Notes under the pieces: model-generated
What the model was told of the DNA's origin: nothing
The model's database searches: none
The model's input: the letters and a program-made list of their open reading frames with translations, nothing else
Translations under genes and position numbers: made by a program
Part shown: in pieces, positions 1 through 64,000 of the stretch
Layout: every line of letters begins with the position of its first letter
Numbering within the stretch: position 1 is the stretch's first letter
NCBI GenBank assembly: GCA_034435095.1
Contig: DAOTYC010000060.1
Location: 2,577-66,576 of the forward strand
Direction: 5' to 3'
Length of the DNA: 64,000 nt
From: Anaerolineae bacterium
Lineage (GTDB): Bacteria; Chloroflexota; Anaerolineae; DAOTYC01

Positions 1-819
1 TGACGCCGCATCTGCTACGCCGCCCAGCAGACGGCCTGTGGCAGATGGACTTTGATGGGATGGCGACAGATGTGCACCTGGGTTTGCGATCACTTTCAGA
101 AGTGGGGGCAATACGGCATAGAGAGCCGCCCCAAACAGGGCGATGTAGAGCGCCTGGGTGTGTCCTGCCAGTATCTGGAGCGCGACCACAATGCCGGCAC
201 CCAATGCGGCACGCAAACGGGCGGCCCGCGGCCGGCCCGCCCCCGTTACCGACAGAGCCGCGTCTGGCGGGAACGAGTGCCGTTCGCCCCAAGCCAAATC
301 TATCAATAGAAGCAATAGTGGAAACCAAATGGTCACATTGAGCTGATTGATGTGTTCTACCTGCGCGCCGAGGTAACCACCCAAAGCGAAACAACAGGCA
401 GCGAAGAAACCGCTGTATGGCCCCAATCCCAGCGATCGGCGTGCAAAAAGATAGGTAAAAAGACCGGCCAGAAAAACGTGCAAAGCGATTGAGAAATTGA
501 CCGATTGGGGAGCGGGTAGCCAGGCTGAGGCTACATTGAAAGGATAGAGCACGGCAGCCTGAATATTGGCGAGAAACGGGACGCCCATAAACAAATAAGG
601 GTTCCAAAGGGGGATCCGCCCCTGTCGCCAAGCATCCGCGGCGTACTCGCGGTAGGGATAGAAATAGGCAAAGATGTCTAACCCAACCAGGATCAAATTG
701 GTCAGCAGGACCTTCCAGAAAAAGGCGACGGTCAAGGCCGCCAGCCCGAAAACGGCCAGCCCATCTTTCCATGGCTGGCGATGGGGCTGGGGCTCTCTGT
801 AAAAGCTCCACTTAGCCAT
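1..819 (-). CDS. YfhO-family (GT-C-like) integral membrane glycosyltransferase, partial. Only the N-terminal ~273 aa are in the window and the gene continues past position 1.
   Basis: I translated the minus strand by hand and it stays open from ATG (plus 817-819) to the window edge: MAKWSFYREPQPHRQPWKDG...[27 protein letters not shown]... This shares the NPYLFxGxPFLA motif with the N-terminus of the 14811..18950 YfhO-like ORF. Its ATG overlaps the stop of the GT39 gene (ATGGCTAA). It is absent from the ORF track because it is truncated. Confidence 0.7.
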   Translation of the reverse strand, partial: MAKWSFYREPQPHRQPWKDGLAVFGLAALTVAFFWKVLLTNLILVGLDIFAYFYPYREYAADAWRQGRIPLWNPYLFMGVPFLANIQAAVLYPFNVASAWLPAPQSVNFSIALHVFLAGLFTYLFARRSLGLGPYSGFFAACCFALGGYLGAQVEHINQLNVTIWFPLLLLLIDLAWGERHSFPPDAALSVTGAGRPRAARLRAALGAGIVVALQILAGHTQALYIALFGAALYAVLPPLLKVIANPGAHLSPSHQSPSATGRLLGGVADAAS

Positions 820-2482
820 CGGGGGTGTTTTCCTCGATGCGGTACAGGGTGAACGAACGTGTGCCGTCTTCTCGATAAGCCTCGTAGATGGGTGCCGTGT
901 TAAGCCCTGCCTGTCTGAGCGCCCAGCGGTACGCCGTCGCCGAGCGCCAGCTTGGGAAGGCTATGTATTTGGGCGTTCCAGAGCGGTGCGAGGCGTCCTC
1001 GGCCAGCTCGTCGGCCGTAGTGTACCACTGGAAGAGATAAGGAAAGTCGAAAAGGTAGAAAGAATAATGCCATCCCAACCAGTGGTGATAGATTACTGCT
1101 CCACCCGGCACATTGCCACGGATGTAGCTGACTACTGCATCAATGCCATTGTAGGCGCCGTGCGCTCCGCCGATACCATAGCGACTGCTGGCCGCGTCTC
1201 GAACGGGGCGAAGAAGCGTGAAGAGCAAAAGGATAGTTACGCCAACGCCATAAAAGAAGTGCAGATACTTGCCCGTATCTCCTGCGAGAGGGAGAACGCA
1301 ATCGGGTTGAGGATTCGCGTCACGCCCATGGCAGTCCGCGCCATCAGACAAGCGCGGTGAAAGCCGACGGTGCACGAGCCTGCCGTATGTCTGCCACAGG
1401 TCGAGCGGCAACAACAACACCCGTGCCAGCAAAAGCAGGACGACAGGCGCCAGGCCCAGCAGGTAGCGGTCCCAGATGTTGAAGTCCACGAGCGTGTGCA
1501 CCAGGATAAAACCTGCCGCGAATAGGGCAAACATCCAGTCCAATCGCGCGCTCCTCTCGGTTCGCCAACGCAGGCCCGCATATCCAAGTAAAAAAGGCAA
1601 GCCGACTATCAGAATGAAGTTGAGGGTACGCGACCCGGTGAAATAGCCCAGAAACTGGCTCCATTCATGAAGTCTTTCAGGCCAGGAGGCAATTGCCGCC
1701 CACCTCAGTCCTCCATAGCTGACGAGGCTCTGCTCAAAAAAGCCGTTTGGCGCGGCCCGCATGATGTCCCATATTACAGCCGGAATGAGGGCCAGGCCGA
1801 ATGCGACCCCGAATCGGAGCAAGGGGGAGCCGGGCTTGCCGGCCTGGGCGGACGCCGAAGGTCGGTCTAAGCCTGTGGCGCCGACGGCAACGATCAGAGC
1901 CAAGAACAAGATGGCCGGTGGTTTGGTGATGAAACCCAGCCCCAGCAGCCAGCCACTTAACCCCCAGCGACCATAAGCGACGGCGAGCAGCGAACCCAGC
2001 ACCCAAGCGACCATCATGGGGTCGGTGAGGGCAGTCGGCGCAAACAGAATGTTGAACGGTGAAAAGGCTGCCAGAGCCAGGCACACCAAAGCCACACGCT
2101 GATTGTAGAGCCGTTTGCCGAGAAAAAAGACCAGGAGCAAACTGGCTGCGCTGAACAACTCGCCCGGCAGCCGGGCGACCGTCTCGCTATGGCCGAAGAG
2201 GTGCATGAACAGCACCAGGCAATAGATATGCAGAGGTGGCTTGTCCACCGCACAGTGGCTCAGCCACGGGTCCTGACCGGTGACAACTTTCAAGGCCCAG
2301 TGCGCATAAATGGCTTCATCTTGGTGAAAGCGGCTGGCGGCGATTGGGGCAAGTCGGGCCACGACCCCCGCTACACACAAGCTGGCGACAAATCCCGCGA
2401 CCCAATGGCGGCGCAACAAGCGGAACAGGTCTTTCAGCCAAACCGACATCGTTTGCGGGAGCGGACATGCCTGTAGTATCAT
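812..2482 (-). CDS. GT39-family (ArnT/PMT-like) polytopic membrane glycosyltransferase
   Basis: 556 aa with many TM segments. The N-terminal region (HWALKVVTGQDPWLSHCAVDKPPL, FITKPPAILFLALIVAVG) is typical of the dolichyl/undecaprenyl-phosphate-sugar dependent GT-C fold (PMT_2/ArnT). Confidence 0.75.
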   Translation of the reverse strand: MILQACPLPQTMSVWLKDLFRLLRRHWVAGFVASLCVAGVVARLAPIAASRFHQDEAIYAHWALKVVTGQDPWLSHCAVDKPPLHIYCLVLFMHLFGHSETVARLPGELFSAASLLLVFFLGKRLYNQRVALVCLALAAFSPFNILFAPTALTDPMMVAWVLGSLLAVAYGRWGLSGWLLGLGFITKPPAILFLALIVAVGATGLDRPSASAQAGKPGSPLLRFGVAFGLALIPAVIWDIMRAAPNGFFEQSLVSYGGLRWAAIASWPERLHEWSQFLGYFTGSRTLNFILIVGLPFLLGYAGLRWRTERSARLDWMFALFAAGFILVHTLVDFNIWDRYLLGLAPVVLLLLARVLLLPLDLWQTYGRLVHRRLSPRLSDGADCHGRDANPQPDCVLPLAGDTGKYLHFFYGVGVTILLLFTLLRPVRDAASSRYGIGGAHGAYNGIDAVVSYIRGNVPGGAVIYHHWLGWHYSFYLFDFPYLFQWYTTADELAEDASHRSGTPKYIAFPSWRSATAYRWALRQAGLNTAPIYEAYREDGTRSFTLYRIEENTPDG

Positions 2483-3234
2483 TCTGACAAATCGTTGTCT
2501 TCTATTCTGCCTGACCTTGAGCGGGTGTGGAGTCGGCGGTCAGCCAACCGAAAAACGGCCATGCCCAGCAGCAGGAAGGCCAGGAACAGGACGACGCCAC
2601 CTTCGAGCTGCACCCAATCCCTCCTGATCAGGGATACGGCGCATACATATAGCCATACAAAAGAGAATAGAACCAGGACAACGCCAGTGGTCTTCAAGTT
2701 GACGGTTTGGCCGTGCCCGACACCGTGTTCCCCATCAAACCTTTGCAGCAGCCAGGAGATGATGCCGATCCCTACAAAGGCTGTGCCGATCAGGCTCACC
2801 AGGATCAGACTGCTGTCAACAAACACGCTGCCCAATATGCCGATGATGGTCAGAATGATCGCGATTCCGGCCAGCGCGCCGTACACCGCCCTGCAATAGG
2901 ATAGGAAATGCCCGCCCAACGCCTGGCTCAGCATGAAGTGCTTGTTTTTCACTCGAGCCTGAAAATACCAACCCAGGTAGAAGAATACAGGGAGAAGCAT
3001 AAGGCCAAAGACAATGATGACCACACTGTTCCATGGGTCTAACAACAGCCCATCCCCTTGGGCAAATGCCCACAACTGGTACAAAAGGCCCAGTACAAAC
3101 AAGGTCAACGGTACGGAGAGAAGAAAAAACCAGATGAAGGCGATGAACCTTTGAAAGGCCGGCACCTTAACTAAGAGTCCGTCTCTCTCTCGGCCGCCTG
3201 CTCGCTCATCATAGCCGTCTTTGCGACTTGCCAT
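2479..3234 (-). CDS. hypothetical polytopic membrane protein
   Basis: 251-aa ORF with ~6 hydrophobic helices. It overlaps the GT39 start by 4 nt, so the two are probably translationally coupled in the glycosylation operon. I recognise no family. Confidence 0.45.
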   Translation of the reverse strand: MASRKDGYDERAGGRERDGLLVKVPAFQRFIAFIWFFLLSVPLTLFVLGLLYQLWAFAQGDGLLLDPWNSVVIIVFGLMLLPVFFYLGWYFQARVKNKHFMLSQALGGHFLSYCRAVYGALAGIAIILTIIGILGSVFVDSSLILVSLIGTAFVGIGIISWLLQRFDGEHGVGHGQTVNLKTTGVVLVLFSFVWLYVCAVSLIRRDWVQLEGGVVLFLAFLLLGMAVFRLADRRLHTRSRSGRIEDNDLSE

Positions 3235-3286
3235 AGGACCTCCCGCCGTTTCAATAAAGATGGCTGCAATAGGTCACACCGAGGGT

Positions 3287-3982
3287 TCAATCCACAAAGC
3301 GATATTTGATGAGCGTCCACAAAGCGACCAATCCGTCACGCCAGGTGATCTTCTTGCCCTCGGCATATTCACGTCCGTAATACGAAATGGGCACCTCGAT
3401 TATCCGGTAGCCGCGCTTCAGAATCTTGGCGGTGATCTCGGGCTCCAGGTCAAAGCGACGTGAGCGCAGCTTGATCCCTTCGAAAACCTCCCGGCACACC
3501 ACTTTGTAGCAGGTTTCCATGTCGCTGAGGATGGTGTCGTACAGGAAGTTCGTGACGAAGGTCAGCAACTTGTTGCCCAGCATGTGAGAGAAGAACATCG
3601 CTTTGCGCGGCGCCCCTAAAAACCGGGAGCCGTAAACCACACAGGTCCGCCCTTCCAGGATGGGACGGAGCAAGACGGTGTAGTCGCGCGGGTCGTACTC
3701 GAGGTCCGCATCCTGGATCAGCAGAATGTCACCCTGCGCATGTTGGATGGCCGTCTGAATGGCGGCGCCTTTGCCCTGATTCTTCTCGTGAAAATAGGCG
3801 TGGAAATCTGGGGCCTGCGCGAGTTTCTGGAGTATTTCCCGAGACCCATCGGTTGAGCCATCATCTACAGCGATAATTTCTTTTTCCACTCCGTCTATTT
3901 GAACCGCGCGAACCTGCCGAACGATTTCTTCGAGCGTGGGCTTTTCGTTGTACACTGGAATCATCACAGATAACTTGATCAT
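3287..3982 (-). CDS. GT2 polyprenyl-phosphate sugar synthase (Dpm1/ArnC/GtrB-like)
   Basis: Motifs MIPVYNEKPTL, AVDDGSTDGS and QDADLEYDP. The start is more likely the internal MIKLSVMIPVYNE (ATG ~3982, preceded by GGAGGAG) than the track start at 4069. Confidence 0.8.
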   Translation of the reverse strand: MIKLSVMIPVYNEKPTLEEIVRQVRAVQIDGVEKEIIAVDDGSTDGSREILQKLAQAPDFHAYFHEKNQGKGAAIQTAIQHAQGDILLIQDADLEYDPRDYTVLLRPILEGRTCVVYGSRFLGAPRKAMFFSHMLGNKLLTFVTNFLYDTILSDMETCYKVVCREVFEGIKLRSRRFDLEPEITAKILKRGYRIIEVPISYYGREYAEGKKITWRDGLVALWTLIKYRFVD

Positions 3983-4230
3983 CTCTCCTCCCTCTATCCG
4001 GCAGGCTGCCGAATGGGCTGCATCGAACGGCACCCCTGAAGTTTTCCTGACAACAGGCACCGTCGCCAATACGGCGCAACCAGCACGGCAGCGAAGGTCA
4101 TATCAGGCTTTCAGCCAATGGCGGATGCCGTCTTGGTTGATTTCGAGTTTCTTCAGTTACAGCTCCGATTATACCTTAAGCGTATGCGACTGGCAAGTAC
4201 TGCCCGGCCGGTCGGTGCATCCAGGACTTC

Positions 4231-4335
4231 AGGCGAGTTAACAGAAGTCTCAACCCCGTCATGCTGAGCGCAGCGAAGCATCTCATTTCACGATGCACAA
4301 CGAGATTCTTCGCTTCGCTCAGAATGACGGCCAGT
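4231..4335. repeat. REP-like imperfect palindromic intergenic repeat, copy A
   Basis: cccGTCATGCTGAGCGCAGCGAAGCATCTC-17nt-GAGATTCTTCGCTTCGCTCAGAATGACGG. The arms are reverse complements with ~3 mismatches. The left flank ggtgcatccaggacttcaggcgagttaacagaagtctcaacc is shared with copy C at ~43196. Confidence 0.55.
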
Positions 4336-4485
4336 CGCAGGTCAGGTATGGAAACCCGACCTACGGCGGCAGGTTTGGAAATCTGCCCTAGGGCTCACCT
4401 AAAATTTCGGATACACCCGGGCCGGTCGATTGCGCCGTTCTCCCCCCATGATTGTCGCGGCTGACAATGACAAAATGGCGCACTG

Positions 4486-5577
4486 TCACTGGATTACATC
4501 AACGGGGGTTTGGTACGGCGCCCATTCGTACAGCGTCCTGGCATTTTCCTCGCTCAGGATGATGCAGCCATACGAAACCGGATAGCCGATCAGTCCCTCC
4601 CACATCTTCTGGCCGGTGGAGCGGGTAATGGGCGGGGCGTGAATCCCGTTCTCGGTAGAGCCGGCATAGTAGATGCCCAACCAATACGGCATATCCAGGT
4701 CCCAGGCTCTGGCGTATGCCATCTTCAATCTGGACTGCACCTTATAGTGGCCTGGTTTGGTAGCCCGGCCAAACTCGCCCGTTGAGCAGGGCCATGTGTG
4801 GATAGACCGCCCGTTTTCATAAAGATACATGCGCTGCTGCGAGATGCTCACCACGATGCGCCTGTCGGGTTTGGTCAATAAGTCCGTGACTTCGGCCAGC
4901 TTCTGGCGAGCCAGGATGTTTTCAGGGTACAGCCGCAATGAACGTTCGTAACGCCATCTGGCCTGTAGCGCCCGCCCCATGCTTTGCTGCCAAAGCCCTT
5001 CCTGGAGAGTGGCTGCAAAAAGCCGCTGCTTGATGTCCTTGAAGTCAGGAGCGACAGCATAGACTCGCTCAAAGTGGTTGGCAGCGGCTGTCCAGCGCGA
5101 GCGCTGGTAGTTTTCCTCTCCTTGTTGATACTCACTGAGCAAGCGATACAAAGAATCAAGCGAATCGGACTGGGGCAGAATGATTCTGGCAGCATGTAAT
5201 TGAATCAAGGCCGCGCGCAAATCGCCTTGCTCGATCAATTGCTGGGCGTATAGCCGGTGGGCAGTGCCCAACCGTTCCGGGATGGCAGCATTCTCTGGTT
5301 CGAGGCCATGCAGTTCAGAATACAGCTCAATACACGAAGACCAATCAGCGCTTTGCCAGGCGGCCTCTGCCACCTGGTGCAGTTGCGCCCTGCGTACCGC
5401 AGGGACGGATTCCAGCCAGCCTTTCGCTGCTTTGACCATGAGAACTGCGGTTTGGCGCAGCAACGGCGTGGAAAACAGGTCGGCGTATGGCCTGGACGCG
5501 CCGACAATGGCCGCAGTTACCACCAGGCCGATAGCCATGCCCGAGAATATGCGCACAAGATGACCGTTTTGGTTCAT
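4486..5577 (-). CDS. L,D-transpeptidase (YkuD domain) with an N-terminal TPR-like region and TM anchor
   Basis: C-terminal catalytic motif HTWPCSTGEF...HAPP...GYPVSYGCIILS (His/Cys of the YkuD fold). The N-terminus has a hydrophobic anchor and helical repeats. Confidence 0.75.
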   Translation of the reverse strand: MNQNGHLVRIFSGMAIGLVVTAAIVGASRPYADLFSTPLLRQTAVLMVKAAKGWLESVPAVRRAQLHQVAEAAWQSADWSSCIELYSELHGLEPENAAIPERLGTAHRLYAQQLIEQGDLRAALIQLHAARIILPQSDSLDSLYRLLSEYQQGEENYQRSRWTAAANHFERVYAVAPDFKDIKQRLFAATLQEGLWQQSMGRALQARWRYERSLRLYPENILARQKLAEVTDLLTKPDRRIVVSISQQRMYLYENGRSIHTWPCSTGEFGRATKPGHYKVQSRLKMAYARAWDLDMPYWLGIYYAGSTENGIHAPPITRSTGQKMWEGLIGYPVSYGCIILSEENARTLYEWAPYQTPVDVIQ

Positions 5578-5606
5578 ATCATAACAACCGGTATATTTTG
5601 TTTACA

Positions 5607-5635
5607 ATTATACTCAGTGTGATACCGACATGCAA
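5607..5635 (-). promoter_or_regulatory. sigma70-like promoter for the L,D-transpeptidase gene
   Basis: On the minus strand, TTGCAT-17 nt-TATAAT lies ~25 nt upstream of the ATG. Coordinates are hand-counted. Confidence 0.45.
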
Positions 5636-5639
5636 AAGT

Positions 5640-5668
5640 TTGACTAAGCTCTTCAGAAGTGGTATCAT
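5640..5668 (+). promoter_or_regulatory. sigma70-like promoter for the GT4 operon, back-to-back with the divergent promoter above
   Basis: TTGACT-17 nt-TATCAT in the AT-rich intergenic stretch, with a ~155-nt leader to 5824. Confidence 0.4.
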
Positions 5669-5823
5669 TATGCGGCACGTACCTGGTGATGAGGGAATTG
5701 TGACTGGGAGTAGAATGAATAGAGTAACGAGACTGTACCGGCGACCTCTAACGCACGAAGGAGTGTGACGTCATAGTGCAATTTGACGTTATCGGTCGTG
5801 TTTGGGAGGTAAGCTAAACATCT

Positions 5824-6936
5824 ATGCGCATTGCTATCGACGCCAGGCTGGTCTATTACACTCAAGCCGGTATCAGCCAGTACATCAAACGGTTGGTAGA
5901 GTCTTTAGCCGAGCTGGACGATCAAACAGAATATCTGATCTTGCAAAGCCGCAAGCACCGCGCGCCCCTCGTTCAACGCCCAAATTTCAAGCGGATACCC
6001 ATTTGGACGCCATGCCATCACCGTTTGGAGCAGTGGACCCTGCGGTTTGAGATTTCGCCGCTTGATATTGATGTCTTACACAGTCCCGATTTTATCCCGC
6101 CCTTCCGCGGCAACTTTAAGTCGGTCATTACTGTGCATGACCTGGCGTTCTTGCTATACCCGCACTTCTTGACCAAGGAAAGCGCCAGGTATTACGGCCA
6201 GATTGACCAGGCAGTGCGGCGAACAGACCACATCATTGCCGTCTCCGAGGCCACCAAACGTGACTTGATGCAACGGCTGGGTGTGCCGGAGAACAAAGTG
6301 ACCGTGATCTATGAGGCCAGCTCGCCGCAGTATCGTCCCCTGCCTGCTCAAGAAGCCCGCTCTTACGTTCAGGCCAAATTCAACCTGGCAGACGATTATG
6401 TTCTGTTCGTGAGCACGATTGAGCCTCGCAAGAATGTCCCCGGCTTGCTGCAAGCGTTCCGGCAGTTGCTCGATTCATACCGGGTGAAGGTCAAGCTCGT
6501 GCTGGCTGGCGGACGGGGATGGCTCTTCGACGAGGTTTTCGCCACGGTGGGCCGGCTCAACCTGACTGAGCACGTATATTTCTTGGGGCGTGTTGAGACG
6601 GAAGACTTGCCCTATCTCTACAATGCGGCGCGCTTGCTGGTGCATCCCTCTTTCTACGAAGGATTTGGCCTGCCGCCTTTGGAGGCCATGGCCTGTGGGA
6701 CGCCCGTGATCGTCTCCAATGTGTCGGCTCTGCCCGAAGTGGTAGGAGACGCTGGCCTGATGATTGACCCTCAGAACATCTCCGAGCTGGCGGTGGGCAT
6801 GTATCGTCTGCTGACGGATGAAGCGTTGCGCAGCGAAATGATCCACAAAGGACTGGCAAGAGCCGCCTGTTTCTCATGGGAAAAGGCCGCTCGCGAAACA
6901 CTCGAGGTATACCGCAAGGTCAGCCAGAGTAAATGA
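5824..6936 (+). CDS. GT4-family glycosyltransferase
   Basis: C-terminal GT-B signature [23 protein letters not shown]. Confidence 0.85.
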
Positions 6937-8162
6937 AAATTCTTTTGCTCACGCCTCAGCTCCCGTATCCGCCGCATCAAGGGACAACCATCCGCAATTA
7001 CAACATCATCAGACAGTTGGCCCGGCGACATGAGGTGCATTTGTTGTCGTTTGTGCAGCAGACAGATGACCTGTCTGCTGCTGCGCCTTTGCGAGAGATG
7101 TGTCGGTCTGTTCGAGTGGTGACGGCGCCGCGGCGGACTATGATCCAGCGTATACGCGGATTACTGGCGTCCACCTTGCCAGACATGGCGATGCGCCTGC
7201 CATCTCAGGAGTTCCAAGAGGCCCTGGACTCTTATGTGGAACAAGTCAAGCCCGATGTCGTCCAGGTGGAAGGGATAGAGATGGCGCAATACGGCCTCCA
7301 CCTGGCTGAACGTAGAACGAGCTCCCACCCCATTCTGGTATTCGACGATCACAACGCCGAATACGTCTTACAGCGCCGCGCCTTCGAGACCGATGTACGG
7401 CAGCCGCGCCGCTGGGTGGGAGCGCTGTACTCATGGATACAGTGGCATCGCCTGGCGCGCTATGAGCGGTTGACCTGCGAACGACACGATTGGACGGTAG
7501 TTGCCTCCGAGGCGGATGCAGCCGCCATCCACGTGCTTCTTCCTCAATTGGAGCTGAAAATCATCCCCAATGGCGTTGATACGGAGTTCTACCGGCCGGA
7601 TGCTGTTGTCGAGCACAAGATTATCTTGCCCGCACGAAGCATGGTGTTTACCGGCAAGATGGACTTCCGTCCGAACATTGATGCGGTGTTATGGTTTGTG
7701 AACGATGTGTTCCCAATGATCAGGTCGCAGTCACCAGACGTGCACTTCTACGTCGTGGGTCAGAAACCTCATCCCCGCGTTGTAGCCCTGGGCGAGAAAC
7801 CGGGCGTTGTCGTGACAGGATATGTAGAGGATGTCCGACCATACATCGCCCAGGCGGCTGTCTATGTTGTGCCACTGCGCATTGGCGGTGGGACGCGGCT
7901 CAAAATCATGGAGGCGATGGCCATGGCGGCGGCGGTGGTATCCACCTCGCTGGGATGTGAAGGCTTCCCGCTGACGGCCGGTAAGCACCTCAGAATAGCG
8001 GATGAAGAATCCGACTTCGCTGCGGCGGTGCTGGAACTATTACGCGATGAGCCCCAGGCGCGGCGTTTGGGCGCACAGGCCCGGCGCTTTGTCGAACAGC
8101 ACTACGATTGGGCCAGCATCGTACCCCTTTTCGACCAGGTCTATGTGCCCAAGAACACCTGA
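6933..8162 (+). CDS. GT4/GT1-family glycosyltransferase
   Basis: [26 protein letters not shown] plus C-terminal GGTRLKIMEAMAMAAAVVST. Its start overlaps the upstream stop (ATGA). Confidence 0.8.
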   Translation: MKILLLTPQLPYPPHQGTTIRNYNIIRQLARRHEVHLLSFVQQTDDLSAAAPLREMCRSVRVVTAPRRTMIQRIRGLLASTLPDMAMRLPSQEFQEALDSYVEQVKPDVVQVEGIEMAQYGLHLAERRTSSHPILVFDDHNAEYVLQRRAFETDVRQPRRWVGALYSWIQWHRLARYERLTCERHDWTVVASEADAAAIHVLLPQLELKIIPNGVDTEFYRPDAVVEHKIILPARSMVFTGKMDFRPNIDAVLWFVNDVFPMIRSQSPDVHFYVVGQKPHPRVVALGEKPGVVVTGYVEDVRPYIAQAAVYVVPLRIGGGTRLKIMEAMAMAAAVVSTSLGCEGFPLTAGKHLRIADEESDFAAAVLELLRDEPQARRLGAQARRFVEQHYDWASIVPLFDQVYVPKNT

Positions 8163-8205
8163 CCACGGTTGCAACGGCCATGCTGCCGGCCATTCATTGC
8201 GCCGG

Positions 8206-9381
8206 ATGGTGCGCCTGTTTTTGTTGAGGGCAATCGCCCGCTGGCGACCCTCGCATTGCCAAACACGCGCTCCTACGCCCTCGCCGGATTCCGTGTTGCT
8301 CATCCGCCCAGACCACCTGGGAGACATGCTCTTTACGATACCTGCCGTGCGGCATTTGCGTCAGGTCTGGCCTGCCGCCCGACTGACCATGTTGTGTGGT
8401 CCTTGGGCGCAGACGATAGCAGAGAGAAATCCATACCTGGATGAGGTGCTCATCTGCCAGTTCCCGTGGTTCTCGCGCCAACCGCGCAAATCGTTTCTCG
8501 ACCCGTATTGGCTCCTCCGCGAGGAAGCCAGACGCCTTCGGGAACGCGCCTTCGACCTTGCCATTGTCATGCGCTTTGACCACTGGTGGGGGGCCTGGCT
8601 GTCGTGCTGGGCGGGCATTCCCTGTCGCCTTGGATACGACATACCCGAAGTTGCCCCTTTCTTGACTCAGGCAGTGCCTTATGCGCAGGGTCGCCACGAA
8701 GTATTGCAGAATCTGGCTTTGGCTGAAGCGGCGACCGGCAGCTCAGCAAACGCTGATAGCGGGCGATTGGAGTTCTCGCCGACCGCAGAGGAGGTTGAAA
8801 CGGCGCAGCGACTGCTGGCCTCGGCGGGCGTGCAGTCCGAAGACCGGCTGGTGTGTGTCCATCCTGGGGCAGGCGCGCCGGTCAAGCTGTGGGACAATCG
8901 AGCGTGGGCGCAGGTGATCCAGGCACTGATGCGCGAATATGGCGTGAAGGTCATTCTGAGCGGCGGCCCCGGTGAGGCAAGTTTGTTGCGAGAGCTGGAG
9001 AGCCTGCTTGTTGCTGGTCTGGACTCCGGCGAGGCTGCCAGGGTGACAAACCTGGCAGGCCGAACCAACCTGGGCCAATTGGCCGCTGTGATGCAGCGAT
9101 GTCGCCTGGTGATGGGCGTTGATAGTGGGCCGCTGCATCTGGCAGTTGCCGTAGGTACGCCTACCCTGCACCTGTTTGGCCCGGCGGACGCCCGGCTGTT
9201 CGGCCCGTGGGGGGACCCACAGCGGCATCTGGTGGTTACGTCGCCTCTGGGATGCGCCCCGTGCAATCGAATGGATTATGCTCCGGCCGAACTGGACAAC
9301 CATCCCTGTATGCGCAACATCACGGTGGAATCGGTGCTGGCGGCCGCCCGCCGCCTGCTGGATGCCGGCCTACAGGACTGA
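8206..9381 (+). CDS. GT9-family glycosyltransferase (heptosyltransferase-like)
   Basis: LIRPDHLGDMLFTIPAVRHLR and GVDSGPLHLAVAVGTPTLHLFGP. The track start at 8002 overlaps the upstream gene by 160 nt. ATG ~8206 (MVRLFLL) just after the upstream stop is more plausible. Confidence 0.75.
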   Translation: MVRLFLLRAIARWRPSHCQTRAPTPSPDSVLLIRPDHLGDMLFTIPAVRHLRQVWPAARLTMLCGPWAQTIAERNPYLDEVLICQFPWFSRQPRKSFLDPYWLLREEARRLRERAFDLAIVMRFDHWWGAWLSCWAGIPCRLGYDIPEVAPFLTQAVPYAQGRHEVLQNLALAEAATGSSANADSGRLEFSPTAEEVETAQRLLASAGVQSEDRLVCVHPGAGAPVKLWDNRAWAQVIQALMREYGVKVILSGGPGEASLLRELESLLVAGLDSGEAARVTNLAGRTNLGQLAAVMQRCRLVMGVDSGPLHLAVAVGTPTLHLFGPADARLFGPWGDPQRHLVVTSPLGCAPCNRMDYAPAELDNHPCMRNITVESVLAAARRLLDAGLQD

Positions 9382-9392
9382 GGTAGGCTGGT

Positions 9393-10643
9393 GTGGAGAT
9401 TCTGTTCATCAGCCCGTTCGGGCTACGCCCCAAGTACACGGTGAGCGGACGCGCCCTACCTTTGGCGAGGGCTCTGGCGCGCCGCGGCCACCAGGTTCGT
9501 CTGCTGATCCCACCCTGGGACCGTCCGATAGACTCGGGGCGGCGCACTTTGGTGGACGGCGTTCAGGTGGAGCACATCGCGCTGCCTCCTCCACTGCCAG
9601 GAGTCAGGCACATTCTGATCGTATGGCGTTTGCTGCGACAGGCCATTTGCTCACATGCTGAGATAGTTCACGTCTTCAAACCCAAAGGATATTCAGGCGT
9701 TGTCGTCCTTGTGTTGTGGTATCTGAGACGATTGGGTATAATCCGTGCCCGTATGGTTGTGGATACCGACGACTGGGAAGGGTGCGGCGGCTGGAATGAA
9801 CGCGGCGGGTATCATCCCCTGGCACAGCGTGTCTTCGCCTGGCAGGAACGATGGGGGCTGGTTCGCTGTGATGGGGTTACTGCCGCAAGCCAGACCTTAC
9901 AGAGCCTGGCCTGGAGTCTTGGCGCGCGCCGGGTGTGCCATGTGCCCAACGGTTTACTCGAACCGGTGGTATTGCCGCCGAGCCGCGGTTTGAGAGCCAA
10001 AGGGCACGGGCCTGAGCTCCCAGCCGACACGAGCCTCACAGCGTTAATATACACCCGGTTTGTCGAGATTGCACCGGAGCATTTGGCGGCGATTGTGTCT
10101 GCTTTGCTGGAGCGGATAGCGGGCCTGGCCTGCCTGGTGCTGGGGTCAGGGCTGACCGATGAACTGGAGCGTTTCGAGCATTGTCTGACCAACGCTGGAC
10201 ACTTGGGGAGGCAGACGGCTCCCTCTCGCTCCGATACGTCGGGAGCAGCGCGCCGTGTGCAGGTGCTGGGGTGGGTTGAGGCGGCAGACTTGGCGCAGTA
10301 CTGGGCCTCAGCCGACATTGGCCTGTTCCCATGCGAGGATAACCTGCTGACCCGCGCGAAGTCTCCTTTGCGATTGGTGGAGATGATGGCCGCTGGCTTG
10401 CCGATTGTGGCCCATCGCGTGGGCGAAGTGGCGCGCTATCTCGAGGACGGTGTTTCCGGCCTGCTGGTGCCTGCGGGCGATGATGAAGGGTTCGTCAACA
10501 CTGTAGCCAAATTGGCCTCATCGCCAGAATTGCGCCGACGCTTGGGAACGCAGGCGCGTCAACGTGCGGAGCGTGATTTCAATTGGCGTCATCTGGCAGC
10601 GCAGGTGGAGGCCCTCTATCAACAAATCATCGCTCTTAGCTGA
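9393..10643 (+). CDS. GT4-family glycosyltransferase
   Basis: RAKSPLRLVEMMAAGLPIVAHRVGEV in the C-terminal GT-B domain. Confidence 0.8.
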   Translation: MEILFISPFGLRPKYTVSGRALPLARALARRGHQVRLLIPPWDRPIDSGRRTLVDGVQVEHIALPPPLPGVRHILIVWRLLRQAICSHAEIVHVFKPKGYSGVVVLVLWYLRRLGIIRARMVVDTDDWEGCGGWNERGGYHPLAQRVFAWQERWGLVRCDGVTAASQTLQSLAWSLGARRVCHVPNGLLEPVVLPPSRGLRAKGHGPELPADTSLTALIYTRFVEIAPEHLAAIVSALLERIAGLACLVLGSGLTDELERFEHCLTNAGHLGRQTAPSRSDTSGAARRVQVLGWVEAADLAQYWASADIGLFPCEDNLLTRAKSPLRLVEMMAAGLPIVAHRVGEVARYLEDGVSGLLVPAGDDEGFVNTVAKLASSPELRRRLGTQARQRAERDFNWRHLAAQVEALYQQIIALS

Positions 10644-10662
10644 GAAGTGGGAAGCAACGAGT

Positions 10663-11163
10663 ATGCCACACGAACGCAACCCGTGGAAACTGACAATCCG
10701 ATGTTGGCTGCCGGTCATCCTGTGGATGGCTTTCATTTTTGTCGTCTCATCTCAGCCCAAGGCCAGTATGCCACACCACCCCAATGGTCTGTTCGATTGG
10801 GGGATCAAGAAGTCGGCGCACATGATCGAATACGGGATTTTGGCAATGCTGGTCTGGCGGGCTATCAGCGGGAGCGCGGGCGCAACCATCAGACGGTCAC
10901 AGATCTGGCTTATTCCCCTGTTCTGTATAGCATACGCCGCCACGGACGAATATCACCAATCGTTTGTGCCGGGCAGGTCAAGCAGCGTCTGGGATATCCT
11001 CATTGATGGGCTGGGCGTCCTGTTGACTCTGGCCATCGTGTCATTGCTTCTCAAGCAACGAGCGCGGCGCCTATCAGGCTTCTTCTTCTACCCCTGGCTC
11101 ACTCGCTTCCTCGACGGGTTTTCGCCCCTCCGGCCGGTAGTACAGGACAATCTCCCCGAATAG
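10663..11163 (+). CDS. VanZ-like membrane protein
   Basis: Four TM helices and the DEYHQSFVPGRSSSVWDILIDGLG motif. The internal ATG ~10663 is preferred over the overlapping track start. Confidence 0.7.
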   Translation: MPHERNPWKLTIRCWLPVILWMAFIFVVSSQPKASMPHHPNGLFDWGIKKSAHMIEYGILAMLVWRAISGSAGATIRRSQIWLIPLFCIAYAATDEYHQSFVPGRSSSVWDILIDGLGVLLTLAIVSLLLKQRARRLSGFFFYPWLTRFLDGFSPLRPVVQDNLPE

Positions 11164-11850
11164 CTTTTCCTGACGGACCGACAGAAAACCGCTCTTGATC
11201 AATTCCAGCACAGCCAGGAAGGTGACAATCACCTCGATTCGCGTCTGGGCGGTGGCAATGAGTTCGTGAAAGGCCATCTGGCCCTTCCTGTCAAGGGCGA
11301 ATGTAATCTGGTCAACCTTGTCATGGATGGAGATGGTGATCGGCGGAATGACTTGAGACACAGGCGGTTCCGCCGGCTTGATCTGCAAGGCGCGCCTGAC
11401 CGCCTCAACAAGAGCGGCCAAAGACATGCCATCGGCGTCCAGCTCTCTGGCGCTCCCCGCCACCGACACCGCGCCGACCCTCACGTAAGCGCGCAGATTC
11501 TGTTTGCTTCGTTCTGCCAGAAAGGCGGCGACCTCTTTGAATCTCTTGTACTCGATCAGTTGACGGACTAAGTCTTCACCGACATCGCCCTCCTCGTCTT
11601 CTGGCGCAGTTCCCGACGGGACGGGAAGCAACAGGCGCGATTTAATCAGCAGCAGTTTGCTGGCTACCACGAGGAAATCGGCCAGGTTGGCAGCTCGTTT
11701 CTCTCCCAGGTGGCTGATGTACTCCAGGAATTGGTCGGTGACCTGCGCTAAGGAGACTGTGGTGATGTCCAACTCCTGTTTTTCAATTAGGTGAAGGAGA
11801 AGGTCTAGCGGCCCCTCAAAAACGGGTAGTCTGACTTCGTAGTTGATCAC
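11074..11850 (-). CDS. scpA: segregation and condensation protein A
   Basis: MINYEVRLPVFEGPLDLLLHLIEKQELDITTVSLAQVTDQFLEYI is a canonical ScpA N-terminus. Confidence 0.85.
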   Translation of the reverse strand: MINYEVRLPVFEGPLDLLLHLIEKQELDITTVSLAQVTDQFLEYISHLGEKRAANLADFLVVASKLLLIKSRLLLPVPSGTAPEDEEGDVGEDLVRQLIEYKRFKEVAAFLAERSKQNLRAYVRVGAVSVAGSARELDADGMSLAALVEAVRRALQIKPAEPPVSQVIPPITISIHDKVDQITFALDRKGQMAFHELIATAQTRIEVIVTFLAVLELIKSGFLSVRQEKLFGEIVLYYRPEGRKPVEEASEPGVEEEA

Positions 11851-11861
11851 GCCATTATCTT

Positions 11862-13973
11862 TCAGAGAGCCTGTTTGACTGCGTCCAATAGCCTATCGCG
11901 CCATCTTGCGCCGCTGTCCCATTGGTCGCCAGGGCAGGCCGTCGCGATCAATTCCTTGTGGCCCCTGATGCTCTCAATCGGCAAGCCGAGTTGCCGCGAC
12001 AGATGGGCCAGCAATCGCCCCGCGCTGGCCAACTGGGCATCCGTTGGGAGGTCACCCACGAAATTTCCGGCCAACGCGATACCCAACGATGTCTGATTTT
12101 CGCTCCTGGCGTGATACGAGACGGTTTCCAGACGATTGGTCTGATAGATCGTTCCGTCGGCCATCACCACGAAGTGATAGCCAATGCCGGGCCAGTCTCG
12201 TTCATTGACGTGATAGCGTGCGATGTCTACCGGGCCAACAGTTGGCGCAGCCGCTGTGTGGTGTATGATCGCCTGGCTGATTTCCTTCAACTCTCTGACA
12301 TCGTATGTCTTACTCTGGTGCTTGGGCAAGAGGTCAGTCACGTCTATGATAGTAAGGTGGACCACTTGCGTTCCAGAGTTCCGTTCAGCTAGCTGACCTG
12401 CAAGGTCAGCGACCTGTTGTTCGAGTGTTTGAATTCGCTGTTCCAGTGCAGCGATTTTCGACTGGGCCTCGCGAACTTCTTTGCCGATTGGCTTCAGCAC
12501 CACCTGACCCGGCCCGAGTTCCTCCATCGCCACGTTCTGAAAGTATTGGACGCGGACGCCGGCTTCGAGGTGCGCGTCGGTAATAGGCAGGCCGCACACC
12601 GCTGCCCCAAGTCCGCGGTAGAGAGCCAGAAACGGGTCCGCGACAGTGCAACCGGTTTCTTCAAAGTATACGCCAGCGGCGGTGGGCGCGGCTTCAACCC
12701 TCACTTCCTTGTCTAGCGTGGGCGACCCGCGAGACGAGAGCCAAATGGTGTCGTTTTCAATCAGGTCCCACTTAATCAGAAATGCGCCAGCGGCGGTGGG
12801 CGCGGAAACATAGACCTGACTCAGAGTTAGAGTCATGCCGGGACCTACGTCGGCCGGCAGGCGGGCGCGTGTCTCCTCGGCGGAATGAATCAATTCACCA
12901 TGCAGAGTATACCACCGGCAGCCGATTTTCACCCGGTCGGCGTGCCACGGCGCAGTACCGGCGTTTCTCAACTTGATTTTAACCGCTTGTCGTTCTCCAG
13001 CAATCCATTTATCTGGTGCGCTGTATTCCAGCCATTCGGCCCGGTAGGCGGGCACAGGCACAGCAGGCCTTGCCGGAACCAGGGGCGGGCGGGGAATGTT
13101 GCCAACGGCCCGCACTACCGGCCGGAATTCACCGGACTCCTTGCGCCAGACAAACTGTGCCCACTGTGGGTCGGGCGACGAGGCAATGAAGCAACAAGCC
13201 GACCCTAAATAAGGGTAGTTGAACAGCTCCTGGTAGAACGTCGTGTATTGGGCGGCCTGAATATCACCCGAGAGGTTCGGCGTACTGTTGCCAAACTCGG
13301 TGATCTCAATAATCTTGTTGGGGAACCTCTCGTGGTAGAGCTTAAAGCGCAGGCCCCACTCGCTCTTCAAATGGTTGTCGCCCTGCCAATAGATATGACA
13401 TCCCAACCAATCGGATGCTTGAATCGCCTGGCGGCAGATTTCCAGCCATTCCAGGTCGCGGTGGGGCCAGTGAGGTGCCAGGCCCGGAAAGCCTAGAAGA
13501 GCCCAGGGGCAGGCCTGCTTGATCAACCTGAACACCTGCAGATACCAGTCTCGAAAAGAGCGTGCCGCTTCGTCTGAACTGCCCCAGCCTTCGTACCCTT
13601 GATGATGGTTGGGCTCGTTCAGGATCTCAAACTTGGCCGTGAACAGACGCAACTCTTTGATGCGTGCGATGGCGGTGGTGGCAAAGGACTCGGGATCAGG
13701 GTGCGATGCGCCAACTCGTTCATCGTGGAGGCGAACAATAAATTCCAGGCCGGGATTCTCGGCCTTCACCCTCTCGAAAACGTGATTGCCGGTAAGGCTC
13801 AATACCTTGAGAGTTTCTATGCGCGCTTCTCTGATGACCAGATAGTCGCCTTCAGCAAAGGTGAAGTCATTGCGGGCATGTAGTCCGATCCGAACTGACC
13901 GATTGGCGGGCATGTGGTTTCTCCTTGGGCGACACAGTGAGCCGATAGCGCGTAGCCGGCTGACCCGTTTCAC
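11862..13973 (-). CDS. multidomain cell-wall hydrolase: GH-A clan TIM-barrel glycosidase domain, coiled coil, and Amidase_2 (N-acetylmuramoyl-L-alanine amidase/PGRP) domain
   Basis: The N-terminal domain has NEP (acid/base) and IIEITEFG (nucleophile) motifs. The middle region is coiled coil (KIAALEQRIQTLEQQVADLAGQL). The C-terminal domain has IIHHTAAAPTVGP...GYHFVV...SYHARSENQTSLGIALAGNF. Confidence 0.7.
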   Translation of the reverse strand: MKRVSRLRAIGSLCRPRRNHMPANRSVRIGLHARNDFTFAEGDYLVIREARIETLKVLSLTGNHVFERVKAENPGLEFIVRLHDERVGASHPDPESFATTAIARIKELRLFTAKFEILNEPNHHQGYEGWGSSDEAARSFRDWYLQVFRLIKQACPWALLGFPGLAPHWPHRDLEWLEICRQAIQASDWLGCHIYWQGDNHLKSEWGLRFKLYHERFPNKIIEITEFGNSTPNLSGDIQAAQYTTFYQELFNYPYLGSACCFIASSPDPQWAQFVWRKESGEFRPVVRAVGNIPRPPLVPARPAVPVPAYRAEWLEYSAPDKWIAGERQAVKIKLRNAGTAPWHADRVKIGCRWYTLHGELIHSAEETRARLPADVGPGMTLTLSQVYVSAPTAAGAFLIKWDLIENDTIWLSSRGSPTLDKEVRVEAAPTAAGVYFEETGCTVADPFLALYRGLGAAVCGLPITDAHLEAGVRVQYFQNVAMEELGPGQVVLKPIGKEVREAQSKIAALEQRIQTLEQQVADLAGQLAERNSGTQVVHLTIIDVTDLLPKHQSKTYDVRELKEISQAIIHHTAAAPTVGPVDIARYHVNERDWPGIGYHFVVMADGTIYQTNRLETVSYHARSENQTSLGIALAGNFVGDLPTDAQLASAGRLLAHLSRQLGLPIESIRGHKELIATACPGDQWDSGARWRDRLLDAVKQAL

Positions 13974-14054
13974 AACTCGGTTACCACCAGTGTATTATAG
14001 CGGCTATCAGAACACTGTCAAATAGGCCCGACAGCGTGGCAAGTTGAATTACCG

Positions 14055-14083
14055 TTGACCTTTTCACATCACGGTAGTATAAT
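14055..14083 (+). promoter_or_regulatory. sigma70-like promoter for the ppm-like/yfhO-wzx operon
   Basis: TTGACC-17 nt-TATAAT about 40 nt upstream of GGAGGAG-ATG. Confidence 0.45.
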
Positions 14084-14121
14084 CCCACTTGCGTCTGTTT
14101 GAGGAGGAGAATATCTCATCA

Positions 14122-14850
14122 ATGATGAAAATCATGGTAGTGATACCTACCTATAATGAGGCGACCAATCTCCCAGCCATCGTCGGCGAGCTGTGGTCAT
14201 TAGGATTGGATTCGCTCGAAGTGCTTGTCGTGGACGATGATTCACCTGATGGCACTGGACAGATCGCCGATGAGCTGGCTGAGCAATATCCGGAACGTTT
14301 CCACGTGATCCACCGACAGGGCAAGTTGGGCCTGGGGACCGCCTATCTGACGGGCTTTCGCTACGCGCTTGAGCATGGCGCTGACTACATAATTCAGATG
14401 GATGCCGATTTCTCCCATTCGCCCAGTTACATCCCGGCTATGTTGGAGAAATGCCAGGAATATGACGTTGTGGTCGGCTCGCGATACGTGCCCGGGGGGC
14501 AGTTGGACGAGAAGTGGAGCTTTTGGCGGCACTTCTTGAGCTGGTGGGCCAACAGCATCTACGCACGCTTGATTCTGAACCTGAAGGTGCGCGATGCCAC
14601 CGCCGGGTTCAAGTGTTGGCGGAGAGGTGTGTTGGAGGCCATTGATTTCGATCAAATCACATCCAACGGCTATGTCTTCCAGGTGGAAATGGCCTACGTA
14701 ACAGAAAAACTTGGCTTCCGCGTCTACGAGTTGCCCATCTACTTCGAGGACCGGCGGATTGGGCGGTCTAAGATGACGATTCCCGTAAAATTTGAAGCGG
14801 CCTGGCGCGTATGGGAGATACGTTGGAGGCACAGGAATCTCAAGCCTTGA
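14122..14850 (+). CDS. GT2 polyprenol-monophosphate sugar synthase (Ppm1/Dpm1-like)
   Basis: [26 protein letters not shown] and [13 protein letters not shown] ~14122 follows a GGAGGAG RBS. Confidence 0.85.
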
Positions 14851-17800
14851 GAATCCGTAAGCTGTGGCCCGACCTGACCGCCATCGTTATGCTCTTTCTG
14901 TTGCCTTTGGCCCTTTTCTGGGCGGTCACCATCGGCCCGCGTACTCTCTTGCCTTTCGACAATCTGTTCACCATCGAACCGTGGCGTTCCTTTGCGGCAC
15001 AACTGGGCGTCAGCGTCCCTCACAATGAATTGCTGAGTGACCTCATCCTGGAAAACTACGTATGGAAGCAGTTCATCCGCGAGTCGCTGGCGAACCGCCA
15101 AATCCCCTTGTGGAACCCATATCTGTTCAGCGGTTTGCCATTCCTGGCTGCCGGACAGCATTCCGCACTCTATCCTCTGAGCGTTCTCTTCTACATCCTG
15201 CCACTGGCTAAAGCCTACGGCTGGTTCAGCGCCATACAGCTTTTCCTGGCTGGGCTGGCGATGTATGTCTTGGGGCGCGTGCTCGGCCTGAGCCGATTCG
15301 GCTCTCTACTGGCCGGGATTACCTACATGCTGAGCGCGTTCTTCGTGATCAGTGTGGTCTTTCCCATGGTTATCGCCGCGGCAGCGTGGTTGCCGCTGCT
15401 TCTGGCCGTTATCGAAATCGTCATCCGTAAACAAGAACAGAAAGGCCCCATCCGCTACTCCCCCATACCGTACATCATCGCCGGCGCGGTAGTCCTCGGC
15501 GTGCAGGTGCTGGCCGGTCACGTCGAGATCACCTATTACGTCTTGATGGTCTGCGGCTTCTATGGAATTTGGCGGCTGGTCGCCTTGTGGCGCAGCCAGC
15601 GCGCCCTGGGCCCGACAGTGCGGTTGGGCGGCTGGCTGCTCATTATGGTGGCCCTGGGCATGGGGCTCGGCGGAGTGCAATTCATCCCCCTCTTTGAGGT
15701 TGCCCAACACAATTTCCGCTTAGGCTCGGTGGGCTATCACGAGGTCATCGGCTGGGCCTTCCCCTGGCGACAGGCTGTAACTTTTTTGATCCCAGACTTT
15801 TACGGCAACCCAAGCCATCACGCCTACTGGGACATTGTGTCCTGGCGCTGGCAACCCGTGCTGCGTAATGCCTTGGGCCAGGCTGTTCACACCATCGCCT
15901 GGCTCAAGGAGCTGCCAACGTGGAAGAATTACGTCGAGGCTGCCAGCTACGTGGGCGTCTTGCCCCTGTTGCTGGGATTGGTGGCGCTCTTGGGGCGACG
16001 GACGCGCCATATCTGGCTGTTTGCCTGTCTGGCCATCGTTGCGCTCTTGTTTGCTTTCGGTACGCCGCTGTACGCCCTGTTGTTCTATCTGTTGCCCGGC
16101 TTCAATCAGTTGCATTCGCCGTTTCGTTGGGTGTACCCTTATACTTTGAGCGTGGCCGTGTTGGCCGGCTTCGGCGCCTCGTATCTGTCAAGGAGCGGGG
16201 TTTCGGATTCCGGAATCCGAAACCCCTCACAACGCATAGGCTGGCCGGCTTTCTGGGCCGGCGTGGCTGGCCTGTGTCTGTTGCTCATCGTACTGGCCTT
16301 CCCTGGCCCATTCATCGCCCTGGCGGACGCGGTCCTGGCCCATTCGGAACTGACGCAGCGCGCCTTTGAGAGCGGCCGCATGTTGCTGTCCTACCAGTGG
16401 CGCAATGCCCTCGTATTTGTCGTGTTCTTGATTTCGGCGGGCGCGGTGATACGCATTAGCCGCTGTCCCATCTATCTGCCGCGCCGTTTAGGTGGCTACG
16501 CCGTATGGAAGCCGCTCGCCGTCGTCATCCTGGCGCTGGATCTGATGGTTGCCTCGGCGGGCTTCAACCCGGCAACCGACCCCAAGTTGATGGAGTTCAA
16601 GCCGCCGGTCGCCGGGTTTTTGCAGCAAGATCCTGGCCTTTGGCGACTGACCGCCTTTGTCGCGCCCGGCGAAAAGACACTGATCGCCAATACCGGCATG
16701 TATTATGGCTTTCAAGACATCCGCGGCTACGATTCCATCTTCCCGCGCCAATACGCCGATTTTATGGGCACGATTGAAGAGCAGGATGAACTTCTTTTCA
16801 ACCGAATTGCTCCGCTGTCAGAATATGACTCTCTCGATTCACCGATGTTAGACCTGGCCAATGTCAAGTATGTCGTCACGACGCAGCATATACCGAACGC
16901 GGGCTATGAGCTGGTCTACGACAACGAGGTGCGCGTCTATCGAAACGAGGACGTGATGCCCAGAGCCTTTGCCCTGCCGGCCCGCGCCGCACAAGTACGG
17001 CCCGCAGGGGAAATCTTAAAGCTGCTGCCGGCGACCGACCCACGTCAGACGCTGGTGCTGGAGGCTGAACAGGTCGCGTCCAGCCCGCCGCCGTGGGGCG
17101 GTCCCGCGCCGGACGCGACCTGGCCGCTCACGCCGGCTACGGTGGCCGAGTACGGCGCGAACGAAGTCGTCATCCGCGTGGATATACCATCGGAGGGGTA
17201 TCTGGTTCTGGCCGACTCGTTCTTCCCCGGCTGGAAGGCATATCGGCGCGCGCCAGAGGCCAGCGCAAAAGAAGAAGATGAGCTCCCTCTCTATCGCGCC
17301 TACGGCAACTTCCGCGCCACGCCGCTGCCTGCTGGCGAACACATCGTCCGGTTCAAATACAGTCCGTTGTCGGTCAAGCTGGGGGCGTATGTCAGCTTCA
17401 TGTCGGCGATAATTCTGTTCCTGCTGGGTTGCGCCTGGGTGTGGGGGCGTTACTACCGCGAGAGTGAGGACGATTCGCCGGTCAAGCGCATCGCCAAGAA
17501 CAGCCTGACGCCGATGTCGCTTTCGTTGCTCAACAAAGTGATTGACATGGCGTTCGCCATGTTGATGTTGCGTATCCTGGCGCCGGAAAACGCTGGCCGC
17601 TATCAGTTTGCCGTGGCGTTCTTCACCTTCTTTGAGATTCTGGTGCGTTTCGGGTTCGGTACATTGCTCACCCGCGAAGCAGCCAAAGACCGTTCGCAGG
17701 CCAACCGCTACCTCAGCAACACCATTGTTCTCCGCTCGGGCCTGTGGCTGCTGTCGCTGCCGGTCATGGCCGGAGTGGTGTTCCTCTACATGCGCTACGG

Positions 17801-18950
17801 CGGCGTGACGGCAGACACCGCCACAGCCATCGGTTTGCTCGCCATCGCGCTTTGGTTCAGCGTCGTCGCCGACGCGCTGACCGCCGTGTTCTACGCTTAC
17901 GAGAAGATGGAGCATCCGGCCTCGCTGAGCACCATGACCACCGTCCTGCGTGTGCTGTTGGGCGCGCTGGTCATCCTGCCGCCGCTGAACTGGGGCTTTG
18001 TTGGACTGGCGGGGGTGGCTATCGTGACCAACGTTTTCAGCGTGATCGTCCTGTATTCGCTGCTGGCGCGCCTGTTCTTCCGCCCGCGCCTGGAATTCGA
18101 CCGCGCCCTGGGGCGTCAGATGTTCGCTGTCTCCTTCCCACTGATGATCAACCACCTGTTGCAGACCATCTTCTTCCGCATAGATGTGTGGATTTTGCAG
18201 CCAATGCACGGCGCGACGGTAGTGGGCTACTACGGCGCAGCCTACAAATATATAGACGGCCTGAACGTGGTCCCGTCTCTGTTCACCATGGCAATCTTCC
18301 CGTTGATGTCGCGCTTCGCCAGCGAATCACGGGCTTCGCTGTTGCGTGCCTATGTGCTCGCTCTGCGCCTGCTGTTCATGATCAGCATACCGGTTGCGGT
18401 GGTTACGCCGTTCATCGCCCGCGAGCTTATCCTTATCTTAGGCGGCGGCGAGTATCTGCCCGATTCGATGATCGCGCTGCAACTGCTCATCTTCTTCTTC
18501 CCGTTCAGTTGCATCAACCAGGTAACGCAATACGTGCTCATTGCCATTGATCAGCAGCGTTACCTGACCAGGGCGTTCCTGATCGGCGTGACGTTCAACG
18601 TGGTGATGAACCTCATCTTCATCCCGGCGTATAGCTACAAGGCGGCGGCGGTCATCACCATCTTCTCGGAGGTCGCGCTGATGATTCCCTTCTATTACTG
18701 CGTCAGGAAGAACCTGGGGGCGGTGCCGTGGTTCAGCCTGGTCTGGCGGCCGGCCCTGGCGTCGGGGGCAGCCGGGGCGATGCTGTGGCTGCTGCGCGAC
18801 GTCACACCGCTGTTGACTGTGCCGCTGGCCGCCGCAATCTATCTGGCGGGCATGGCGTTGCTGGGCGCCTTCCGTGAGCAGGACATGAACATCATCCTCG
18901 CGCAGTTACCGCTCGGACGGGTGAAGGCGAAGATTGCCGGACTGCGGTAG
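14811..18950 (+). CDS. fusion protein: N-terminal YfhO-family GT-C glycosyltransferase (~850 aa) and C-terminal Wzx/PST-family (MOP superfamily) flippase (~480 aa)
   Basis: Single 1379-aa ORF. The N-terminal region has the YfhO signature [21 protein letters not shown] and many TM helices. From ~aa 900 it reads [64 protein letters not shown], the canonical N-terminus of polysaccharide-biosynthesis (Wzx/RfbX/SpoVB) flippases, followed by ~12 TM helices. Confidence 0.7.
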
Positions 18951-19065
18951 GGTGCGCCTTGCGCCCAATCCTCGCCGGTTCTCCCGCACACGGGCCGGGC
19001 CGGTTGTTGGTAATAAGGCCGCAAGACTGAGACGTTGAAGCGCATTTAGTCATTGTGCCCTCAAT

Positions 19066-19094
19066 TTGCCTCTTCGCCGTTTATCATGTATGAT
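19066..19094 (+). promoter_or_regulatory. sigma70-like promoter
   Basis: TTGCCT-17 nt-TATGAT about 55 nt upstream of the 19150 start. Confidence 0.4.
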
Positions 19095-19149
19095 AGCTTC
19101 TTGCGCGCAGTGCTTCCCCGAGCTCTGTGACGAATAAGGAGGTTTTGGC

Positions 19150-20754
19150 ATGAAACGAACAGTCTATTTGGCCCTGCTGGCGGTTCTTCTGCTGCCGCTG
19201 CTGCCCGGCGCGACGCAGGCCGCCGGTGGCGACACTCCTGCCGCGGCCGGTCTGCTGATTCCCAGCGGCGAGCAGGGCCTCATACCACCCCAGGCCGGGA
19301 AGTGGTATCGCTACGACGTGGCCGACGATGTAGAGCAGGTTGAGTTCTCCCTGCACTTTTGGCCCAGCGACGAAGTGAGATTCCAGCAAGTCAGGCTGGA
19401 GCTTTTCACCGCGCAACAGATCAATGGCGACATGTTGCCCATGGGGGAGGGATTCGCCCTCAACCGTCGCGAGCAGGGTCTCTCAGTAGGCCGCCGGGTT
19501 TGGATGGGCTGGCTCATCCGGGGGACGTACTATCTCCACGTAGTGAATGAGTCGCTGGCAGAAACCTTCAATTACATGGTCACTTCGGGAGGAGGCAGCG
19601 CGGCGACGCTTTCTCCGTCGCCAACCACCCCCTCTGCCTCGCTGCCGAACGGCGCCGCTACCGACTCGGCTGGCCCGTCGCCGTCCCCTTCGCTCTTCAA
19701 GACAGGTGTCTTGGGCCTCAAGGGACTTCGTCCGCCAGCCATGACCGACAGCCCGCCCGACAGCGTGGATGCACTCCTGGAAAATGCGAACAACCTGTAC
19801 CCCGCTGATGCCGCCTGGATGTATGAGACGCAGCACGGCCGGGTCAAATATGGGCAGGTGCGGTGGTACAAACTGGAAATCGGCGACAAACAGGAGCGCG
19901 TAGACATCACCATGCATTTCTGGCCGTCCAACGGTAACATCTATCACCATGTCTTCTTCGGCGTATTCACCGATTATCGGTTGCGCGTCTGGCAGGACGG
20001 CGGCGCGTTTCAGGCCATTGGTCTGGGCGGCGATACCGGCTTCGAAGAGGACCGCGCGTTGGTGATGAACAAAAAGGTCTGGCGTGGCGACCTGCCACAC
20101 GGCGTCCATTATGTCGGGGTGTGGGTGGATGCGGACCTGAAGAACAAGGAATTGGGCCTGCCCAATGTTGACTTCATTGACTTTCTTCTTGTCCCGACCT
20201 ACTACAACCAGCCCAACTTGCCTTTGCCCGTGACCAATATTCCCGAATGGCTGGCCCAGCCGCTGACCACGCGCATCAAGCGCAGCGGCGTGTTGGCCGG
20301 TCCGCGACTGACCAGGCCCGCGCCGGCCGCTTCGACCGCAGCCGCGCCGGCGGCGATTGTTCAGCCGCCTGCCCCCCAGCCCGGTGAGACCGAACTGCGG
20401 AACAAGGCAAACGGGTCATTGCCGCCCAACACCAACCAGTGGTATCGGTATGATGTGCTAGACCCCGACGGAGAACGTCTGACGGTGACGATTGAGTGGA
20501 GCCACGGCGATGGCAACCTGTTTCATAAGGTAGGCTTTGGTGTATACGACCGCTTCCAATTTGACACGTATCTGCGAGACAACGCCGGCTTGGGCTTCGG
20601 ATTAGCTGGCTCGACTGGACTGGACACGGACTATGGCCCGCCTATCAGCCGCAAGGTCTGGAAGGGGGTGCTGCCCAAAGGCACGTACTTTATCCGCGTC
20701 TACAACGAGGCCAACAAACAGATGGACTATACCATCCGGGTTGCCCGTGAGTAA
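19150..20754 (+). CDS. secreted protein with three internal ~170-aa repeats (PPC/pre-peptidase-C-terminal-like beta-sandwich domains)
   Basis: Signal peptide MKRTVYLALLAVLLLPLLPGATQAAG. Three repeats each carry WYRYDV...(L/I)TxHFWPS...FGV(F/Y). Confidence 0.6.
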   Translation: MKRTVYLALLAVLLLPLLPGATQAAGGDTPAAAGLLIPSGEQGLIPPQAGKWYRYDVADDVEQVEFSLHFWPSDEVRFQQVRLELFTAQQINGDMLPMGEGFALNRREQGLSVGRRVWMGWLIRGTYYLHVVNESLAETFNYMVTSGGGSAATLSPSPTTPSASLPNGAATDSAGPSPSPSLFKTGVLGLKGLRPPAMTDSPPDSVDALLENANNLYPADAAWMYETQHGRVKYGQVRWYKLEIGDKQERVDITMHFWPSNGNIYHHVFFGVFTDYRLRVWQDGGAFQAIGLGGDTGFEEDRALVMNKKVWRGDLPHGVHYVGVWVDADLKNKELGLPNVDFIDFLLVPTYYNQPNLPLPVTNIPEWLAQPLTTRIKRSGVLAGPRLTRPAPAASTAAAPAAIVQPPAPQPGETELRNKANGSLPPNTNQWYRYDVLDPDGERLTVTIEWSHGDGNLFHKVGFGVYDRFQFDTYLRDNAGLGFGLAGSTGLDTDYGPPISRKVWKGVLPKGTYFIRVYNEANKQMDYTIRVARE

Positions 20755-20790
20755 TGCCCTGCGCCCGACTTTTCAGTTCAGGAGCCGCCG

Positions 20791-21297
20791 ATGAACCACC
20801 CAATCGTGTCCGATCAGCGTCGCTATCTGCCCACCTACGAGAACTGCTTCGTCTGCGGCAGCCGACACCCGCGCGGTCTGCGCTTGCGTTTTTTCACCTA
20901 CGGGGATGGCATCGCGTGGGTGGAATTCAAGCCCGAAAACAGCCTGACCGGCTACGAGGAAATCGTTCACGGCGGCGTTGTAGCGACGATGTTCGATGAG
21001 TTGCTGGGTTGGTCGGTGGGTCTCAAGACGAACCAATTGTTCCTGACCGGCGAACTAACCGTGCGCTACCTGAGGCCCGTTCTCTCCAATCGCATCTATT
21101 TGGGCAGCGCGCAGCCCATCGAAGACAAAAAGCGGTACTGGGTTGCCGAAGGCGAACTGAAGGATGAGGACGACATCGTGTATGCCCGCGCCTCCGGCAA
21201 ATACTTTCCAGTTGGCGAGGAAAAAACCCGCGAGTTCGCGACTAAACTGACTTACCAGCCGGATGACCTGCCCATTTTCTTGGATTCGCGCGATTGA
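20791..21297 (+). CDS. PaaI/YbgC-type hotdog-fold thioesterase
   Basis: CFVCGSRHPRGLRLRFF...EEIVHGGVVATMFDELLGW. Confidence 0.75.
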   Translation: MNHPIVSDQRRYLPTYENCFVCGSRHPRGLRLRFFTYGDGIAWVEFKPENSLTGYEEIVHGGVVATMFDELLGWSVGLKTNQLFLTGELTVRYLRPVLSNRIYLGSAQPIEDKKRYWVAEGELKDEDDIVYARASGKYFPVGEEKTREFATKLTYQPDDLPIFLDSRD

Positions 21298-21414
21298 CAG
21301 GGAACTCCCAGCCGAGTACAATAGCTGACAAACGGAGCCCGCTCGCCGGATTTGCCGCTTAAGGGCGCGCAGCGGGTGGAATCGTCACGAAATGGGATGG
21401 TGATACACAAGGTA

Positions 21415-22164
21415 ATGAGAACAGCAGCAAAGACCTGGATTGTCTTAGCCATAGCCTTTTTCCTGTTAAGCTCTTCCCTCGGATGCGCCATCGTGAAGGT
21501 TGTGCGCAAGGGGACAAGCGAGCCAGCGCAGGTGCAACAGCCAAAGATGGCCGAGGTTCAACCGACGTTCACGCCCGTCCCGACGCATACGCCGGTGCCT
21601 ACCTTCACGCCGACGCCGACGCTTACGGCGACACAGACGCCAACGAATACGCCGTCCCCGACAGCCACACCGCTGCCTCCAACCGATACGCCTGTACCGA
21701 CCAACACACCAGTCCCGCCCACCAAGCCTCCGCCGCCGACCGATACGCCTGTGCCGCCAACGGATACGCCCGTCCCATTTATCACTGCGCACGGGGTCGT
21801 CGGTACCTTAACTTTGATTGACCCACAGCCAAGTTATCGCAACCGAAGCGCGGTGAAGCTCCGCTGGTCGGCAAAGAACGAGACCGGTGCGCCAATCGAG
21901 TTCGGCATTCTCGGCATCACCATGAACACGGGTACGGGACCCAACCAGTTCCAGAGTACCCGTTCGGGGCCAAACAACAAACTGGAGCCTGGTGAGGAGA
22001 TTGGCGCGGAAGAAATCGTCAGGCCGCTCCGCTTTGGAGAGCAGGTTGAGGGCGACGTCCTCATCGTCTTGTCAATGTGTTTTAACAAATATGACGAATG
22101 TGAAAAACCAGGCGCGGATTGGGAGAATATCTCTCCACCTGTTGTGATTCATATTGTGCCGTAA
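21415..22164 (+). CDS. secreted/anchored protein with a Pro/Thr-rich linker and small C-terminal domain
   Basis: Signal-like MRTAAKTWIVLAIAFFLLSSSLGC, a ~80-aa PT linker (PTFTPVPTHTPVPTFTPTPT...) and a ~120-aa globular C-terminus. The start could instead be 21397 or 21352. Confidence 0.5.
   Translation: MRTAAKTWIVLAIAFFLLSSSLGCAIVKVVRKGTSEPAQVQQPKMAEVQPTFTPVPTHTPVPTFTPTPTLTATQTPTNTPSPTATPLPPTDTPVPTNTPVPPTKPPPPTDTPVPPTDTPVPFITAHGVVGTLTLIDPQPSYRNRSAVKLRWSAKNETGAPIEFGILGITMNTGTGPNQFQSTRSGPNNKLEPGEEIGAEEIVRPLRFGEQVEGDVLIVLSMCFNKYDECEKPGADWENISPPVVIHIVP
21565..21785 (+). repeat. imperfect tandem DNA repeats encoding the PT linker
   Basis: Reiterated units such as ccgaccgatacgcctgtgccg, ccaaccgatacgcctgtaccg and ccaacggatacgcccgtccc. 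These are coding low-complexity repeats, not CRISPR. Confidence 0.5.
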
Positions 22165-22330
22165 GGTCCTCGGCTGTCGCCGAGCCGATGGCTTAGTTTG
22201 TCGGGAAATATAGAAACACACATCGGTGTGTTCGACAGGGTCGATCTCATGTTGTGTCGTTTCATCAGCCCAACGAGGTCGCCCTTTTTTGTTTTCTGAA
22301 GGACAAGAAAGAAAGGATGGGCAAAAGTCA

Positions 22331-23959
22331 ATGCACATTACATTGTACGACACTACCCTGAGAGATGGAGCACAGCGAGAAGGAATCTCGTTTTCGGCCC
22401 GCGACAAAATCATGATTGCCCAGCGACTGGACCGCTTTGGAATCAGGTATATCGAAGGGGGTTGGCCTGGTTCCAACCCAAAGGACATCGAGTTCTTTCG
22501 CCAGGCTCGTCACTGTACCTTTGAACAGGCAATTATCACCGCTTTCGGCAGCACCCGCCGCGCCAATGTAGATGTCGCGAAAGATGCCAACATTCGCGCA
22601 CTGCTCGAGGCCGAAACCAGCGCTGTGGCAATCTTTGGCAAGAGTTCGCCGTTACAGGTGGAACACGTTTTGCGCACCACGCGCGATGAAAACTTGCGGA
22701 TGATCGCCGAAAGCTGCGCCTACATCAAAGCGCACGGGCGCGAGGTCATCTACGATGCGGAACATTTTTACGATGGCTACAAAGCGGACCCCGACTATGC
22801 GTTGGCGACCCTGCGGGCCGCCGTCGAGGGTGGCGCCGATGTGTTGGTGCTGTGCGAGACCAACGGCGGCTGTTTGCCCAGCGAAGTTAAGGCCATAACC
22901 GAGGCAGTAGCCAGGGTATTTGACCTGCCTCTGGGGATTCACGCGCACAACGACTCAGGATTGGCCGTCGCCAATACACTAATGGCTGTGGAAGCCGGCG
23001 CACGGCACGTGCAGGGGACCATTAACGGGTACGGAGAACGCTGCGGAAACGCAGACCTCTGTTCCATTATCCCTAACCTGCAACTGAAAATGGGTTATTC
23101 ATGCGTCACACCGGAACAACTGGCCAGCCTGACCGAAGTGTCACGCTATGTCAGTGAAATTGCCAACCTGAACCCCGACACTCACGCTCCCTTCGTGGGC
23201 CACAGCGCGTTCGCCCACAAAGGCGGCACACATGTCAACGCTCTCATGAAGTGGGCCGACAGCTATCAGCACATTGACCCGGCACTGGTGGGCAATTCAA
23301 GGCGCATTCTGGTCTCCGAGTTGGCGGGCAAGAGCAACCTCCTGTCCAAGATTCAAGAATTTGGCCTGGAAAGGAAACTGAGCACAGAACAGATTAACAC
23401 GGTCATCCAGCATATCAAGCGGTTGGAGAGCCAGGGTTTCCAGTTTGAGGGCGCGGAGGCCTCGGTCGAATTGATGCTCAGGCGCGCTGAAGCCGATTAT
23501 GTGCCTCCCTTTGAACTCATAGATTTTTACACGCTGGTCGAAAACCGTGACGGAGTCCATAACGCCGGTATCTCGGAAGCGACTGTCAAGATTCGCGTGA
23601 AAGGCCAGGTCATGCACACGGCGTCAGAAGGCAATGGGCCGGTCAACGCGCTGGACGGCGCGCTGCGCAAGGCGTTGCTGCCGTTCTTCCCTCAAATCGC
23701 ACGTATCCAACTGATTGACTATAAAGTGCGCATCCTCGACCCAGATTCGGCCACCGCCGCTCAGACTCGAGTCTTGCTGACTTCGCAGTGTGGCGACCGG
23801 ACCTGGAGCACAGTGGGCAGTTCGACCAACATCATCGAAGCCAGTTGGATTGCACTCACAGACAGTTTGGAATATGGCCTCTTAACCTGTGCCCAGGAAG
23901 AGACAGGGACCGACGCCGGCGCGTCAACCGAACTGTCACATTGTGCGATTTCGTTCTAA
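22331..23959 (+). CDS. cimA: (R)-citramalate synthase (LeuA-family, TIGR00977-like)
   Basis: MHITLYDTTLRDGAQREGISFSARDKIMIAQRLDRFGIRYIEGGWPGSNPKDIEFF matches the CimA-type N-terminus. A LeuA-dimer regulatory domain is present at the C-terminus. Internal ATG ~22331. Confidence 0.8.
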   Translation: MHITLYDTTLRDGAQREGISFSARDKIMIAQRLDRFGIRYIEGGWPGSNPKDIEFFRQARHCTFEQAIITAFGSTRRANVDVAKDANIRALLEAETSAVAIFGKSSPLQVEHVLRTTRDENLRMIAESCAYIKAHGREVIYDAEHFYDGYKADPDYALATLRAAVEGGADVLVLCETNGGCLPSEVKAITEAVARVFDLPLGIHAHNDSGLAVANTLMAVEAGARHVQGTINGYGERCGNADLCSIIPNLQLKMGYSCVTPEQLASLTEVSRYVSEIANLNPDTHAPFVGHSAFAHKGGTHVNALMKWADSYQHIDPALVGNSRRILVSELAGKSNLLSKIQEFGLERKLSTEQINTVIQHIKRLESQGFQFEGAEASVELMLRRAEADYVPPFELIDFYTLVENRDGVHNAGISEATVKIRVKGQVMHTASEGNGPVNALDGALRKALLPFFPQIARIQLIDYKVRILDPDSATAAQTRVLLTSQCGDRTWSTVGSSTNIIEASWIALTDSLEYGLLTCAQEETGTDAGASTELSHCAISF

Positions 23960-24000
23960 ACGTGAGTGTGTAACGACGATGGCGTGCGTCAAGGAGGAGC

Positions 24001-25089
24001 ATGATGAAAACCTACCGTATCCCGATGGTGCCGGGGCCGACCTCAGCGCCTGAGCCAGTTCTGGCTGCATACACCGTCAACTACGGTTCCGGTGACCTGG
24101 AGCCGGAGTACTACGAACTGTACGAAGAGACCCAAAGCCGCCTGCAAAGGATCATGGGAACCTCCAACTCGATAGTCATCATGAGCGGAGAGGCCATGGT
24201 CACATTATGGGGAGCGTTGAAAAGCTGCCTCAAGCCCGGCGACCGGGTTCTTTGTATCGGAACGGGCGTGTTCGGCTACGGCATCGGCCAGATGGCACGG
24301 TCGGTGACCAGCGATGTCCACTTCGTGGACTTCAGTTACGACGAAATCTGTCGCCCGGAACGGGCCGAAGACGCCATCATGAGCTTACGCCCCAAGATGG
24401 TCACGATGGTGCATTGCGAGACGCCATCGGGCACGCTGAACCCGGTCGCTGAAATCGGCCAGCTCATTCGGTTGCACGGCGTGCCCCTGTTCTACGTGGA
24501 TGCCGTCTCCAGCGCGGGCGGGGTACCTCTGCTCACGAATGAATGGGCCATTGACTTGTGTCTGGTGGGCACGCAGAAGTGTCTGTCCGCCCTGCCCGAC
24601 CTGGGCATATTGTCCGTTAGCGAAAGGGCCTGGCAAGTAATCAAAGAAGTGCGCTATGAAGGTTATGACGCGCTGGGGCCATGGCGGACTGCTTTGAGCG
24701 ACCGCTGGCTTCCTTACACCCCTTCCTGGCAGGCTATGGCAGCCCTGCACACCGCTTGCGGTCTCTTGCTCGATGAAGGCCTCGACCGGGTATTCCAACG
24801 GCACGCGGACGCGGCTCAATTGTGCCGTCGGCGGGCGAAAGAAATGGGGCTGGAACTCTTCCCACGTCGAGAGGAGTATTGCTCTCCCACCGTGACCGCG
24901 CTTAAAGTTCCGGAACGGATCGGCTGGGCCGAACTGGACCGACGCCTGCGTAGCGCCGGCATGGTGGTAGGCGGCTCTCTTGAAAAACTGGCTGGGAAGG
25001 TCTTTCGGATTGGGCACATGGGCACCCAGGCCAACCTGCAACTGGTCGAACAGGCGATGGATGTCTTGGAGCAAATGCTCAGACTTTGA
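24001..25089 (+). CDS. class V PLP-dependent aminotransferase (serine-pyruvate/alanine-glyoxylate type)
   Basis: AAT_I/class V fold, GTQKCLSALPDLGILSV, RBS AAGGAGGAGC-ATGATG. Confidence 0.8.
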   Translation: MMKTYRIPMVPGPTSAPEPVLAAYTVNYGSGDLEPEYYELYEETQSRLQRIMGTSNSIVIMSGEAMVTLWGALKSCLKPGDRVLCIGTGVFGYGIGQMARSVTSDVHFVDFSYDEICRPERAEDAIMSLRPKMVTMVHCETPSGTLNPVAEIGQLIRLHGVPLFYVDAVSSAGGVPLLTNEWAIDLCLVGTQKCLSALPDLGILSVSERAWQVIKEVRYEGYDALGPWRTALSDRWLPYTPSWQAMAALHTACGLLLDEGLDRVFQRHADAAQLCRRRAKEMGLELFPRREEYCSPTVTALKVPERIGWAELDRRLRSAGMVVGGSLEKLAGKVFRIGHMGTQANLQLVEQAMDVLEQMLRL

Positions 25090-25114
25090 GGAATGAGGCA
25101 GTCTGTGTTATAAT
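25086..25114 (+). promoter_or_regulatory. sigma70-like promoter for the rubredoxin-encapsulin operon
   Basis: TTGAGG-17 nt-TATAAT preceded by TGT (extended -10 TGtTATAAT). Confidence 0.5.
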
Positions 25115-25166
25115 TTGTCCGCCTGACAAAATTGTTCAGTAAATTGATACAGGGAGGTTTTACAAC

Positions 25167-25325
25167 ATGGATAAGTGGCAATGTACGGCGTGTGGTTACA
25201 TCTATGACCCGGCAGTCGGCGACCCTGACGGGGGCATCCCGGCCGGAACAGCTTTCGAGGACCTGCCGGACGATTGGGTGTGCCCAGAATGTGGAGTGGG
25301 CAAGGACATGTTTGAGAAGCTGTAG
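25167..25325 (+). CDS. rubredoxin
   Basis: 52 aa, [52 protein letters not shown], with both CxxCG and CPxCG iron-binding knuckles and an AGGGAGG RBS. It is below the ORF-track length cutoff. Confidence 0.85.
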
Positions 25326-25433
25326 GAGCTTAATATTGGGAATAAGTTAATCGAAATCATCGTTTAACTTGGGATAGGGGCCAGGAGTAGTTCTTCCAGT
25401 CTCTATCCCCTCCTCCAAGTGAAGGGGTCAAAG

Positions 25434-26621
25434 ATGCGCCTGGTCATTGTCGGCAATGGCGTGGCGGCCGTTAATGCGGCGTTAACAGCCTTGAAGGTTC
25501 GGCCCAATGCCGAGATTACAGTCTTCTCCGAAGAGCCGTATTACTATTACCCCCGCCCGCGTCTATGGGAGTTTCTGCCGGGCAAGCTGTCGCTAGAGCA
25601 GCTTTACTTCTATCCGCCAAGCTGGTACGAAGAACGTGGCATCATGGTGCAATTGGGAACGCCCGTAGCGCAAATAAAGCCGACTGACAGAGCGGTGATC
25701 CTTAAGAATGGGCAGGGAGCCTCTTATGACCGTCTATTGCTCGCCAATGGGGGGCTTTCCTTTATCCCGCCCATAGAAAACGTACGGCAACGAGGCGTTT
25801 TCGCGCTTCGCAATGTGGAAGATGCCCTGGCCATCCGCGCTTACGCAGAGCGAGCACGTTCGGCAGTGGTCATTGGTGGGGGCTTGCTGGGACTTGAATC
25901 GGCCCGTGGTCTGAAGGACCTGGGGCTTCAGGTGACCGTTGTCGAAATGGCGCCGTGGCTGCTGCCGCGTCAACTCGACGAACCAGGCGCCGCCATCCTG
26001 CGAGAAATCTTCGAGGGTATTGGCATTAAGACGATTACCGGCGCGATCACCCAGGCGATTGAGGGAGAAACCCAGGCGACCGGCATTCTTCTGAAGGATG
26101 GCCGTCGCATCCCCGGCGAGCTTGTTTTGATTTCGGCCGGAGTCCGCAGCAACACCGCGCTGGCCGCGGCGGCGGGATTGCAGGTAAATCGTGGCGTCGT
26201 CGTAGATGAACACATGCAAACCAGCGCGCCGGACATCTACGCCGCTGGGGATGTAATCGAATTTCAGCAACGCAGCTACGGCATCATTCCGGCGGCCATC
26301 GAGCAGGCGCGTGTCGCTGGCGCCAGTTTGTGCGGCGAGTCTGAGCCCACTTATCAGGGCACCGTCCCTTCCAACACCCTGAAAGTGGTGGGGATCAGCC
26401 TGACCACGGTGGGTACGACGGACGCCCCCAATGGCAACTATCGCGAATATCGTATTTCTGACTCATCTCGCGGCCTGTATAAGAAACTGGTGGTGAACAA
26501 CAATAAGCTGGTCGGCGCGATTCTATTGGGTTTTCCCAAAGAGACAGCCCAAATCACCAGAATGGTGCGCGAGCAAGAGCCGCTGGACCGGCCGGTGGAA
26601 GAGTTGCTGCAATTGAATTAG
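25434..26621 (+). CDS. FAD-dependent pyridine-nucleotide-disulfide oxidoreductase, NAD(P)H:rubredoxin oxidoreductase-like
   Basis: MRLVIVGNGVAAVNAA (FAD Rossmann), a second GG motif VVIGGGLLGLE, and ~400 aa. Adjacency to rubredoxin supports the call. ATG ~25434. Confidence 0.7.
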   Translation: MRLVIVGNGVAAVNAALTALKVRPNAEITVFSEEPYYYYPRPRLWEFLPGKLSLEQLYFYPPSWYEERGIMVQLGTPVAQIKPTDRAVILKNGQGASYDRLLLANGGLSFIPPIENVRQRGVFALRNVEDALAIRAYAERARSAVVIGGGLLGLESARGLKDLGLQVTVVEMAPWLLPRQLDEPGAAILREIFEGIGIKTITGAITQAIEGETQATGILLKDGRRIPGELVLISAGVRSNTALAAAAGLQVNRGVVVDEHMQTSAPDIYAAGDVIEFQQRSYGIIPAAIEQARVAGASLCGESEPTYQGTVPSNTLKVVGISLTTVGTTDAPNGNYREYRISDSSRGLYKKLVVNNNKLVGAILLGFPKETAQITRMVREQEPLDRPVEELLQLN

Positions 26622-26650
26622 GCATCTACGAAGCATTCAAGAATGGGAGA

Positions 26651-27184
26651 GTGAAGAAGATGAGTTTGCAAGGCAAGAGAATTGCCATTCTGGCAGAGGA
26701 AATTTATGAAGATATGGAGCTGTGGTACCCCTATTACCGTCTGAAGGAAGCCGGCGCAGAGGTGGTAATCGTGGGCACCGGTTCAGCGAACCAATATCCC
26801 AGCAAGCACGGCATACCGGTCAAAGTTGATGTCGAAGCCGGCAAGATTTCAGCCGATGAGATAGACGGGGTCATCGTGCCCGGCGGGTTCGCGCCTGATA
26901 GAATGCGCCGCTACCCCGCCGTGTTGGAGTTGGTCAAGACCGCTTTCGACCGCGGCAAACTGGTTGCAGCCATCTGTCACGCCGGCTGGGTGTTGGTGTC
27001 TGCGAAGGTGTTGAATGGCCGTAGAGCTACTTGTGTGTCGGCCATCAAAGACGACGTGATCAACGCTGGGGCAACTTATGTAGATGAGCCGGTCGTGGTG
27101 GACGGCAATTTGATTACTTCACGGACGCCGGCAGATTTGCCGGTGTGGTTGCCCGCGATCATTTCATTCCTGGAGGGCAAATAG
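26651..27184 (+). CDS. DJ-1/PfpI-family protein
   Basis: GKRIAILAEE...AAICHAGWVLVSAKVL, with the nucleophile elbow Cys in AICHAG. Confidence 0.8.
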   Translation: MKKMSLQGKRIAILAEEIYEDMELWYPYYRLKEAGAEVVIVGTGSANQYPSKHGIPVKVDVEAGKISADEIDGVIVPGGFAPDRMRRYPAVLELVKTAFDRGKLVAAICHAGWVLVSAKVLNGRRATCVSAIKDDVINAGATYVDEPVVVDGNLITSRTPADLPVWLPAIISFLEGK

Positions 27185-27236
27185 GCAATGGCAAGCCTGG
27201 ATTTGCCCCATAGTTTGTGCTCGAAAGGAGGCAGAT

Positions 27237-28187
27237 ATGGCCGAACTGACCAAACAGCAAATTATCGCCATGCTTAACGAAGACTTGAAAGGCGAACACA
27301 TGGCCATCATTCAGTATCTTCGCCATGCTTACGCGATAGGCGAAGGAGAGGTGGCCTGTGAGATCGAAGCCATTTCGCGGGAAGAAATGTACCACTTTCA
27401 CTGGCTGTCCGAACTGATTGTAGAATTGGGGGGCAAGCCGACCCTCGAACGCGCCAAACTGGACCTTGGCGGGAACGAACCGGCCGACTGGTTGTTTAGA
27501 GACATCCGCGCTGAGCAAGAAGCCATCGCTCTGTACAAGAAACACATCAGCCTGATTGATGACCCTAAGGTCGTGCGCGTCCTGAAACGGATCCTGTCTG
27601 ATGAACAGGCACACGAACAAGACTTTACCAAGCTGATGGAAGAGGTCAAAGCAGAGATGCCGTCGCCCGATGTGCCGGCGACAGAACCTGCGCCAGCTCC
27701 AGATGCGCGATTGGTGGAGATACTGAATCAGGGTGTGCGACACGAGTACACGGTTATCCTCCAGTACCTCTATCATTCACATACGACCCCCCATCGTGGC
27801 ATCGGCGAAGAGCTGCACTGGCAAGCCGTCAATGAGATGCAGCACATGGGCTGGCTCTCTGAGGCTGTCATAGAGCTGGGTGCAGAGGCTGACATGGAGC
27901 ACACCGAAGTCGACCTCTCGGCAGATACAGCCGCGATGTTGAAAGCTGACATTGCTGCCGAACGAGCAGTGACCATGGACTATGACGCCCAGATCAAAGA
28001 GGTGCAGGATGAGGAGATCAGAGAACTGCTGAGCCGCATCCGTGACCATGAAATCTATCACGATGAGTTGTTCACAGAAATGCTGGAAGAATTGCAGAAA
28101 GAAAACCCGCCCTCTGAACAAGACAAACCGGAGTCGGCGACAGGAGATGCTGAAATTCCGACAGTTGGCAGCCTGATCGGCAGGTAA
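27237..28187 (+). CDS. tandem (duplicated) bacterioferritin-like diiron protein with a C-terminal encapsulin targeting peptide (putative encapsulin cargo)
   Basis: Two consecutive complete four-helix-bundle ferritin-like domains. Each has helix A E...QY..H (LNEDLKGEHMAIIQYLRHAY / LNQGVRHEYTVILQYLYHSH), helix B ExxH (EEMYHFHWLSELIVELGG / NEMQHMGWLSEAVIELG), helix C E, and helix D ExxH (DEQAHEQD / DHEIYHDE). The C-terminus ...GDAEIPTVGSLIGR resembles Family-1 encapsulin cargo-loading peptides (hydrophobic-GSL-hydrophobic-G). Confidence 0.7.
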   Translation: MAELTKQQIIAMLNEDLKGEHMAIIQYLRHAYAIGEGEVACEIEAISREEMYHFHWLSELIVELGGKPTLERAKLDLGGNEPADWLFRDIRAEQEAIALYKKHISLIDDPKVVRVLKRILSDEQAHEQDFTKLMEEVKAEMPSPDVPATEPAPAPDARLVEILNQGVRHEYTVILQYLYHSHTTPHRGIGEELHWQAVNEMQHMGWLSEAVIELGAEADMEHTEVDLSADTAAMLKADIAAERAVTMDYDAQIKEVQDEEIRELLSRIRDHEIYHDELFTEMLEELQKENPPSEQDKPESATGDAEIPTVGSLIGR

Positions 28188-28243
28188 CACGAACTTTTAG
28201 CCTGGAAGCGCAGAGAGGCTTTGATTAGATTAAGGAGGAAACC

Positions 28244-29053
28244 ATGAACGAATATCTTTTGCGAGAAGATGCCCCTCTTTCTAAGGAAGATTGGGAACGG
28301 ATTGACAACACGGTAGTCGAAGTAGCCAAAAGGTTGTTGGTTGGGCGGCGATTCATTCATCTGTTTGGCCCACTGGGGCATGGCGTCCAGTTCGTCACCG
28401 TAGACCGACTGGATGGCGCAGCAGGTGATGTCGTCGCTGTGGACTTGAGCCAACGACAGGTCGTCCAGTTGGTCACCATTCAAAAGGATTTCAAACTGCT
28501 GTGGCAAGATCTCGCCAACGGTGAACAGACCGGCTTGAAGTTCGATGTGGGGCCGGTGGCTGTCGCGGCTGTCGCGGCCGCCCAGGCCGAAGACGAACTG
28601 ATCTTCAAAGGTGGGAGTGGCATGGAGGGATTGCTGAGCGTCAAGGGCCACACCACTTCCCCATTGGGCAATTGGGACGAGGTCAATGCAGGTATCATGG
28701 CGGTAGCCGGCGCGGTTGGGAAGCTCATGGGCCGCGGCTTTTTGGGGCCATTTGCACTGGTCACCAACCCCGTGACCTACGCCAAGTTGTTGCGTCCCGT
28801 GCATGGTCAGGGCGCTCAGCTCGAAATCAAACTGGTGGAACAAATCGCGACGGCTGGCATTTTCCAGACACCAGCGTTGAAAGAAAATGAAGCGGTTGTG
28901 GTCTCCACCGGGCCGGAAAACCTCGACCTGGCGGTGGGACAGGACCTGGTCACAGCCTATCTGGGGCCGGACGGCCTGGACCACATCTTCCGCCTGGTAG
29001 AGACGGTCGCCCTGCGCATCAAGCGACCAGGGGCAATTTGCGTCCTGAAATAG
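28244..29053 (+). CDS. Family 1 encapsulin shell protein (HK97-fold, linocin M18-like)
   Basis: MNEYLLREDAPLSKEDWERIDNTVVEVAKRLLVGRRF and the C-terminal DLAVGQDLVTAYLGPDGLDHIFRLVETVALRIKRPGAICVLK align motif-for-motif with T. maritima/M. xanthus encapsulins (L.R..APL....W..ID ... LILGQDLSIGYED...ETFTF). AAGGAGG RBS. Confidence 0.85.
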   Translation: MNEYLLREDAPLSKEDWERIDNTVVEVAKRLLVGRRFIHLFGPLGHGVQFVTVDRLDGAAGDVVAVDLSQRQVVQLVTIQKDFKLLWQDLANGEQTGLKFDVGPVAVAAVAAAQAEDELIFKGGSGMEGLLSVKGHTTSPLGNWDEVNAGIMAVAGAVGKLMGRGFLGPFALVTNPVTYAKLLRPVHGQGAQLEIKLVEQIATAGIFQTPALKENEAVVVSTGPENLDLAVGQDLVTAYLGPDGLDHIFRLVETVALRIKRPGAICVLK

Positions 29054-29083
29054 AGACCAGTCCGTCTGGAATGAACGAGTGAA

Positions 29084-29128
29084 GGAGAGCGAAGATGACC
29101 ATAATTCATCTTCGCTCCTTTTGTTTTT
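29084..29128 (+). terminator. rho-independent terminator ending the encapsulin operon
   Basis: GAGCGAAGATGA-ccataat-TCATCTTCGCTC is a 12-bp perfect stem, followed by CTTTTGTTTTT. Confidence 0.65.
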
Positions 29129-29265
29129 GATAGGCCGGTCAAATTCTAACAAATCTCTAGTGGAATTATCCCTCGATATGGTGTATAATAGAGTTGAACA
29201 AAGGGGAGCCGTTGGGTGGCCCTTACGGTCATGAATCGTGAATGAACTTGAAAGGCTGAAGCAAG

Positions 29266-29928
29266 ATGTCGCACGGGATGTGGGAACTGCCCGACCTTTC
29301 GGAGAACTTATCTCGGCAGAGTGAATCGTTTGGAGAGGACCTCCGTCAGGTCTCCTACGCTGCGGGCGAGACAATCTACACGCCAAAGGCTGGCAGTGAA
29401 GCCGTGTATTTGTTGATCGAAGGCGAAGTACAGCTCTATCGGCTGGGCTCAGACGGCCGACGGTTCACGGTGGCGGTCCTGAAACCGGGTGCAGTATTCG
29501 GTCAGGCCAGCTTGTTGGGCAGCCTGGAGTCGGAAACGTATGCTGAAGCGACCGCGCCGTCCGCTGTGTGGTGTATTGCCGGACGCAGTGCTCAGGAGGT
29601 GTTTTCGCGCAGTCCCAGCCTCAGATTTGGCCTGCTCACCGGGCTGAGCCGACGCCTGGCCGATGCTGAGGAGCGTCTGGAGTGGATGGCCTACAAAAAG
29701 GTCTCGGCCCGGCTGGCCGGGCTGCTGCTGCAAATGATGGATGCAGAACGAAAAACGGTCACAGGCATCACCCATCAGAAGATGGCAGATATGCTGGGCG
29801 CGTACCGTGAGACTGTCAGCCAGGCGTTCAGAGAGCTTCGCGTTAAAGGCCTGGTCAGCCCTGGTCGCAAGAACATCAAGATACTGAACCCGGAGGGGCT
29901 CAGAAAAATGGCTGAGAATATGAATTAG
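29266..29928 (+). CDS. Crp/Fnr-family transcriptional regulator
   Basis: N-terminal cNMP-binding beta-roll and C-terminal HTH (MADMLGAYRETVSQAFRELRVKGLV). No N-terminal Cys cluster is seen, so it is probably not an Fe-S FNR. Confidence 0.85.
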   Translation: MSHGMWELPDLSENLSRQSESFGEDLRQVSYAAGETIYTPKAGSEAVYLLIEGEVQLYRLGSDGRRFTVAVLKPGAVFGQASLLGSLESETYAEATAPSAVWCIAGRSAQEVFSRSPSLRFGLLTGLSRRLADAEERLEWMAYKKVSARLAGLLLQMMDAERKTVTGITHQKMADMLGAYRETVSQAFRELRVKGLVSPGRKNIKILNPEGLRKMAENMN

Positions 29929-29941
29929 GAGGTAACTTGTA

Positions 29942-30370
29942 ATGTACAGCAAAATCGTCGTGACTCTCGACGGGTCTGCTCATGCCGAATGTGCACTCTC
30001 ACATGCCGAAGCATTGGCCAAGAGCCTGGGCGTCGAGCTGGTGCTGCTGCAAGTAGTCCCTTACCCCGAGGTGAGGGATGAAGCTGTTGAGCTCGAATGG
30101 CAGGAAGCCGCCCGCAAGTATATGGACGACATTGCGGCGGGCCTCAAGAGCCTGGGAGTCGAATCCCGTGTCGAAGTCTTATGGGGAGATGTGGCTGAGA
30201 AGATCGTTGAATATGTGGAAGAAGACAAGAATGCTCTGTTGGTGATGTCCACGCATGGCCGGACAGGATTAGCTAAATTGGCATTTGGCAGCGTCACCGA
30301 AAGAGTGTTAAGAGAGGCAAAGACCACTCCAGTGCTTGTGTGTCGTTGCATGGACAGCGGCGCTGCATAG
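29942..30370 (+). CDS. universal stress protein (UspA family)
   Basis: MYSKIVVTLDGSAHAECAL...VMSTHGRTGLAKLAFGSVTERVLREAKTTPVLV. Confidence 0.85.
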   Translation: MYSKIVVTLDGSAHAECALSHAEALAKSLGVELVLLQVVPYPEVRDEAVELEWQEAARKYMDDIAAGLKSLGVESRVEVLWGDVAEKIVEYVEEDKNALLVMSTHGRTGLAKLAFGSVTERVLREAKTTPVLVCRCMDSGAA

Positions 30371-30567
30371 GTCGCTTTTCCCGACTTCATGGGCCACCGG
30401 GCAGGCTCTTCATCAGGCGGCACGCGCTGCTTGATGGAGAGCCTGTCTTATTTCACGGACTATGCAGCTTATGTTGCCAGTAATCCAAAGTGGTGTATAA
30501 TCATTGTCGGGCGCACCTGCTGATATTCCCACCTTCACCGCGCTGGACATACAAGGAGGTCACGCAA

Positions 30568-31122
30568 ATGAACGTACTGAACCGCATTATTGTGGTGATT
30601 CTGTTGTTGATTTTGGTGGTCCTTATGCCTGTGCTGATATTCTTTATCATGGCGATGCCAGAAACTTCCATCGCCGCAGTCGAACAGGCTGTTTCATTCA
30701 TCAAGTCGCAAATGTCTTTCTTCAATCGTTTGATTTTCTCTATACTCGCGGCCGTGGTGTTCGTGGTATCTCTGTTCCTGCTCTGGGTGGAAGTCCGCCG
30801 GCCTAAGGCGCGAGTCGTCGCCGTCCAGGAAGTGAAAGTGGGAGAAGCGCGAGTCAACATTGACTCCATCGTTCAGCGACTGGAATACAATATTGACCGC
30901 CTGCAGGATGTCGTGAGCGCCCGACCGGTGGTGAAACCAAAGGGCAACGGCGTGGATGTGCTGGTTCACCTGGAAACCGCACCAGAAATTGACATTCCGA
31001 TGAAGACCGAGGAGGTCGTCCAGCTCACCCGTGAAGTGATTGAATCGCAAATGGGTCTGAAGCTGCACAATGTCAGCGTCGAGATCAAACACGCGCCGTA
31101 CCCTGAAGACACGGTTTTATAG
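30568..31122 (+). CDS. membrane-anchored hypothetical protein (AmaP/alkaline-shock-anchor-like)
   Basis: N-terminal TM MNVLNRIIVVILLLILVVLMPVLIFFIMAM, a second TM, then a soluble domain. RBS AAGGAGG. The promoter -10 is GGTGTATAAT at ~30491-30500. Confidence 0.45.
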   Translation: MNVLNRIIVVILLLILVVLMPVLIFFIMAMPETSIAAVEQAVSFIKSQMSFFNRLIFSILAAVVFVVSLFLLWVEVRRPKARVVAVQEVKVGEARVNIDSIVQRLEYNIDRLQDVVSARPVVKPKGNGVDVLVHLETAPEIDIPMKTEEVVQLTREVIESQMGLKLHNVSVEIKHAPYPEDTVL

Positions 31123-31227
31123 ACTGAGTCGCCTGATAATGCCGGGAACGCAGGCATCTGGCCCCAAATCAGCCCGAGACAGTGTGCGTGTGGGGAATAG
31201 AAGCTCGCACGCTTTACAGACAGCGAA

Positions 31228-31797
31228 TTAGCCGGTACGGATGCGCCCGGTTAGAAGTATTTCAGACTCCAATATTTCGATGTTCATCACCTGAACATCC
31301 AACTGAGCTTCCAGGAGAGTCTCATTGATGGTTTGAGACAGGGCGTCCAAGACAAAACCAGGTACTGGAAAGGGGCCCGCAGAACTTTTCTGGATTTCGA
31401 ATTGGACTCGGTCGTTGACAACCTGCGCCGAAGAGACCAACGTCACCCTGATTCTAAACGGCAGCACGCCTACCACGGTGACGGCTGCGAAAATTTTGCC
31501 TTTGGTGAAGCGGACCCGCGGGTCCGCTATCATCGCTTGTGGCTCTTTCGCCGCGCGAAGGGCCAACCAGGAGCTCATCTCTTCGTCGCTAATCTTTAGA
31601 TTGAACTGGCTGCTCGGCCCTTGCTGCAACGCCTCAGCGACTTTCTTTTCCAGGCGGAGGGCCGCTTCTTCGGAGACAGATATAGGGCCGCCAGGGAGTT
31701 CTGAGTTCGGGTCGGTTTGTCCTGGCACACAGGCCAGGGTCATGACCACAACGAACAACAGGCATCCCAGCAGCAATACGGAACGACCTCCATTCAT
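31228..31797 (-). CDS. hypothetical secreted protein or lipoprotein
   Basis: Signal peptide with VMTLAC lipobox-like cleavage site. I recognise no family. Confidence 0.45.
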   Translation of the reverse strand: MNGGRSVLLLGCLLFVVVMTLACVPGQTDPNSELPGGPISVSEEAALRLEKKVAEALQQGPSSQFNLKISDEEMSSWLALRAAKEPQAMIADPRVRFTKGKIFAAVTVVGVLPFRIRVTLVSSAQVVNDRVQFEIQKSSAGPFPVPGFVLDALSQTINETLLEAQLDVQVMNIEILESEILLTGRIRTG

Positions 31798-31924
31798 CGC
31801 GCCGCGTCCTCCTTTTGACGTTCGGTCAGAGTCTATATTGATAACAGGGACAAATCGGCGACAGTGATTATACCAAATACCCGACCGTCAGACAAAAACC
31901 GGGCGGGCGGGTTTCATCGGCAAG

Positions 31925-32533
31925 GTGCTGAAATCAGTGAGAAGTGAGACAGAATCCAAAGACATCAGCGAGATTAAGCTCATCTTGGAAAGCCTGCTGT
32001 TCGTTGCGACAGAGGCAATCGCTGTGTCTCGTTTGGCAGATGTGGCGGGCGTTTCTCCGGCGGAAGTAGAAAGTGCCCTGCGAGAATTGGAAGCGGACTA
32101 TCAACAGCGTGGCTTTCGCTTGCAGCGGCACAGGGACATGGTACAACTGGTCAGCGCGCCCGAAATGGCCTCCTATGTGGAGAAATTTCTAGGTTTAGAT
32201 TTGACGACTAAGCTGTCAGCGGCAGCTCTCGAGACCCTGGGGATCATTGCCTATCGCCAACCGGTGACCCGCGCCCAAATTGAGGCCATTCGCGGTGTGA
32301 ACTGCGATGGTGTTTTGCGCACGCTGTTGAACTTCGGCTTGATAGAGGAATGTGGGCGCCTCGAACAGGCGGGCCGGCCGATCCTGTACGGCACCACTTT
32401 TCAGTTTCTACAGTACTTCGGCTTATCCAGGCATGATGAATTGCCACCGCTGGAGGAAATTGCCGGGCAAGACCCGCCGGACTCGTCGGCTGATGCGGAA
32501 CGCGATGAGTCAGTCAAGTACCTTAAATCATGA
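31925..32533 (+). CDS. scpB: segregation and condensation protein B
   Basis: ILESLLFVATEAIAVSRLADVAGVSPAEVESALRELEADYQQRGFRLQ is a canonical ScpB winged helix. Confidence 0.85.
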   Translation: MLKSVRSETESKDISEIKLILESLLFVATEAIAVSRLADVAGVSPAEVESALRELEADYQQRGFRLQRHRDMVQLVSAPEMASYVEKFLGLDLTTKLSAAALETLGIIAYRQPVTRAQIEAIRGVNCDGVLRTLLNFGLIEECGRLEQAGRPILYGTTFQFLQYFGLSRHDELPPLEEIAGQDPPDSSADAERDESVKYLKS

Positions 32534-33452
32534 GTCGAATGGAGACCCGACCTTGACTGCTAAAGAACGATTACAAAAAGTATTGGCATCGTATGGAATC
32601 GCCTCGCGCCGGGCGTGTGAGGAGATGATCCGCGCCAGGCGCGTGCAAGTGAACGGCCACATCATCACCGAACAAGGCGTCAAGGTTGACCCGGCTGTGG
32701 ATGACATCCGCGTCGACGATGTTCCCCTGCCCAAGAAGATGCCGTTGACCTATATCCTGCTCAACAAACCGGTGGGGGTGGTTTCGACCGCAAGCGATGA
32801 GAAGGGACGCAAAACAGTTGTGGATTTGGTCCCCTCTACAGTGAGGGTCTACCCGGTGGGCAGATTAGACGCCGACAGCGAGGGCCTGATCCTGCTGACC
32901 AATGATGGCGAGCTGACCCATTATCTGACCCACCCCCGCTACGGGCATAAGCGCGAGTACCGCGTGTTGGTCATCGGCAGGCCAGAGGAGGAATCGCTCC
33001 AGAGAATACGACGCGGCATGATCCTCGAAGAAGGACCCACCGGCCCCGCCGTTGCCGAGATTGTTGGCCCAAAAGGCTGCGAACGGGACCACCTCCCCGC
33101 GCCCGAACGCGGCACAACCTGGCTGAAAATTGTCATCGGCGAGGGCCGCAAACATCAAGTACGGCGCATGTGCGAGATCATCGGCCACCCGGTGCTGCGA
33201 CTTATCCGGGTCGGCATGGGGCCGCTTCGCCTGGGCAATTTGCCCATCGGCCAATACAGGTACTTGACTCCAGAGGAGGCCGCCGCCCTGCGCTCGGCGG
33301 TCAGCGGCAGTGAAAAGCGATCAGGGGGCGGACGAACCCGAATTGCACACCAGCCTGCTCTTCCAGCAGGCCGGCATCCTCAGACCGGTCGCAGCAATGC
33401 CGTTCCACGCTCTGTCGGACGAAACAGACCTGGCACACGGAGAGAAGAATAG
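32493..33452 (+). CDS. rluB: RluB/RsuA-family rRNA pseudouridine synthase
   Basis: S4 domain ERLQKVLASYGIASRRACEEMIRARRVQVNG and catalytic VGRLDADSEGLILLTNDGELTHYLTHPRYGHKREY. The start is ambiguous: ATG ~32493 or ~32505, and the track start at 32352 overlaps scpB. Confidence 0.8.
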   Translation: MRNAMSQSSTLNHESNGDPTLTAKERLQKVLASYGIASRRACEEMIRARRVQVNGHIITEQGVKVDPAVDDIRVDDVPLPKKMPLTYILLNKPVGVVSTASDEKGRKTVVDLVPSTVRVYPVGRLDADSEGLILLTNDGELTHYLTHPRYGHKREYRVLVIGRPEEESLQRIRRGMILEEGPTGPAVAEIVGPKGCERDHLPAPERGTTWLKIVIGEGRKHQVRRMCEIIGHPVLRLIRVGMGPLRLGNLPIGQYRYLTPEEAAALRSAVSGSEKRSGGGRTRIAHQPALPAGRHPQTGRSNAVPRSVGRNRPGTRREE

Positions 33453-33456
33453 CGCT

Positions 33457-34152
33457 ATGAAGAAAATCTCTACTATCGCCATTGATGGGCCTGTGGCCTC
33501 TGGGAAAAGCACCGTCGGTCAGCGGTTGGCCCGCAAGCTGAACTATCTGTACTTCGATACCGGGGTCATGTACCGCGCTATCACCTGGGCTGCCCTCAAG
33601 CGGGGCATCCCCATCGAAGACGAGGCCGCGCTCAGCGCATTGGCCGAGGAAGTTGCCATCACGGTTACTCAACCAACTGTAGACGATGGGCGGCAATACG
33701 ATGTATACGCCGATGATGAAGACATCACCTGGGCCATTCGCTCGCCGGAGGTCGAACGGTATGTCTCACCCGTCTCGGCTTATCCCGGCGTCCGCCGTGC
33801 CCTGACCCGCCAACAGAGGGCAATTGGTCTGCGCGGCCATGTGGTGATGGTGGGCCGGGATATTGGCACGGTGGTGCTGCCAGATGCCGACCTGAAAATC
33901 TATTTGGATGCCTCGGTCAATGAGCGCGCCCGACGCCGTTACCAGGAAAAGCTGGCCCGCGGCGAACAGGCCGACCTGGAAGAAGTGCTGGTCTCCACCC
34001 GCCGACGCGATGAGATTGATTCGACTCGAGCCGCTGCGCCGCTACGCGCCGCAGACGACGCGGTGATCGTGCCGACGGACGACCTCGATGTGGATGGCGT
34101 GGTGGAGGTCATCCTGCGGATTCTGGCCGCACGCGAGCGAGAGGACCCGTGA
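33457..34152 (+). CDS. cmk: cytidylate kinase
   Basis: MKKISTIAIDGPVASGKSTVGQRLARKLNYLYFDTGVMYRAITWAALK. ATG ~33457 lies directly after the rluB stop. Confidence 0.9.
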   Translation: MKKISTIAIDGPVASGKSTVGQRLARKLNYLYFDTGVMYRAITWAALKRGIPIEDEAALSALAEEVAITVTQPTVDDGRQYDVYADDEDITWAIRSPEVERYVSPVSAYPGVRRALTRQQRAIGLRGHVVMVGRDIGTVVLPDADLKIYLDASVNERARRRYQEKLARGEQADLEEVLVSTRRRDEIDSTRAAAPLRAADDAVIVPTDDLDVDGVVEVILRILAAREREDP

Positions 34153-35438
34153 AGCCAATCGGCGGGATGGTAGCGCGCGTCTTGCCCGGCAGTATCGCCG
34201 ACGAGCTCGACCTGAAACCCGGCGACCAGATCATCTCGATCAACGGGCATGTCCTGCACGATGTCATTGATTACCGCTTCTACGGCGCGGAAGAACACAT
34301 CGAACTGTTGGTGCGTCGAGGAGATGAAGAGCTGCTGTTCGAGGTCGAGCGCGACTACGGCGAGGAACTGGGACTGGAATTTGCAGAACCAACGTTCGAT
34401 GGCGTGCGCCATTGCGTTAACCACTGCTCATTCTGCTTCATCAAGGGGATGCCACCGGGTCTGCGGCCCTCTCTTTATGTCAAAGACGACGATTACCGCT
34501 ATTCATTTCTGTTCGGCAACTTCATTACGTTGACCAACCTCTCCGAGGCGGACTGGACGAGAATTGCCGAACAGCACCTCAGCCCCTTGTACATCTCAGT
34601 CCATGCGACCGACGATGCCCTGCGCCGCCGTTTGTTGAGTAACCCAAGGGCGCCCGAAATCCTGCCTCAGTTGTGCCGCCTGCGAGACCTCGGCATTGAA
34701 ATGCACACCCAGATTGTGCTGACGCCCGGGCAAAACGACGGCGACTGCCTGCACCGAACGGTTTCAGACCTGGCAGGCCTGTGGCCCGCCGTGCGCAGCG
34801 TGGGCATCGTGCCGGTCGGCCTGACGCGCTTCCAGCGTGGCTGTGGCCGCGTTTACCGCGCCGATGAAGCAGAGCCGCTGCTGGACACAGTGGCTGCATG
34901 GCAAAAGCACTATCGTCGGCAGTTTGGCCTGAATTGGGTCTACGCCGCCGATGAATGGTACCTGCTGGCCGGGCGGCCTGTGCCCTCGGCCAGAGCATAC
35001 GACGGATTCCCGCAGGTGGAGAACGGCATTGGCCTGGTCCGTATCCTGTTGGACGATTGGGTCAAGGCGCGTCGCAAGAAGCCGCCCACGGCCCAATCAC
35101 CCATTACCCTGGTTTGCGGGATACTGATCGCTCCGCTTTTGAGCCAATTAGCCGATGAGTTGGCCGCATTCGTGGGAGTGTCGGCAGACGTCCTGCCCGT
35201 AGCGAACCGCTTCTTCGGCGAGCAGGTCACTGTCTCCGGTCTGCTGACCGGTCAGGATGTACGCACCGCTCTGCAACGCGCCCGCCCGACGGGCTGGGTT
35301 TTCCTGCCTCGCGCCATGTTCGATGACGCGGGCCGCGCCACCCTGGACGACCTCACAATTCCCGAAATCGCCCAGGGACTCGACGCGCGAATCGAGATAG
35401 CAGCGACGCTGAGTCAGGTTGTCCGAGCGATGAGCTAA
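34149..35438 (+). CDS. DUF512-type PDZ-domain / radical-SAM-like protein
   Basis: N-terminal PDZ (VARVLPGSIADELDLKPGDQIISING), then CVNHCSFCF (CxxxCxxC) and the conserved downstream core. Confidence 0.7.
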   Translation: MKPIGGMVARVLPGSIADELDLKPGDQIISINGHVLHDVIDYRFYGAEEHIELLVRRGDEELLFEVERDYGEELGLEFAEPTFDGVRHCVNHCSFCFIKGMPPGLRPSLYVKDDDYRYSFLFGNFITLTNLSEADWTRIAEQHLSPLYISVHATDDALRRRLLSNPRAPEILPQLCRLRDLGIEMHTQIVLTPGQNDGDCLHRTVSDLAGLWPAVRSVGIVPVGLTRFQRGCGRVYRADEAEPLLDTVAAWQKHYRRQFGLNWVYAADEWYLLAGRPVPSARAYDGFPQVENGIGLVRILLDDWVKARRKKPPTAQSPITLVCGILIAPLLSQLADELAAFVGVSADVLPVANRFFGEQVTVSGLLTGQDVRTALQRARPTGWVFLPRAMFDDAGRATLDDLTIPEIAQGLDARIEIAATLSQVVRAMS

Positions 35439-35442
35439 CGGT

Positions 35443-35565
35443 TTATCCACGGATCCCGGCCTTGCCCGCCAATTCGGCGGCGAACTTGCCAGAGCGAATA
35501 ACCAACGGTACGCCACCGCCGGGCTGCACGGTCGCCCCGGCGTAGAAGAGATTAGGGAAATATGG
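35443..35565 (-). pseudogene. 3' remnant of a CrtI/CrtD-family FAD-dependent desaturase gene, truncated by insertion of the R-M islet
   Basis: Minus-strand frame PYFPNLFYAGATVQPGGGVPLVIRSGKFAAELAGKAGIRG* aligns with the CrtI C-terminus in this window (KFANLYFTGGATHPGTGLPIVLISAKLTAERVVTGR*). An in-frame TGA lies immediately upstream at the GC-content break. Confidence 0.5.
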
Positions 35566-35598
35566 TCATCGCTTCAAAATTGGCTGGCGCGACGAATC

Positions 35599-35628
35599 TT
35601 GACAAAGCACCCAGTATATTGTATAATT
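35599..35628 (+). promoter_or_regulatory. near-consensus sigma70 promoter of the Phd-like/MTase operon
   Basis: TTGACA-18 nt-TATAAT. Confidence 0.6.
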
Positions 35629-35649
35629 TGGCTAAATTATACAATATAC
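35614..35649. promoter_or_regulatory. perfect 16-bp inverted repeat (putative operator) overlapping the -10 and TSS
   Basis: GTATATTGTATAATTT-ggct-AAATTATACAATATAC. The arms are exact reverse complements. Confidence 0.55.
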
Positions 35650-35667
35650 GAAGTTGGAGCAGACGGA

Positions 35668-35910
35668 ATGGTTACCAAGACTATCTCTTCCACTACTGCA
35701 CAGAATAACTTTGGCCGCGTTCTTGATGACGTGATTCAAAATGATTCTCGCTATGTCATCAAGCGTCGAGGCTTGCCGCAAGCCATACTGTTGAGTTTGC
35801 CGGATTTTGAAAGATTGTTGGTAGCCAATGCTCACGAACGGTTGGCGGTGGGGCAGCTACTGCGCGAAATCGGGCCAGTGTACCAACTTGGAGAGACTAT
35901 TAAGCAGTAA
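35668..35910 (+). CDS. Phd/YefM-fold antitoxin-like DNA-binding protein (putative controller of the R-M system)
   Basis: 80 aa, MVTKTISSTTAQNNFGRVLDDVIQNDSRYVIKRRGLPQAILLSLPDFERLL, matches the Phd/YefM N-terminal fold. It ends 8 nt before the MTase ATG. No cognate toxin gene is adjacent. Confidence 0.65.
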   Translation: MVTKTISSTTAQNNFGRVLDDVIQNDSRYVIKRRGLPQAILLSLPDFERLLVANAHERLAVGQLLREIGPVYQLGETIKQ

Positions 35911-35918
35911 GTGACAAC

Positions 35919-36863
35919 ATGACAATTGAGCAACTTGAGCGCATTTATACACTTCACTATGAATTTCATCGTTTCACAAATTCGATTGTGATACATGCGG
36001 ATTGTTTTGCGTGGATGAGCGAAATTCCCCCTGACAGCATTCATGCTATCGTCACAGATCCTCCCTACGGAGTGAAAGAATACGATCCAGAACAATTAGA
36101 AAAGCGAGCAAATGGAAATGGGGGAGTTTGGCGCATCCCACCATCCTTTGATGGCCATGTCAGGTCGCCTTTACCACGCTTTACCGCGCTGAATCAAAAG
36201 GAAAGAGAGCGAATTCGAGAGTACTTTTGTGAGTGGGCTCAACTGGCTTTACGAATCTTACGCCCTGGCGCCCATGTTTTCCTGGCATCAAACGTTTTCC
36301 TCTCACAAATAGTCTTTGCCGCGATTGCTGATGCTGGCTTAGAGTTCCGTGGGCAGGTGGTCAGATTGGTCAGAACATTCCGAGGTGGCGATAGGCCAAA
36401 GAACGCGGAGGATGAATTTCGAGACGTTTGCTCAATGCCACGCGGTTGTTATGAACCATGGGGCATCTTTCGAAAACCTATCCCCAAAGAAATGACTCTG
36501 AGCGAATGCCTACGAATCTTCCAAACCGGCGGCTTGCGTCGAAAACCAGATGGCAACCCCTTTGAGGATGTCATCGAAAGTGAACGCACACCACAAAAGG
36601 AGCGAATGATAGCTGACCACCCAAGCCTGAAGCCGCAATCTTTTCTTCGCCAAATCGTGCACGCTTCTTTGCCGTTGGGTGAAGGGATAGTACTTGACCC
36701 TTTTATGGGCTCTGGTTCTACCATTGCGGCGGCTGAAGCGACAGGATATTCTGCTCTTGGTGTTGAGAAGTGCAGAGAATACTACTCGATGAGCTTACAG
36801 GCCATTCCTTCTTTGTCTTCGCTTTATGTCAAAGAGACACAAATGTCTTTTCAGTTAATCTAA
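35919..36863 (+). CDS. beta-class N6-adenine/N4-cytosine DNA methyltransferase
   Basis: Motif IV IVTDPPYG comes before motif I LDPFMGSGSTIAAAE. That order places it in the beta group. Confidence 0.85.
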   Translation: MTIEQLERIYTLHYEFHRFTNSIVIHADCFAWMSEIPPDSIHAIVTDPPYGVKEYDPEQLEKRANGNGGVWRIPPSFDGHVRSPLPRFTALNQKERERIREYFCEWAQLALRILRPGAHVFLASNVFLSQIVFAAIADAGLEFRGQVVRLVRTFRGGDRPKNAEDEFRDVCSMPRGCYEPWGIFRKPIPKEMTLSECLRIFQTGGLRRKPDGNPFEDVIESERTPQKERMIADHPSLKPQSFLRQIVHASLPLGEGIVLDPFMGSGSTIAAAEATGYSALGVEKCREYYSMSLQAIPSLSSLYVKETQMSFQLI

Positions 36864-37547
36864 GTCCTCATACACCCAGTTGGCTTTCATTTTTCTCACG
36901 CCGCTTTGCGTAACACTGGCAGTAATCGTTCGACGACTGGTTTCCGAACGCCCGGAAAAGGCCCAATCACCTTTATCAAGCCTAGCAGCGTAAACGCCCT
37001 TGAAGCGAAACGGCTTAGATTCTACACCTCTTATCTTATCCCGCGATGTATTGCTGTCAAAATAGAATACCATAAGCCAAACAGGTTCTGGGTTATGTCC
37101 TTGCCAGCCACTTGCATGCCTTGAGGCTTTTATCTCGATCCCATCTTGCGCATATTGTACTGTATCATTGGGAAACTTCCCTCTGGGTATCAGGTCAGGA
37201 TGCCCATTGTGATATCGGTTTTTTACCAGGTAGGTGCAATGCTCGGGAATTCTGAGGCCCATAAACTCTCCCACAATGCTGCTAAAATTAGCTGGCATCA
37301 GAAAACTCTCAAGCCTGGGGAATCCTTTTGTGTGGAGTTGCTGGTTTATGAAGCCTAGAAAACTTGTGAGGTCTTCCATGGCTCGACGCACATGTTCGGT
37401 TGTCAAGCCATAAGGAAGACTGACTTCAGGATTAAAGCGGTTCGGGTTCACAGGTACAGGTGTACAAGCCGCGAATTCATCGAGCATTGTAGTTATCTCA
37501 CAGTCTTCTAAAATGTTTAACCATTGTCGAAACTCGGCCTGGCGCAC
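36855..37547 (-). CDS. putative Type II restriction endonuclease (PD-ExK)
   Basis: Convergent with the MTase and overlapping it by 9 nt. It carries GHPDLIP...DGIEIKAS (PD...ExK) and is AT-rich. The real start may be the internal MLDEF (~37487), which avoids overlap with the MFS 3' end. Confidence 0.55.
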   Translation of the reverse strand: MRQAEFRQWLNILEDCEITTMLDEFAACTPVPVNPNRFNPEVSLPYGLTTEHVRRAMEDLTSFLGFINQQLHTKGFPRLESFLMPANFSSIVGEFMGLRIPEHCTYLVKNRYHNGHPDLIPRGKFPNDTVQYAQDGIEIKASRHASGWQGHNPEPVWLMVFYFDSNTSRDKIRGVESKPFRFKGVYAARLDKGDWAFSGRSETSRRTITASVTQSGVRKMKANWVYEDLD

Positions 37548-38719
37548 CGCACATCATGCCCTCGATGGCTCGAATAGGCGAACGCACAGAGCAGGCCCAG
37601 TACAGGGGCGACTGTCAGCCATTGCAGACCGATGGTCAAAGAGGATTGGTCGGCAATGAAGCCCGTCAAAGACGCACCGACGCCGCCGGGCAACCAGCCG
37701 ATGCCAGTCGCCAGGGCGGAAGCGAGACCCACTCCACGCGGCCATGCCTCTTGCGCTGCGGCGATGGTCACCGGAAAACTGAACCCGATCAGAAAACCGA
37801 TGCAGCCGGTCAGCAGAGCCAGCCAATCTCCCGATGTGTGGATGAACAACCAGTGAGTCGGGGCGAGCAGGCCCAAGCCCAACGCCAACACTCGCCAGCG
37901 TCCAATCCGGTCGGACAGCGCGCCCCCGGCCAGGCAGCCGACGCCGACGGCTATAGACAGGATGGTCAGCGTCTGCCCACTTCTCACCAGCGACCAGCCC
38001 TGAGATTGCAGCCACTCCGCCAGGTAGGTGGAGAAGCTGAAATGATACCACGACCGGCACATGACGATCAGCGTGACAAGCGCCAACGCCAACAAGGACC
38101 CGGGGGGCGCGTCGGTCGGCCTTGCGTCGGCCAGTCGCCTGTCAAATGAGGCGTGGGCTGCCGCACGACGTCCCAGGTTCCATTCCCAGTATAAGAGCAC
38201 GGCTGTGCCCACGGCGATGGGCGCCAAAACCAGTGTGCCGGACAGGCCAAGCAGGCCGATAATGACCGTAATCAGGAGCGGGCTCAGGGCCGAACCGAGC
38301 GTGCCGCCCACGGAGAAGACCGCCAGCGCGCCACCCCGTTTGTCAGCATCCACCGATCCGGTGGAACTCGCGCCGGCTGGATGGAAAGCCGCCGAACCCA
38401 ACGCGCCAAATCCCACGACCAGAAGCAGCAGCCAATAGTTGCCCACCAGGCCAACCAGCCCCATGACGAGACCGATCCAGGCAACGCTGGCGACGACAAT
38501 GGCCCGCGGGCCCCATCTGTCGCTGAGATAGCCGAACAGCGGTTGAGCCAATGTATCGCCAATAATGGAGACAAAGGCCACGAACCCAACCTGGGTATAG
38601 GACAAACCCATAGTTGTGATCAGGATGGGATAGAGTACCGGCATGAAATTGTTGCACAGCTCAATGCTGAAATGAGCTAAAGCGATGGGGAAAATATGAC
38701 GGACTGTATCTCGACCCAT
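37517..38719 (-). CDS. MFS transporter
   Basis: 12 TM helices in an MFS-type arrangement. The C-terminal tail may be altered by the islet insertion. Confidence 0.8.
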   Translation of the reverse strand: MGRDTVRHIFPIALAHFSIELCNNFMPVLYPILITTMGLSYTQVGFVAFVSIIGDTLAQPLFGYLSDRWGPRAIVVASVAWIGLVMGLVGLVGNYWLLLLVVGFGALGSAAFHPAGASSTGSVDADKRGGALAVFSVGGTLGSALSPLLITVIIGLLGLSGTLVLAPIAVGTAVLLYWEWNLGRRAAAHASFDRRLADARPTDAPPGSLLALALVTLIVMCRSWYHFSFSTYLAEWLQSQGWSLVRSGQTLTILSIAVGVGCLAGGALSDRIGRWRVLALGLGLLAPTHWLFIHTSGDWLALLTGCIGFLIGFSFPVTIAAAQEAWPRGVGLASALATGIGWLPGGVGASLTGFIADQSSLTIGLQWLTVAPVLGLLCAFAYSSHRGHDVRCARPSFDNG

Positions 38720-38725
38720 GGACGC

Positions 38726-39457
38726 TTACTCTCGGCCTTCCAGGCCATGTGCCTCCAGGAGGGAGACATCGCTGAGTAAGTCAGCGGTAGGCCCATCGGC
38801 GACAATCACTCCCTCATCGAGAATGACCGTCCGCGAACACAGTTTGCGCGCCAGTCGCTCGTCATGGGTGGCAATTAACATTGTCTGAGGCAAAGTACGC
38901 AGAAGCTCAATCAACTTGCAGCGGCCGCGCGGGTCCAGGCCGGCCGATGGTTCGTCCAGCACCAGGACCTCCGGCGACATGGAAAGGACAGAGGCCAGGG
39001 CAGCACGTTTCCGCTCGCCAAGGCTGAGGTGATGCGGCATGCGCTGCTCGAACCCCTGCAGATTGACCTGCTGCAAAGCCCAATCCACCCGTTCACGCAC
39101 CTCGACTGGCGACAGTCCCATGTAGATGGGCCCGTACGCCACGTCATCCATCACCGTTGGCGAGAAGAGTTGGTCATCCGGGTTATCGAAGATGACTCCC
39201 ACCTTTGACCGGATCAGACCGAGGTTGCGTTCGTTCAGTTCGATGCCCATGATCCAGATAACCCCGTGGCTGGGCAGCGTACCGTTGAGGTGCAGCAAGA
39301 GGGTAGATTTACCGGCCCCGTTCGGCCCCATCAGCGCGACTTTCTCACCAACGGCGACGTTCAGGTAGACGTCGCGCAAAGCCACCCGACCATCCTGATA
39401 GCTGTAAGACAGACCCCGCACCTCGATGGCCAGGCGCGGGGAAGCGACATGTTCCAA
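38726..39457 (-). CDS. cbiO: ECF/cobalt-type ABC transporter ATP-binding protein (CbiO/EcfA)
   Basis: Walker A GPNGAGKST, signature LSLGERKRAALA, Walker B LVLDEPSAGLD. Confidence 0.85.
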   Translation of the reverse strand: MEHVASPRLAIEVRGLSYSYQDGRVALRDVYLNVAVGEKVALMGPNGAGKSTLLLHLNGTLPSHGVIWIMGIELNERNLGLIRSKVGVIFDNPDDQLFSPTVMDDVAYGPIYMGLSPVEVRERVDWALQQVNLQGFEQRMPHHLSLGERKRAALASVLSMSPEVLVLDEPSAGLDPRGRCKLIELLRTLPQTMLIATHDERLARKLCSRTVILDEGVIVADGPTADLLSDVSLLEAHGLEGRE

Positions 39458-39510
39458 AGCGGCATTCCTCCTGATAGGCTATGCCAAAAGGATTTTGTGG
39501 GAATCAAGAA

Positions 39511-40332
39511 TCAGAAGACACCCGGCGACAACACTGAATAGGATAATACCACAACTGCGAGGATTAGCAAAGAGGTGCCGGCGACCAGGGCATCTTGCCC
39601 TTGCAGCCGCAACTGTTGAGCAGAACGTATCTCACCATCGAAGCCTCGCGCGCGCATCGCCAGGTAGATGCGCTCGCTTCGTTCGTAGCTGCGGAGGAAC
39701 AGCGTCCCGGCCATCTGGCCCGTCACTTTGGCGCGCCAGGCCAGCGTGCCGCCTGCCTGCCTGTCGGGGCGCGCGCTGCGCGCGTCGCGGGCGGCCATCA
39801 TCCGCCTCACTTCGTCTACCAGCACAAACAGGTAACGGTACATAAAGCCCAACATTGACACCAGCAGAGGGGGCAGTCCCAAACTGCGCAGGCCACACAA
39901 CAGTTGAGTGAACGGCGTGGTAGCTGACAGGATGAGCGCGGCCTGGAGACCAAGCCAGGATTTCAGGAGGATAGACAGGAAGCGGACAAGGCCCTCGGCC
40001 GTGGCCGTCAGGTGCAACGACCCCCAGGCCACGCTGAACAGCGGCTGCCCGGGCGTGGTAAACACCAGGGCCAGGGCAGCGAGCGCGAACGGCAAAGCTA
40101 CGGTGGAGCGACTGAGCATGGCGCCGAGAGGCAGGCGAGCAGCCCAGATTGCAAGCAGGATCAAGCCCCAAAAAGCCAGCGGCCAACTGAAGTGGACATC
40201 GAGCGGCAGGCTGGTCAGCACGACGATGTACAGCACAACTACTGCCAGCTTGACGCGGGCATCCAGACGATGCACCGGACTGGAGCGCGATATATACGGC
40301 TCAAGCTCGAACATGTTGATTGTCACTGTCAA
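39511..40332 (-). CDS. cbiQ: ECF transporter T component (CbiQ/EcfT)
   Basis: HRLDARVKLAVVVLYIVVL and the conserved TM core. Confidence 0.8.
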   Translation of the reverse strand: MTVTINMFELEPYISRSSPVHRLDARVKLAVVVLYIVVLTSLPLDVHFSWPLAFWGLILLAIWAARLPLGAMLSRSTVALPFALAALALVFTTPGQPLFSVAWGSLHLTATAEGLVRFLSILLKSWLGLQAALILSATTPFTQLLCGLRSLGLPPLLVSMLGFMYRYLFVLVDEVRRMMAARDARSARPDRQAGGTLAWRAKVTGQMAGTLFLRSYERSERIYLAMRARGFDGEIRSAQQLRLQGQDALVAGTSLLILAVVVLSYSVLSPGVF

Positions 40333-40622
40333 ATTCCGGCGGACTTGTTCTGTGTCTTAAGCCAGCTTGCCAACCCATATCCCAGCGCAAACAGGAGAAG
40401 CGTGCCCACCACTCCGGCCACAATGGTCGCCAGGGCTTCATCAGGAATGCCGGGAAACACATAATCGGGAATGATGTGATAAAACGGCTCGGTGGCACGG
40501 TCAATGAAGCCATGATCTTCGGCCACGCGCTCCAGCCCATCAGGGTATGAAGACGCCAAAGGAGATGCCACAGCCAATAGCAACGCGACGAACAAGGCGA
40601 TAAGCCACCAACCCCTTTTCAT
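40329..40622 (-). CDS. PDGLE-domain membrane protein (CbiN-like accessory component)
   Basis: SSYPDGLERVAEDHGFIDRATEP flanked by two TM helices. Confidence 0.65.
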   Translation of the reverse strand: MKRGWWLIALFVALLLAVASPLASSYPDGLERVAEDHGFIDRATEPFYHIIPDYVFPGIPDEALATIVAGVVGTLLLFALGYGLASWLKTQNKSAGI

Positions 40623-40628
40623 TGTTCC

Positions 40629-41291
40629 TTACCCCCTCTCACCAATAGTTGACAAGGTCGGTCCATAGCTCAACAGGTCGCGCCGTGTGGCGTAAATCAA
40701 CGCCATCGCCGCAGTGGTGATCAGGCCCTCGCCAATACCAATCAGGGCATGAACGCTGCCCATAGCCGGGATGGCCAGGCCAAACGGCGAAGTCCCCGAC
40801 AATCCCAGCTCAACAGCGCAAGCCAGTGAGGCAATCACGATAGACAACCATGCCGCACCAAACCGACTGATCCATAACCCCACCGAATTTTTGCCAACAA
40901 TTTGGGTCAATACCAGGTAAGTAAGATAGGCGGAGAATGTGCCGACGACGGCCATATTGGTAATGTTGGCGCCCAGCACGATCAGGCCGCCGTCCTGGAA
41001 CAGCAGGGCCTGGACAGCGACGACGCAGGTCATGATCAGCACACTCACCCACGGCCCGACCAGCAGTGTAGCCAACGCTGCACCGAGGAAATGTCCTGAT
41101 GTGCCGCCAGCGACGGTGAAATTGAGCATCTGGGCGGCGAAGATGAAAGCTGCCAAGACGCCGGTGAGCGGGACCTGCCGCTCACCCAGGGCATGTCGGC
41201 TGCGGGTCAGGGCAAGCCAGATGAAAAAGACGGCAACAATCCACAACACAGCCGAAACCGCCGTGCTCAGGAAACCGTCTGGAATGTGCAT
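40629..41291 (-). CDS. cbiM: CbiM/NikM-type substrate-capture component
   Basis: N-terminus MHIPDGFLS at the internal ATG ~41291, and a polytopic membrane core. Confidence 0.8.
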   Translation of the reverse strand: MHIPDGFLSTAVSAVLWIVAVFFIWLALTRSRHALGERQVPLTGVLAAFIFAAQMLNFTVAGGTSGHFLGAALATLLVGPWVSVLIMTCVVAVQALLFQDGGLIVLGANITNMAVVGTFSAYLTYLVLTQIVGKNSVGLWISRFGAAWLSIVIASLACAVELGLSGTSPFGLAIPAMGSVHALIGIGEGLITTAAMALIYATRRDLLSYGPTLSTIGERG

Positions 41292-41424
41292 CGGTTGTTC
41301 CGTCACGCGTTCGGTAACCAATGGAGCAATCGTAAACAACATCTTAACCTCCTTTGTGTCATTTTGCCTTCCGAGCTCCCCCACGGCGCGTGGGCGCGCC
41401 GCTCATTGGGGAAGAAACACCGCC

Positions 41425-41512
41425 CTATCCCGTCATTCTGAGCGAAGCGAAGAATCTCGCGCTGGCAGGCGTTGAGATTCTTCGGCGCTACCGCGCCTCA
41501 GAATGACGGAAC
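41425..41512. repeat. REP-like palindromic intergenic repeat, copy B
   Basis: ccCGTCATTCTGAGCGAAGCGAAGAATCTC-15 nt-GAGATTCTTCGgcgctaccgcgcCTCAGAATGACGG. The right arm carries a 13-nt insertion. Confidence 0.55.
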
Positions 41513-41558
41513 AGGGTAGTTTCCTAGTAGAGCGACAGGGTGTCGCCCGGCAGGCTCA

Positions 41559-41587
41559 CAAAACAAAAGACCACCTTCGCCTGGTCT
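41559..41587 (-). terminator. rho-independent terminator (minus strand) downstream of the HpcH aldolase gene, inside the cbiM upstream region
   Basis: Minus-strand AGACCA-ggcgaagg-TGGTCT followed by TTTGTTTTG. Confidence 0.5.
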
Positions 41588-41762
41588 TCAGACCGGCTCA
41601 AGGTGATCTTCAGATCTACCCTAACGGCTATTACAAGACTGGGGTCAAGATCCCCGTCCGTCAGACTTCATGCCTGACAGAAGCAAGAGTCTTTATAACA
41701 CGGAAACACAGCGCTGTCAAATGCGACCAGTTCCGCCAATGATTCGGACGTAACCTTGCGGT

Positions 41763-42539
41763 CTATTTCAGCGCAGAACGCAGGGCCTTCAGAGCGTTTT
41801 GAGAAGCGTTCATGATCATGGGAATATCGCCCGACCACGTGATGACGCGCATACCTTTGGCCATCCACTCCTTCAAGTGATCGACGTTCCCGGTGTGAAT
41901 GCCGGCCGCCACGCCATGTTTCTGGCAGGCAGCAATCACTTTTTCTATGCTCGCCACCTCAAGCGGATGGGTCAGCTCCCCCGGGATGCCCAGCGACACC
42001 GATAGGTCATTCGGGCCAATCAGAGCAACGTCCACGCCCGGAACGGACACCATCTCGTCAATGTTCTCGATAGCCTCGCGGCTCTCAATCTGAATGATAA
42101 CCAGTGTGTGTTCATTGGCCCATTCCATGAATTCCTTGGTGGGAATACTGAGGTAGTCCGAATGGGCGCGCTGCACTGCGCAGCCTCGCTCGCCCAGTGG
42201 CGGGTACTTCATGTAACTCACCACCCGGCGCACCTGGTCTGGCGTGTCCACTCTGGGGACCATCAGGCCTTGCGCGCCGGCGTCGAGTGGGCGCGACATG
42301 AGGAAATACACCAGGTCGGGCACGCGGATGAACGGCGCGATGCCGGCCAGCCGCGCCACCCTGACCATGTCGGCGACGGTTTGCAAGTCGTAAGGGCCGT
42401 GCTCCATGTCAATGAAGAAGAAATCGAAGCCCGCCGCAGCGAGGATCTGGGCGATGCCAGGCGAACGCACCTCCTGAACCATCGTGCCGAAAACGGTCTC
42501 GCCGCGTTTGAGGGCGAGCTTGACCCTGTTCTCCCTCAT
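41763..42539 (-). CDS. HpcH/HpaI-family aldolase (2-keto-3-deoxy-sugar-acid aldolase-like)
   Basis: GTMVQEVRSPGIAQILAAAGFDFFFIDMEHGPYD...GAQGLMVPRVDTPDQ. Confidence 0.8.
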   Translation of the reverse strand: MRENRVKLALKRGETVFGTMVQEVRSPGIAQILAAAGFDFFFIDMEHGPYDLQTVADMVRVARLAGIAPFIRVPDLVYFLMSRPLDAGAQGLMVPRVDTPDQVRRVVSYMKYPPLGERGCAVQRAHSDYLSIPTKEFMEWANEHTLVIIQIESREAIENIDEMVSVPGVDVALIGPNDLSVSLGIPGELTHPLEVASIEKVIAACQKHGVAAGIHTGNVDHLKEWMAKGMRVITWSGDIPMIMNASQNALKALRSALK

Positions 42540-42715
42540 GGCTTTTGCTCTTTCTCTTGTGCCTGTGGTTCATCGTAGACGCCGGACGACGCTTTCCTGA
42601 ACTCGCGGATGGCTTTGCCCAAAGCACCTCCGACATCGCCCAGCTTGCCAACCCCAAACACCAGGACAACGATCACCAGGATAATGATGAGCTCCGGAAC
42701 TCCAAGGTGAGGCAT
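42536..42715 (-). CDS. tatA: twin-arginine translocase subunit TatA/E
   Basis: 59 aa, MPHLGVPELIIILVIVVLVFGVGKLGDVGGALGKAIREFRKAS... Its stop overlaps the aldolase start (ATGA). It is below the ORF-track cutoff. Confidence 0.8.
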   Translation of the reverse strand: MPHLGVPELIIILVIVVLVFGVGKLGDVGGALGKAIREFRKASSGVYDEPQAQEKEQKP

Positions 42716-42811
42716 ATTGCTTCCCTCCTGACAAGGTAAAGAAATTCAGGGCATAAATGGCCCTTGCCAAAAAGGCCGAAAAACTTCACACGATAGGGTA
42801 ATTTCTAAACC

Positions 42812-43012
42812 CTACCCCTTTGTCTCTTCTTCTGATTTCCTGGCTTCGGCGAGCTCTTTCTTCGGTTGATCATCCTCGCCAGAGGACGCCTTCTTGAACT
42901 CGCGGATGCCTCTGCCAAGCGCACCTCCCAGATCGCCCAGTTTCCCCACACCGAACACGATTACGATAATTACCAGAATAATCAGCAGCTCTGTAACACC
43001 AAGATGAGGCAT
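42812..43012 (-). CDS. tatA: twin-arginine translocase subunit TatA/E (second paralog)
   Basis: MPHLGVTELLIILVIIVIVFGVGKLGDLGGALGRGIREFKKAS..., starting at the internal ATG ~43012. Confidence 0.8.
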   Translation of the reverse strand: MPHLGVTELLIILVIIVIVFGVGKLGDLGGALGRGIREFKKASSGEDDQPKKELAEARKSEEETKG

Positions 43013-43195
43013 GACCCGACCCTCCTTATGCCAATAATCCGTGGCGCGTACCTGACGCGCACTGCGACGCCGACTTGCCCTCCGCCGGCACACCACGTGA
43101 AACACAACGCAGCATGGCCGTATGTCGAAGCAGTTCTTTACCCATTATAACACAGAAACGACCAGCCGACAAGTTCGGGCAACCTGGGGGTGCAT

Positions 43196-43300
43196 CCAGA
43201 ATTTTAGGCGAGTCAGCAGAAGCCTCAACTGCGTCATGCTGAGCCGAAGCCCTGAGCGCAGCGAAGGGGCAGCGAAGAATCTCAAACCACGAAGCACACG
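43196..43300. repeat. REP-like repeat, copy C (left module conserved, right arm degenerate)
   Basis: ggtgcatccagaattttaggcgagtcagcagaagcctcaactgcGTCATGCTGAGCcgaagccctgagcgCAGCGAAGgggcagcGAAGAATCTC. This shares ~70 nt with copy A. It is followed by a cacgaagca x3 micro-repeat. Confidence 0.5.
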
Positions 43301-43342
43301 AAGCACACGAAGAGAATCAATGTTTGCTCAGCTATGTCTTTT

Positions 43343-43371
43343 TTGCAACCTAACGGGCTCTATGGTAAAAT
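43343..43371 (+). promoter_or_regulatory. sigma70-like promoter for xpt-guaA
   Basis: TTGCAA-17 nt-TAAAAT with a ~46-nt leader carrying a GGGGGGAGGG RBS. Confidence 0.4.
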
Positions 43372-43423
43372 TAGAGTAAGCAAAACGCATCTTGTCACAA
43401 GGGGGGAGGGAACAGCAGGTTTT

Positions 43424-43993
43424 ATGCAGGCGTTGAAGGAGAGAATCTTGCGGGAGGGCCGCAATCTGGGCCGGGGCATTCTAAAGGTAGACAGTTTCAT
43501 CAACCACCAGGTTGACCCTATCCTGACAATGGAAATGGGCCAGGAACTGGGGCGACGGTTCGCCGATGTCGGGGCCACCAAGGTCTTGACCGCTGAGATT
43601 TCAGGCATCGCCCCGGCGTTGATGACCGCCTTCGCGCTGGGAATTCCGGTGGTCTATGCGCGCAAACACAAGCCGATTACCATGCCCGAACAGGCCTATA
43701 TTCAGAGTGCGCCATCGCACACCAAAGGGCGGCAGGTTGAGCTGATCGTTTCGCCGGAGTTCCTGTCTGCCCAGGATCGGGTGTTGATCATTGATGATTT
43801 CCTGGCGACCGGCAATACCATTGCCGCATTGATCCGCATCGTGGAAGAGAGCGGGGCGACGCTGGTCGGCATCGGCGCGGTGATTGAGAAGACCTTCGAG
43901 GGGGGACGGGCCGCCCTGGCCGGTCTGAACGTGCCAATCGAGAGCCTGGCCATCATCACCGACATGAGCGACGGTAAGATCGTCATCGCCTGA
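43424..43993 (+). CDS. xpt: xanthine phosphoribosyltransferase
   Basis: MQALKERILREGRNLGRGILKVDSFINHQVDP...VLIIDDFLATGNTIAAL (PRPP motif). Confidence 0.85.
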   Translation: MQALKERILREGRNLGRGILKVDSFINHQVDPILTMEMGQELGRRFADVGATKVLTAEISGIAPALMTAFALGIPVVYARKHKPITMPEQAYIQSAPSHTKGRQVELIVSPEFLSAQDRVLIIDDFLATGNTIAALIRIVEESGATLVGIGAVIEKTFEGGRAALAGLNVPIESLAIITDMSDGKIVIA

Positions 43994-44014
43994 CCTGCAT
44001 GGGGGACCGCATCC

Positions 44015-45619
44015 ATGAACGCAGTTGGGAAAAATAACGCCTTTCGGCCCGATGTCCGGGAAAGCGTCGTCGTCATTGATTTCGGCTCGCAGTACAGCCA
44101 ACTCATTGCGCGCCGGGTGCGCGAGTGCAACGTCTACTCCGAACTCATCCCCTACTACGCTGACCGCGCCGAGTTTGAACGCCTTTCGCCTAAGGGCTAC
44201 ATCTTGTCCGGCGGGCCAATGAGCGTGAATGACGAGAGCGCGCCGCATCTGCCCGATTTCGTTCTGGCGAGCGGCCTGCCGGTGCTGGGCATCTGCTATG
44301 GCCTGCAATTGTTGGCCTACCATCTGGGCGGCCGGGTGACCGGCGCAGACCGGGCCGAGTATGGCCTGGCGCAGTTGAAGGTTCTTGCGCCGGAGGCCAA
44401 AATCTGGAAGGGTATTCCCTTGGATGGACAGCGAGACGCCCCGCCAACGCTGCCGGTCTGGATGAGCCACTGGGACCAGGTGACTGCTTTGCCGCCTGGT
44501 TTCAAGGTGCTGGCGGCGACCGAGAACGCGCCCATCGCAGCTATGGCCGACGAGTCGCGCGCCCTCTACGGAGTGCAATTCCACCCTGAAGTGGCGCACA
44601 CAGCTTACGGCCTGCAGATGCTGCGCAATTTCGTTTTCGAGGTCTGCGGCTGCCGCGGCGATTGGACGCCCCAGCAGTTCATTGACCAGAGCATTACGGC
44701 CATCCGCGAACGCGTGGGAGATGGGCAGGTGGTGTGCGGTCTCAGCGGCGGCGTGGACTCGGCGGTGGTCGCCACGCTGTTGCATCGGGCCCTCGGCGAC
44801 CAGTTGACCTGTATCTTTGTTGACACCGGCCTGCTCCGCCTGGACGAGCCGCAACAGGTCGTGCATACCTTTCGGGACAGATTGGGGATGCGCCTGATCG
44901 CAGTTGACGCATCGAGCGACTTCCTGGCTGCGTTGGCGGGCGTCACAGATCCGGAAGAAAAGCGGAAACGTATAGGCGAGAAATTCATCCGCGTTTTCGA
45001 GCGGGAGGCGCGCAAGCTGGGACGGGTGGATTTCCTGGCGCAGGGTACGCTCTACCCCGACGTCATCGAGAGCACCGCGCCCGACCGGAATGTCGCCGCG
45101 CGCATCAAGACTCATCACAACGTGGGCGGCCTGCCGCCTGATATGCAGTTCCAGTTGGTCGAGCCGCTGCGCTACCTGTTCAAGGATGAAGTCCGGCGCG
45201 TGGGCGAGGAGTTGGGCCTGCCAGACGAAATCGTGTGGCGGCACCCCTTCCCAGGCCCGGGTCTGGCCGTGAGGATTCTGGGGGAGGTGACGCCTGAGCG
45301 ATTGCAGACGTTGCGCCAGGCTGACGCCATAGTCCTGGCCGAACTGCGCAAGGCGGGCCTCTACCGGCGGACGGCGCAGGCCTTTGCAGTGCTGTTGCCG
45401 GTGCGCAGCGTAGGCGTGATGGGTGACGAACGGACTTACGCCCATGTGGTCGCCGTGCGGGCGGTGACGACCGAAGATTTCATGACGTCTGACTGGGCGC
45501 GGCTGCCGTATGAGGTATTGGCAACCATATCAAACCGAATCGTCAACGAGGTGCGCGGCGTGAACCGTGTGGTATACGACATCTCCAGCAAGCCGCCAGC
45601 GACGATCGAGTGGGAGTGA
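44015..45619 (+). CDS. guaA: GMP synthase (glutamine-hydrolysing)
   Basis: GATase [22 protein letters not shown]-loop SGGVDSAV, and C-terminal [19 protein letters not shown]. Confidence 0.9.
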
Positions 45620-45622
45620 CGC

Positions 45623-46834
45623 ATGGTCCGAATCCTACATTTTTCCGATTTGCACTTAGGCGCGGAGAGCTACGGGCGATTTGACCCGGAGACCGGCCTG
45701 TCCAGTCGCATGGGCGATTTCACAGCCGCGTTCGACCACGTTGTGGCCTATGCCCTGCAAAATGACATCCACCTGGTTCTCTTTGCCGGCGACGCCTATA
45801 AGACCTGCGACCCTTCGCCCACACTGCAACGCGAGTTCGCCCACCGCATCGCTCAGATGGCACGGGCAGGCATTCCGGTTGTGTTGCTGGTGGGCAATCA
45901 CGATGTGCCCAATGCGCGCGGGCGGGCCAATGCTGTCACCATCTTCGAGACCCTCGGTGTTGAGAACGTGTACGTCGCCAGCCGACCTCAGACGTGGCAT
46001 ATCGAGACACGCGGCGGCCCCATTCAGGTGCTGACTCTCCCCTGGCTGGGCCGCAGCATCCTGACCTCTTTGGATGAACACAAGAACAAGTCCATCGAAG
46101 AAATACAACAGACTCTGCTTGAAAAAGTGGAAAACGTTCTGCTGGGCGAGATTGCCGCGCTTGACCCGACGCAGCCAGCCGTATTGTTGGCGCACGCCTC
46201 CGTCTTCGGCGCCACGTTCGGTTCAGAGCGCAGGACCATCCTGGGGCGGGACCTGCTGCTGCCGGCCAGTCTATATGCCAACCCGGCCTTCGATTACGTG
46301 GCTTTGGGGCACATTCACAAACACCAGGTGTTGAACGATGCCCCGCTCGTGGTATATTCCGGCAGCCTGGAGCGGATTGATTTCGGCGAAGAAAATGAGG
46401 ATAAAGGATTTGTAGTCGCCGAAGTGACCAAAGGCCGGGCCAGGTACACGTTCGTCCAGACGCCCGCTCGAAAATTCATAACCATCAGGGTGCAGGTGAC
46501 AGGTCAAGACCCCATGTCGGATATCGCAAAGGCCATAGAACAGGTTGATGTCCGAGACGCTGTCGTCCGCTTAATCGTTCGCGCCTGTGCTGAACACGAG
46601 CCGCTGATTGACGATAGAGCGTGTCGGCAATTGCTTCGCGATGCGTTCTATATTGCAGCCATTGTGCGGGATATCGAGCGTTTCAATCGGATAAAGTTAG
46701 GGGGGGCTGATTCTGTTGAATCGCTCACACCGCGCCAGTTGTTGGAGCAGTATCTGCGGTCGAAGAACACCTCTCAGGAGCGCATTCATATATTGCTGGA
46801 GTATGCCGATAGACTGATGATCTCTGGTGAGTGA
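45623..46834 (+). CDS. sbcD: SbcD/Mre11-family metallophosphoesterase nuclease
   Basis: MVRILHFSDLHLG...VLFAGDAYKTCDPSP...LVGNHD. No SbcC-like ATPase gene follows. Confidence 0.75.
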   Translation: MVRILHFSDLHLGAESYGRFDPETGLSSRMGDFTAAFDHVVAYALQNDIHLVLFAGDAYKTCDPSPTLQREFAHRIAQMARAGIPVVLLVGNHDVPNARGRANAVTIFETLGVENVYVASRPQTWHIETRGGPIQVLTLPWLGRSILTSLDEHKNKSIEEIQQTLLEKVENVLLGEIAALDPTQPAVLLAHASVFGATFGSERRTILGRDLLLPASLYANPAFDYVALGHIHKHQVLNDAPLVVYSGSLERIDFGEENEDKGFVVAEVTKGRARYTFVQTPARKFITIRVQVTGQDPMSDIAKAIEQVDVRDAVVRLIVRACAEHEPLIDDRACRQLLRDAFYIAAIVRDIERFNRIKLGGADSVESLTPRQLLEQYLRSKNTSQERIHILLEYADRLMISGE

Positions 46835-46886
46835 TTTCGATAGCGGGCCAGGCGCGTCCCGTCAATCGCGCCGGTGAGGAGGTCCC

Positions 46887-49226
46887 ATGTGTTCGTTGAG
46901 ATGTGTGGTCGGTCAACTGAGTGTAGTGGGAGGTGTCCGATATACGCAGGCTGAGAATGTCTTGGCCGTAGAGCCTGGGAGTTTTCCCCACTCAACACGC
47001 AACGACTACGGGCTTTATGCCGTACTGGAGCTATCGGGCCTGGTTCCGCCTCCACCAGAGCTTATGGAGCAGTTGCTCAACGTGCTGCAGAACGAATTCT
47101 ATGGTTCCTCGGGCAGCGTCGCGCTGAGCCTGCAAAACGCTATCGCGCAGGTCAATCAAGCTCTATATGACTTCAATCTGGAGCAGGAACGGAACGAACG
47201 ACAAGGCGGCGGATTGACCTGCATTGTCCTACGCGGGGCGGATCTTTATCTGGCGCAAGGCGGGCCGACGGTCGCTTATCTCGTCGCTCAAGGCCGCACT
47301 CATCGGTTCCCTGATCGTTCGCCGTGGCTCGATGAGGATTTTGACGATGAAGAAACCCCTGCACCGCGGCCTCTCGGCGCGACCCGGCAGTTCACGCCCG
47401 AGATCACCCATCGCCAGGTTTCAGCGGGAGATTTCGTCGTCCTGGCTGAAAGCCTCTTGGGTCAGACGGTTTCGCTGGAGCAAGTCGAGCAGGCCGTGTT
47501 TCCTGGCGACGTGCGGCTTACGGCTGAACGTCTTGCCGATTTGCTGGAAGGAGAAGACAATTTCTCTGTGGCCGTGGTTGAGATGCGTGGGGCAACAATA
47601 CCTTCACGCATCGATCAGCTCCAAACCGGGCACGCTCAAACAGCCTCAGTAGTCAGTTCTACAATCGAAGCGCCAGTCGCGTCCCAGGTCCTTCGACGCA
47701 CGGAGACAAGACGGAAGCGCACGGTCGGCCATCGCACGGCTGGCCTGCGTCGAGACGTAGGTCGGGCTGCGGAGCAAAGCGTCTGGTCGCGCATCGACTG
47801 GGCCGGAATACAGGCCGTGCTGAGCAAAGTCCTGTCGCGGGTTGGCGCCTGGATTGCGGCTGGACTGGGCCTGATATGGATGTTGCTTAAGACGCTGGTC
47901 ATCCGCATCCTGCCCGGCAGTCACGACGCGGAGTCCATGCAGCCTGAAAGACGACGGAAACCGACCTCGTCTGCCAGGCCGCGCGCCTCACAACCAAGAC
48001 GCCCGCGCGCCGACCAGAGCCGTTTGAAATCAGCTCTGGCCTCGATCGTTGCCTTCAATTTGTGGAAGTACATTGCGATTGCCATCCCGCTCCTCGTCCT
48101 GGTCATTGTGGGGCTGGTGTATGTGCAGCGTGAACGGGCCGTCTACCAGGCCCACGACCAGTTGATTCAAAGCGCCCGGGCCAAGTACGACCAGGCATTG
48201 GCGAAAATGGCCGATGCGGACCTGGCCCGCACTCTGTTGGCCGACGCCCTGCGAAAGTTGGATGAAGCGAACACCATCCTGCCGCTTGCTACAGAACCGC
48301 CCAACTTGCGCAAGGATATTCTAAAGAGTATTGACCAGCTCAGCCAGGTGAAGCGACTGTATTTCCTCCCACGACTCCATCAGTATACTGCCGCAGGAAC
48401 AGACCTGGGCCGTATCGTGGTTGACGGCATCAATGTATATGTACTGGACCGGGGAACCAATCGAGTGTTCAAGCATGTGCTCAATGAGACCGAAGATGGC
48501 TTCGTCAATCCAGGTGAAGAACCGGTGTTGATTGAGAAAGGCAAGCAAGTAGATGATGTTGTGGTGGGTGAACTCCTGGATATGAACTGGGCGCCTGCTG
48601 GCGGAGGACGCCAGACCGGAAATCTGGTCATCCTGGACAAAATGGGCAATCTGTTCGATTATGGCCCCACTTACGACCTGAAGAACAGGCCCCTGGCGGC
48701 AACCGACCAATGGCAATACCCGCAGGTGGTCTGCGGCTTCTACGGCAATCTGTATATACTGGACTCTCAGCGTAATCAAATCCTGAAGTATCTGCCTACC
48801 CCGGCGGATGGAGGCTACAGCAATGCGCCCCTCGAATACATCATCGAGGGCGCCAATGTGGATTTGACCGGCGCGGTGGACATGGCCATAGACGGACACG
48901 TGTACGTTCTATATGCAAACGGCCGGCTCATTAAGCTGATGAATGGAGCGACGGTGCCCTTTGAAGTGATAGGGCTGGACACCCCTCTAAACAATCCCAC
49001 GGCGGTTTTCACTAATGCTGACCAGGATACCCAGTATCTGTATGTCGCCGACCGAGGTAATAAGCGCATCGTGCAACTGACGAAGGATGGCCGGTTCCAA
49101 AAACAGTACAAGGTAGACACCGATGCCTTCAACGAGCTGCGAAGCCTGTGGGTTGACGAACTGGAACAAAAGATGTACATTGTCAGTGGCAATAGTGTTT
49201 TTATCACCAACCTGCTGTTAGAGTGA
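46887..49226 (+). CDS. membrane protein: degenerate PP2C-like (pseudophosphatase) cytoplasmic domain, TM helix, extracytoplasmic NHL/beta-propeller repeats
   Basis: The N-terminal region resembles PPM phosphatases but has GGPTVAYLV in place of the catalytic GDSRAYL. A central TM is LWKYIAIAIPLLVLVIVGLVYV. The C-terminus has repeated YVLDRGTNRV / LYILDSQRNQI / LYVADRGNKRIV blades. Confidence 0.5.
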   Translation: MCSLRCVVGQLSVVGGVRYTQAENVLAVEPGSFPHSTRNDYGLYAVLELSGLVPPPPELMEQLLNVLQNEFYGSSGSVALSLQNAIAQVNQALYDFNLEQERNERQGGGLTCIVLRGADLYLAQGGPTVAYLVAQGRTHRFPDRSPWLDEDFDDEETPAPRPLGATRQFTPEITHRQVSAGDFVVLAESLLGQTVSLEQVEQAVFPGDVRLTAERLADLLEGEDNFSVAVVEMRGATIPSRIDQLQTGHAQTASVVSSTIEAPVASQVLRRTETRRKRTVGHRTAGLRRDVGRAAEQSVWSRIDWAGIQAVLSKVLSRVGAWIAAGLGLIWMLLKTLVIRILPGSHDAESMQPERRRKPTSSARPRASQPRRPRADQSRLKSALASIVAFNLWKYIAIAIPLLVLVIVGLVYVQRERAVYQAHDQLIQSARAKYDQALAKMADADLARTLLADALRKLDEANTILPLATEPPNLRKDILKSIDQLSQVKRLYFLPRLHQYTAAGTDLGRIVVDGINVYVLDRGTNRVFKHVLNETEDGFVNPGEEPVLIEKGKQVDDVVVGELLDMNWAPAGGGRQTGNLVILDKMGNLFDYGPTYDLKNRPLAATDQWQYPQVVCGFYGNLYILDSQRNQILKYLPTPADGGYSNAPLEYIIEGANVDLTGAVDMAIDGHVYVLYANGRLIKLMNGATVPFEVIGLDTPLNNPTAVFTNADQDTQYLYVADRGNKRIVQLTKDGRFQKQYKVDTDAFNELRSLWVDELEQKMYIVSGNSVFITNLLLE

Positions 49227-49316
49227 TGCTTTTGAGACGTGCTGGATAGGCACTGCCTGCGTAGAGCGCAGCCGTGTTGGCCGCGTTCTACGCAGGCAGG
49301 TGGAGGGGCGCAGATC

Positions 49317-49994
49317 ATGGGAAAAATCAAGGTGATTCTGGCCGAAGATCATGCGGTGGTGCGCCAGGGCACCAAGCAGCTCCTGGAACGTTACCCTGAT
49401 ATTGAAGTGGTCGGGGAGGCCCATGATGGCGAAGAGGCCATCGCGCTGGCAAAGGCCCTGCAACCAGATGTGGTCATCATGGACGTGCGGATGCCGCGCA
49501 AATCGGGGATCGAGGCAACCCGAGAAATTAAGAAAGAAAACCCAGGGTTAGCCGTCTTGGTGCTGACCGCCCACGATGACGACGAGTATATCTTCGCCTT
49601 GCTGGAAGCCGGGGCAAACGGTTATCTGCTTAAGACGGCGGAAGTCGAAGAGCTGGTTAAGGCAGTCCGAGCTGTCAATGCTGGGCAGACCGCCCTCGAC
49701 CCGCTCGTCACCCAGAAAGTCGTCTCCCAGTTCAAAGGTGGAAAATCTTTGCCCGATGTGATCGCCGAGGTGGGCGACGAGATGGACGGGCTGACCGGAC
49801 GCGAGCTGGAAGTACTGAGAATGGTTGGTCAGGGCATGACCAACAAGGAAGTGGCACAGAAACTTTACATCAGTGACCGAACTGTGCAGGCTCATTTGAG
49901 CAGCATCTTTTCCAAACTACAGGTTGCCTCCAGAACCGAAGCGGTGATGTACGCCGTCCGCAAGGGATGGATCACCGTAGACCACAAGCGTTAG
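49317..49994 (+). CDS. NarL/FixJ-family response regulator
   Basis: REC domain IKVILAEDHAVVRQG...VVIMDVRMP with a LuxR HTH at the C-terminus. RBS GGAGGGG. Confidence 0.85.
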   Translation: MGKIKVILAEDHAVVRQGTKQLLERYPDIEVVGEAHDGEEAIALAKALQPDVVIMDVRMPRKSGIEATREIKKENPGLAVLVLTAHDDDEYIFALLEAGANGYLLKTAEVEELVKAVRAVNAGQTALDPLVTQKVVSQFKGGKSLPDVIAEVGDEMDGLTGRELEVLRMVGQGMTNKEVAQKLYISDRTVQAHLSSIFSKLQVASRTEAVMYAVRKGWITVDHKR

Positions 49995-50004
49995 CCCGGC
50001 CAGC

Positions 50005-51786
50005 ATGACACAGATTGCTTCTTGGCTTGCGCAACTCAGCCGCAGACGGCGTGAACTACATACCCAGGCTTTCCTCTGGATTATCCTGCCCTTGATGATC
50101 ATGCTGATCATCATCTTCTTGATCAACATGTTCTCCTACCAGCAAGTGATGGAATCTTTGGTGAAAGCTCGCAATCAGGAACTGGCCCGCATGGCCGCCG
50201 CCGGCCTTTCTCAGAACGTGCAGGCCTATTCCGATATTCTTGTCGCCCTGGCCAGCACGGATGAGATACGGAGCGACGACCCCCAGCGTCAACAACATGC
50301 GTTGTTCCTGGCCGATAAGGTGGTGGAACTGTTCGACGGGGGTGTCTTTGTGCTCAACAGCAAAGGGACGATTGCCGCCAGCGACCGCAAACACACGGAC
50401 ATGGTGGGCCAAAATCTGGCGATTGCCTCCTATTTCCAAAACACGCGCGCCTTGCGACAGCCGACTTTCTCCGATGTTGTCTTGGACCCGGCCAGCAACG
50501 CACAGGCCATCGTTCTGGCGGCTCCCATCCTGGGACGCGAGGGGGCATTTCAGGGCATCGTTATGGGCGTGTTTGGCTTGCTCTCACAGCGGCTGGGGCG
50601 GGAGCTGTACGACCTGCGGTTGGGAGAAAAAGGGCTGGCATACATTGTGGACCGCAACGGGCGCATCATCTTCCACACCACTGCTGCCTATATCGGCCAG
50701 AATTACAGCGATCAACTGGCCGTAGACCGCCTGCAACACGGCGAGGCGGGCGGCGCATTTCTACAGAACGATGACCGACAGTCTCTGCAGGTCATCGGCT
50801 TTGCGCGTGTACAGACGACCGGCTGGGGGATGGTCATCCACGAACCGTGGGCCGAAGTCATCGCGCCGACTGAGCCGTATCTGCGGTTCACCCTGATCGT
50901 GTTGTTTGGTGGCTTCTCGCTCACCACGGCGCTGATCATCCTGAACATCCGACGAATCACCACACCAATCGCCGCGTTGGTCAAATCAACCACCCGTGTC
51001 GCTCGCGGTGATTTCTCCAGCCGGGTACAGGAAGGCGGCATCAAAGAAATCGCAGAGTTGGGCCGGTCATTCAACATCATGATGGACCAGATCGCCCGCT
51101 ATCGGGCCGGAATGCGCCGCTACATAGCCGCGGTGACCCACAGTCAAGAAGATGAACGCAAACGCATCTCCCGCGACCTGCACGATGACACCGTCCAGGC
51201 TTTGGTCGCCATCGGCCAACGGATTGACCTCTGCCGCGCCAAACTGACCGACGGCGAAGACATCACCGATGACCTCAAACAACTCCGCCAGATGGTCACT
51301 GAAACGGTCAAAGACGTGCGCCAGTTCAGCCGCGACCTGCGGCCGTTGGCGTTGGAGGACCTGGGCCTGACCGCCGCATTGCAGTATCTGGTCAACGAGC
51401 TGGGTGAGAATATGGAGGCGACGCTCGATGTCAGCGGCGAAAGCGGGAAGCTTGCCCCCGAGCTTGAGGTCGCCATCTATCGCATTGTCCAGGAGACGTT
51501 GCAGAACGTCCGCAAACATGCCGAAGCGTCTCGCCTCTCAGTTTCAGTCGTCTTCACAGCACACAATGTCGAAATTCAGGTTCAGGATAACGGACGGGGT
51601 TTTGAAGTTCCCGAAAACCTGTCTGAGTTTACCCGCAACGGCAGCTACGGGGTCATGGGCATCGCCGAGCGGGTCAAATTGCTCGATGGTGATTTCCACA
51701 TTTTTTCCCAGCCCGGCCAGGGAACGCGCGTCTCAGTCATTCTCCCCAAAGAACTGGCAACCAACTGGGACTTTCCGGAAGAATAG
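50005..51786 (+). CDS. sensor histidine kinase (TM, Cache-like sensor, HAMP, HisKA_3, HATPase_c)
   Basis: H-box HSQEDERKRISRDLHDDTVQAL, with the ATPase N/G boxes at the C-terminus. Confidence 0.8.
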   Translation: MTQIASWLAQLSRRRRELHTQAFLWIILPLMIMLIIIFLINMFSYQQVMESLVKARNQELARMAAAGLSQNVQAYSDILVALASTDEIRSDDPQRQQHALFLADKVVELFDGGVFVLNSKGTIAASDRKHTDMVGQNLAIASYFQNTRALRQPTFSDVVLDPASNAQAIVLAAPILGREGAFQGIVMGVFGLLSQRLGRELYDLRLGEKGLAYIVDRNGRIIFHTTAAYIGQNYSDQLAVDRLQHGEAGGAFLQNDDRQSLQVIGFARVQTTGWGMVIHEPWAEVIAPTEPYLRFTLIVLFGGFSLTTALIILNIRRITTPIAALVKSTTRVARGDFSSRVQEGGIKEIAELGRSFNIMMDQIARYRAGMRRYIAAVTHSQEDERKRISRDLHDDTVQALVAIGQRIDLCRAKLTDGEDITDDLKQLRQMVTETVKDVRQFSRDLRPLALEDLGLTAALQYLVNELGENMEATLDVSGESGKLAPELEVAIYRIVQETLQNVRKHAEASRLSVSVVFTAHNVEIQVQDNGRGFEVPENLSEFTRNGSYGVMGIAERVKLLDGDFHIFSQPGQGTRVSVILPKELATNWDFPEE

Positions 51787-51890
51787 CAGTTGCCTCTATC
51801 CAGCCCGCTTGTGTCCAGTTTTCGTCTAATGCTGTAATCAAGAATACTGACATTACTTGAACAAGTGAATTACAATTTAATTGACAAAAC

Positions 51891-53219
51891 TTGAAAAGAA
51901 ACGGGCAGGCGAAAGTGGCGTCGGAACATAGTAACCCGGTTTACAACTTGAGGGCTGTGGTCCTCGAAACAGGGCTTACGCCGGATACTCTGCGTGTCTG
52001 GGAGCGACGCTACGGCATCCCTCAGCCGAAGAGGAGTGCTGGAGGTCACCGCCTTTATTCTCAAAACGACATAGACACACTCAAATGGCTGATCGCAAAA
52101 CGGGAGAGCGGGTTGAGCATCAGCCAGGCAGTCAGCTTATGGAAGCAGACAGTCGAGCATGGCTCAATCCCCAGTCGCCTTGACGTTTTCTCCGCAACCG
52201 ACCTGCGTAGCGATTCAGATCTGAATGCGTTCCGTAGAGCCTGGGTGGGCCAATGCCTGGCCCTCGACGAGAAAATGGCCGAACAAGTCCTGACTTCAGC
52301 CGCGACGTTCTATCCCATGGCGCAGGTGTGCACAGAGGTAATTCAGCGTGGCCTGGTCGAGGCTGGCGACTTGTGGTACAAAGGAGAAATCTCTATCCAG
52401 CAGTTCTACCTGCTCACTGAACTGGCTGTCCGGCGGCTGGAAAGCCTGCTGGCGATGGCACCTGAGCCAACGCGCCCGGAGCGTGTGCTCTTGAGCAGCC
52501 CACCCCAAGAACAGCATACACTGGGCCTGCTGTTGTTGGCCCTTCTGTTGCGTTGGGGCAGATGGGATGTCGTCTATCTGGGGGGCAATTTGCCCTTGTC
52601 CAATCTGGCCGACACAGTGAAACAGATCAAACCGACTCTGGTGGTTTTGTCGGCCCAACAACTGCACACCGCAGCCAGTCTGGCCGAAGCCGCCAGGTCG
52701 CTGCAGGGCACTGGGGCAGTTGTCGCGTATGGGGGGCGGATATTTAATCTGCTGCCCTCTCTGCGCAAGCATGTGCGCGGCCATTTTCTGGGAGAAGAAC
52801 TGACCACGGCGACTGAAGCGATAGACTGTCTGTTGCGCGAGGGGCCATCGCTTCCTCCGGTTCAGGCAGCGGCAAGGGAATTTGTCTTGGCGGCCGACTG
52901 CTATCGCGCCCAGCAGTACTTGTTCGAAGCCCATCTGCAGGAAAACTTGAAGGGCCTCAAAATGACCGCTGTCCAGGTGGCCGAAGCGAATGAGCATCTC
53001 AGGCGCAACATCCTGGCTGCCCTGTATTTTGGCGATATGGAGTTGCTGACCCAAGAGGTCTTTTGGATAGAGGGGCTGCTTGCCTATCACCGGATTCCGG
53101 TAAACCTGTTGTATCGTTATCTGAACGTGTATTATCGGACGGCAAAAACCCACCTGGGAGAGGAATGCCGTCCGCTCATTGACTGGTTGGCTCACATCAC
53201 GGGAAACGAGCCTGGTTAG
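51891..53219 (+). CDS. CarH/LitR-like MerR-family regulator with a cobalamin-binding domain and an extra ~150-aa C-terminal extension
   Basis: Mer[32 protein letters not shown]12-binding Rossmann with lower-ligand motif EQHTLG (DxHxxG). The coordinates are from the ORF track; my own read of the printed sequence puts the TTG at 51890-51892 instead. Confidence 0.7.
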
Positions 53220-53280
53220 GCCAGCCAACGCGCTACGGCCTGACCGGCGTATTACTGAAGAAGCACAGGAGGAGAAGGTC

Positions 53281-54204
53281 ATGCGTGTGATTATCACAGG
53301 CGGCACAGGTCTGATCGGCCGCCACTTGAGCGAGAGTTTGGTCCGCGACCAGCATGAAGTGATTGTCCTCAGCCGAAATCCGTCAAACGCCAGCAAGCTG
53401 CCAGCCGGCGTGCGGGTGGAACGCTGGGATGGACAGACCGCAGAAGGCTGGGGCAAGCTGGCCGACGGCGCAGATGCTATCGTGAATTTGGCCGGAGAGA
53501 ACATCGGCGAGGGGCTGTGGACGACGGAGCGCAAACGGCGCATTGTGGAAAGCCGCTTGAACGCCGGGCGTGCCGTGGTTCAGGCGGTAGAGGCAGCCTC
53601 ATCGAAACCCGAAGTGGTCGTCCAGGCCTCTGGGGTGGGCTACTACGGCAACCGCGGGGACGAGGAGCTGACCGAAGGTTCTGCCCCTGGAGAAGGTTTC
53701 CTCGCCCGCCTCGCCGTCGAGTGGGAAGCCAGCACGGCTGCGGTCGAGCCGCTCGGCGTCCGGCGGGCTATCATCCGCACCGGCGGCGTCCTGGCCCGCG
53801 AGGGTGGGGCGTTGCCCAAGATGATCCTCCCTTTCAGGCTGTTTATCGGTGGCCCTCTGGGAAGTGGCAAACAATGGTTGCCGTGGATTCACATCGCCGA
53901 CGAAGTGGGGGCAATCCGCTTTCTGTTGGAAAACGCATCGGCCACGGGCCCATTCAACCTGGTCGCCCCACAACCGCTCACCAACGCCAATTTTGGACGC
54001 GAGCTGGCGCGGGTCATCCGCAGGCCATACTACATGCCGGCGCCCGCCTTCGCCATTCGTCTGTTACTGGGCGAGATGGCTTCTGTCGTCCTGGAAGGGC
54101 AACGGGCTTTGCCAGCAAAGCTGCTTCAGGCGGGCTACAGGTTCCATTTCTCCGACGCCGCCAGCGCTCTTCGTGACTTGTTGTCGCCCGGAGGGGCCAG
54201 GTGA
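53281..54204 (+). CDS. TIGR01777/YfcH-type SDR epimerase-family protein
   Basis: [20 protein letters not shown] at the internal ATG ~53281, with a C-terminal DUF1731-like region. Confidence 0.75.
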
Positions 54205-55043
54205 GCTACTTTGGCTTTTTGCTGCGCTTTCTCCTACCTCCGCTGTGCCTGCTGGCGATGCTGAACCTGTGGGACGGTTGGCGAGGGCGCAAGTTGCCGT
54301 CTGAGATGCGTGGGCAGCCCGCTTGGGTGGTGGTGTTGGCCCACGTTGTAGTGGCCGTCGTCTACACGACGCCCTGGGACAATTATCTGGTCGCCACGCG
54401 GGTCTGGTGGTACGATCCGGCGCGGGTCATCGGGCTGACCTTTGGCTGGGTCCCTGTAGAAGAGTACATGTTTTTCATCCTACAGACCATCATGACCGGC
54501 CTGTGGTTTATCTGGCTGGCCCGCCGATTGACGCCGCGTGGGCCAGTCCCATCCCGGCCGATGGTGCGACGGTACGCCGTGGCGTCGGCAGTCATATTGT
54601 GGCTTGGCTTCGCGTCAATATTTGTCGTGAATTGGGCGCCGGGCACTTACCTCGCTCTGGAGTTTACGTGGGCGCTGCTGCCCATCATGCTGCAACTGGG
54701 CTTTGGTGCGGACATCCTGTGGCGCTATCGTCGCTTGATCGCTCCCGCCATCCTTGTCCCCACCCTGTATCTTTCCGTGGCAGACTCAACCGCTATTGGC
54801 TTCGGAACCTGGACGTTCAGTCCAGTGAAATCCACCGGATGGACCGTCGCCGGCATCTTGCCAGTGGAAGAGCTGCTGTTCTTTTTGTTAACCAATACAT
54901 TGATCTGTTTCGGCATGGCTCTGGTGATGTCTTCGGAAAGCCAGCCTCGTTTTTGGGGCATGGTCAGAACCGTGAGAAGGTTTTTGATAAAAGCAAATCA
55001 CCCTGGGCCTCGCAGCCAACAAAGACAACAACTGGGAGGTTAA
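54201..55043 (+). CDS. lycopene cyclase domain protein (fused CrtYcd-type)
   Basis: Two repeated membrane half-domains with [20 protein letters not shown]. The start overlaps the upstream stop (ATGA). Confidence 0.7.
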
Positions 55044-55046
55044 ACG

Positions 55047-56546
55047 ATGTCAAGAAAAGGGCACATCATCGTCATCGGAGCCGGCCTGGGGGGGCTGGCG
55101 GTAGCTGCCCGTCTGGCACGAGCAGGCTATCGGGTCACCGTCTTCGAAAAGCAAGACCGACCGGGTGGCCGGTCTGGAGTCATACGTCATAATGGCTTTC
55201 ACTTCGACACGGGGCCGACCCTGTATCTGATGCCAGAAGTGTTCGAGCAGACGTTTGCCGAGCTGGGGCGACGTCGTGAAGATTACTACCCCCTGTTCAA
55301 AGTCAACCCGAACTACCGCATTCATTTCCACGACGGCGATTCCATTCTCCTGCAGACCGACATGACGGCCCTTCAGAACGAGATGGAGCGCTTCGAGCCG
55401 GGCGTCTTTCCCCGCTGTTTGAAGTTCCTGGCCGAGGGCAACATGGCTTACAATGTGTCTCTGCAGAAATTCCTGGGACGCAACTTTCACAGCCTGTTTG
55501 AATTCTTCGCCCCTGCCCACCTGCCGCTCATGTTCCAGTTGCGTGTCCTGAAAAAACACTACGCTGAGACTTCGAAATACTTTGAGTCCGATAAGTTGCG
55601 GCGAGCCATGACCTTTCAGACGATGTATCTGGGTTCGTCGCCTTTCGATTCCCTGGCGACTTACACGCTCCTCCAGTATACAGAAATGGTTCGCGGCATC
55701 TACTTTCCGCAGGGCGGGATATACGCTGTCATCGAGGCTTTTGAGCGGATTCTGGCAGAGGAGGGGGCGGAGTTGGTCTGCAACTCGCCAGTGCGGGAGA
55801 TCGTCCTGGACGGGATGACTGCCAAAGGCGTGATTCTGGAGGATGGCACCCGTGTAGACGGAGATGCCGTCGTGGCGAACGCTGACCTGCCGTATGTCTA
55901 TGACCGGCTGCTGCCTCATCCTGAGGCCAGGAAATACGCCGAGGTACTGAAACGGAAGAAATACACTTCTTCTGCGGTCATGTTCTATTGGGGGATCGAC
56001 CGACGTCTGGAAAAAGAGCTGCCCGTGCATCACAATATCTTTCTGGCTGAAGACTACCAGGGTTCCTTCGAGCAGATATTTCGCGAATACCGGGCGCCGG
56101 TGGACCCATCGTTCTATGTCAGCGCACCAACGCGGACCGACCCCTCCTACGCGCCTGAGGGCAAGGAATCTCTGGTCGTACTGGTCCCCGTGGGCCATCT
56201 GGAGGAGGGTGTTGAGACCGACTGGCAACAGCAAACCGCCCAGATCAAAGCGCATGTGTTGCGTCGCCTGGCACAACTGGCAGGTGTGCGAGACCTGGAG
56301 AAGCATATTGAATACGAGGCGGTCTATACTCCTCGATACTACCGCGACGCCCTCAACCTGATGAAAGGTTCGGCCTTTAGCCTGGCGCACAATTTTCTTC
56401 AGGTTGGTTACTTCCGTCCCCACAATAAGGCGGACAAGTTCGCCAATTTATACTTCACGGGTGGGGCCACCCATCCTGGCACGGGATTGCCGATCGTCTT
56501 GATTTCGGCCAAACTGACGGCCGAGAGAGTTGTCACAGGGAGATAA
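55047..56546 (+). CDS. crtI: phytoene desaturase
   Basis: FAD fold HIIVIGAGLGGLAVAARLARAGYRVTVFEKQDRPGGR, ~500 aa, and C-terminal YFTGGATHPGTGLP. Confidence 0.85.
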   Translation: MSRKGHIIVIGAGLGGLAVAARLARAGYRVTVFEKQDRPGGRSGVIRHNGFHFDTGPTLYLMPEVFEQTFAELGRRREDYYPLFKVNPNYRIHFHDGDSILLQTDMTALQNEMERFEPGVFPRCLKFLAEGNMAYNVSLQKFLGRNFHSLFEFFAPAHLPLMFQLRVLKKHYAETSKYFESDKLRRAMTFQTMYLGSSPFDSLATYTLLQYTEMVRGIYFPQGGIYAVIEAFERILAEEGAELVCNSPVREIVLDGMTAKGVILEDGTRVDGDAVVANADLPYVYDRLLPHPEARKYAEVLKRKKYTSSAVMFYWGIDRRLEKELPVHHNIFLAEDYQGSFEQIFREYRAPVDPSFYVSAPTRTDPSYAPEGKESLVVLVPVGHLEEGVETDWQQQTAQIKAHVLRRLAQLAGVRDLEKHIEYEAVYTPRYYRDALNLMKGSAFSLAHNFLQVGYFRPHNKADKFANLYFTGGATHPGTGLPIVLISAKLTAERVVTGR

Positions 56547-56556
56547 AGGAAGTGCT

Positions 56557-57501
56557 ATGGAGCTGAGCTGGGCAAGAGCTTTGGTCAAGCCGGAAGGGGG
56601 CTGCGGGGCCATGGAAAGACGATTGAGGGAGGCATTCGAGTATTGTCGGCAAGTGACCAGGCGCTATTCGAAATCTTTCTATTTCAGCAGCGGGCTTCTG
56701 CCGCCGGAAAAGCGTGAGGCGGTGCGCGTCTTATATGCCTTCGCCCGTCTGAGCGACAACCTGGTTGACGAGGATGGGGGTTTGACCCACCAGGATAGGG
56801 CAGCTCGACTGGAAGCATGGCAAGAGGCAATGTATCTTCCCGTCGAAAAGCAAAGCCACCCGGTACTGATGGCCTGGGCCGAAGTGCGCCAGCGTTACCA
56901 GATACCCGTTCGCTACAGCGAGGAGCTGCTGGAAGGCATGAAGATGGACTTGCGATTGACCCGTTATCAGACCTTCGACGACTTGACGCGATATTGCTAT
57001 TGCGCCGCAGCCACGGTGGGTTTGTGTAGCATGTACATCATCGGCTTTACCGACAGGCCGGAGACTTTTCAACGGGCCGAGGATCTGGGAGTTGCGCTAC
57101 AACTGACGAACATCTTGCGAGACGTGGGCGAGGACTGGCAGAGGGGCCGAATTTACCTGCCGCAAGAAGACATGGCGCGTTTCGGCTACACAGAAGACGA
57201 CCTGAGCCGGTCAGTGATCGATGAGCGATATCGCGCACTGCTCGACTTGCTGATCAAGCGGGCAAACACATTGTACGAGCGGGGTTGGGAAGGCATTGCC
57301 TGGCTCGACAAAGACGGACGGCTCGCCGTGGCCGCCGCCACCGAAGTCTATCGGGCGATCCTGCGCAAAATTGTCGCCTGGGGCTACGACAATTTTCATC
57401 GGCGCGCCTATCTGAACGCCTGGGAAAAAGCGCGCCTTCTGCCATCTGTGTGGTGGCGGGTGCGTTCGCTCGACAGACGTGGTGCGGCCACGCCGTTTTA
57501 G
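56557..57501 (+). CDS. crtB: phytoene synthase
   Basis: SQS/PSY motifs YCYCAAATVGLCSMYI and LTNILRDVGEDWQRGRIYLP. Confidence 0.85.
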   Translation: MELSWARALVKPEGGCGAMERRLREAFEYCRQVTRRYSKSFYFSSGLLPPEKREAVRVLYAFARLSDNLVDEDGGLTHQDRAARLEAWQEAMYLPVEKQSHPVLMAWAEVRQRYQIPVRYSEELLEGMKMDLRLTRYQTFDDLTRYCYCAAATVGLCSMYIIGFTDRPETFQRAEDLGVALQLTNILRDVGEDWQRGRIYLPQEDMARFGYTEDDLSRSVIDERYRALLDLLIKRANTLYERGWEGIAWLDKDGRLAVAAATEVYRAILRKIVAWGYDNFHRRAYLNAWEKARLLPSVWWRVRSLDRRGAATPF

Positions 57502-57575
57502 GCCTGCGAGATTACAATGTTATAATAAGCCTCCGGACTTAACTCAGGTGGATGATGTGCCATGGGAGGGAGAAT

Positions 57576-57971
57576 ATGACGGAGCTTGTTCCCGGTCTGA
57601 TCGGGGAAAAAAGAATTGTCGTGACTGAGGAATACACAGCCAAACATCTGGGCAGCGGCAGCGTATTGGTGTTTGCTACACCATCCATGATTATGCTGAT
57701 GGAGCAAACCGCAGTCAGTTCGGTTGATCCATTGTTGCCAGTCGGCCAGCGGACCGTGGGTATCGCGGTTGATGTCAGGCACCTGGCGGCGACACCGATG
57801 GGGATGAGCGTGCGGGCGCGCACCGAACTGCTCGAAGTGGACGGCCGTCGTTTGAAATTCCGCGTCGAAGCCTTCGACGAACGGGAAAAGATCGGCGAAG
57901 GCTTTCACGAACGCTTCATTATTGACGTGGAGAAATTTCAGCAGAAGGTAGCGGCGAAAAAAGCTCAATAA
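57576..57971 (+). CDS. hotdog-fold thioesterase-family protein
   Basis: 132 aa, MTELVPGLIGEKRIVVTEEYTAKHLGSGSVLVFATPSMIMLME. RBS GGGAGGGAG. Confidence 0.55.
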   Translation: MTELVPGLIGEKRIVVTEEYTAKHLGSGSVLVFATPSMIMLMEQTAVSSVDPLLPVGQRTVGIAVDVRHLAATPMGMSVRARTELLEVDGRRLKFRVEAFDEREKIGEGFHERFIIDVEKFQQKVAAKKAQ

Positions 57972-58013
57972 GCTGTGAGCAAGCTCCATACCACAATTTG
58001 CCTCCCCAACCAT

Positions 58014-59117
58014 TCACCTCTCCGTCGGCGCCACAATTTCCCAGCCGAAGACAGGGAAGGTAGGCAGTGGCTGAACCGTTGCCGCAGTCGAGCGCGCCGG
58101 CGCGATGGACGTCGGTTTGGGCCGGGTCGCCGCGCGGACGGCCGGCTGAGCGGTTTGGGTCTCACTCGAAGCCGCAGCCGAGGTCAGTTGAACGGCAGTG
58201 AGAGTAACCGCGCCTTGGCGATTGGGGAGAATATAACCAGCCAAAGGGCTGCTCGATACACACAATCCAAATACGCCCAACAGCAATACGACACATAAAG
58301 CCGCGACAGCGACCCACGGCAGGGCCGTCCGTTCGGGTATGACCTCGACCACTTTGATCACCAAAGCAGTCACATTGTCGTTTCCACCGTGTCGGTTGGC
58401 CGCTTGAATCAACTGGGCAGCGGCCTCTTGCGCCGACTGGTGGGTAGTGACAATCTGGAGGATCTCTTCTTCGGGGACTTCATTGGACAAGCCGTCGCTG
58501 CACAGCAGAACAATGTCGCCCGCTTTCAGAGGTGTGCTGAACGTATCAACATCAACTTCAGGCCGACTGCCCATGGAACGGGTAATGATGTTGCGGTAGA
58601 TATGCGCCTGGGCCTCAGCCTCGCTCAACAGACCGGCCTCAACCTGTTCGTTGACCCACGAATGGTCGCGGCTGAGCTGGCGAATCCGGCCGTTGGTGAC
58701 GAGATAGGCCCGGCTATCTCCAACGTTGGCGACCAGCAATTCATCGTCCTGCACGACCGCAGCTACCAGCGTAGTGCCCATTCCGGAATGGGCCGCGTTG
58801 GACGCCGCATGAGCGTAAATTTCCGAATTGGCGGCCCAGAAGGCCTGTTCCAGGCTGCGTCTGAGGTCGATGTCCATGTCTTCATAGTAATGGCGGAACA
58901 AAACGTTGATCGCTTTCCGGCTGGCGACTTCGCCGGCAGCGTGTCCGCCCATGCCATCGGCTACCGCGTACAGACGACCTTTGCGGTTCACCAGGTCCTG
59001 AGAGAGTTGAATTGACTCCAGGTAGTCTTCAAAGACGCCCAGTGAGTCTTCGTTGTGGTCCCTGACCATCCCCACATCCGTCAGCGGCCCTATATCAAGA
59101 CGTAAACGTTGGCCCAT
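58014..59117 (-). CDS. PP2C-family Ser/Thr phosphatase with a C-terminal TM and Pro/Ala-rich extracytoplasmic tail
   Basis: LGVFEDY...YAVADGMGGHAAGEVASRKA and VANVGDSRAYL. Confidence 0.8.
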   Translation of the reverse strand: MGQRLRLDIGPLTDVGMVRDHNEDSLGVFEDYLESIQLSQDLVNRKGRLYAVADGMGGHAAGEVASRKAINVLFRHYYEDMDIDLRRSLEQAFWAANSEIYAHAASNAAHSGMGTTLVAAVVQDDELLVANVGDSRAYLVTNGRIRQLSRDHSWVNEQVEAGLLSEAEAQAHIYRNIITRSMGSRPEVDVDTFSTPLKAGDIVLLCSDGLSNEVPEEEILQIVTTHQSAQEAAAQLIQAANRHGGNDNVTALVIKVVEVIPERTALPWVAVAALCVVLLLGVFGLCVSSSPLAGYILPNRQGAVTLTAVQLTSAAASSETQTAQPAVRAATRPKPTSIAPARSTAATVQPLPTFPVFGWEIVAPTER

Positions 59118-59224
59118 TCCCTCCCATTCCTTGTTGACGAGTCTGCCACTTGACGCACATTGAGCTTGATTGTACAGATTCTTGCAAACAACGTCAAATC
59201 TCTTTTTCCAGGACGAAGCGGAAT

Positions 59225-59253
59225 TTGCAATTGAATGAGTGCCATGTTATACT
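59225..59253 (+). promoter_or_regulatory. sigma70-like promoter for the ABC importer operon, with a ~180-nt structured leader
   Basis: TTGCAA-17 nt-TATACT. The leader contains the hairpin ccagga-agcat-tcctgg and T-rich tracts. Confidence 0.45.
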
Positions 59254-59437
59254 GAATCGCCTTTCAGAGAAACCAACTCGATCCAACGTTGCTTCCGAAC
59301 GATGTCGTTCCCCGGCGCCCACGACGGACGCATCTCACCAACGCCGTTTTTGCAATACCGAATTGTCGGGCGTTTTTCCAGGAAGCATTCCTGGGTGATA
59401 AGATTTATTGTGTCCACAGAAAGGAGAGGCAGTCAAA

Positions 59438-61075
59438 ATGAATAGCAAACTGGTTCACGTGTGGAGACTTCTGTTGGTGTTGGTGATAGCATCCCTGGTG
59501 ATAGGCATCGCTCAGGCACCGCTGAGCGCGGCCTCGCCGCCTGCCCAAGAGGGTAAGAAGGTGCTTGTGGTAGCGGCCAATCATCAATACGGCGACACGC
59601 TGGATGTTTTCGCTGCAGCAACCACCATGGAGCCACACAACATGATTTACGAAACGCTGGTTTCCATGGACACGAACTATCAGTTCCAGCCTGGCCTGGC
59701 CGAGAAATGGGAGGTTTCGGAGGATGGTCTCACGTGGACCTTCCATCTCCGTAAAGGCGTTAAATTTCACGACGGCAGCGATTTCAACGCTGAGGTGGTC
59801 AAGTGGTGGCTGGCCGGCGTAGCCACTGGCCCCAATGCGTACATGTTCGAGTCAATGACCGAGGCCAAAGTGGTCGATGAACACACCATCCAGATGATCT
59901 TCCCCGCCCCATTCCCCAACCTGTTGTACAACCTGTCCGTGAGCTTCAGCGGCATCATGAGCAAAGCCGCTTTTGAGAAATATGGGGACGAATATGGCAC
60001 CAAATACGCTGTCGGTACGGGGCCTTTCATGCTCAAGGAGTGGGTGCCGAACGATCACCTGCTGTTGGTCAAAAACCCCGACTACAACTGGGCGCCCGAA
60101 TGGACAGGCCATACTGGCCCGGCCAACGTTGATGAAATCCTATTTCGCATCATCCCCGAAGATGCCACCCGTCTGGCCGAACTGCAGGCTGGCAACGTGC
60201 ACCTGTTGATCAACCCGCCGCCGCCACGCGAGCTGCCCATGTTCCAGGACAACCCTGACTATTTCGTTCAGGCATCGTCTGCGGCGACCATACAATTCAT
60301 TGGCATGGGGGTGAACGAGCCTCTGCTCAAAGATTTGCGCACGCGGAAGGCCATTGGCCATGCCATAGACCGCGATCTGCTCAACAAGACGATCTATCAG
60401 GGCATTGGCAGCCCCACCACCACCTACCTGGCCCAGGAATTGGGCGGGAATAAGGGGGTAGCGGAAGTCGCGCCAAGCTTTGACGTAGCCAAAGCCAAGT
60501 CCCTTCTGGCTGAAGTCGGCTGGGTAGCCGGGCCAGACGGGATCTTAGTGGCAGAGAACGTGGAGGGCGTCGAAAAAGGTACGCGCTTTGAGGTCAGCTA
60601 CTGGACCTATCAAGAAGACGAGTACCGTCGGTTGGCCGAGGCCACGCAAAAAATGCTGGCCGATGTTGGCATTAAGGCGAACGTGCAGTTAATGGACAAC
60701 CCGACTTACGCCGATCGTCTGAAAGGCGGAGGGGTGCAGCTCATCTTGCGCCAATATGAGTGGGACAACAACGACATCCTCGAGTGGTTCCACCATTCCA
60801 AGCTGTTGCCCTACCCCAACTACCTGGGCGTCAACGACCCGAAATATGACGCCATGTTGGACGACGCCAACTACAAGACGCCCACGTTCGAGGAACGAGA
60901 TGCCAAGTACGTCGAGTTGCACAAGTACCTGATTGAAAACTGGTATCCATGGGCGCCGATACGACAAACGGCTGACGTCTTCGTCGGGCGCAACTCGGTC
61001 AAGAACTTTATGGCGATCCCTCTGCGCGGTCTCAGTTCGACTGCTTGCTGGACGGTGATTGACCTGGCGCAGTAG
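59438..61075 (+). CDS. ABC transporter substrate-binding protein, family 5 (peptide/nickel, DppA/OppA-like)
   Basis: Signal peptide MNSKLVHVWRLLLVLVIASLVIGIAQA. The ~550-aa SBP_bac_5 fold includes GTGPFMLKEW. Confidence 0.85.
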   Translation: MNSKLVHVWRLLLVLVIASLVIGIAQAPLSAASPPAQEGKKVLVVAANHQYGDTLDVFAAATTMEPHNMIYETLVSMDTNYQFQPGLAEKWEVSEDGLTWTFHLRKGVKFHDGSDFNAEVVKWWLAGVATGPNAYMFESMTEAKVVDEHTIQMIFPAPFPNLLYNLSVSFSGIMSKAAFEKYGDEYGTKYAVGTGPFMLKEWVPNDHLLLVKNPDYNWAPEWTGHTGPANVDEILFRIIPEDATRLAELQAGNVHLLINPPPPRELPMFQDNPDYFVQASSAATIQFIGMGVNEPLLKDLRTRKAIGHAIDRDLLNKTIYQGIGSPTTTYLAQELGGNKGVAEVAPSFDVAKAKSLLAEVGWVAGPDGILVAENVEGVEKGTRFEVSYWTYQEDEYRRLAEATQKMLADVGIKANVQLMDNPTYADRLKGGGVQLILRQYEWDNNDILEWFHHSKLLPYPNYLGVNDPKYDAMLDDANYKTPTFEERDAKYVELHKYLIENWYPWAPIRQTADVFVGRNSVKNFMAIPLRGLSSTACWTVIDLAQ

Positions 61076-61150
61076 CCCTACACCATTGCAGCGTGGCCTT
61101 CCTTAAGTGCCTGGAGGGCCACGCTGATATTCAGTGAAGAACATCTTTGA

Positions 61151-62071
61151 GTGATGACCGCCTATCTGGTTAAACGTCTCTTACTGGCCATCCCGGTGCT
61201 GTTGGTGACCGCCTTTCTGGTCTTCGCTGCCCTACATCTTTCGCCCGGCGACCCTGTGGAAGTCATCGTGGGCCCCATCGCACCGCCCGAAGTGCGCGAA
61301 ATGGTGCGCCACAAGCTGGGCCTCGACAAACCCTTGCCGGTGCAATTTATCTTGTACATGAGCCATATCGTCCAAGGCGACCTGGGGCAGTCGATTCTCA
61401 ACAAGCGAGAAGTGGCTGCCATGATCGCGGAGAAACTGCCGGTCACCGTTGAATTGGGCCTCACTTCATTCGCCCTCACCTATCTGTTGGGCGTCCCCCT
61501 GGGAACGATTGCCGCGCTGAAGCGCAGTTCGTTTTCGGACTGGTTCACCATGATTATGGCGTTGCTGGGTGTTTCCATGCCGGGGTTTTGGTTGGGGCTG
61601 TTGCTTATCTACGTGTTCTCCGTAAACCTCCGCATTTTTCCGGTGACCGGCCACGGCACATTCTCGCACCTGGTGCTGCCTGCCCTGGCGCTGGGCTTAC
61701 CTTTTGTAGGGCGTGTGGCCCGCGTGACGCGCTCTACAGTGCTGGAGATTATCGGCCAGGATTACATTCGCACCGCTCGTGCCAAAGGGCTACGCGAATC
61801 AATAGTCGTTTTCCGCCATGCTTTGCGCAACGCACTCATTCCTATTATTTCCCTGATGGGACTTGACTTTGGCTACATCCTGGGCGGATCTGTGGTCATC
61901 GAACACGTCTTCGCCCGACCGGGCATCGGCGATATGATTCTGCGCAGCATCTATTCGCGTGATTTCCCGGTGCTGCAGGGCTGCATGTTCGTGCTAACCG
62001 GCGGAATCATTCTGGGCAACATTCTCGCGGACATTGCCTACGTGGTCGTTGACCCACGTATCCGGCATTGA
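61151..62071 (+). CDS. ABC transporter permease (DppB/OppB-like)
   Basis: BPD_transp_1 with the EAA-like loop RTARAKGLRESIVVFRHALRNA. Confidence 0.85.
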   Translation: MMTAYLVKRLLLAIPVLLVTAFLVFAALHLSPGDPVEVIVGPIAPPEVREMVRHKLGLDKPLPVQFILYMSHIVQGDLGQSILNKREVAAMIAEKLPVTVELGLTSFALTYLLGVPLGTIAALKRSSFSDWFTMIMALLGVSMPGFWLGLLLIYVFSVNLRIFPVTGHGTFSHLVLPALALGLPFVGRVARVTRSTVLEIIGQDYIRTARAKGLRESIVVFRHALRNALIPIISLMGLDFGYILGGSVVIEHVFARPGIGDMILRSIYSRDFPVLQGCMFVLTGGIILGNILADIAYVVVDPRIRH

Positions 62072-62100
62072 CCCTCGAGTAATGCTGGGAACGGAACGTT

Positions 62101-63045
62101 ATGGGAGACTGGCAGAACAATAACGCACAACCAGCGGAACTCTCGTGTCCGATGGAAAACTGTCCCGCAGCCACGATAGACTGGCAGGGCGGCATCGCTG
62201 AGTTTTCCAGCAGACGTTCGAACATCTGGCGACAATTGCGCCGCAGCCCGGGCGCGATGATTGGTTTGTGTCTGATCGTGTTGTTGCTCTCGACGGCTCT
62301 CTTCGCCGATGTCATCGCCCCGCAAGGGATCGACGACCAGGATCTGCTCAAAGGGCTTCTGCCGCCGGGCAGCGAATTTTTGCTGGGCACCGACGAATTT
62401 GGGCGCGATATGTTCAGCCGCATTGTATACGGCGCGCGCGTCTCGCTGCAGGTCGCCATCATCGCGACCACGGTCTCGGCGCTGGTGGGCGTCTCGCTGG
62501 GCGTCGTTGCCGGCTATTTTGGCGGCACTCTTGATCACATTATCCAGGGGATGATTGACATCAGTTGGGCGTTCCCGACTGTGCTGATGGCCATCTTTCT
62601 GGTCGCCACGCTGGGTCCAGGCCTGGTCAACGTGATGATCGCGGTCGGCCTGGTGTACTGGGGCGGATACGCGCGCGTCGTGCGCGGGCAGGTGCTCTCG
62701 TTGCGCGAGTGGGATTATGTCACCGCCGCACGGGCAATGGGCGCCAGCGATTGGCGCATCATCGTGCGGCACATCCTGACCAACGTGTTGGCGCCGGTCA
62801 TCGTAATGGCGACCCTGATGATGGGGGATGCCATTTTAATCGAGGCTACGCTCAGTTTTTTGGGCATGGGCGCCCAGCCCCCCACCCCCAGTTGGGGCTC
62901 CATTCTGGCTGGCGGACGCACCTATCTGCGCCTGGCCCCCTGGGTCAGCTTGATCCCTGGCCTGGCCATCATGTTGACGGTACTGGGCTTCAATCTGCTC
63001 GGCGATGGCTTGCGTGACGCTCTCGACCCGCGGCTGAGAACGTGA
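62101..63045 (+). CDS. ABC transporter permease (DppC/OppC-like)
   Basis: VTAARAMGASDWRIIVRHILTNV, an EAA-type motif. Confidence 0.85.
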   Translation: MGDWQNNNAQPAELSCPMENCPAATIDWQGGIAEFSSRRSNIWRQLRRSPGAMIGLCLIVLLLSTALFADVIAPQGIDDQDLLKGLLPPGSEFLLGTDEFGRDMFSRIVYGARVSLQVAIIATTVSALVGVSLGVVAGYFGGTLDHIIQGMIDISWAFPTVLMAIFLVATLGPGLVNVMIAVGLVYWGGYARVVRGQVLSLREWDYVTAARAMGASDWRIIVRHILTNVLAPVIVMATLMMGDAILIEATLSFLGMGAQPPTPSWGSILAGGRTYLRLAPWVSLIPGLAIMLTVLGFNLLGDGLRDALDPRLRT

Positions 63046-63108
63046 TGGACGGGTAACGCAAACGATGATATAATTTACCTCACTTGCTAATAGACGCAGG
63101 AGGACAAC

Positions 63109-64000
63109 ATGCTAAAGCGAATCAGAATCCGGGGCTACAAGTCTCTGGCAGACCTGGAAGTGACGCTCACGCCGTTGTCTGTCCTTTTTGGCCCTAATGC
63201 GTCTGGCAAAAGCAACTTCTTAGACGCGCTGCAATTGCTCTCCAGGATAGTCACTAATCGAACCCTCAAAGAAGCCTTCGATCCCCCCTATCGTGGCACT
63301 CCGCTGGAGTCCTTCACGTTTGGGCCGGATGGCATCAAGGGTCTGCTTGCCAAGGAAAGTGCGTCTTTTATCATGGAGGCAGATGTAGAGCTTTCTCCTT
63401 GGGTAATCGAGACGGTAAACCTTCAAATTCAAGAGATGAAGCAGGGTAGAGGCAACGACGATTCTGGTAATTCTGGGACAAAGAGCCCTTCCCTGGTGCG
63501 TGAGAAGAACTTGCGTTATCGGATCGAGGTCGAAATCTTGCCTCAGTCAGGTATATTGCGTGTCGCTGACGAATATCTGGCACCTATCACGCCAAACGGA
63601 CAAATCAAAACCAGTCGCAGGCCCTTTTTAGAAGTCGTGAACGACAAACTACACTTGCGTATGGAGGGGCAAGCCCATCCACGCTATCACGACCTTTATC
63701 TTGACCATAGTTTGCTCTCTCTTCCACTATATCCTCCTCACTACCCTCACCTGGTCGCTATGAGACAGGAACTATCGAATTGGTTCTTTTTCTATTTTGA
63801 GCCCAGGGAACGGATGCGCGCGCCCAATCCCGTGCGAGAGGTTCGTCACATTGGGTTAATGGGAGAAAACCTGGCGGCATTTCTCAACACGTTGCGCGCT
63901 TTGGATGAACCTCAGTTCAGAGCGGTGGAAAAGTCGCTTCGTCTATTGATTCCATCCATTACCCGTCTTGAGGTAGGAGTAAACGACTTAGGGGAAGTCG
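63109..64000 (+). CDS. AAA_21/OLD-like (ABC-type) ATPase, N-terminal ~297 aa only. The gene runs off the window.
   Basis: The hand translation stays open to the edge: MLKRIRIRGYKSLADLEVTLTPLSVLFGPNASGKSNFLDALQLL (Walker A GPNASGKS). This N-terminal architecture is typical of SMC/RecF-like ATPases in phage-defence systems. The region has lower GC, a TATAAT -10 and a GGAGG RBS. Confidence 0.6.
   Translation, partial: MLKRIRIRGYKSLADLEVTLTPLSVLFGPNASGKSNFLDALQLLSRIVTNRTLKEAFDPPYRGTPLESFTFGPDGIKGLLAKESASFIMEADVELSPWVIETVNLQIQEMKQGRGNDDSGNSGTKSPSLVREKNLRYRIEVEILPQSGILRVADEYLAPITPNGQIKTSRRPFLEVVNDKLHLRMEGQAHPRYHDLYLDHSLLSLPLYPPHYPHLVAMRQELSNWFFFYFEPRERMRAPNPVREVRHIGLMGENLAAFLNTLRALDEPQFRAVEKSLRLLIPSITRLEVGVNDLGEV

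Follow-up and report, generated by a model that had tools for sequence, protein, structure and literature searches.

A solitary HEC-01-type ATPase–DUF4276 cassette between oppC and an amidohydrolase gene in an Anaerolineae bacterium

A 64,000-nt stretch of an Anaerolineae genome (contig DAOTYC010000060.1; hereafter the window) ends in an open reading frame that lies directly behind a peptide ABC importer and runs off the end of the sequence. The initial annotation regarded this frame as a partial ATPase of the kind used by OLD-family nucleases and similar anti-phage modules, possibly at the edge of a defence island. The locus therefore raises three questions: to which family the protein belongs, whether the gene is part of an island or arrived by itself, and what the protein might do.

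The ATPase gene and its composition

The composition does turn AT-richer after position 63045, as had been claimed. Positions 63046–64000 have a GC content of 0.502. The window as a whole averages 0.574 (sd 0.031 over 955-nt windows), and only 2.5% of such 955-nt windows reach a value as low. The GC content at third codon positions (GC3) is reduced as well: the complete ATPase gene has 0.56 and the partner gene that follows it (see below) 0.50, whereas five genes nearby have 0.68–0.77 and the native amidohydrolase gene downstream has 0.73. With GC and GC3 depressed throughout, the cassette formed by the two genes looks foreign by composition. The TATAAT and GGAGG signals described in the initial annotation are both present (Table 1). 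The former belongs to a sigma-70-like promoter candidate with 10 of 12 consensus matches, although one such site where 0.3 are expected in shuffled sequence is weak evidence by itself. An Rfam scan of positions 62500–64000 gave no matches.

The frame stays open from 63109 to the end of the window, and its exact translation, MLKRIRIRGYKSLADLEVTLTPLSVLFGPNASGKSNFLDALQ..., is the sequence quoted when the frame was first described. A full-length protein of 436 residues from other assemblies (P0001) is 100% identical over all 297 residues encoded in the window (E 7.5e-194) and places the end of the gene at window-equivalent position 64419. The frame is a real gene, since the identical 436-aa protein is found elsewhere, homologues number in the thousands, and a dN/dS of 0.05 relative to a sister strain indicates purifying selection.

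The assignment to ABC ATPases of the OLD-like anti-phage group holds. Pfam AAA_21 and AAA_15 match the 297-residue fragment at 39 and 37 bits, both over cut-off, and the full-length protein at 118.6 and 72 bits, with the Old model reaching 60 bits. The best PADLOC match of P0001 is the HEC-01A model PDLC04184 (195.4 bits, E 4.4e-58), further HEC-01A models follow at E 1e-46 to about 1e-36, and the window fragment on its own matches HEC-01A at E 6.6e-30. OLD, GajA and PtuA, which the initial annotation had listed, are relatives and not the family itself: HEC-01A matches best, and the putative nuclease is a DUF4276 protein encoded separately, neither a fused Toprim domain nor an HNH partner.

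Table 1. Features at the 3′ end of the window.
Feature	Position	Strand	Basis
OppC-like ABC permease gene; native left flank, outside the cassette	62101–63045	+	ORF; Pfam OppC_N, BPD_transp_1
Left insertion junction	63046–63051		Similarity to empty-site L094 (TAA/TGGAC) stops; insert from about 63051–63052
Sigma-70-like promoter candidate	63046–63074	+	TGGACG (63046–63051), 17-nt spacer, TATAAT (63069–63074), TG before the -10
Shine-Dalgarno-like AGGAGG	63098–63103	+	5 nt upstream of the ATG at 63109; from sequence
HEC-01A-type ABC ATPase (AAA_21/AAA_15), first 297 of 436 codons	63109–64000	+	Translation, identical full-length protein, HMM matches
Walker A/P-loop GPNASGKS, residues 28–35	63190–63213	+	Invariant in 20-sequence alignment A1

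Past the window end, the same protein carries the ABC signature (SEGT, residues 314–317), Walker B (FEEPE, 338–342) and the H-loop (TTHSP, 371–375), and these motifs and Walker A are all complete and invariant in alignment A1. Walker A and the signature lie about 280 residues apart, and the insert contains long invariant motifs of its own (PPYRGxPLESF, PLYPPHYPH and FFYFEPRERMR). The predicted structure was built from a shallow alignment (20 sequences, ~70% identical) and has a mean pLDDT of 63; Foldseek likens this low-confidence model to the ABC heads of PtuA, Rad50, SMC, OLD and GajA, and owing to the shallow alignment and the pLDDT the structural reading is limited to an SMC/Rad50/PtuA/OLD-like ABC head. 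A sequence search of the PDB returned a single match at E <1e-5, the N-terminus of Thermus scotoductus OLD (6p74), over 44 residues.

The initial annotation had set against its own reading that of a housekeeping RecF/SMC/RecN-type DNA-repair ATPase with ordinary neighbours. The neighbours are indeed ordinary, conservation is strong, the sources of two homologues call them 'DNA recombination protein RecF' or 'recombination protein F', and SMC_N and recF models pick up the N-terminal 45 residues. These matches, however, are confined to the first ~45–55 residues and fall short of the curated cut-offs (recF, 35.2 bits vs 172; SMC_prok_B, 19 vs 567; Pfam SMC_N, 36.7 vs 40). The gene is also missing at the same locus in close relatives, has a foreign GC3, is distributed patchily over phyla with an identity that bears no relation to taxonomy, and is paired with a Toprim-like gene at 64 of 79 loci. 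We reject RecF/SMC identity on the missed cut-offs and the empty sites in relatives, and consider a housekeeping role in DNA repair very improbable.

Insertion site and neighbourhood

Comparison with relatives locates the boundaries of the foreign segment. In the sister strain L089 the order is oppC, ATPase, DUF4276 and then a 532-aa amidohydrolase gene, whereas in L090–L094, whose OppC is 89–95% identical (95%, 91% and 89% in three of the empty-site relatives), the same amidohydrolase gene directly follows oppC without a cassette. Junctions compared among the window, L089, L090, L093 and L094 bracket two genes only. Beyond the amidohydrolase at the empty sites lie cellulase-like, PMT_2, methyltransferase, LysM and GT2 genes, and in the closest relative the region downstream of the site carries glycosyl-transferase, methyltransferase and LysM genes. 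Given the empty oppC/amidohydrolase sites in relatives and the occupied site in L089, the ~1.9-kb two-gene cassette is a recent, solitary insertion between oppC and the amidohydrolase gene. Signs of mobility sought at the cassette (terminal inverted repeats, a target-site duplication, an integrase) numbered zero; an imperfect 14-nt direct repeat (12/14) that flanks it in L089 was judged to be chance.

Its place right behind oppC is where the ATPase of a transporter would be expected, and no OppD/OppF gene is found beside the importer from 59408 to 63045, which raises the alternative that the frame encodes the missing ATP-binding subunit of the peptide importer. Yet Pfam ABC_tran does not match the protein, which is recognised by AAA_21, AAA_15 and SMC_N instead, the gap between Walker A and the signature is unlike that of transporter ATPases, and the same importer in relatives has neither this gene nor OppD/F at that position. 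The family assignment and the empty sites lead us to reject a transporter subunit, the probability of which is negligible.

The same comparisons bear on the proposed defence island. Cassettes of this type do occur at times inside Hma-type systems. On the Acidihalobacter plasmid CP017449 the cassette sits amid a GmrSD_N fragment, a 1003-aa methylase, a toxin-antitoxin pair and a ResIII helicase, and at two further loci (L018 and L044) it adjoins a putative DUF1156-type methylase recognised by eye. The source sequence, moreover, is covered only to ~950 nt past the window end. Against a larger island stand the gene order in L089, the ordinary genes that follow oppC and the amidohydrolase at the empty sites, and the two-gene extent of the insertion. 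The neighbourhoods in 32 other genomes are likewise unremarkable: most of the 128 flanking proteins have no PADLOC match and carry metabolic or transport Pfam domains instead, no PADLOC family is matched by more than 2 of them (HmaA and HmaB each by 2), and an Hma context is found in 2 of the 32 genomes. An island extending past the window is therefore improbable. The cassette was inserted alone, so the window ends in a known kind of module, an HEC-01 cassette with ordinary flanks, rather than at the border of an island as first suggested.

The partner gene and comparison with known systems

The expectation that the gene and a partner continue past the window was borne out in contigs from the same population (L001–L004), which end 365–530 nt past the ATPase stop; exact-pattern scans of metagenome contigs yielded no sequence further downstream. 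The partner gene starts inside the ATPase gene, with an overlap of 8 nt, and its full-length product is ~195 aa long. Pfam assigns DUF4276 alone to the partner and its orthologues, at 33.3 bits for a Gloeobacter orthologue, 29.7 for a Chloroflexota orthologue and 24 for the 152-aa source fragment (cut-off 30.2 bits). The source fragment matches the HEC-01B model PDLC04210 at 7e-7 and orthologues match at up to 8e-9; the corresponding scores of 26–34 bits, read as plain HMM scores, are weak. One study assigns DUF4276 to the Toprim superfamily and treats it as equivalent to Mad4 (PMC12065111). Toprim proteins share a three-layer alpha/beta fold in which a Glu is conserved behind strand 1 and a DxD behind strand 3. 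The predicted structure of the partner can be superposed on OLD structures that contain Toprim (6p74 and 6nk8), and the Toprim DxD motif reads DxN in its clade.

Partner genes in the source population vary in their 3′ half or have lost it, so the source genome may itself carry a damaged copy. The nuclease gene of the sister strain L089 lacks an internal segment and carries a frameshift, while its ATPase gene is intact. Contig L001 diverges from L004 at partner codon 143, its final 107 nt being unmatched among the sequences compared, and this divergent end may stem from a rearrangement or from chimeric assembly. Three 3′ variants are thus distinguished, an L004-like intact form, an L001-like form and the L089-like deletion.

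HEC-01 (Hma-embedded candidate 01) was found within Hma (helicase-methylase-ATPase) systems and is defined by an ABC ATPase together with a Toprim protein whose metal site is conserved (bioRxiv 10.1101/2024.01.29.577857). The cassette shares with it an ABC ATPase gene followed by a small Toprim-like protein, an ABC core with long inserts, and the best HMMs of both genes, HEC-01A and HEC-01B. It differs in that it stands alone at the oppC/amidohydrolase site, outside Hma, although embedding is not needed for membership, in the weakness of the HEC-01B match, and in a conservation across phyla that exceeds the norm for defence genes.

A second pairing of an AAA_21-type ATPase with a DUF4276 protein is Mad3/Mad4 of MADS from Pseudomonas aeruginosa SMC4386. 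NCBIfam MAD3 is the best named family of the ATPase (142.7 bits; PADLOC mad3, 77 bits), but this score is far under the NF047739 equivalog cut-off of 420, and the other mad genes (methylase, mad6-8) are not nearby. MADS is an eight-gene system in which mad3 and mad4 are each required for defence, and mad5 can be deleted only when mad2 or mad3 is also deleted (bioRxiv 10.1101/2023.03.30.534895).

PARIS resembles the cassette in having an ATPase and a Toprim effector encoded by separate, adjacent genes, and the ATPase matches the AriA model at 112 bits. AriB, however, is a DUF4435 protein of ~35 kDa, and because the partner here is DUF4276 in Pfam we reject PARIS identity. PARIS is typically carried by phage satellites and prophages, whereas the copies of three databases that we searched contained no close relatives of the present clade: IMG/VR gave only ~30% matches over 70 residues, and PLSDB (E <=1e-20) and INPHARED (E <=1e-10) gave none. 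Plasmid CP017449 carries a homologous cassette though it is absent from the plasmid search results. Of the mechanisms of such pairs, that of PARIS is understood best: an ATPase scaffold senses a phage protein and frees the nuclease, which cleaves tRNA (PMC11464382).

OLD proteins of classes 1–2 (P2 Old; Gabija GajA) likewise contain an ABC ATPase head and a Toprim nuclease, but fused in one chain of ~580 aa, whereas here the functions are split between two genes and the 436-aa ATPase has no Toprim domain at its end. Scores with the Old and GajA models are 56–60 bits, mostly from an N-terminal P-loop stretch of ~45 residues, and a gene for the UvrD-like GajB is absent in L089 and at the empty sites. 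A fused OLD/GajA identity was rejected on the separate Toprim gene, the lack of GajB and the low scores (Old 60, GajA 59 bits). The top structural neighbours of the low-confidence ATPase model are PtuA chains of Septu/retron PtuA-PtuB systems (9n69 and 8eea, TM about 0.4); PtuA identity was rejected, as the NCBIfam PtuA score is 36 bits vs a cut-off of 500 and the partner is not an HNH nuclease.

Distribution and possible function of the clade

The clade is present in at least 569 species genomes. Its amino acid identity of 60–74% over more than ten phyla is high for a defence gene, its distribution among phyla is patchy, and identity shows no relation to taxonomy. The ATPase–DUF4276 pair is intact at 64 of the 79 assessable related genome loci, mostly with a 4–8-nt overlap, and at 11 of the 79 an intact ATPase gene lies beside a degraded or missing partner, several of these loci keeping recognisable DUF4276 remnants. 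These 79 loci were ascertained via the ATPase; the sample ascertained via the partner comprises three loci, with the ATPase adjacent in all three.

We consider it probable that the window closes with the first two-thirds of the ATPase gene of a horizontally acquired, solitary HEC-01-type cassette of ATPase and Toprim-type nuclease, which may act in ATP-driven defence. The mode of action proposed here is modelled on PARIS AriA/AriB and other OLD-like ATPase–Toprim systems. The ~1.9-kb cassette is the sole insert in the short spacer that separates oppC from the amidohydrolase gene, and would be expressed from a putative -10 box and a ribosome-binding site of its own. By analogy, the ATPase may form ATP-sandwich dimers or larger assemblies that would sense an infection-associated cue and then set free or switch on the Mg2+-dependent Toprim nuclease; the nuclease could cut nucleic acid (DNA or tRNA) and so halt phage replication. 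As an anti-phage system the clade is a candidate, and published tests of HEC-01 are mixed: the representative tested by Payne et al. protected against no phage (bioRxiv 10.1101/2024.01.29.577857), and with one cold-seep representative E. coli B was protected from one or more of the phages T4, T5 and T7 (PMC12881386). Neither representative is known to fall within the present clade. Besides the negative test, the weak matches of the partner, its DxN motif and possible damage to it in the source genome, the unusual conservation, the mostly ordinary neighbours and the lack of close relatives in the viral, phage and plasmid collections searched speak against this reading.

The losses of the nuclease gene could also point to a cassette that is mainly a selfish toxin-antitoxin-like module, in which the ATPase restrains a toxic Toprim protein and the pair would persist and spread without net protection of the host, or to a decaying remnant. 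The lesion in L089, the partner losses elsewhere, the want of any partner-ascertained locus without the ATPase (0 of 3), the conditional deletion of mad5 in MADS (bioRxiv 10.1101/2023.03.30.534895) and the negative HEC-01 test (bioRxiv 10.1101/2024.01.29.577857) would all fit. The asymmetry of partner loss is biased, however, because the locus survey was ascertained via the ATPase, and the sample on the partner side is small. A selected function would account for the dN/dS and for the conservation between phyla, protection by one HEC-01 representative is on record (PMC12881386), and addiction and abortive-infection defence are compatible with each other. We regard a mainly selfish or decaying cassette as rather unlikely.

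The conservation of the clade suggests another reading, which we hold to be unlikely: that the ligand sensed by the ATPase is a cellular or nucleic-acid one of high conservation and not a phage protein that evolves quickly, or that the ATPase has a function of its own, such as watching over a conserved host complex, disturbance of which would signal infection. It is prompted by the 60–74% identity, the invariant insert motifs and the dN/dS of about 0.05, and by the fact that the gene is chromosomal, usually lies outside islands and mobile elements, and often outlives the nuclease. If it were true, the clade would not be an ordinary arms-race defence gene.

The direct gain is small, namely one more copy of a catalogued candidate defence module, HEC-01. 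The before/after pair of sites nevertheless documents that a promoter-bearing ATPase–Toprim cassette can land alone in a metabolic operon, without an integrase, repeats or an island. Deletion of the nuclease within one population, with the ATPase under purifying selection, hints at which component is costly. Since the two published tests disagree, this conserved and widely transferred sub-clade would be a good target for settling whether HEC-01 truly defends.

An insert between oppC and an amidohydrolase gene

The locus at the end of the window is very probably a HEC-01-type ATPase-Toprim cassette that was inserted alone. The initial annotation had described an AT-richer stretch with TATAAT and GGAGG-type signals and an ORF after 63045, and this was confirmed: GC is 0.502 over 63046-64000 against a window mean of 0.574 (sd 0.031, same-size windows), a value equally low in 2.5% of same-size windows, and the ATPase frame stays open from 63109 to the window end for 297 codons, with the translation (MLKRIRIRGYKSLADLEVTLTPLSVLFGPNASGKSNF...) as quoted. 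The contrast between cassette and neighbours is sharper in GC3, at 0.56 for the ATPase gene and 0.50 for the partner gene against 0.68-0.77 in five neighbouring genes and 0.73 in the amidohydrolase gene natively 3' of oppC. Apart from the promoter candidate, 62800-63300 holds no promoter-like site; 0.3 are expected in shuffles. No Rfam family was matched in 62500-64000. Two 70-aa minus-strand ORFs lie inside the ATPase gene.

In a sister strain with an occupied site (L089), whose ATPase is 98% identical to that of the window in amino acids and 96.6% in nucleotides, the gene order is oppC end, ATPase, DUF4276 and a 532-aa Amidohydro_3 gene. Relatives (OppC identity 95% for L090/L091, 91% for L092/L093, 89% for L094) have the same SBP-permease-permease genes without the cassette, the amidohydrolase gene following oppC after 24-32 nt; the L089 and L090 amidohydrolases are 89% identical. 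On the left, likeness to L094 spans the stop codon and TGGAC and stops at ~63051; on the right, in L089, host sequence restarts at CCCTGGAGG, the amidohydrolase ribosome-binding site. Judged from these alignments, the insert consists of the two genes and a short leader only, ~1.9 kb. The proposal that the locus forms the edge of a defence island therefore fails, since the empty sites and L089 bracket this two-gene insert and the genes downstream are ordinary ones (in L090, cellulase-like, PMT_2, methyltransferase, LysM and GT2 genes).

Synonymous divergence (dS) from L089 is 0.14 for the window lineage, compared with 0.55-0.76 for flanking genes against L090; this places the insertion later than the divergence from the L090 lineage but earlier than that from L089. 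We conclude that the cassette was gained by horizontal transfer, carrying its own putative expression signals. An integrase, terminal inverted repeats and a target duplication were looked for at the cassette, and none was found. An imperfect 14-nt direct repeat surrounds it in L089 (96-109 and 1936-1949; CGTAATGGACGGGT / CGTAATGGAACGGT), its copies lying at the stop codon of oppC and 18 nt inside the amidohydrolase gene; chance is the probable explanation, though the repeat could hint at microhomology-mediated insertion. The importer (SBP_bac_5 and two permeases) has no adjoining ATP-binding subunit genes, here or in the empty-site relatives, and its association with the 532-aa Amidohydro_3 suggests an uptake-plus-hydrolysis operon that is now split by the cassette. 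A carotenoid gene cluster lies directly upstream of the importer, from 57501 back through 55047 and further upstream, and also holds a lycopene cyclase and a MerR/B12-binding regulator.

Features of the locus and its surroundings (window positions unless stated otherwise)
Feature	Position	Strand	Basis or remark
CrtI-like desaturase	55047-56546		carotenoid cluster
Phytoene synthase	56530-57501		carotenoid cluster
PP2C phosphatase	58014-59117	-	near importer
Importer	59408-63045		
oppC-like permease ORF end (TGA)	63043-63045	+	ORF reading
Promoter candidate (TGGACG, 17-nt spacer, TATAAT preceded by TG)	63046-63051 and 63069-63074	+	consensus match
AGGAGG	63098-63103	+	sequence reading
ATPase start ATG	63109	+	sequence reading
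Walker A, GPNA(S/A)GKS	ATPase residues 28-35		invariant
ABC signature, SEGT	ATPase residues 314-317		invariant
Walker B, FEEPE	ATPase residues 338-342		invariant
H-loop, TTHSP	ATPase residues 371-375		invariant
L001 divergent tail	L001:11733-11839 (window-equivalent ~64841-64947)		leaves DUF4276 consensus
Phd/YefM-type antitoxin-like ORF	35599-35910		PF02604, 42 bits
N6_N4 DNA methylase	35919-36863		PF01555, 68 bits
Convergent 230-aa ORF	36855-37547	-	no Pfam match

The ATPase and its DUF4276 partner

Both genes continue beyond the window, as had been anticipated. A protein search returned the full-length ATPase (P0001, 436 aa), present on five contigs (ENA, JGI, Logan, NCBI) and 100% identical across all 297 window residues; the partner gene starts 8 nt before the ATPase gene ends (ATGCCTGA). 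Among contigs of the same population, L003 and L004 show no difference from the window across 3.9 and 1.7 kb, and L001 and L002 differ at 5 and 2 positions, respectively. The initial annotation had proposed an OLD/AAA_21-like ATPase, sharing its architecture with OLD, GajA, PtuA and similar proteins. The ABC ATPase assignment stands, with Pfam matches to AAA_21 (118.6 bits) and AAA_15 (72 bits), but the best PADLOC match is HEC-01A (PDLC04184, 195 bits, 4e-58), ahead of PDC-M07A, AriA, AbiLi, mad3, Old and GajA. The top NCBIfam match, MAD3, scores 142.7 bits, below its cut-off of 420, and membership was rejected; a housekeeping RecF/SMC identity, named at the outset as the competing explanation, was likewise rejected on scores below cut-offs (recF 35 against 172, SMC 19 against 567). 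PtuA scores 36 against 500.

The four ABC motifs are invariant in an alignment of 20 sequences, and the motif set identifies a complete ABC ATPase at the sequence level. Walker A and the signature are ~280 residues apart, and long stretches of the insert between them are invariant (PPYRGxPLESF, PLYPPHYPH, FFYFEPRERMR). The AlphaFold model has low confidence (pLDDT 63), its neighbours being the ABC heads of PtuA, Rad50, SMC, OLD and GajA at TM ~0.4; by sequence, one solved structure alone falls below E 1e-5, an OLD nuclease matched at its N-terminus. Comparison of the window lineage with L089 shows strong purifying selection on the ATPase gene (dN/dS = 0.05; 40 synonymous and 7 non-synonymous differences), similar to oppC (0.06).

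The partner product of the source population (starting MPEIGLFAEDFAHKAF...VVAIDANCHG...AIPDPHIERWLLLD) matches PADLOC HEC-01B and Pfam DUF4276, both weakly. Against the DUF4276 cut-off of 30.2, the source fragment of 152 aa reaches 24 bits and full-length orthologues reach 29.7 and 33.3 bits. Both families have been assigned to the Toprim superfamily (bioRxiv 10.1101/2024.01.29.577857; PMC12065111). Invariant residues coincide in position with the catalytic ones of Toprim proteins: E9/D10 after strand 1, D72-x-N74 after strand 3 (the canonical DxD being DxN in this clade), and D102, H104, E106 and D112 after strand 4. Structure comparison gives similar Z for many generic three-layer folds. The predicted partner can be described as translationally coupled and Toprim-like, with conserved acidic residues.

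In the source population, the contigs end or branch inside the DUF4276 gene, in its 3' half. With offsets taken from the ATPase ATG, L002 ends at 1676 and L003 at 1688. L089 diverges at 1676, where its DUF4276 gene (L089:1467-1925) has an internal deletion (~residues 126-178) and a frameshift; the last ~15 codons are retained (...FLKELCAQFNQW), and the ATPase is intact. L001 diverges at 1733, DUF4276 codon 143, into 107 nt of GC-rich sequence that matched nothing in the window or in the loci compared; this tail may stem from a rearrangement, another insertion or a chimeric assembly. Because L004, which is window-identical, keeps the family consensus (KGFLAQAVVDAGV) to its end at residue 152, the partner copy in the window genome is probably intact. 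DUF4276 remnants beside intact ATPases also occur in three related loci (L021, L044, L087).

Distribution and genomic context

In a scan of genome contigs, at least 569 species genomes encode an ATPase relative. The best 80 of these are 55-73% identical to the query and include Chloroflexota, Acidobacteriota, Poribacteria, Latescibacterota, Planctomycetota, Proteobacteria, Spirochaetes, Verrucomicrobia and others. Among the named homologues, those at 72-74% identity include proteins from a Chloroflexi MAG, Gloeobacter violaceus and a deltaproteobacterium; the degree of ATPase identity therefore does not track taxonomy. In a 50%-clustered library, 282 representatives are found at E 1e-30 versus 17,111 at E 1e-3, and by this measure the clade is a compact sub-family within AAA_21. 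Close relatives were searched for in IMG/VR, INPHARED and PLSDB, and none was found.

Among 79 assessable loci ascertained through the ATPase, both genes are intact in 64, with a start/stop overlap of mostly 4-8 nt; in 11 only the ATPase is intact, the partner being truncated, interrupted or missing, and several of these loci keep DUF4276 remnants; in 4 both are damaged or absent. Loci ascertained through the partner have the ATPase directly upstream in 3 of 3 cases. Partners share 40-60% identity where ATPases share 55-73%. The pair is co-inherited.

For 32 related cassettes, the two nearest ORFs to either side were taken, 128 flanking proteins in all, and their Pfam domains are of metabolic and transport families; any PADLOC family was matched by at most two of them (HmaA 2, HmaB 2). 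The cassette also occurs within defence loci. On Acidihalobacter aeolianus plasmid CP017449 (L104:5372-14260) it is set between a GmrSD_N fragment, a 1003-aa N6_N4 methylase, a DUF4258/MqsA toxin-antitoxin pair and a 1050-aa ResIII helicase, and adjoins P4-like primase and AlpA genes, a context that, in contrast with the source locus, looks Hma-embedded and of mobile-element type. In L018 and L044 the cassette adjoins a methylase-like gene of DUF1156 type, as judged by eye. A second low-GC patch in the window (35599-37547; GC ~0.47, three ORFs), 27 kb from the cassette, could represent a small islet of restriction-modification or toxin-antitoxin type.

Known systems and a proposed mode of action

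Both gene matches and their adjacency make the cassette a member of HEC-01, a PADLOC candidate family. Other assignments were rejected: PARIS because the partner domain, DUF4276, differs; OLD and Gabija because ATPase and Toprim are not fused and a helicase is lacking; Septu for want of an HNH partner; and a transporter ATPase for want of an ABC_tran domain. In its working, the cassette may be likened to PARIS, AbiL and Mad3/Mad4 as a two-gene OLD-like system. By analogy with PARIS (PMC11464382) and with OLD and HEC-01 (bioRxiv 10.1101/2024.01.29.577857), the ATPase heads would dimerise in an ATP-dependent manner, as in ABC ATPases and OLD-like systems, the large conserved insert would serve in sensing, and the ATPase would control a metal-dependent nuclease activity of the partner on DNA or tRNA, so that infection is arrested.

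Experimental support for defence is confined to other members of the HEC-01/Mad type. One HEC-01 representative, not known as a member of this clade, gave no protection (bioRxiv 10.1101/2024.01.29.577857); another, also not known to belong to it, protects against at least one of T4, T5 and T7 (PMC12881386). MADS defence requires mad3 and also mad4 (bioRxiv 10.1101/2023.03.30.534895). We give about even chances to a role in defence against phage or foreign DNA via nuclease activation; it seems improbable that a conserved ligand is what the ATPase recognises, or that this protein has an independent role. The module type is already catalogued; the useful details of this locus are the evidence from empty sites, a degree of conservation across phyla that is unusual, and a nuclease gene in the course of being lost.
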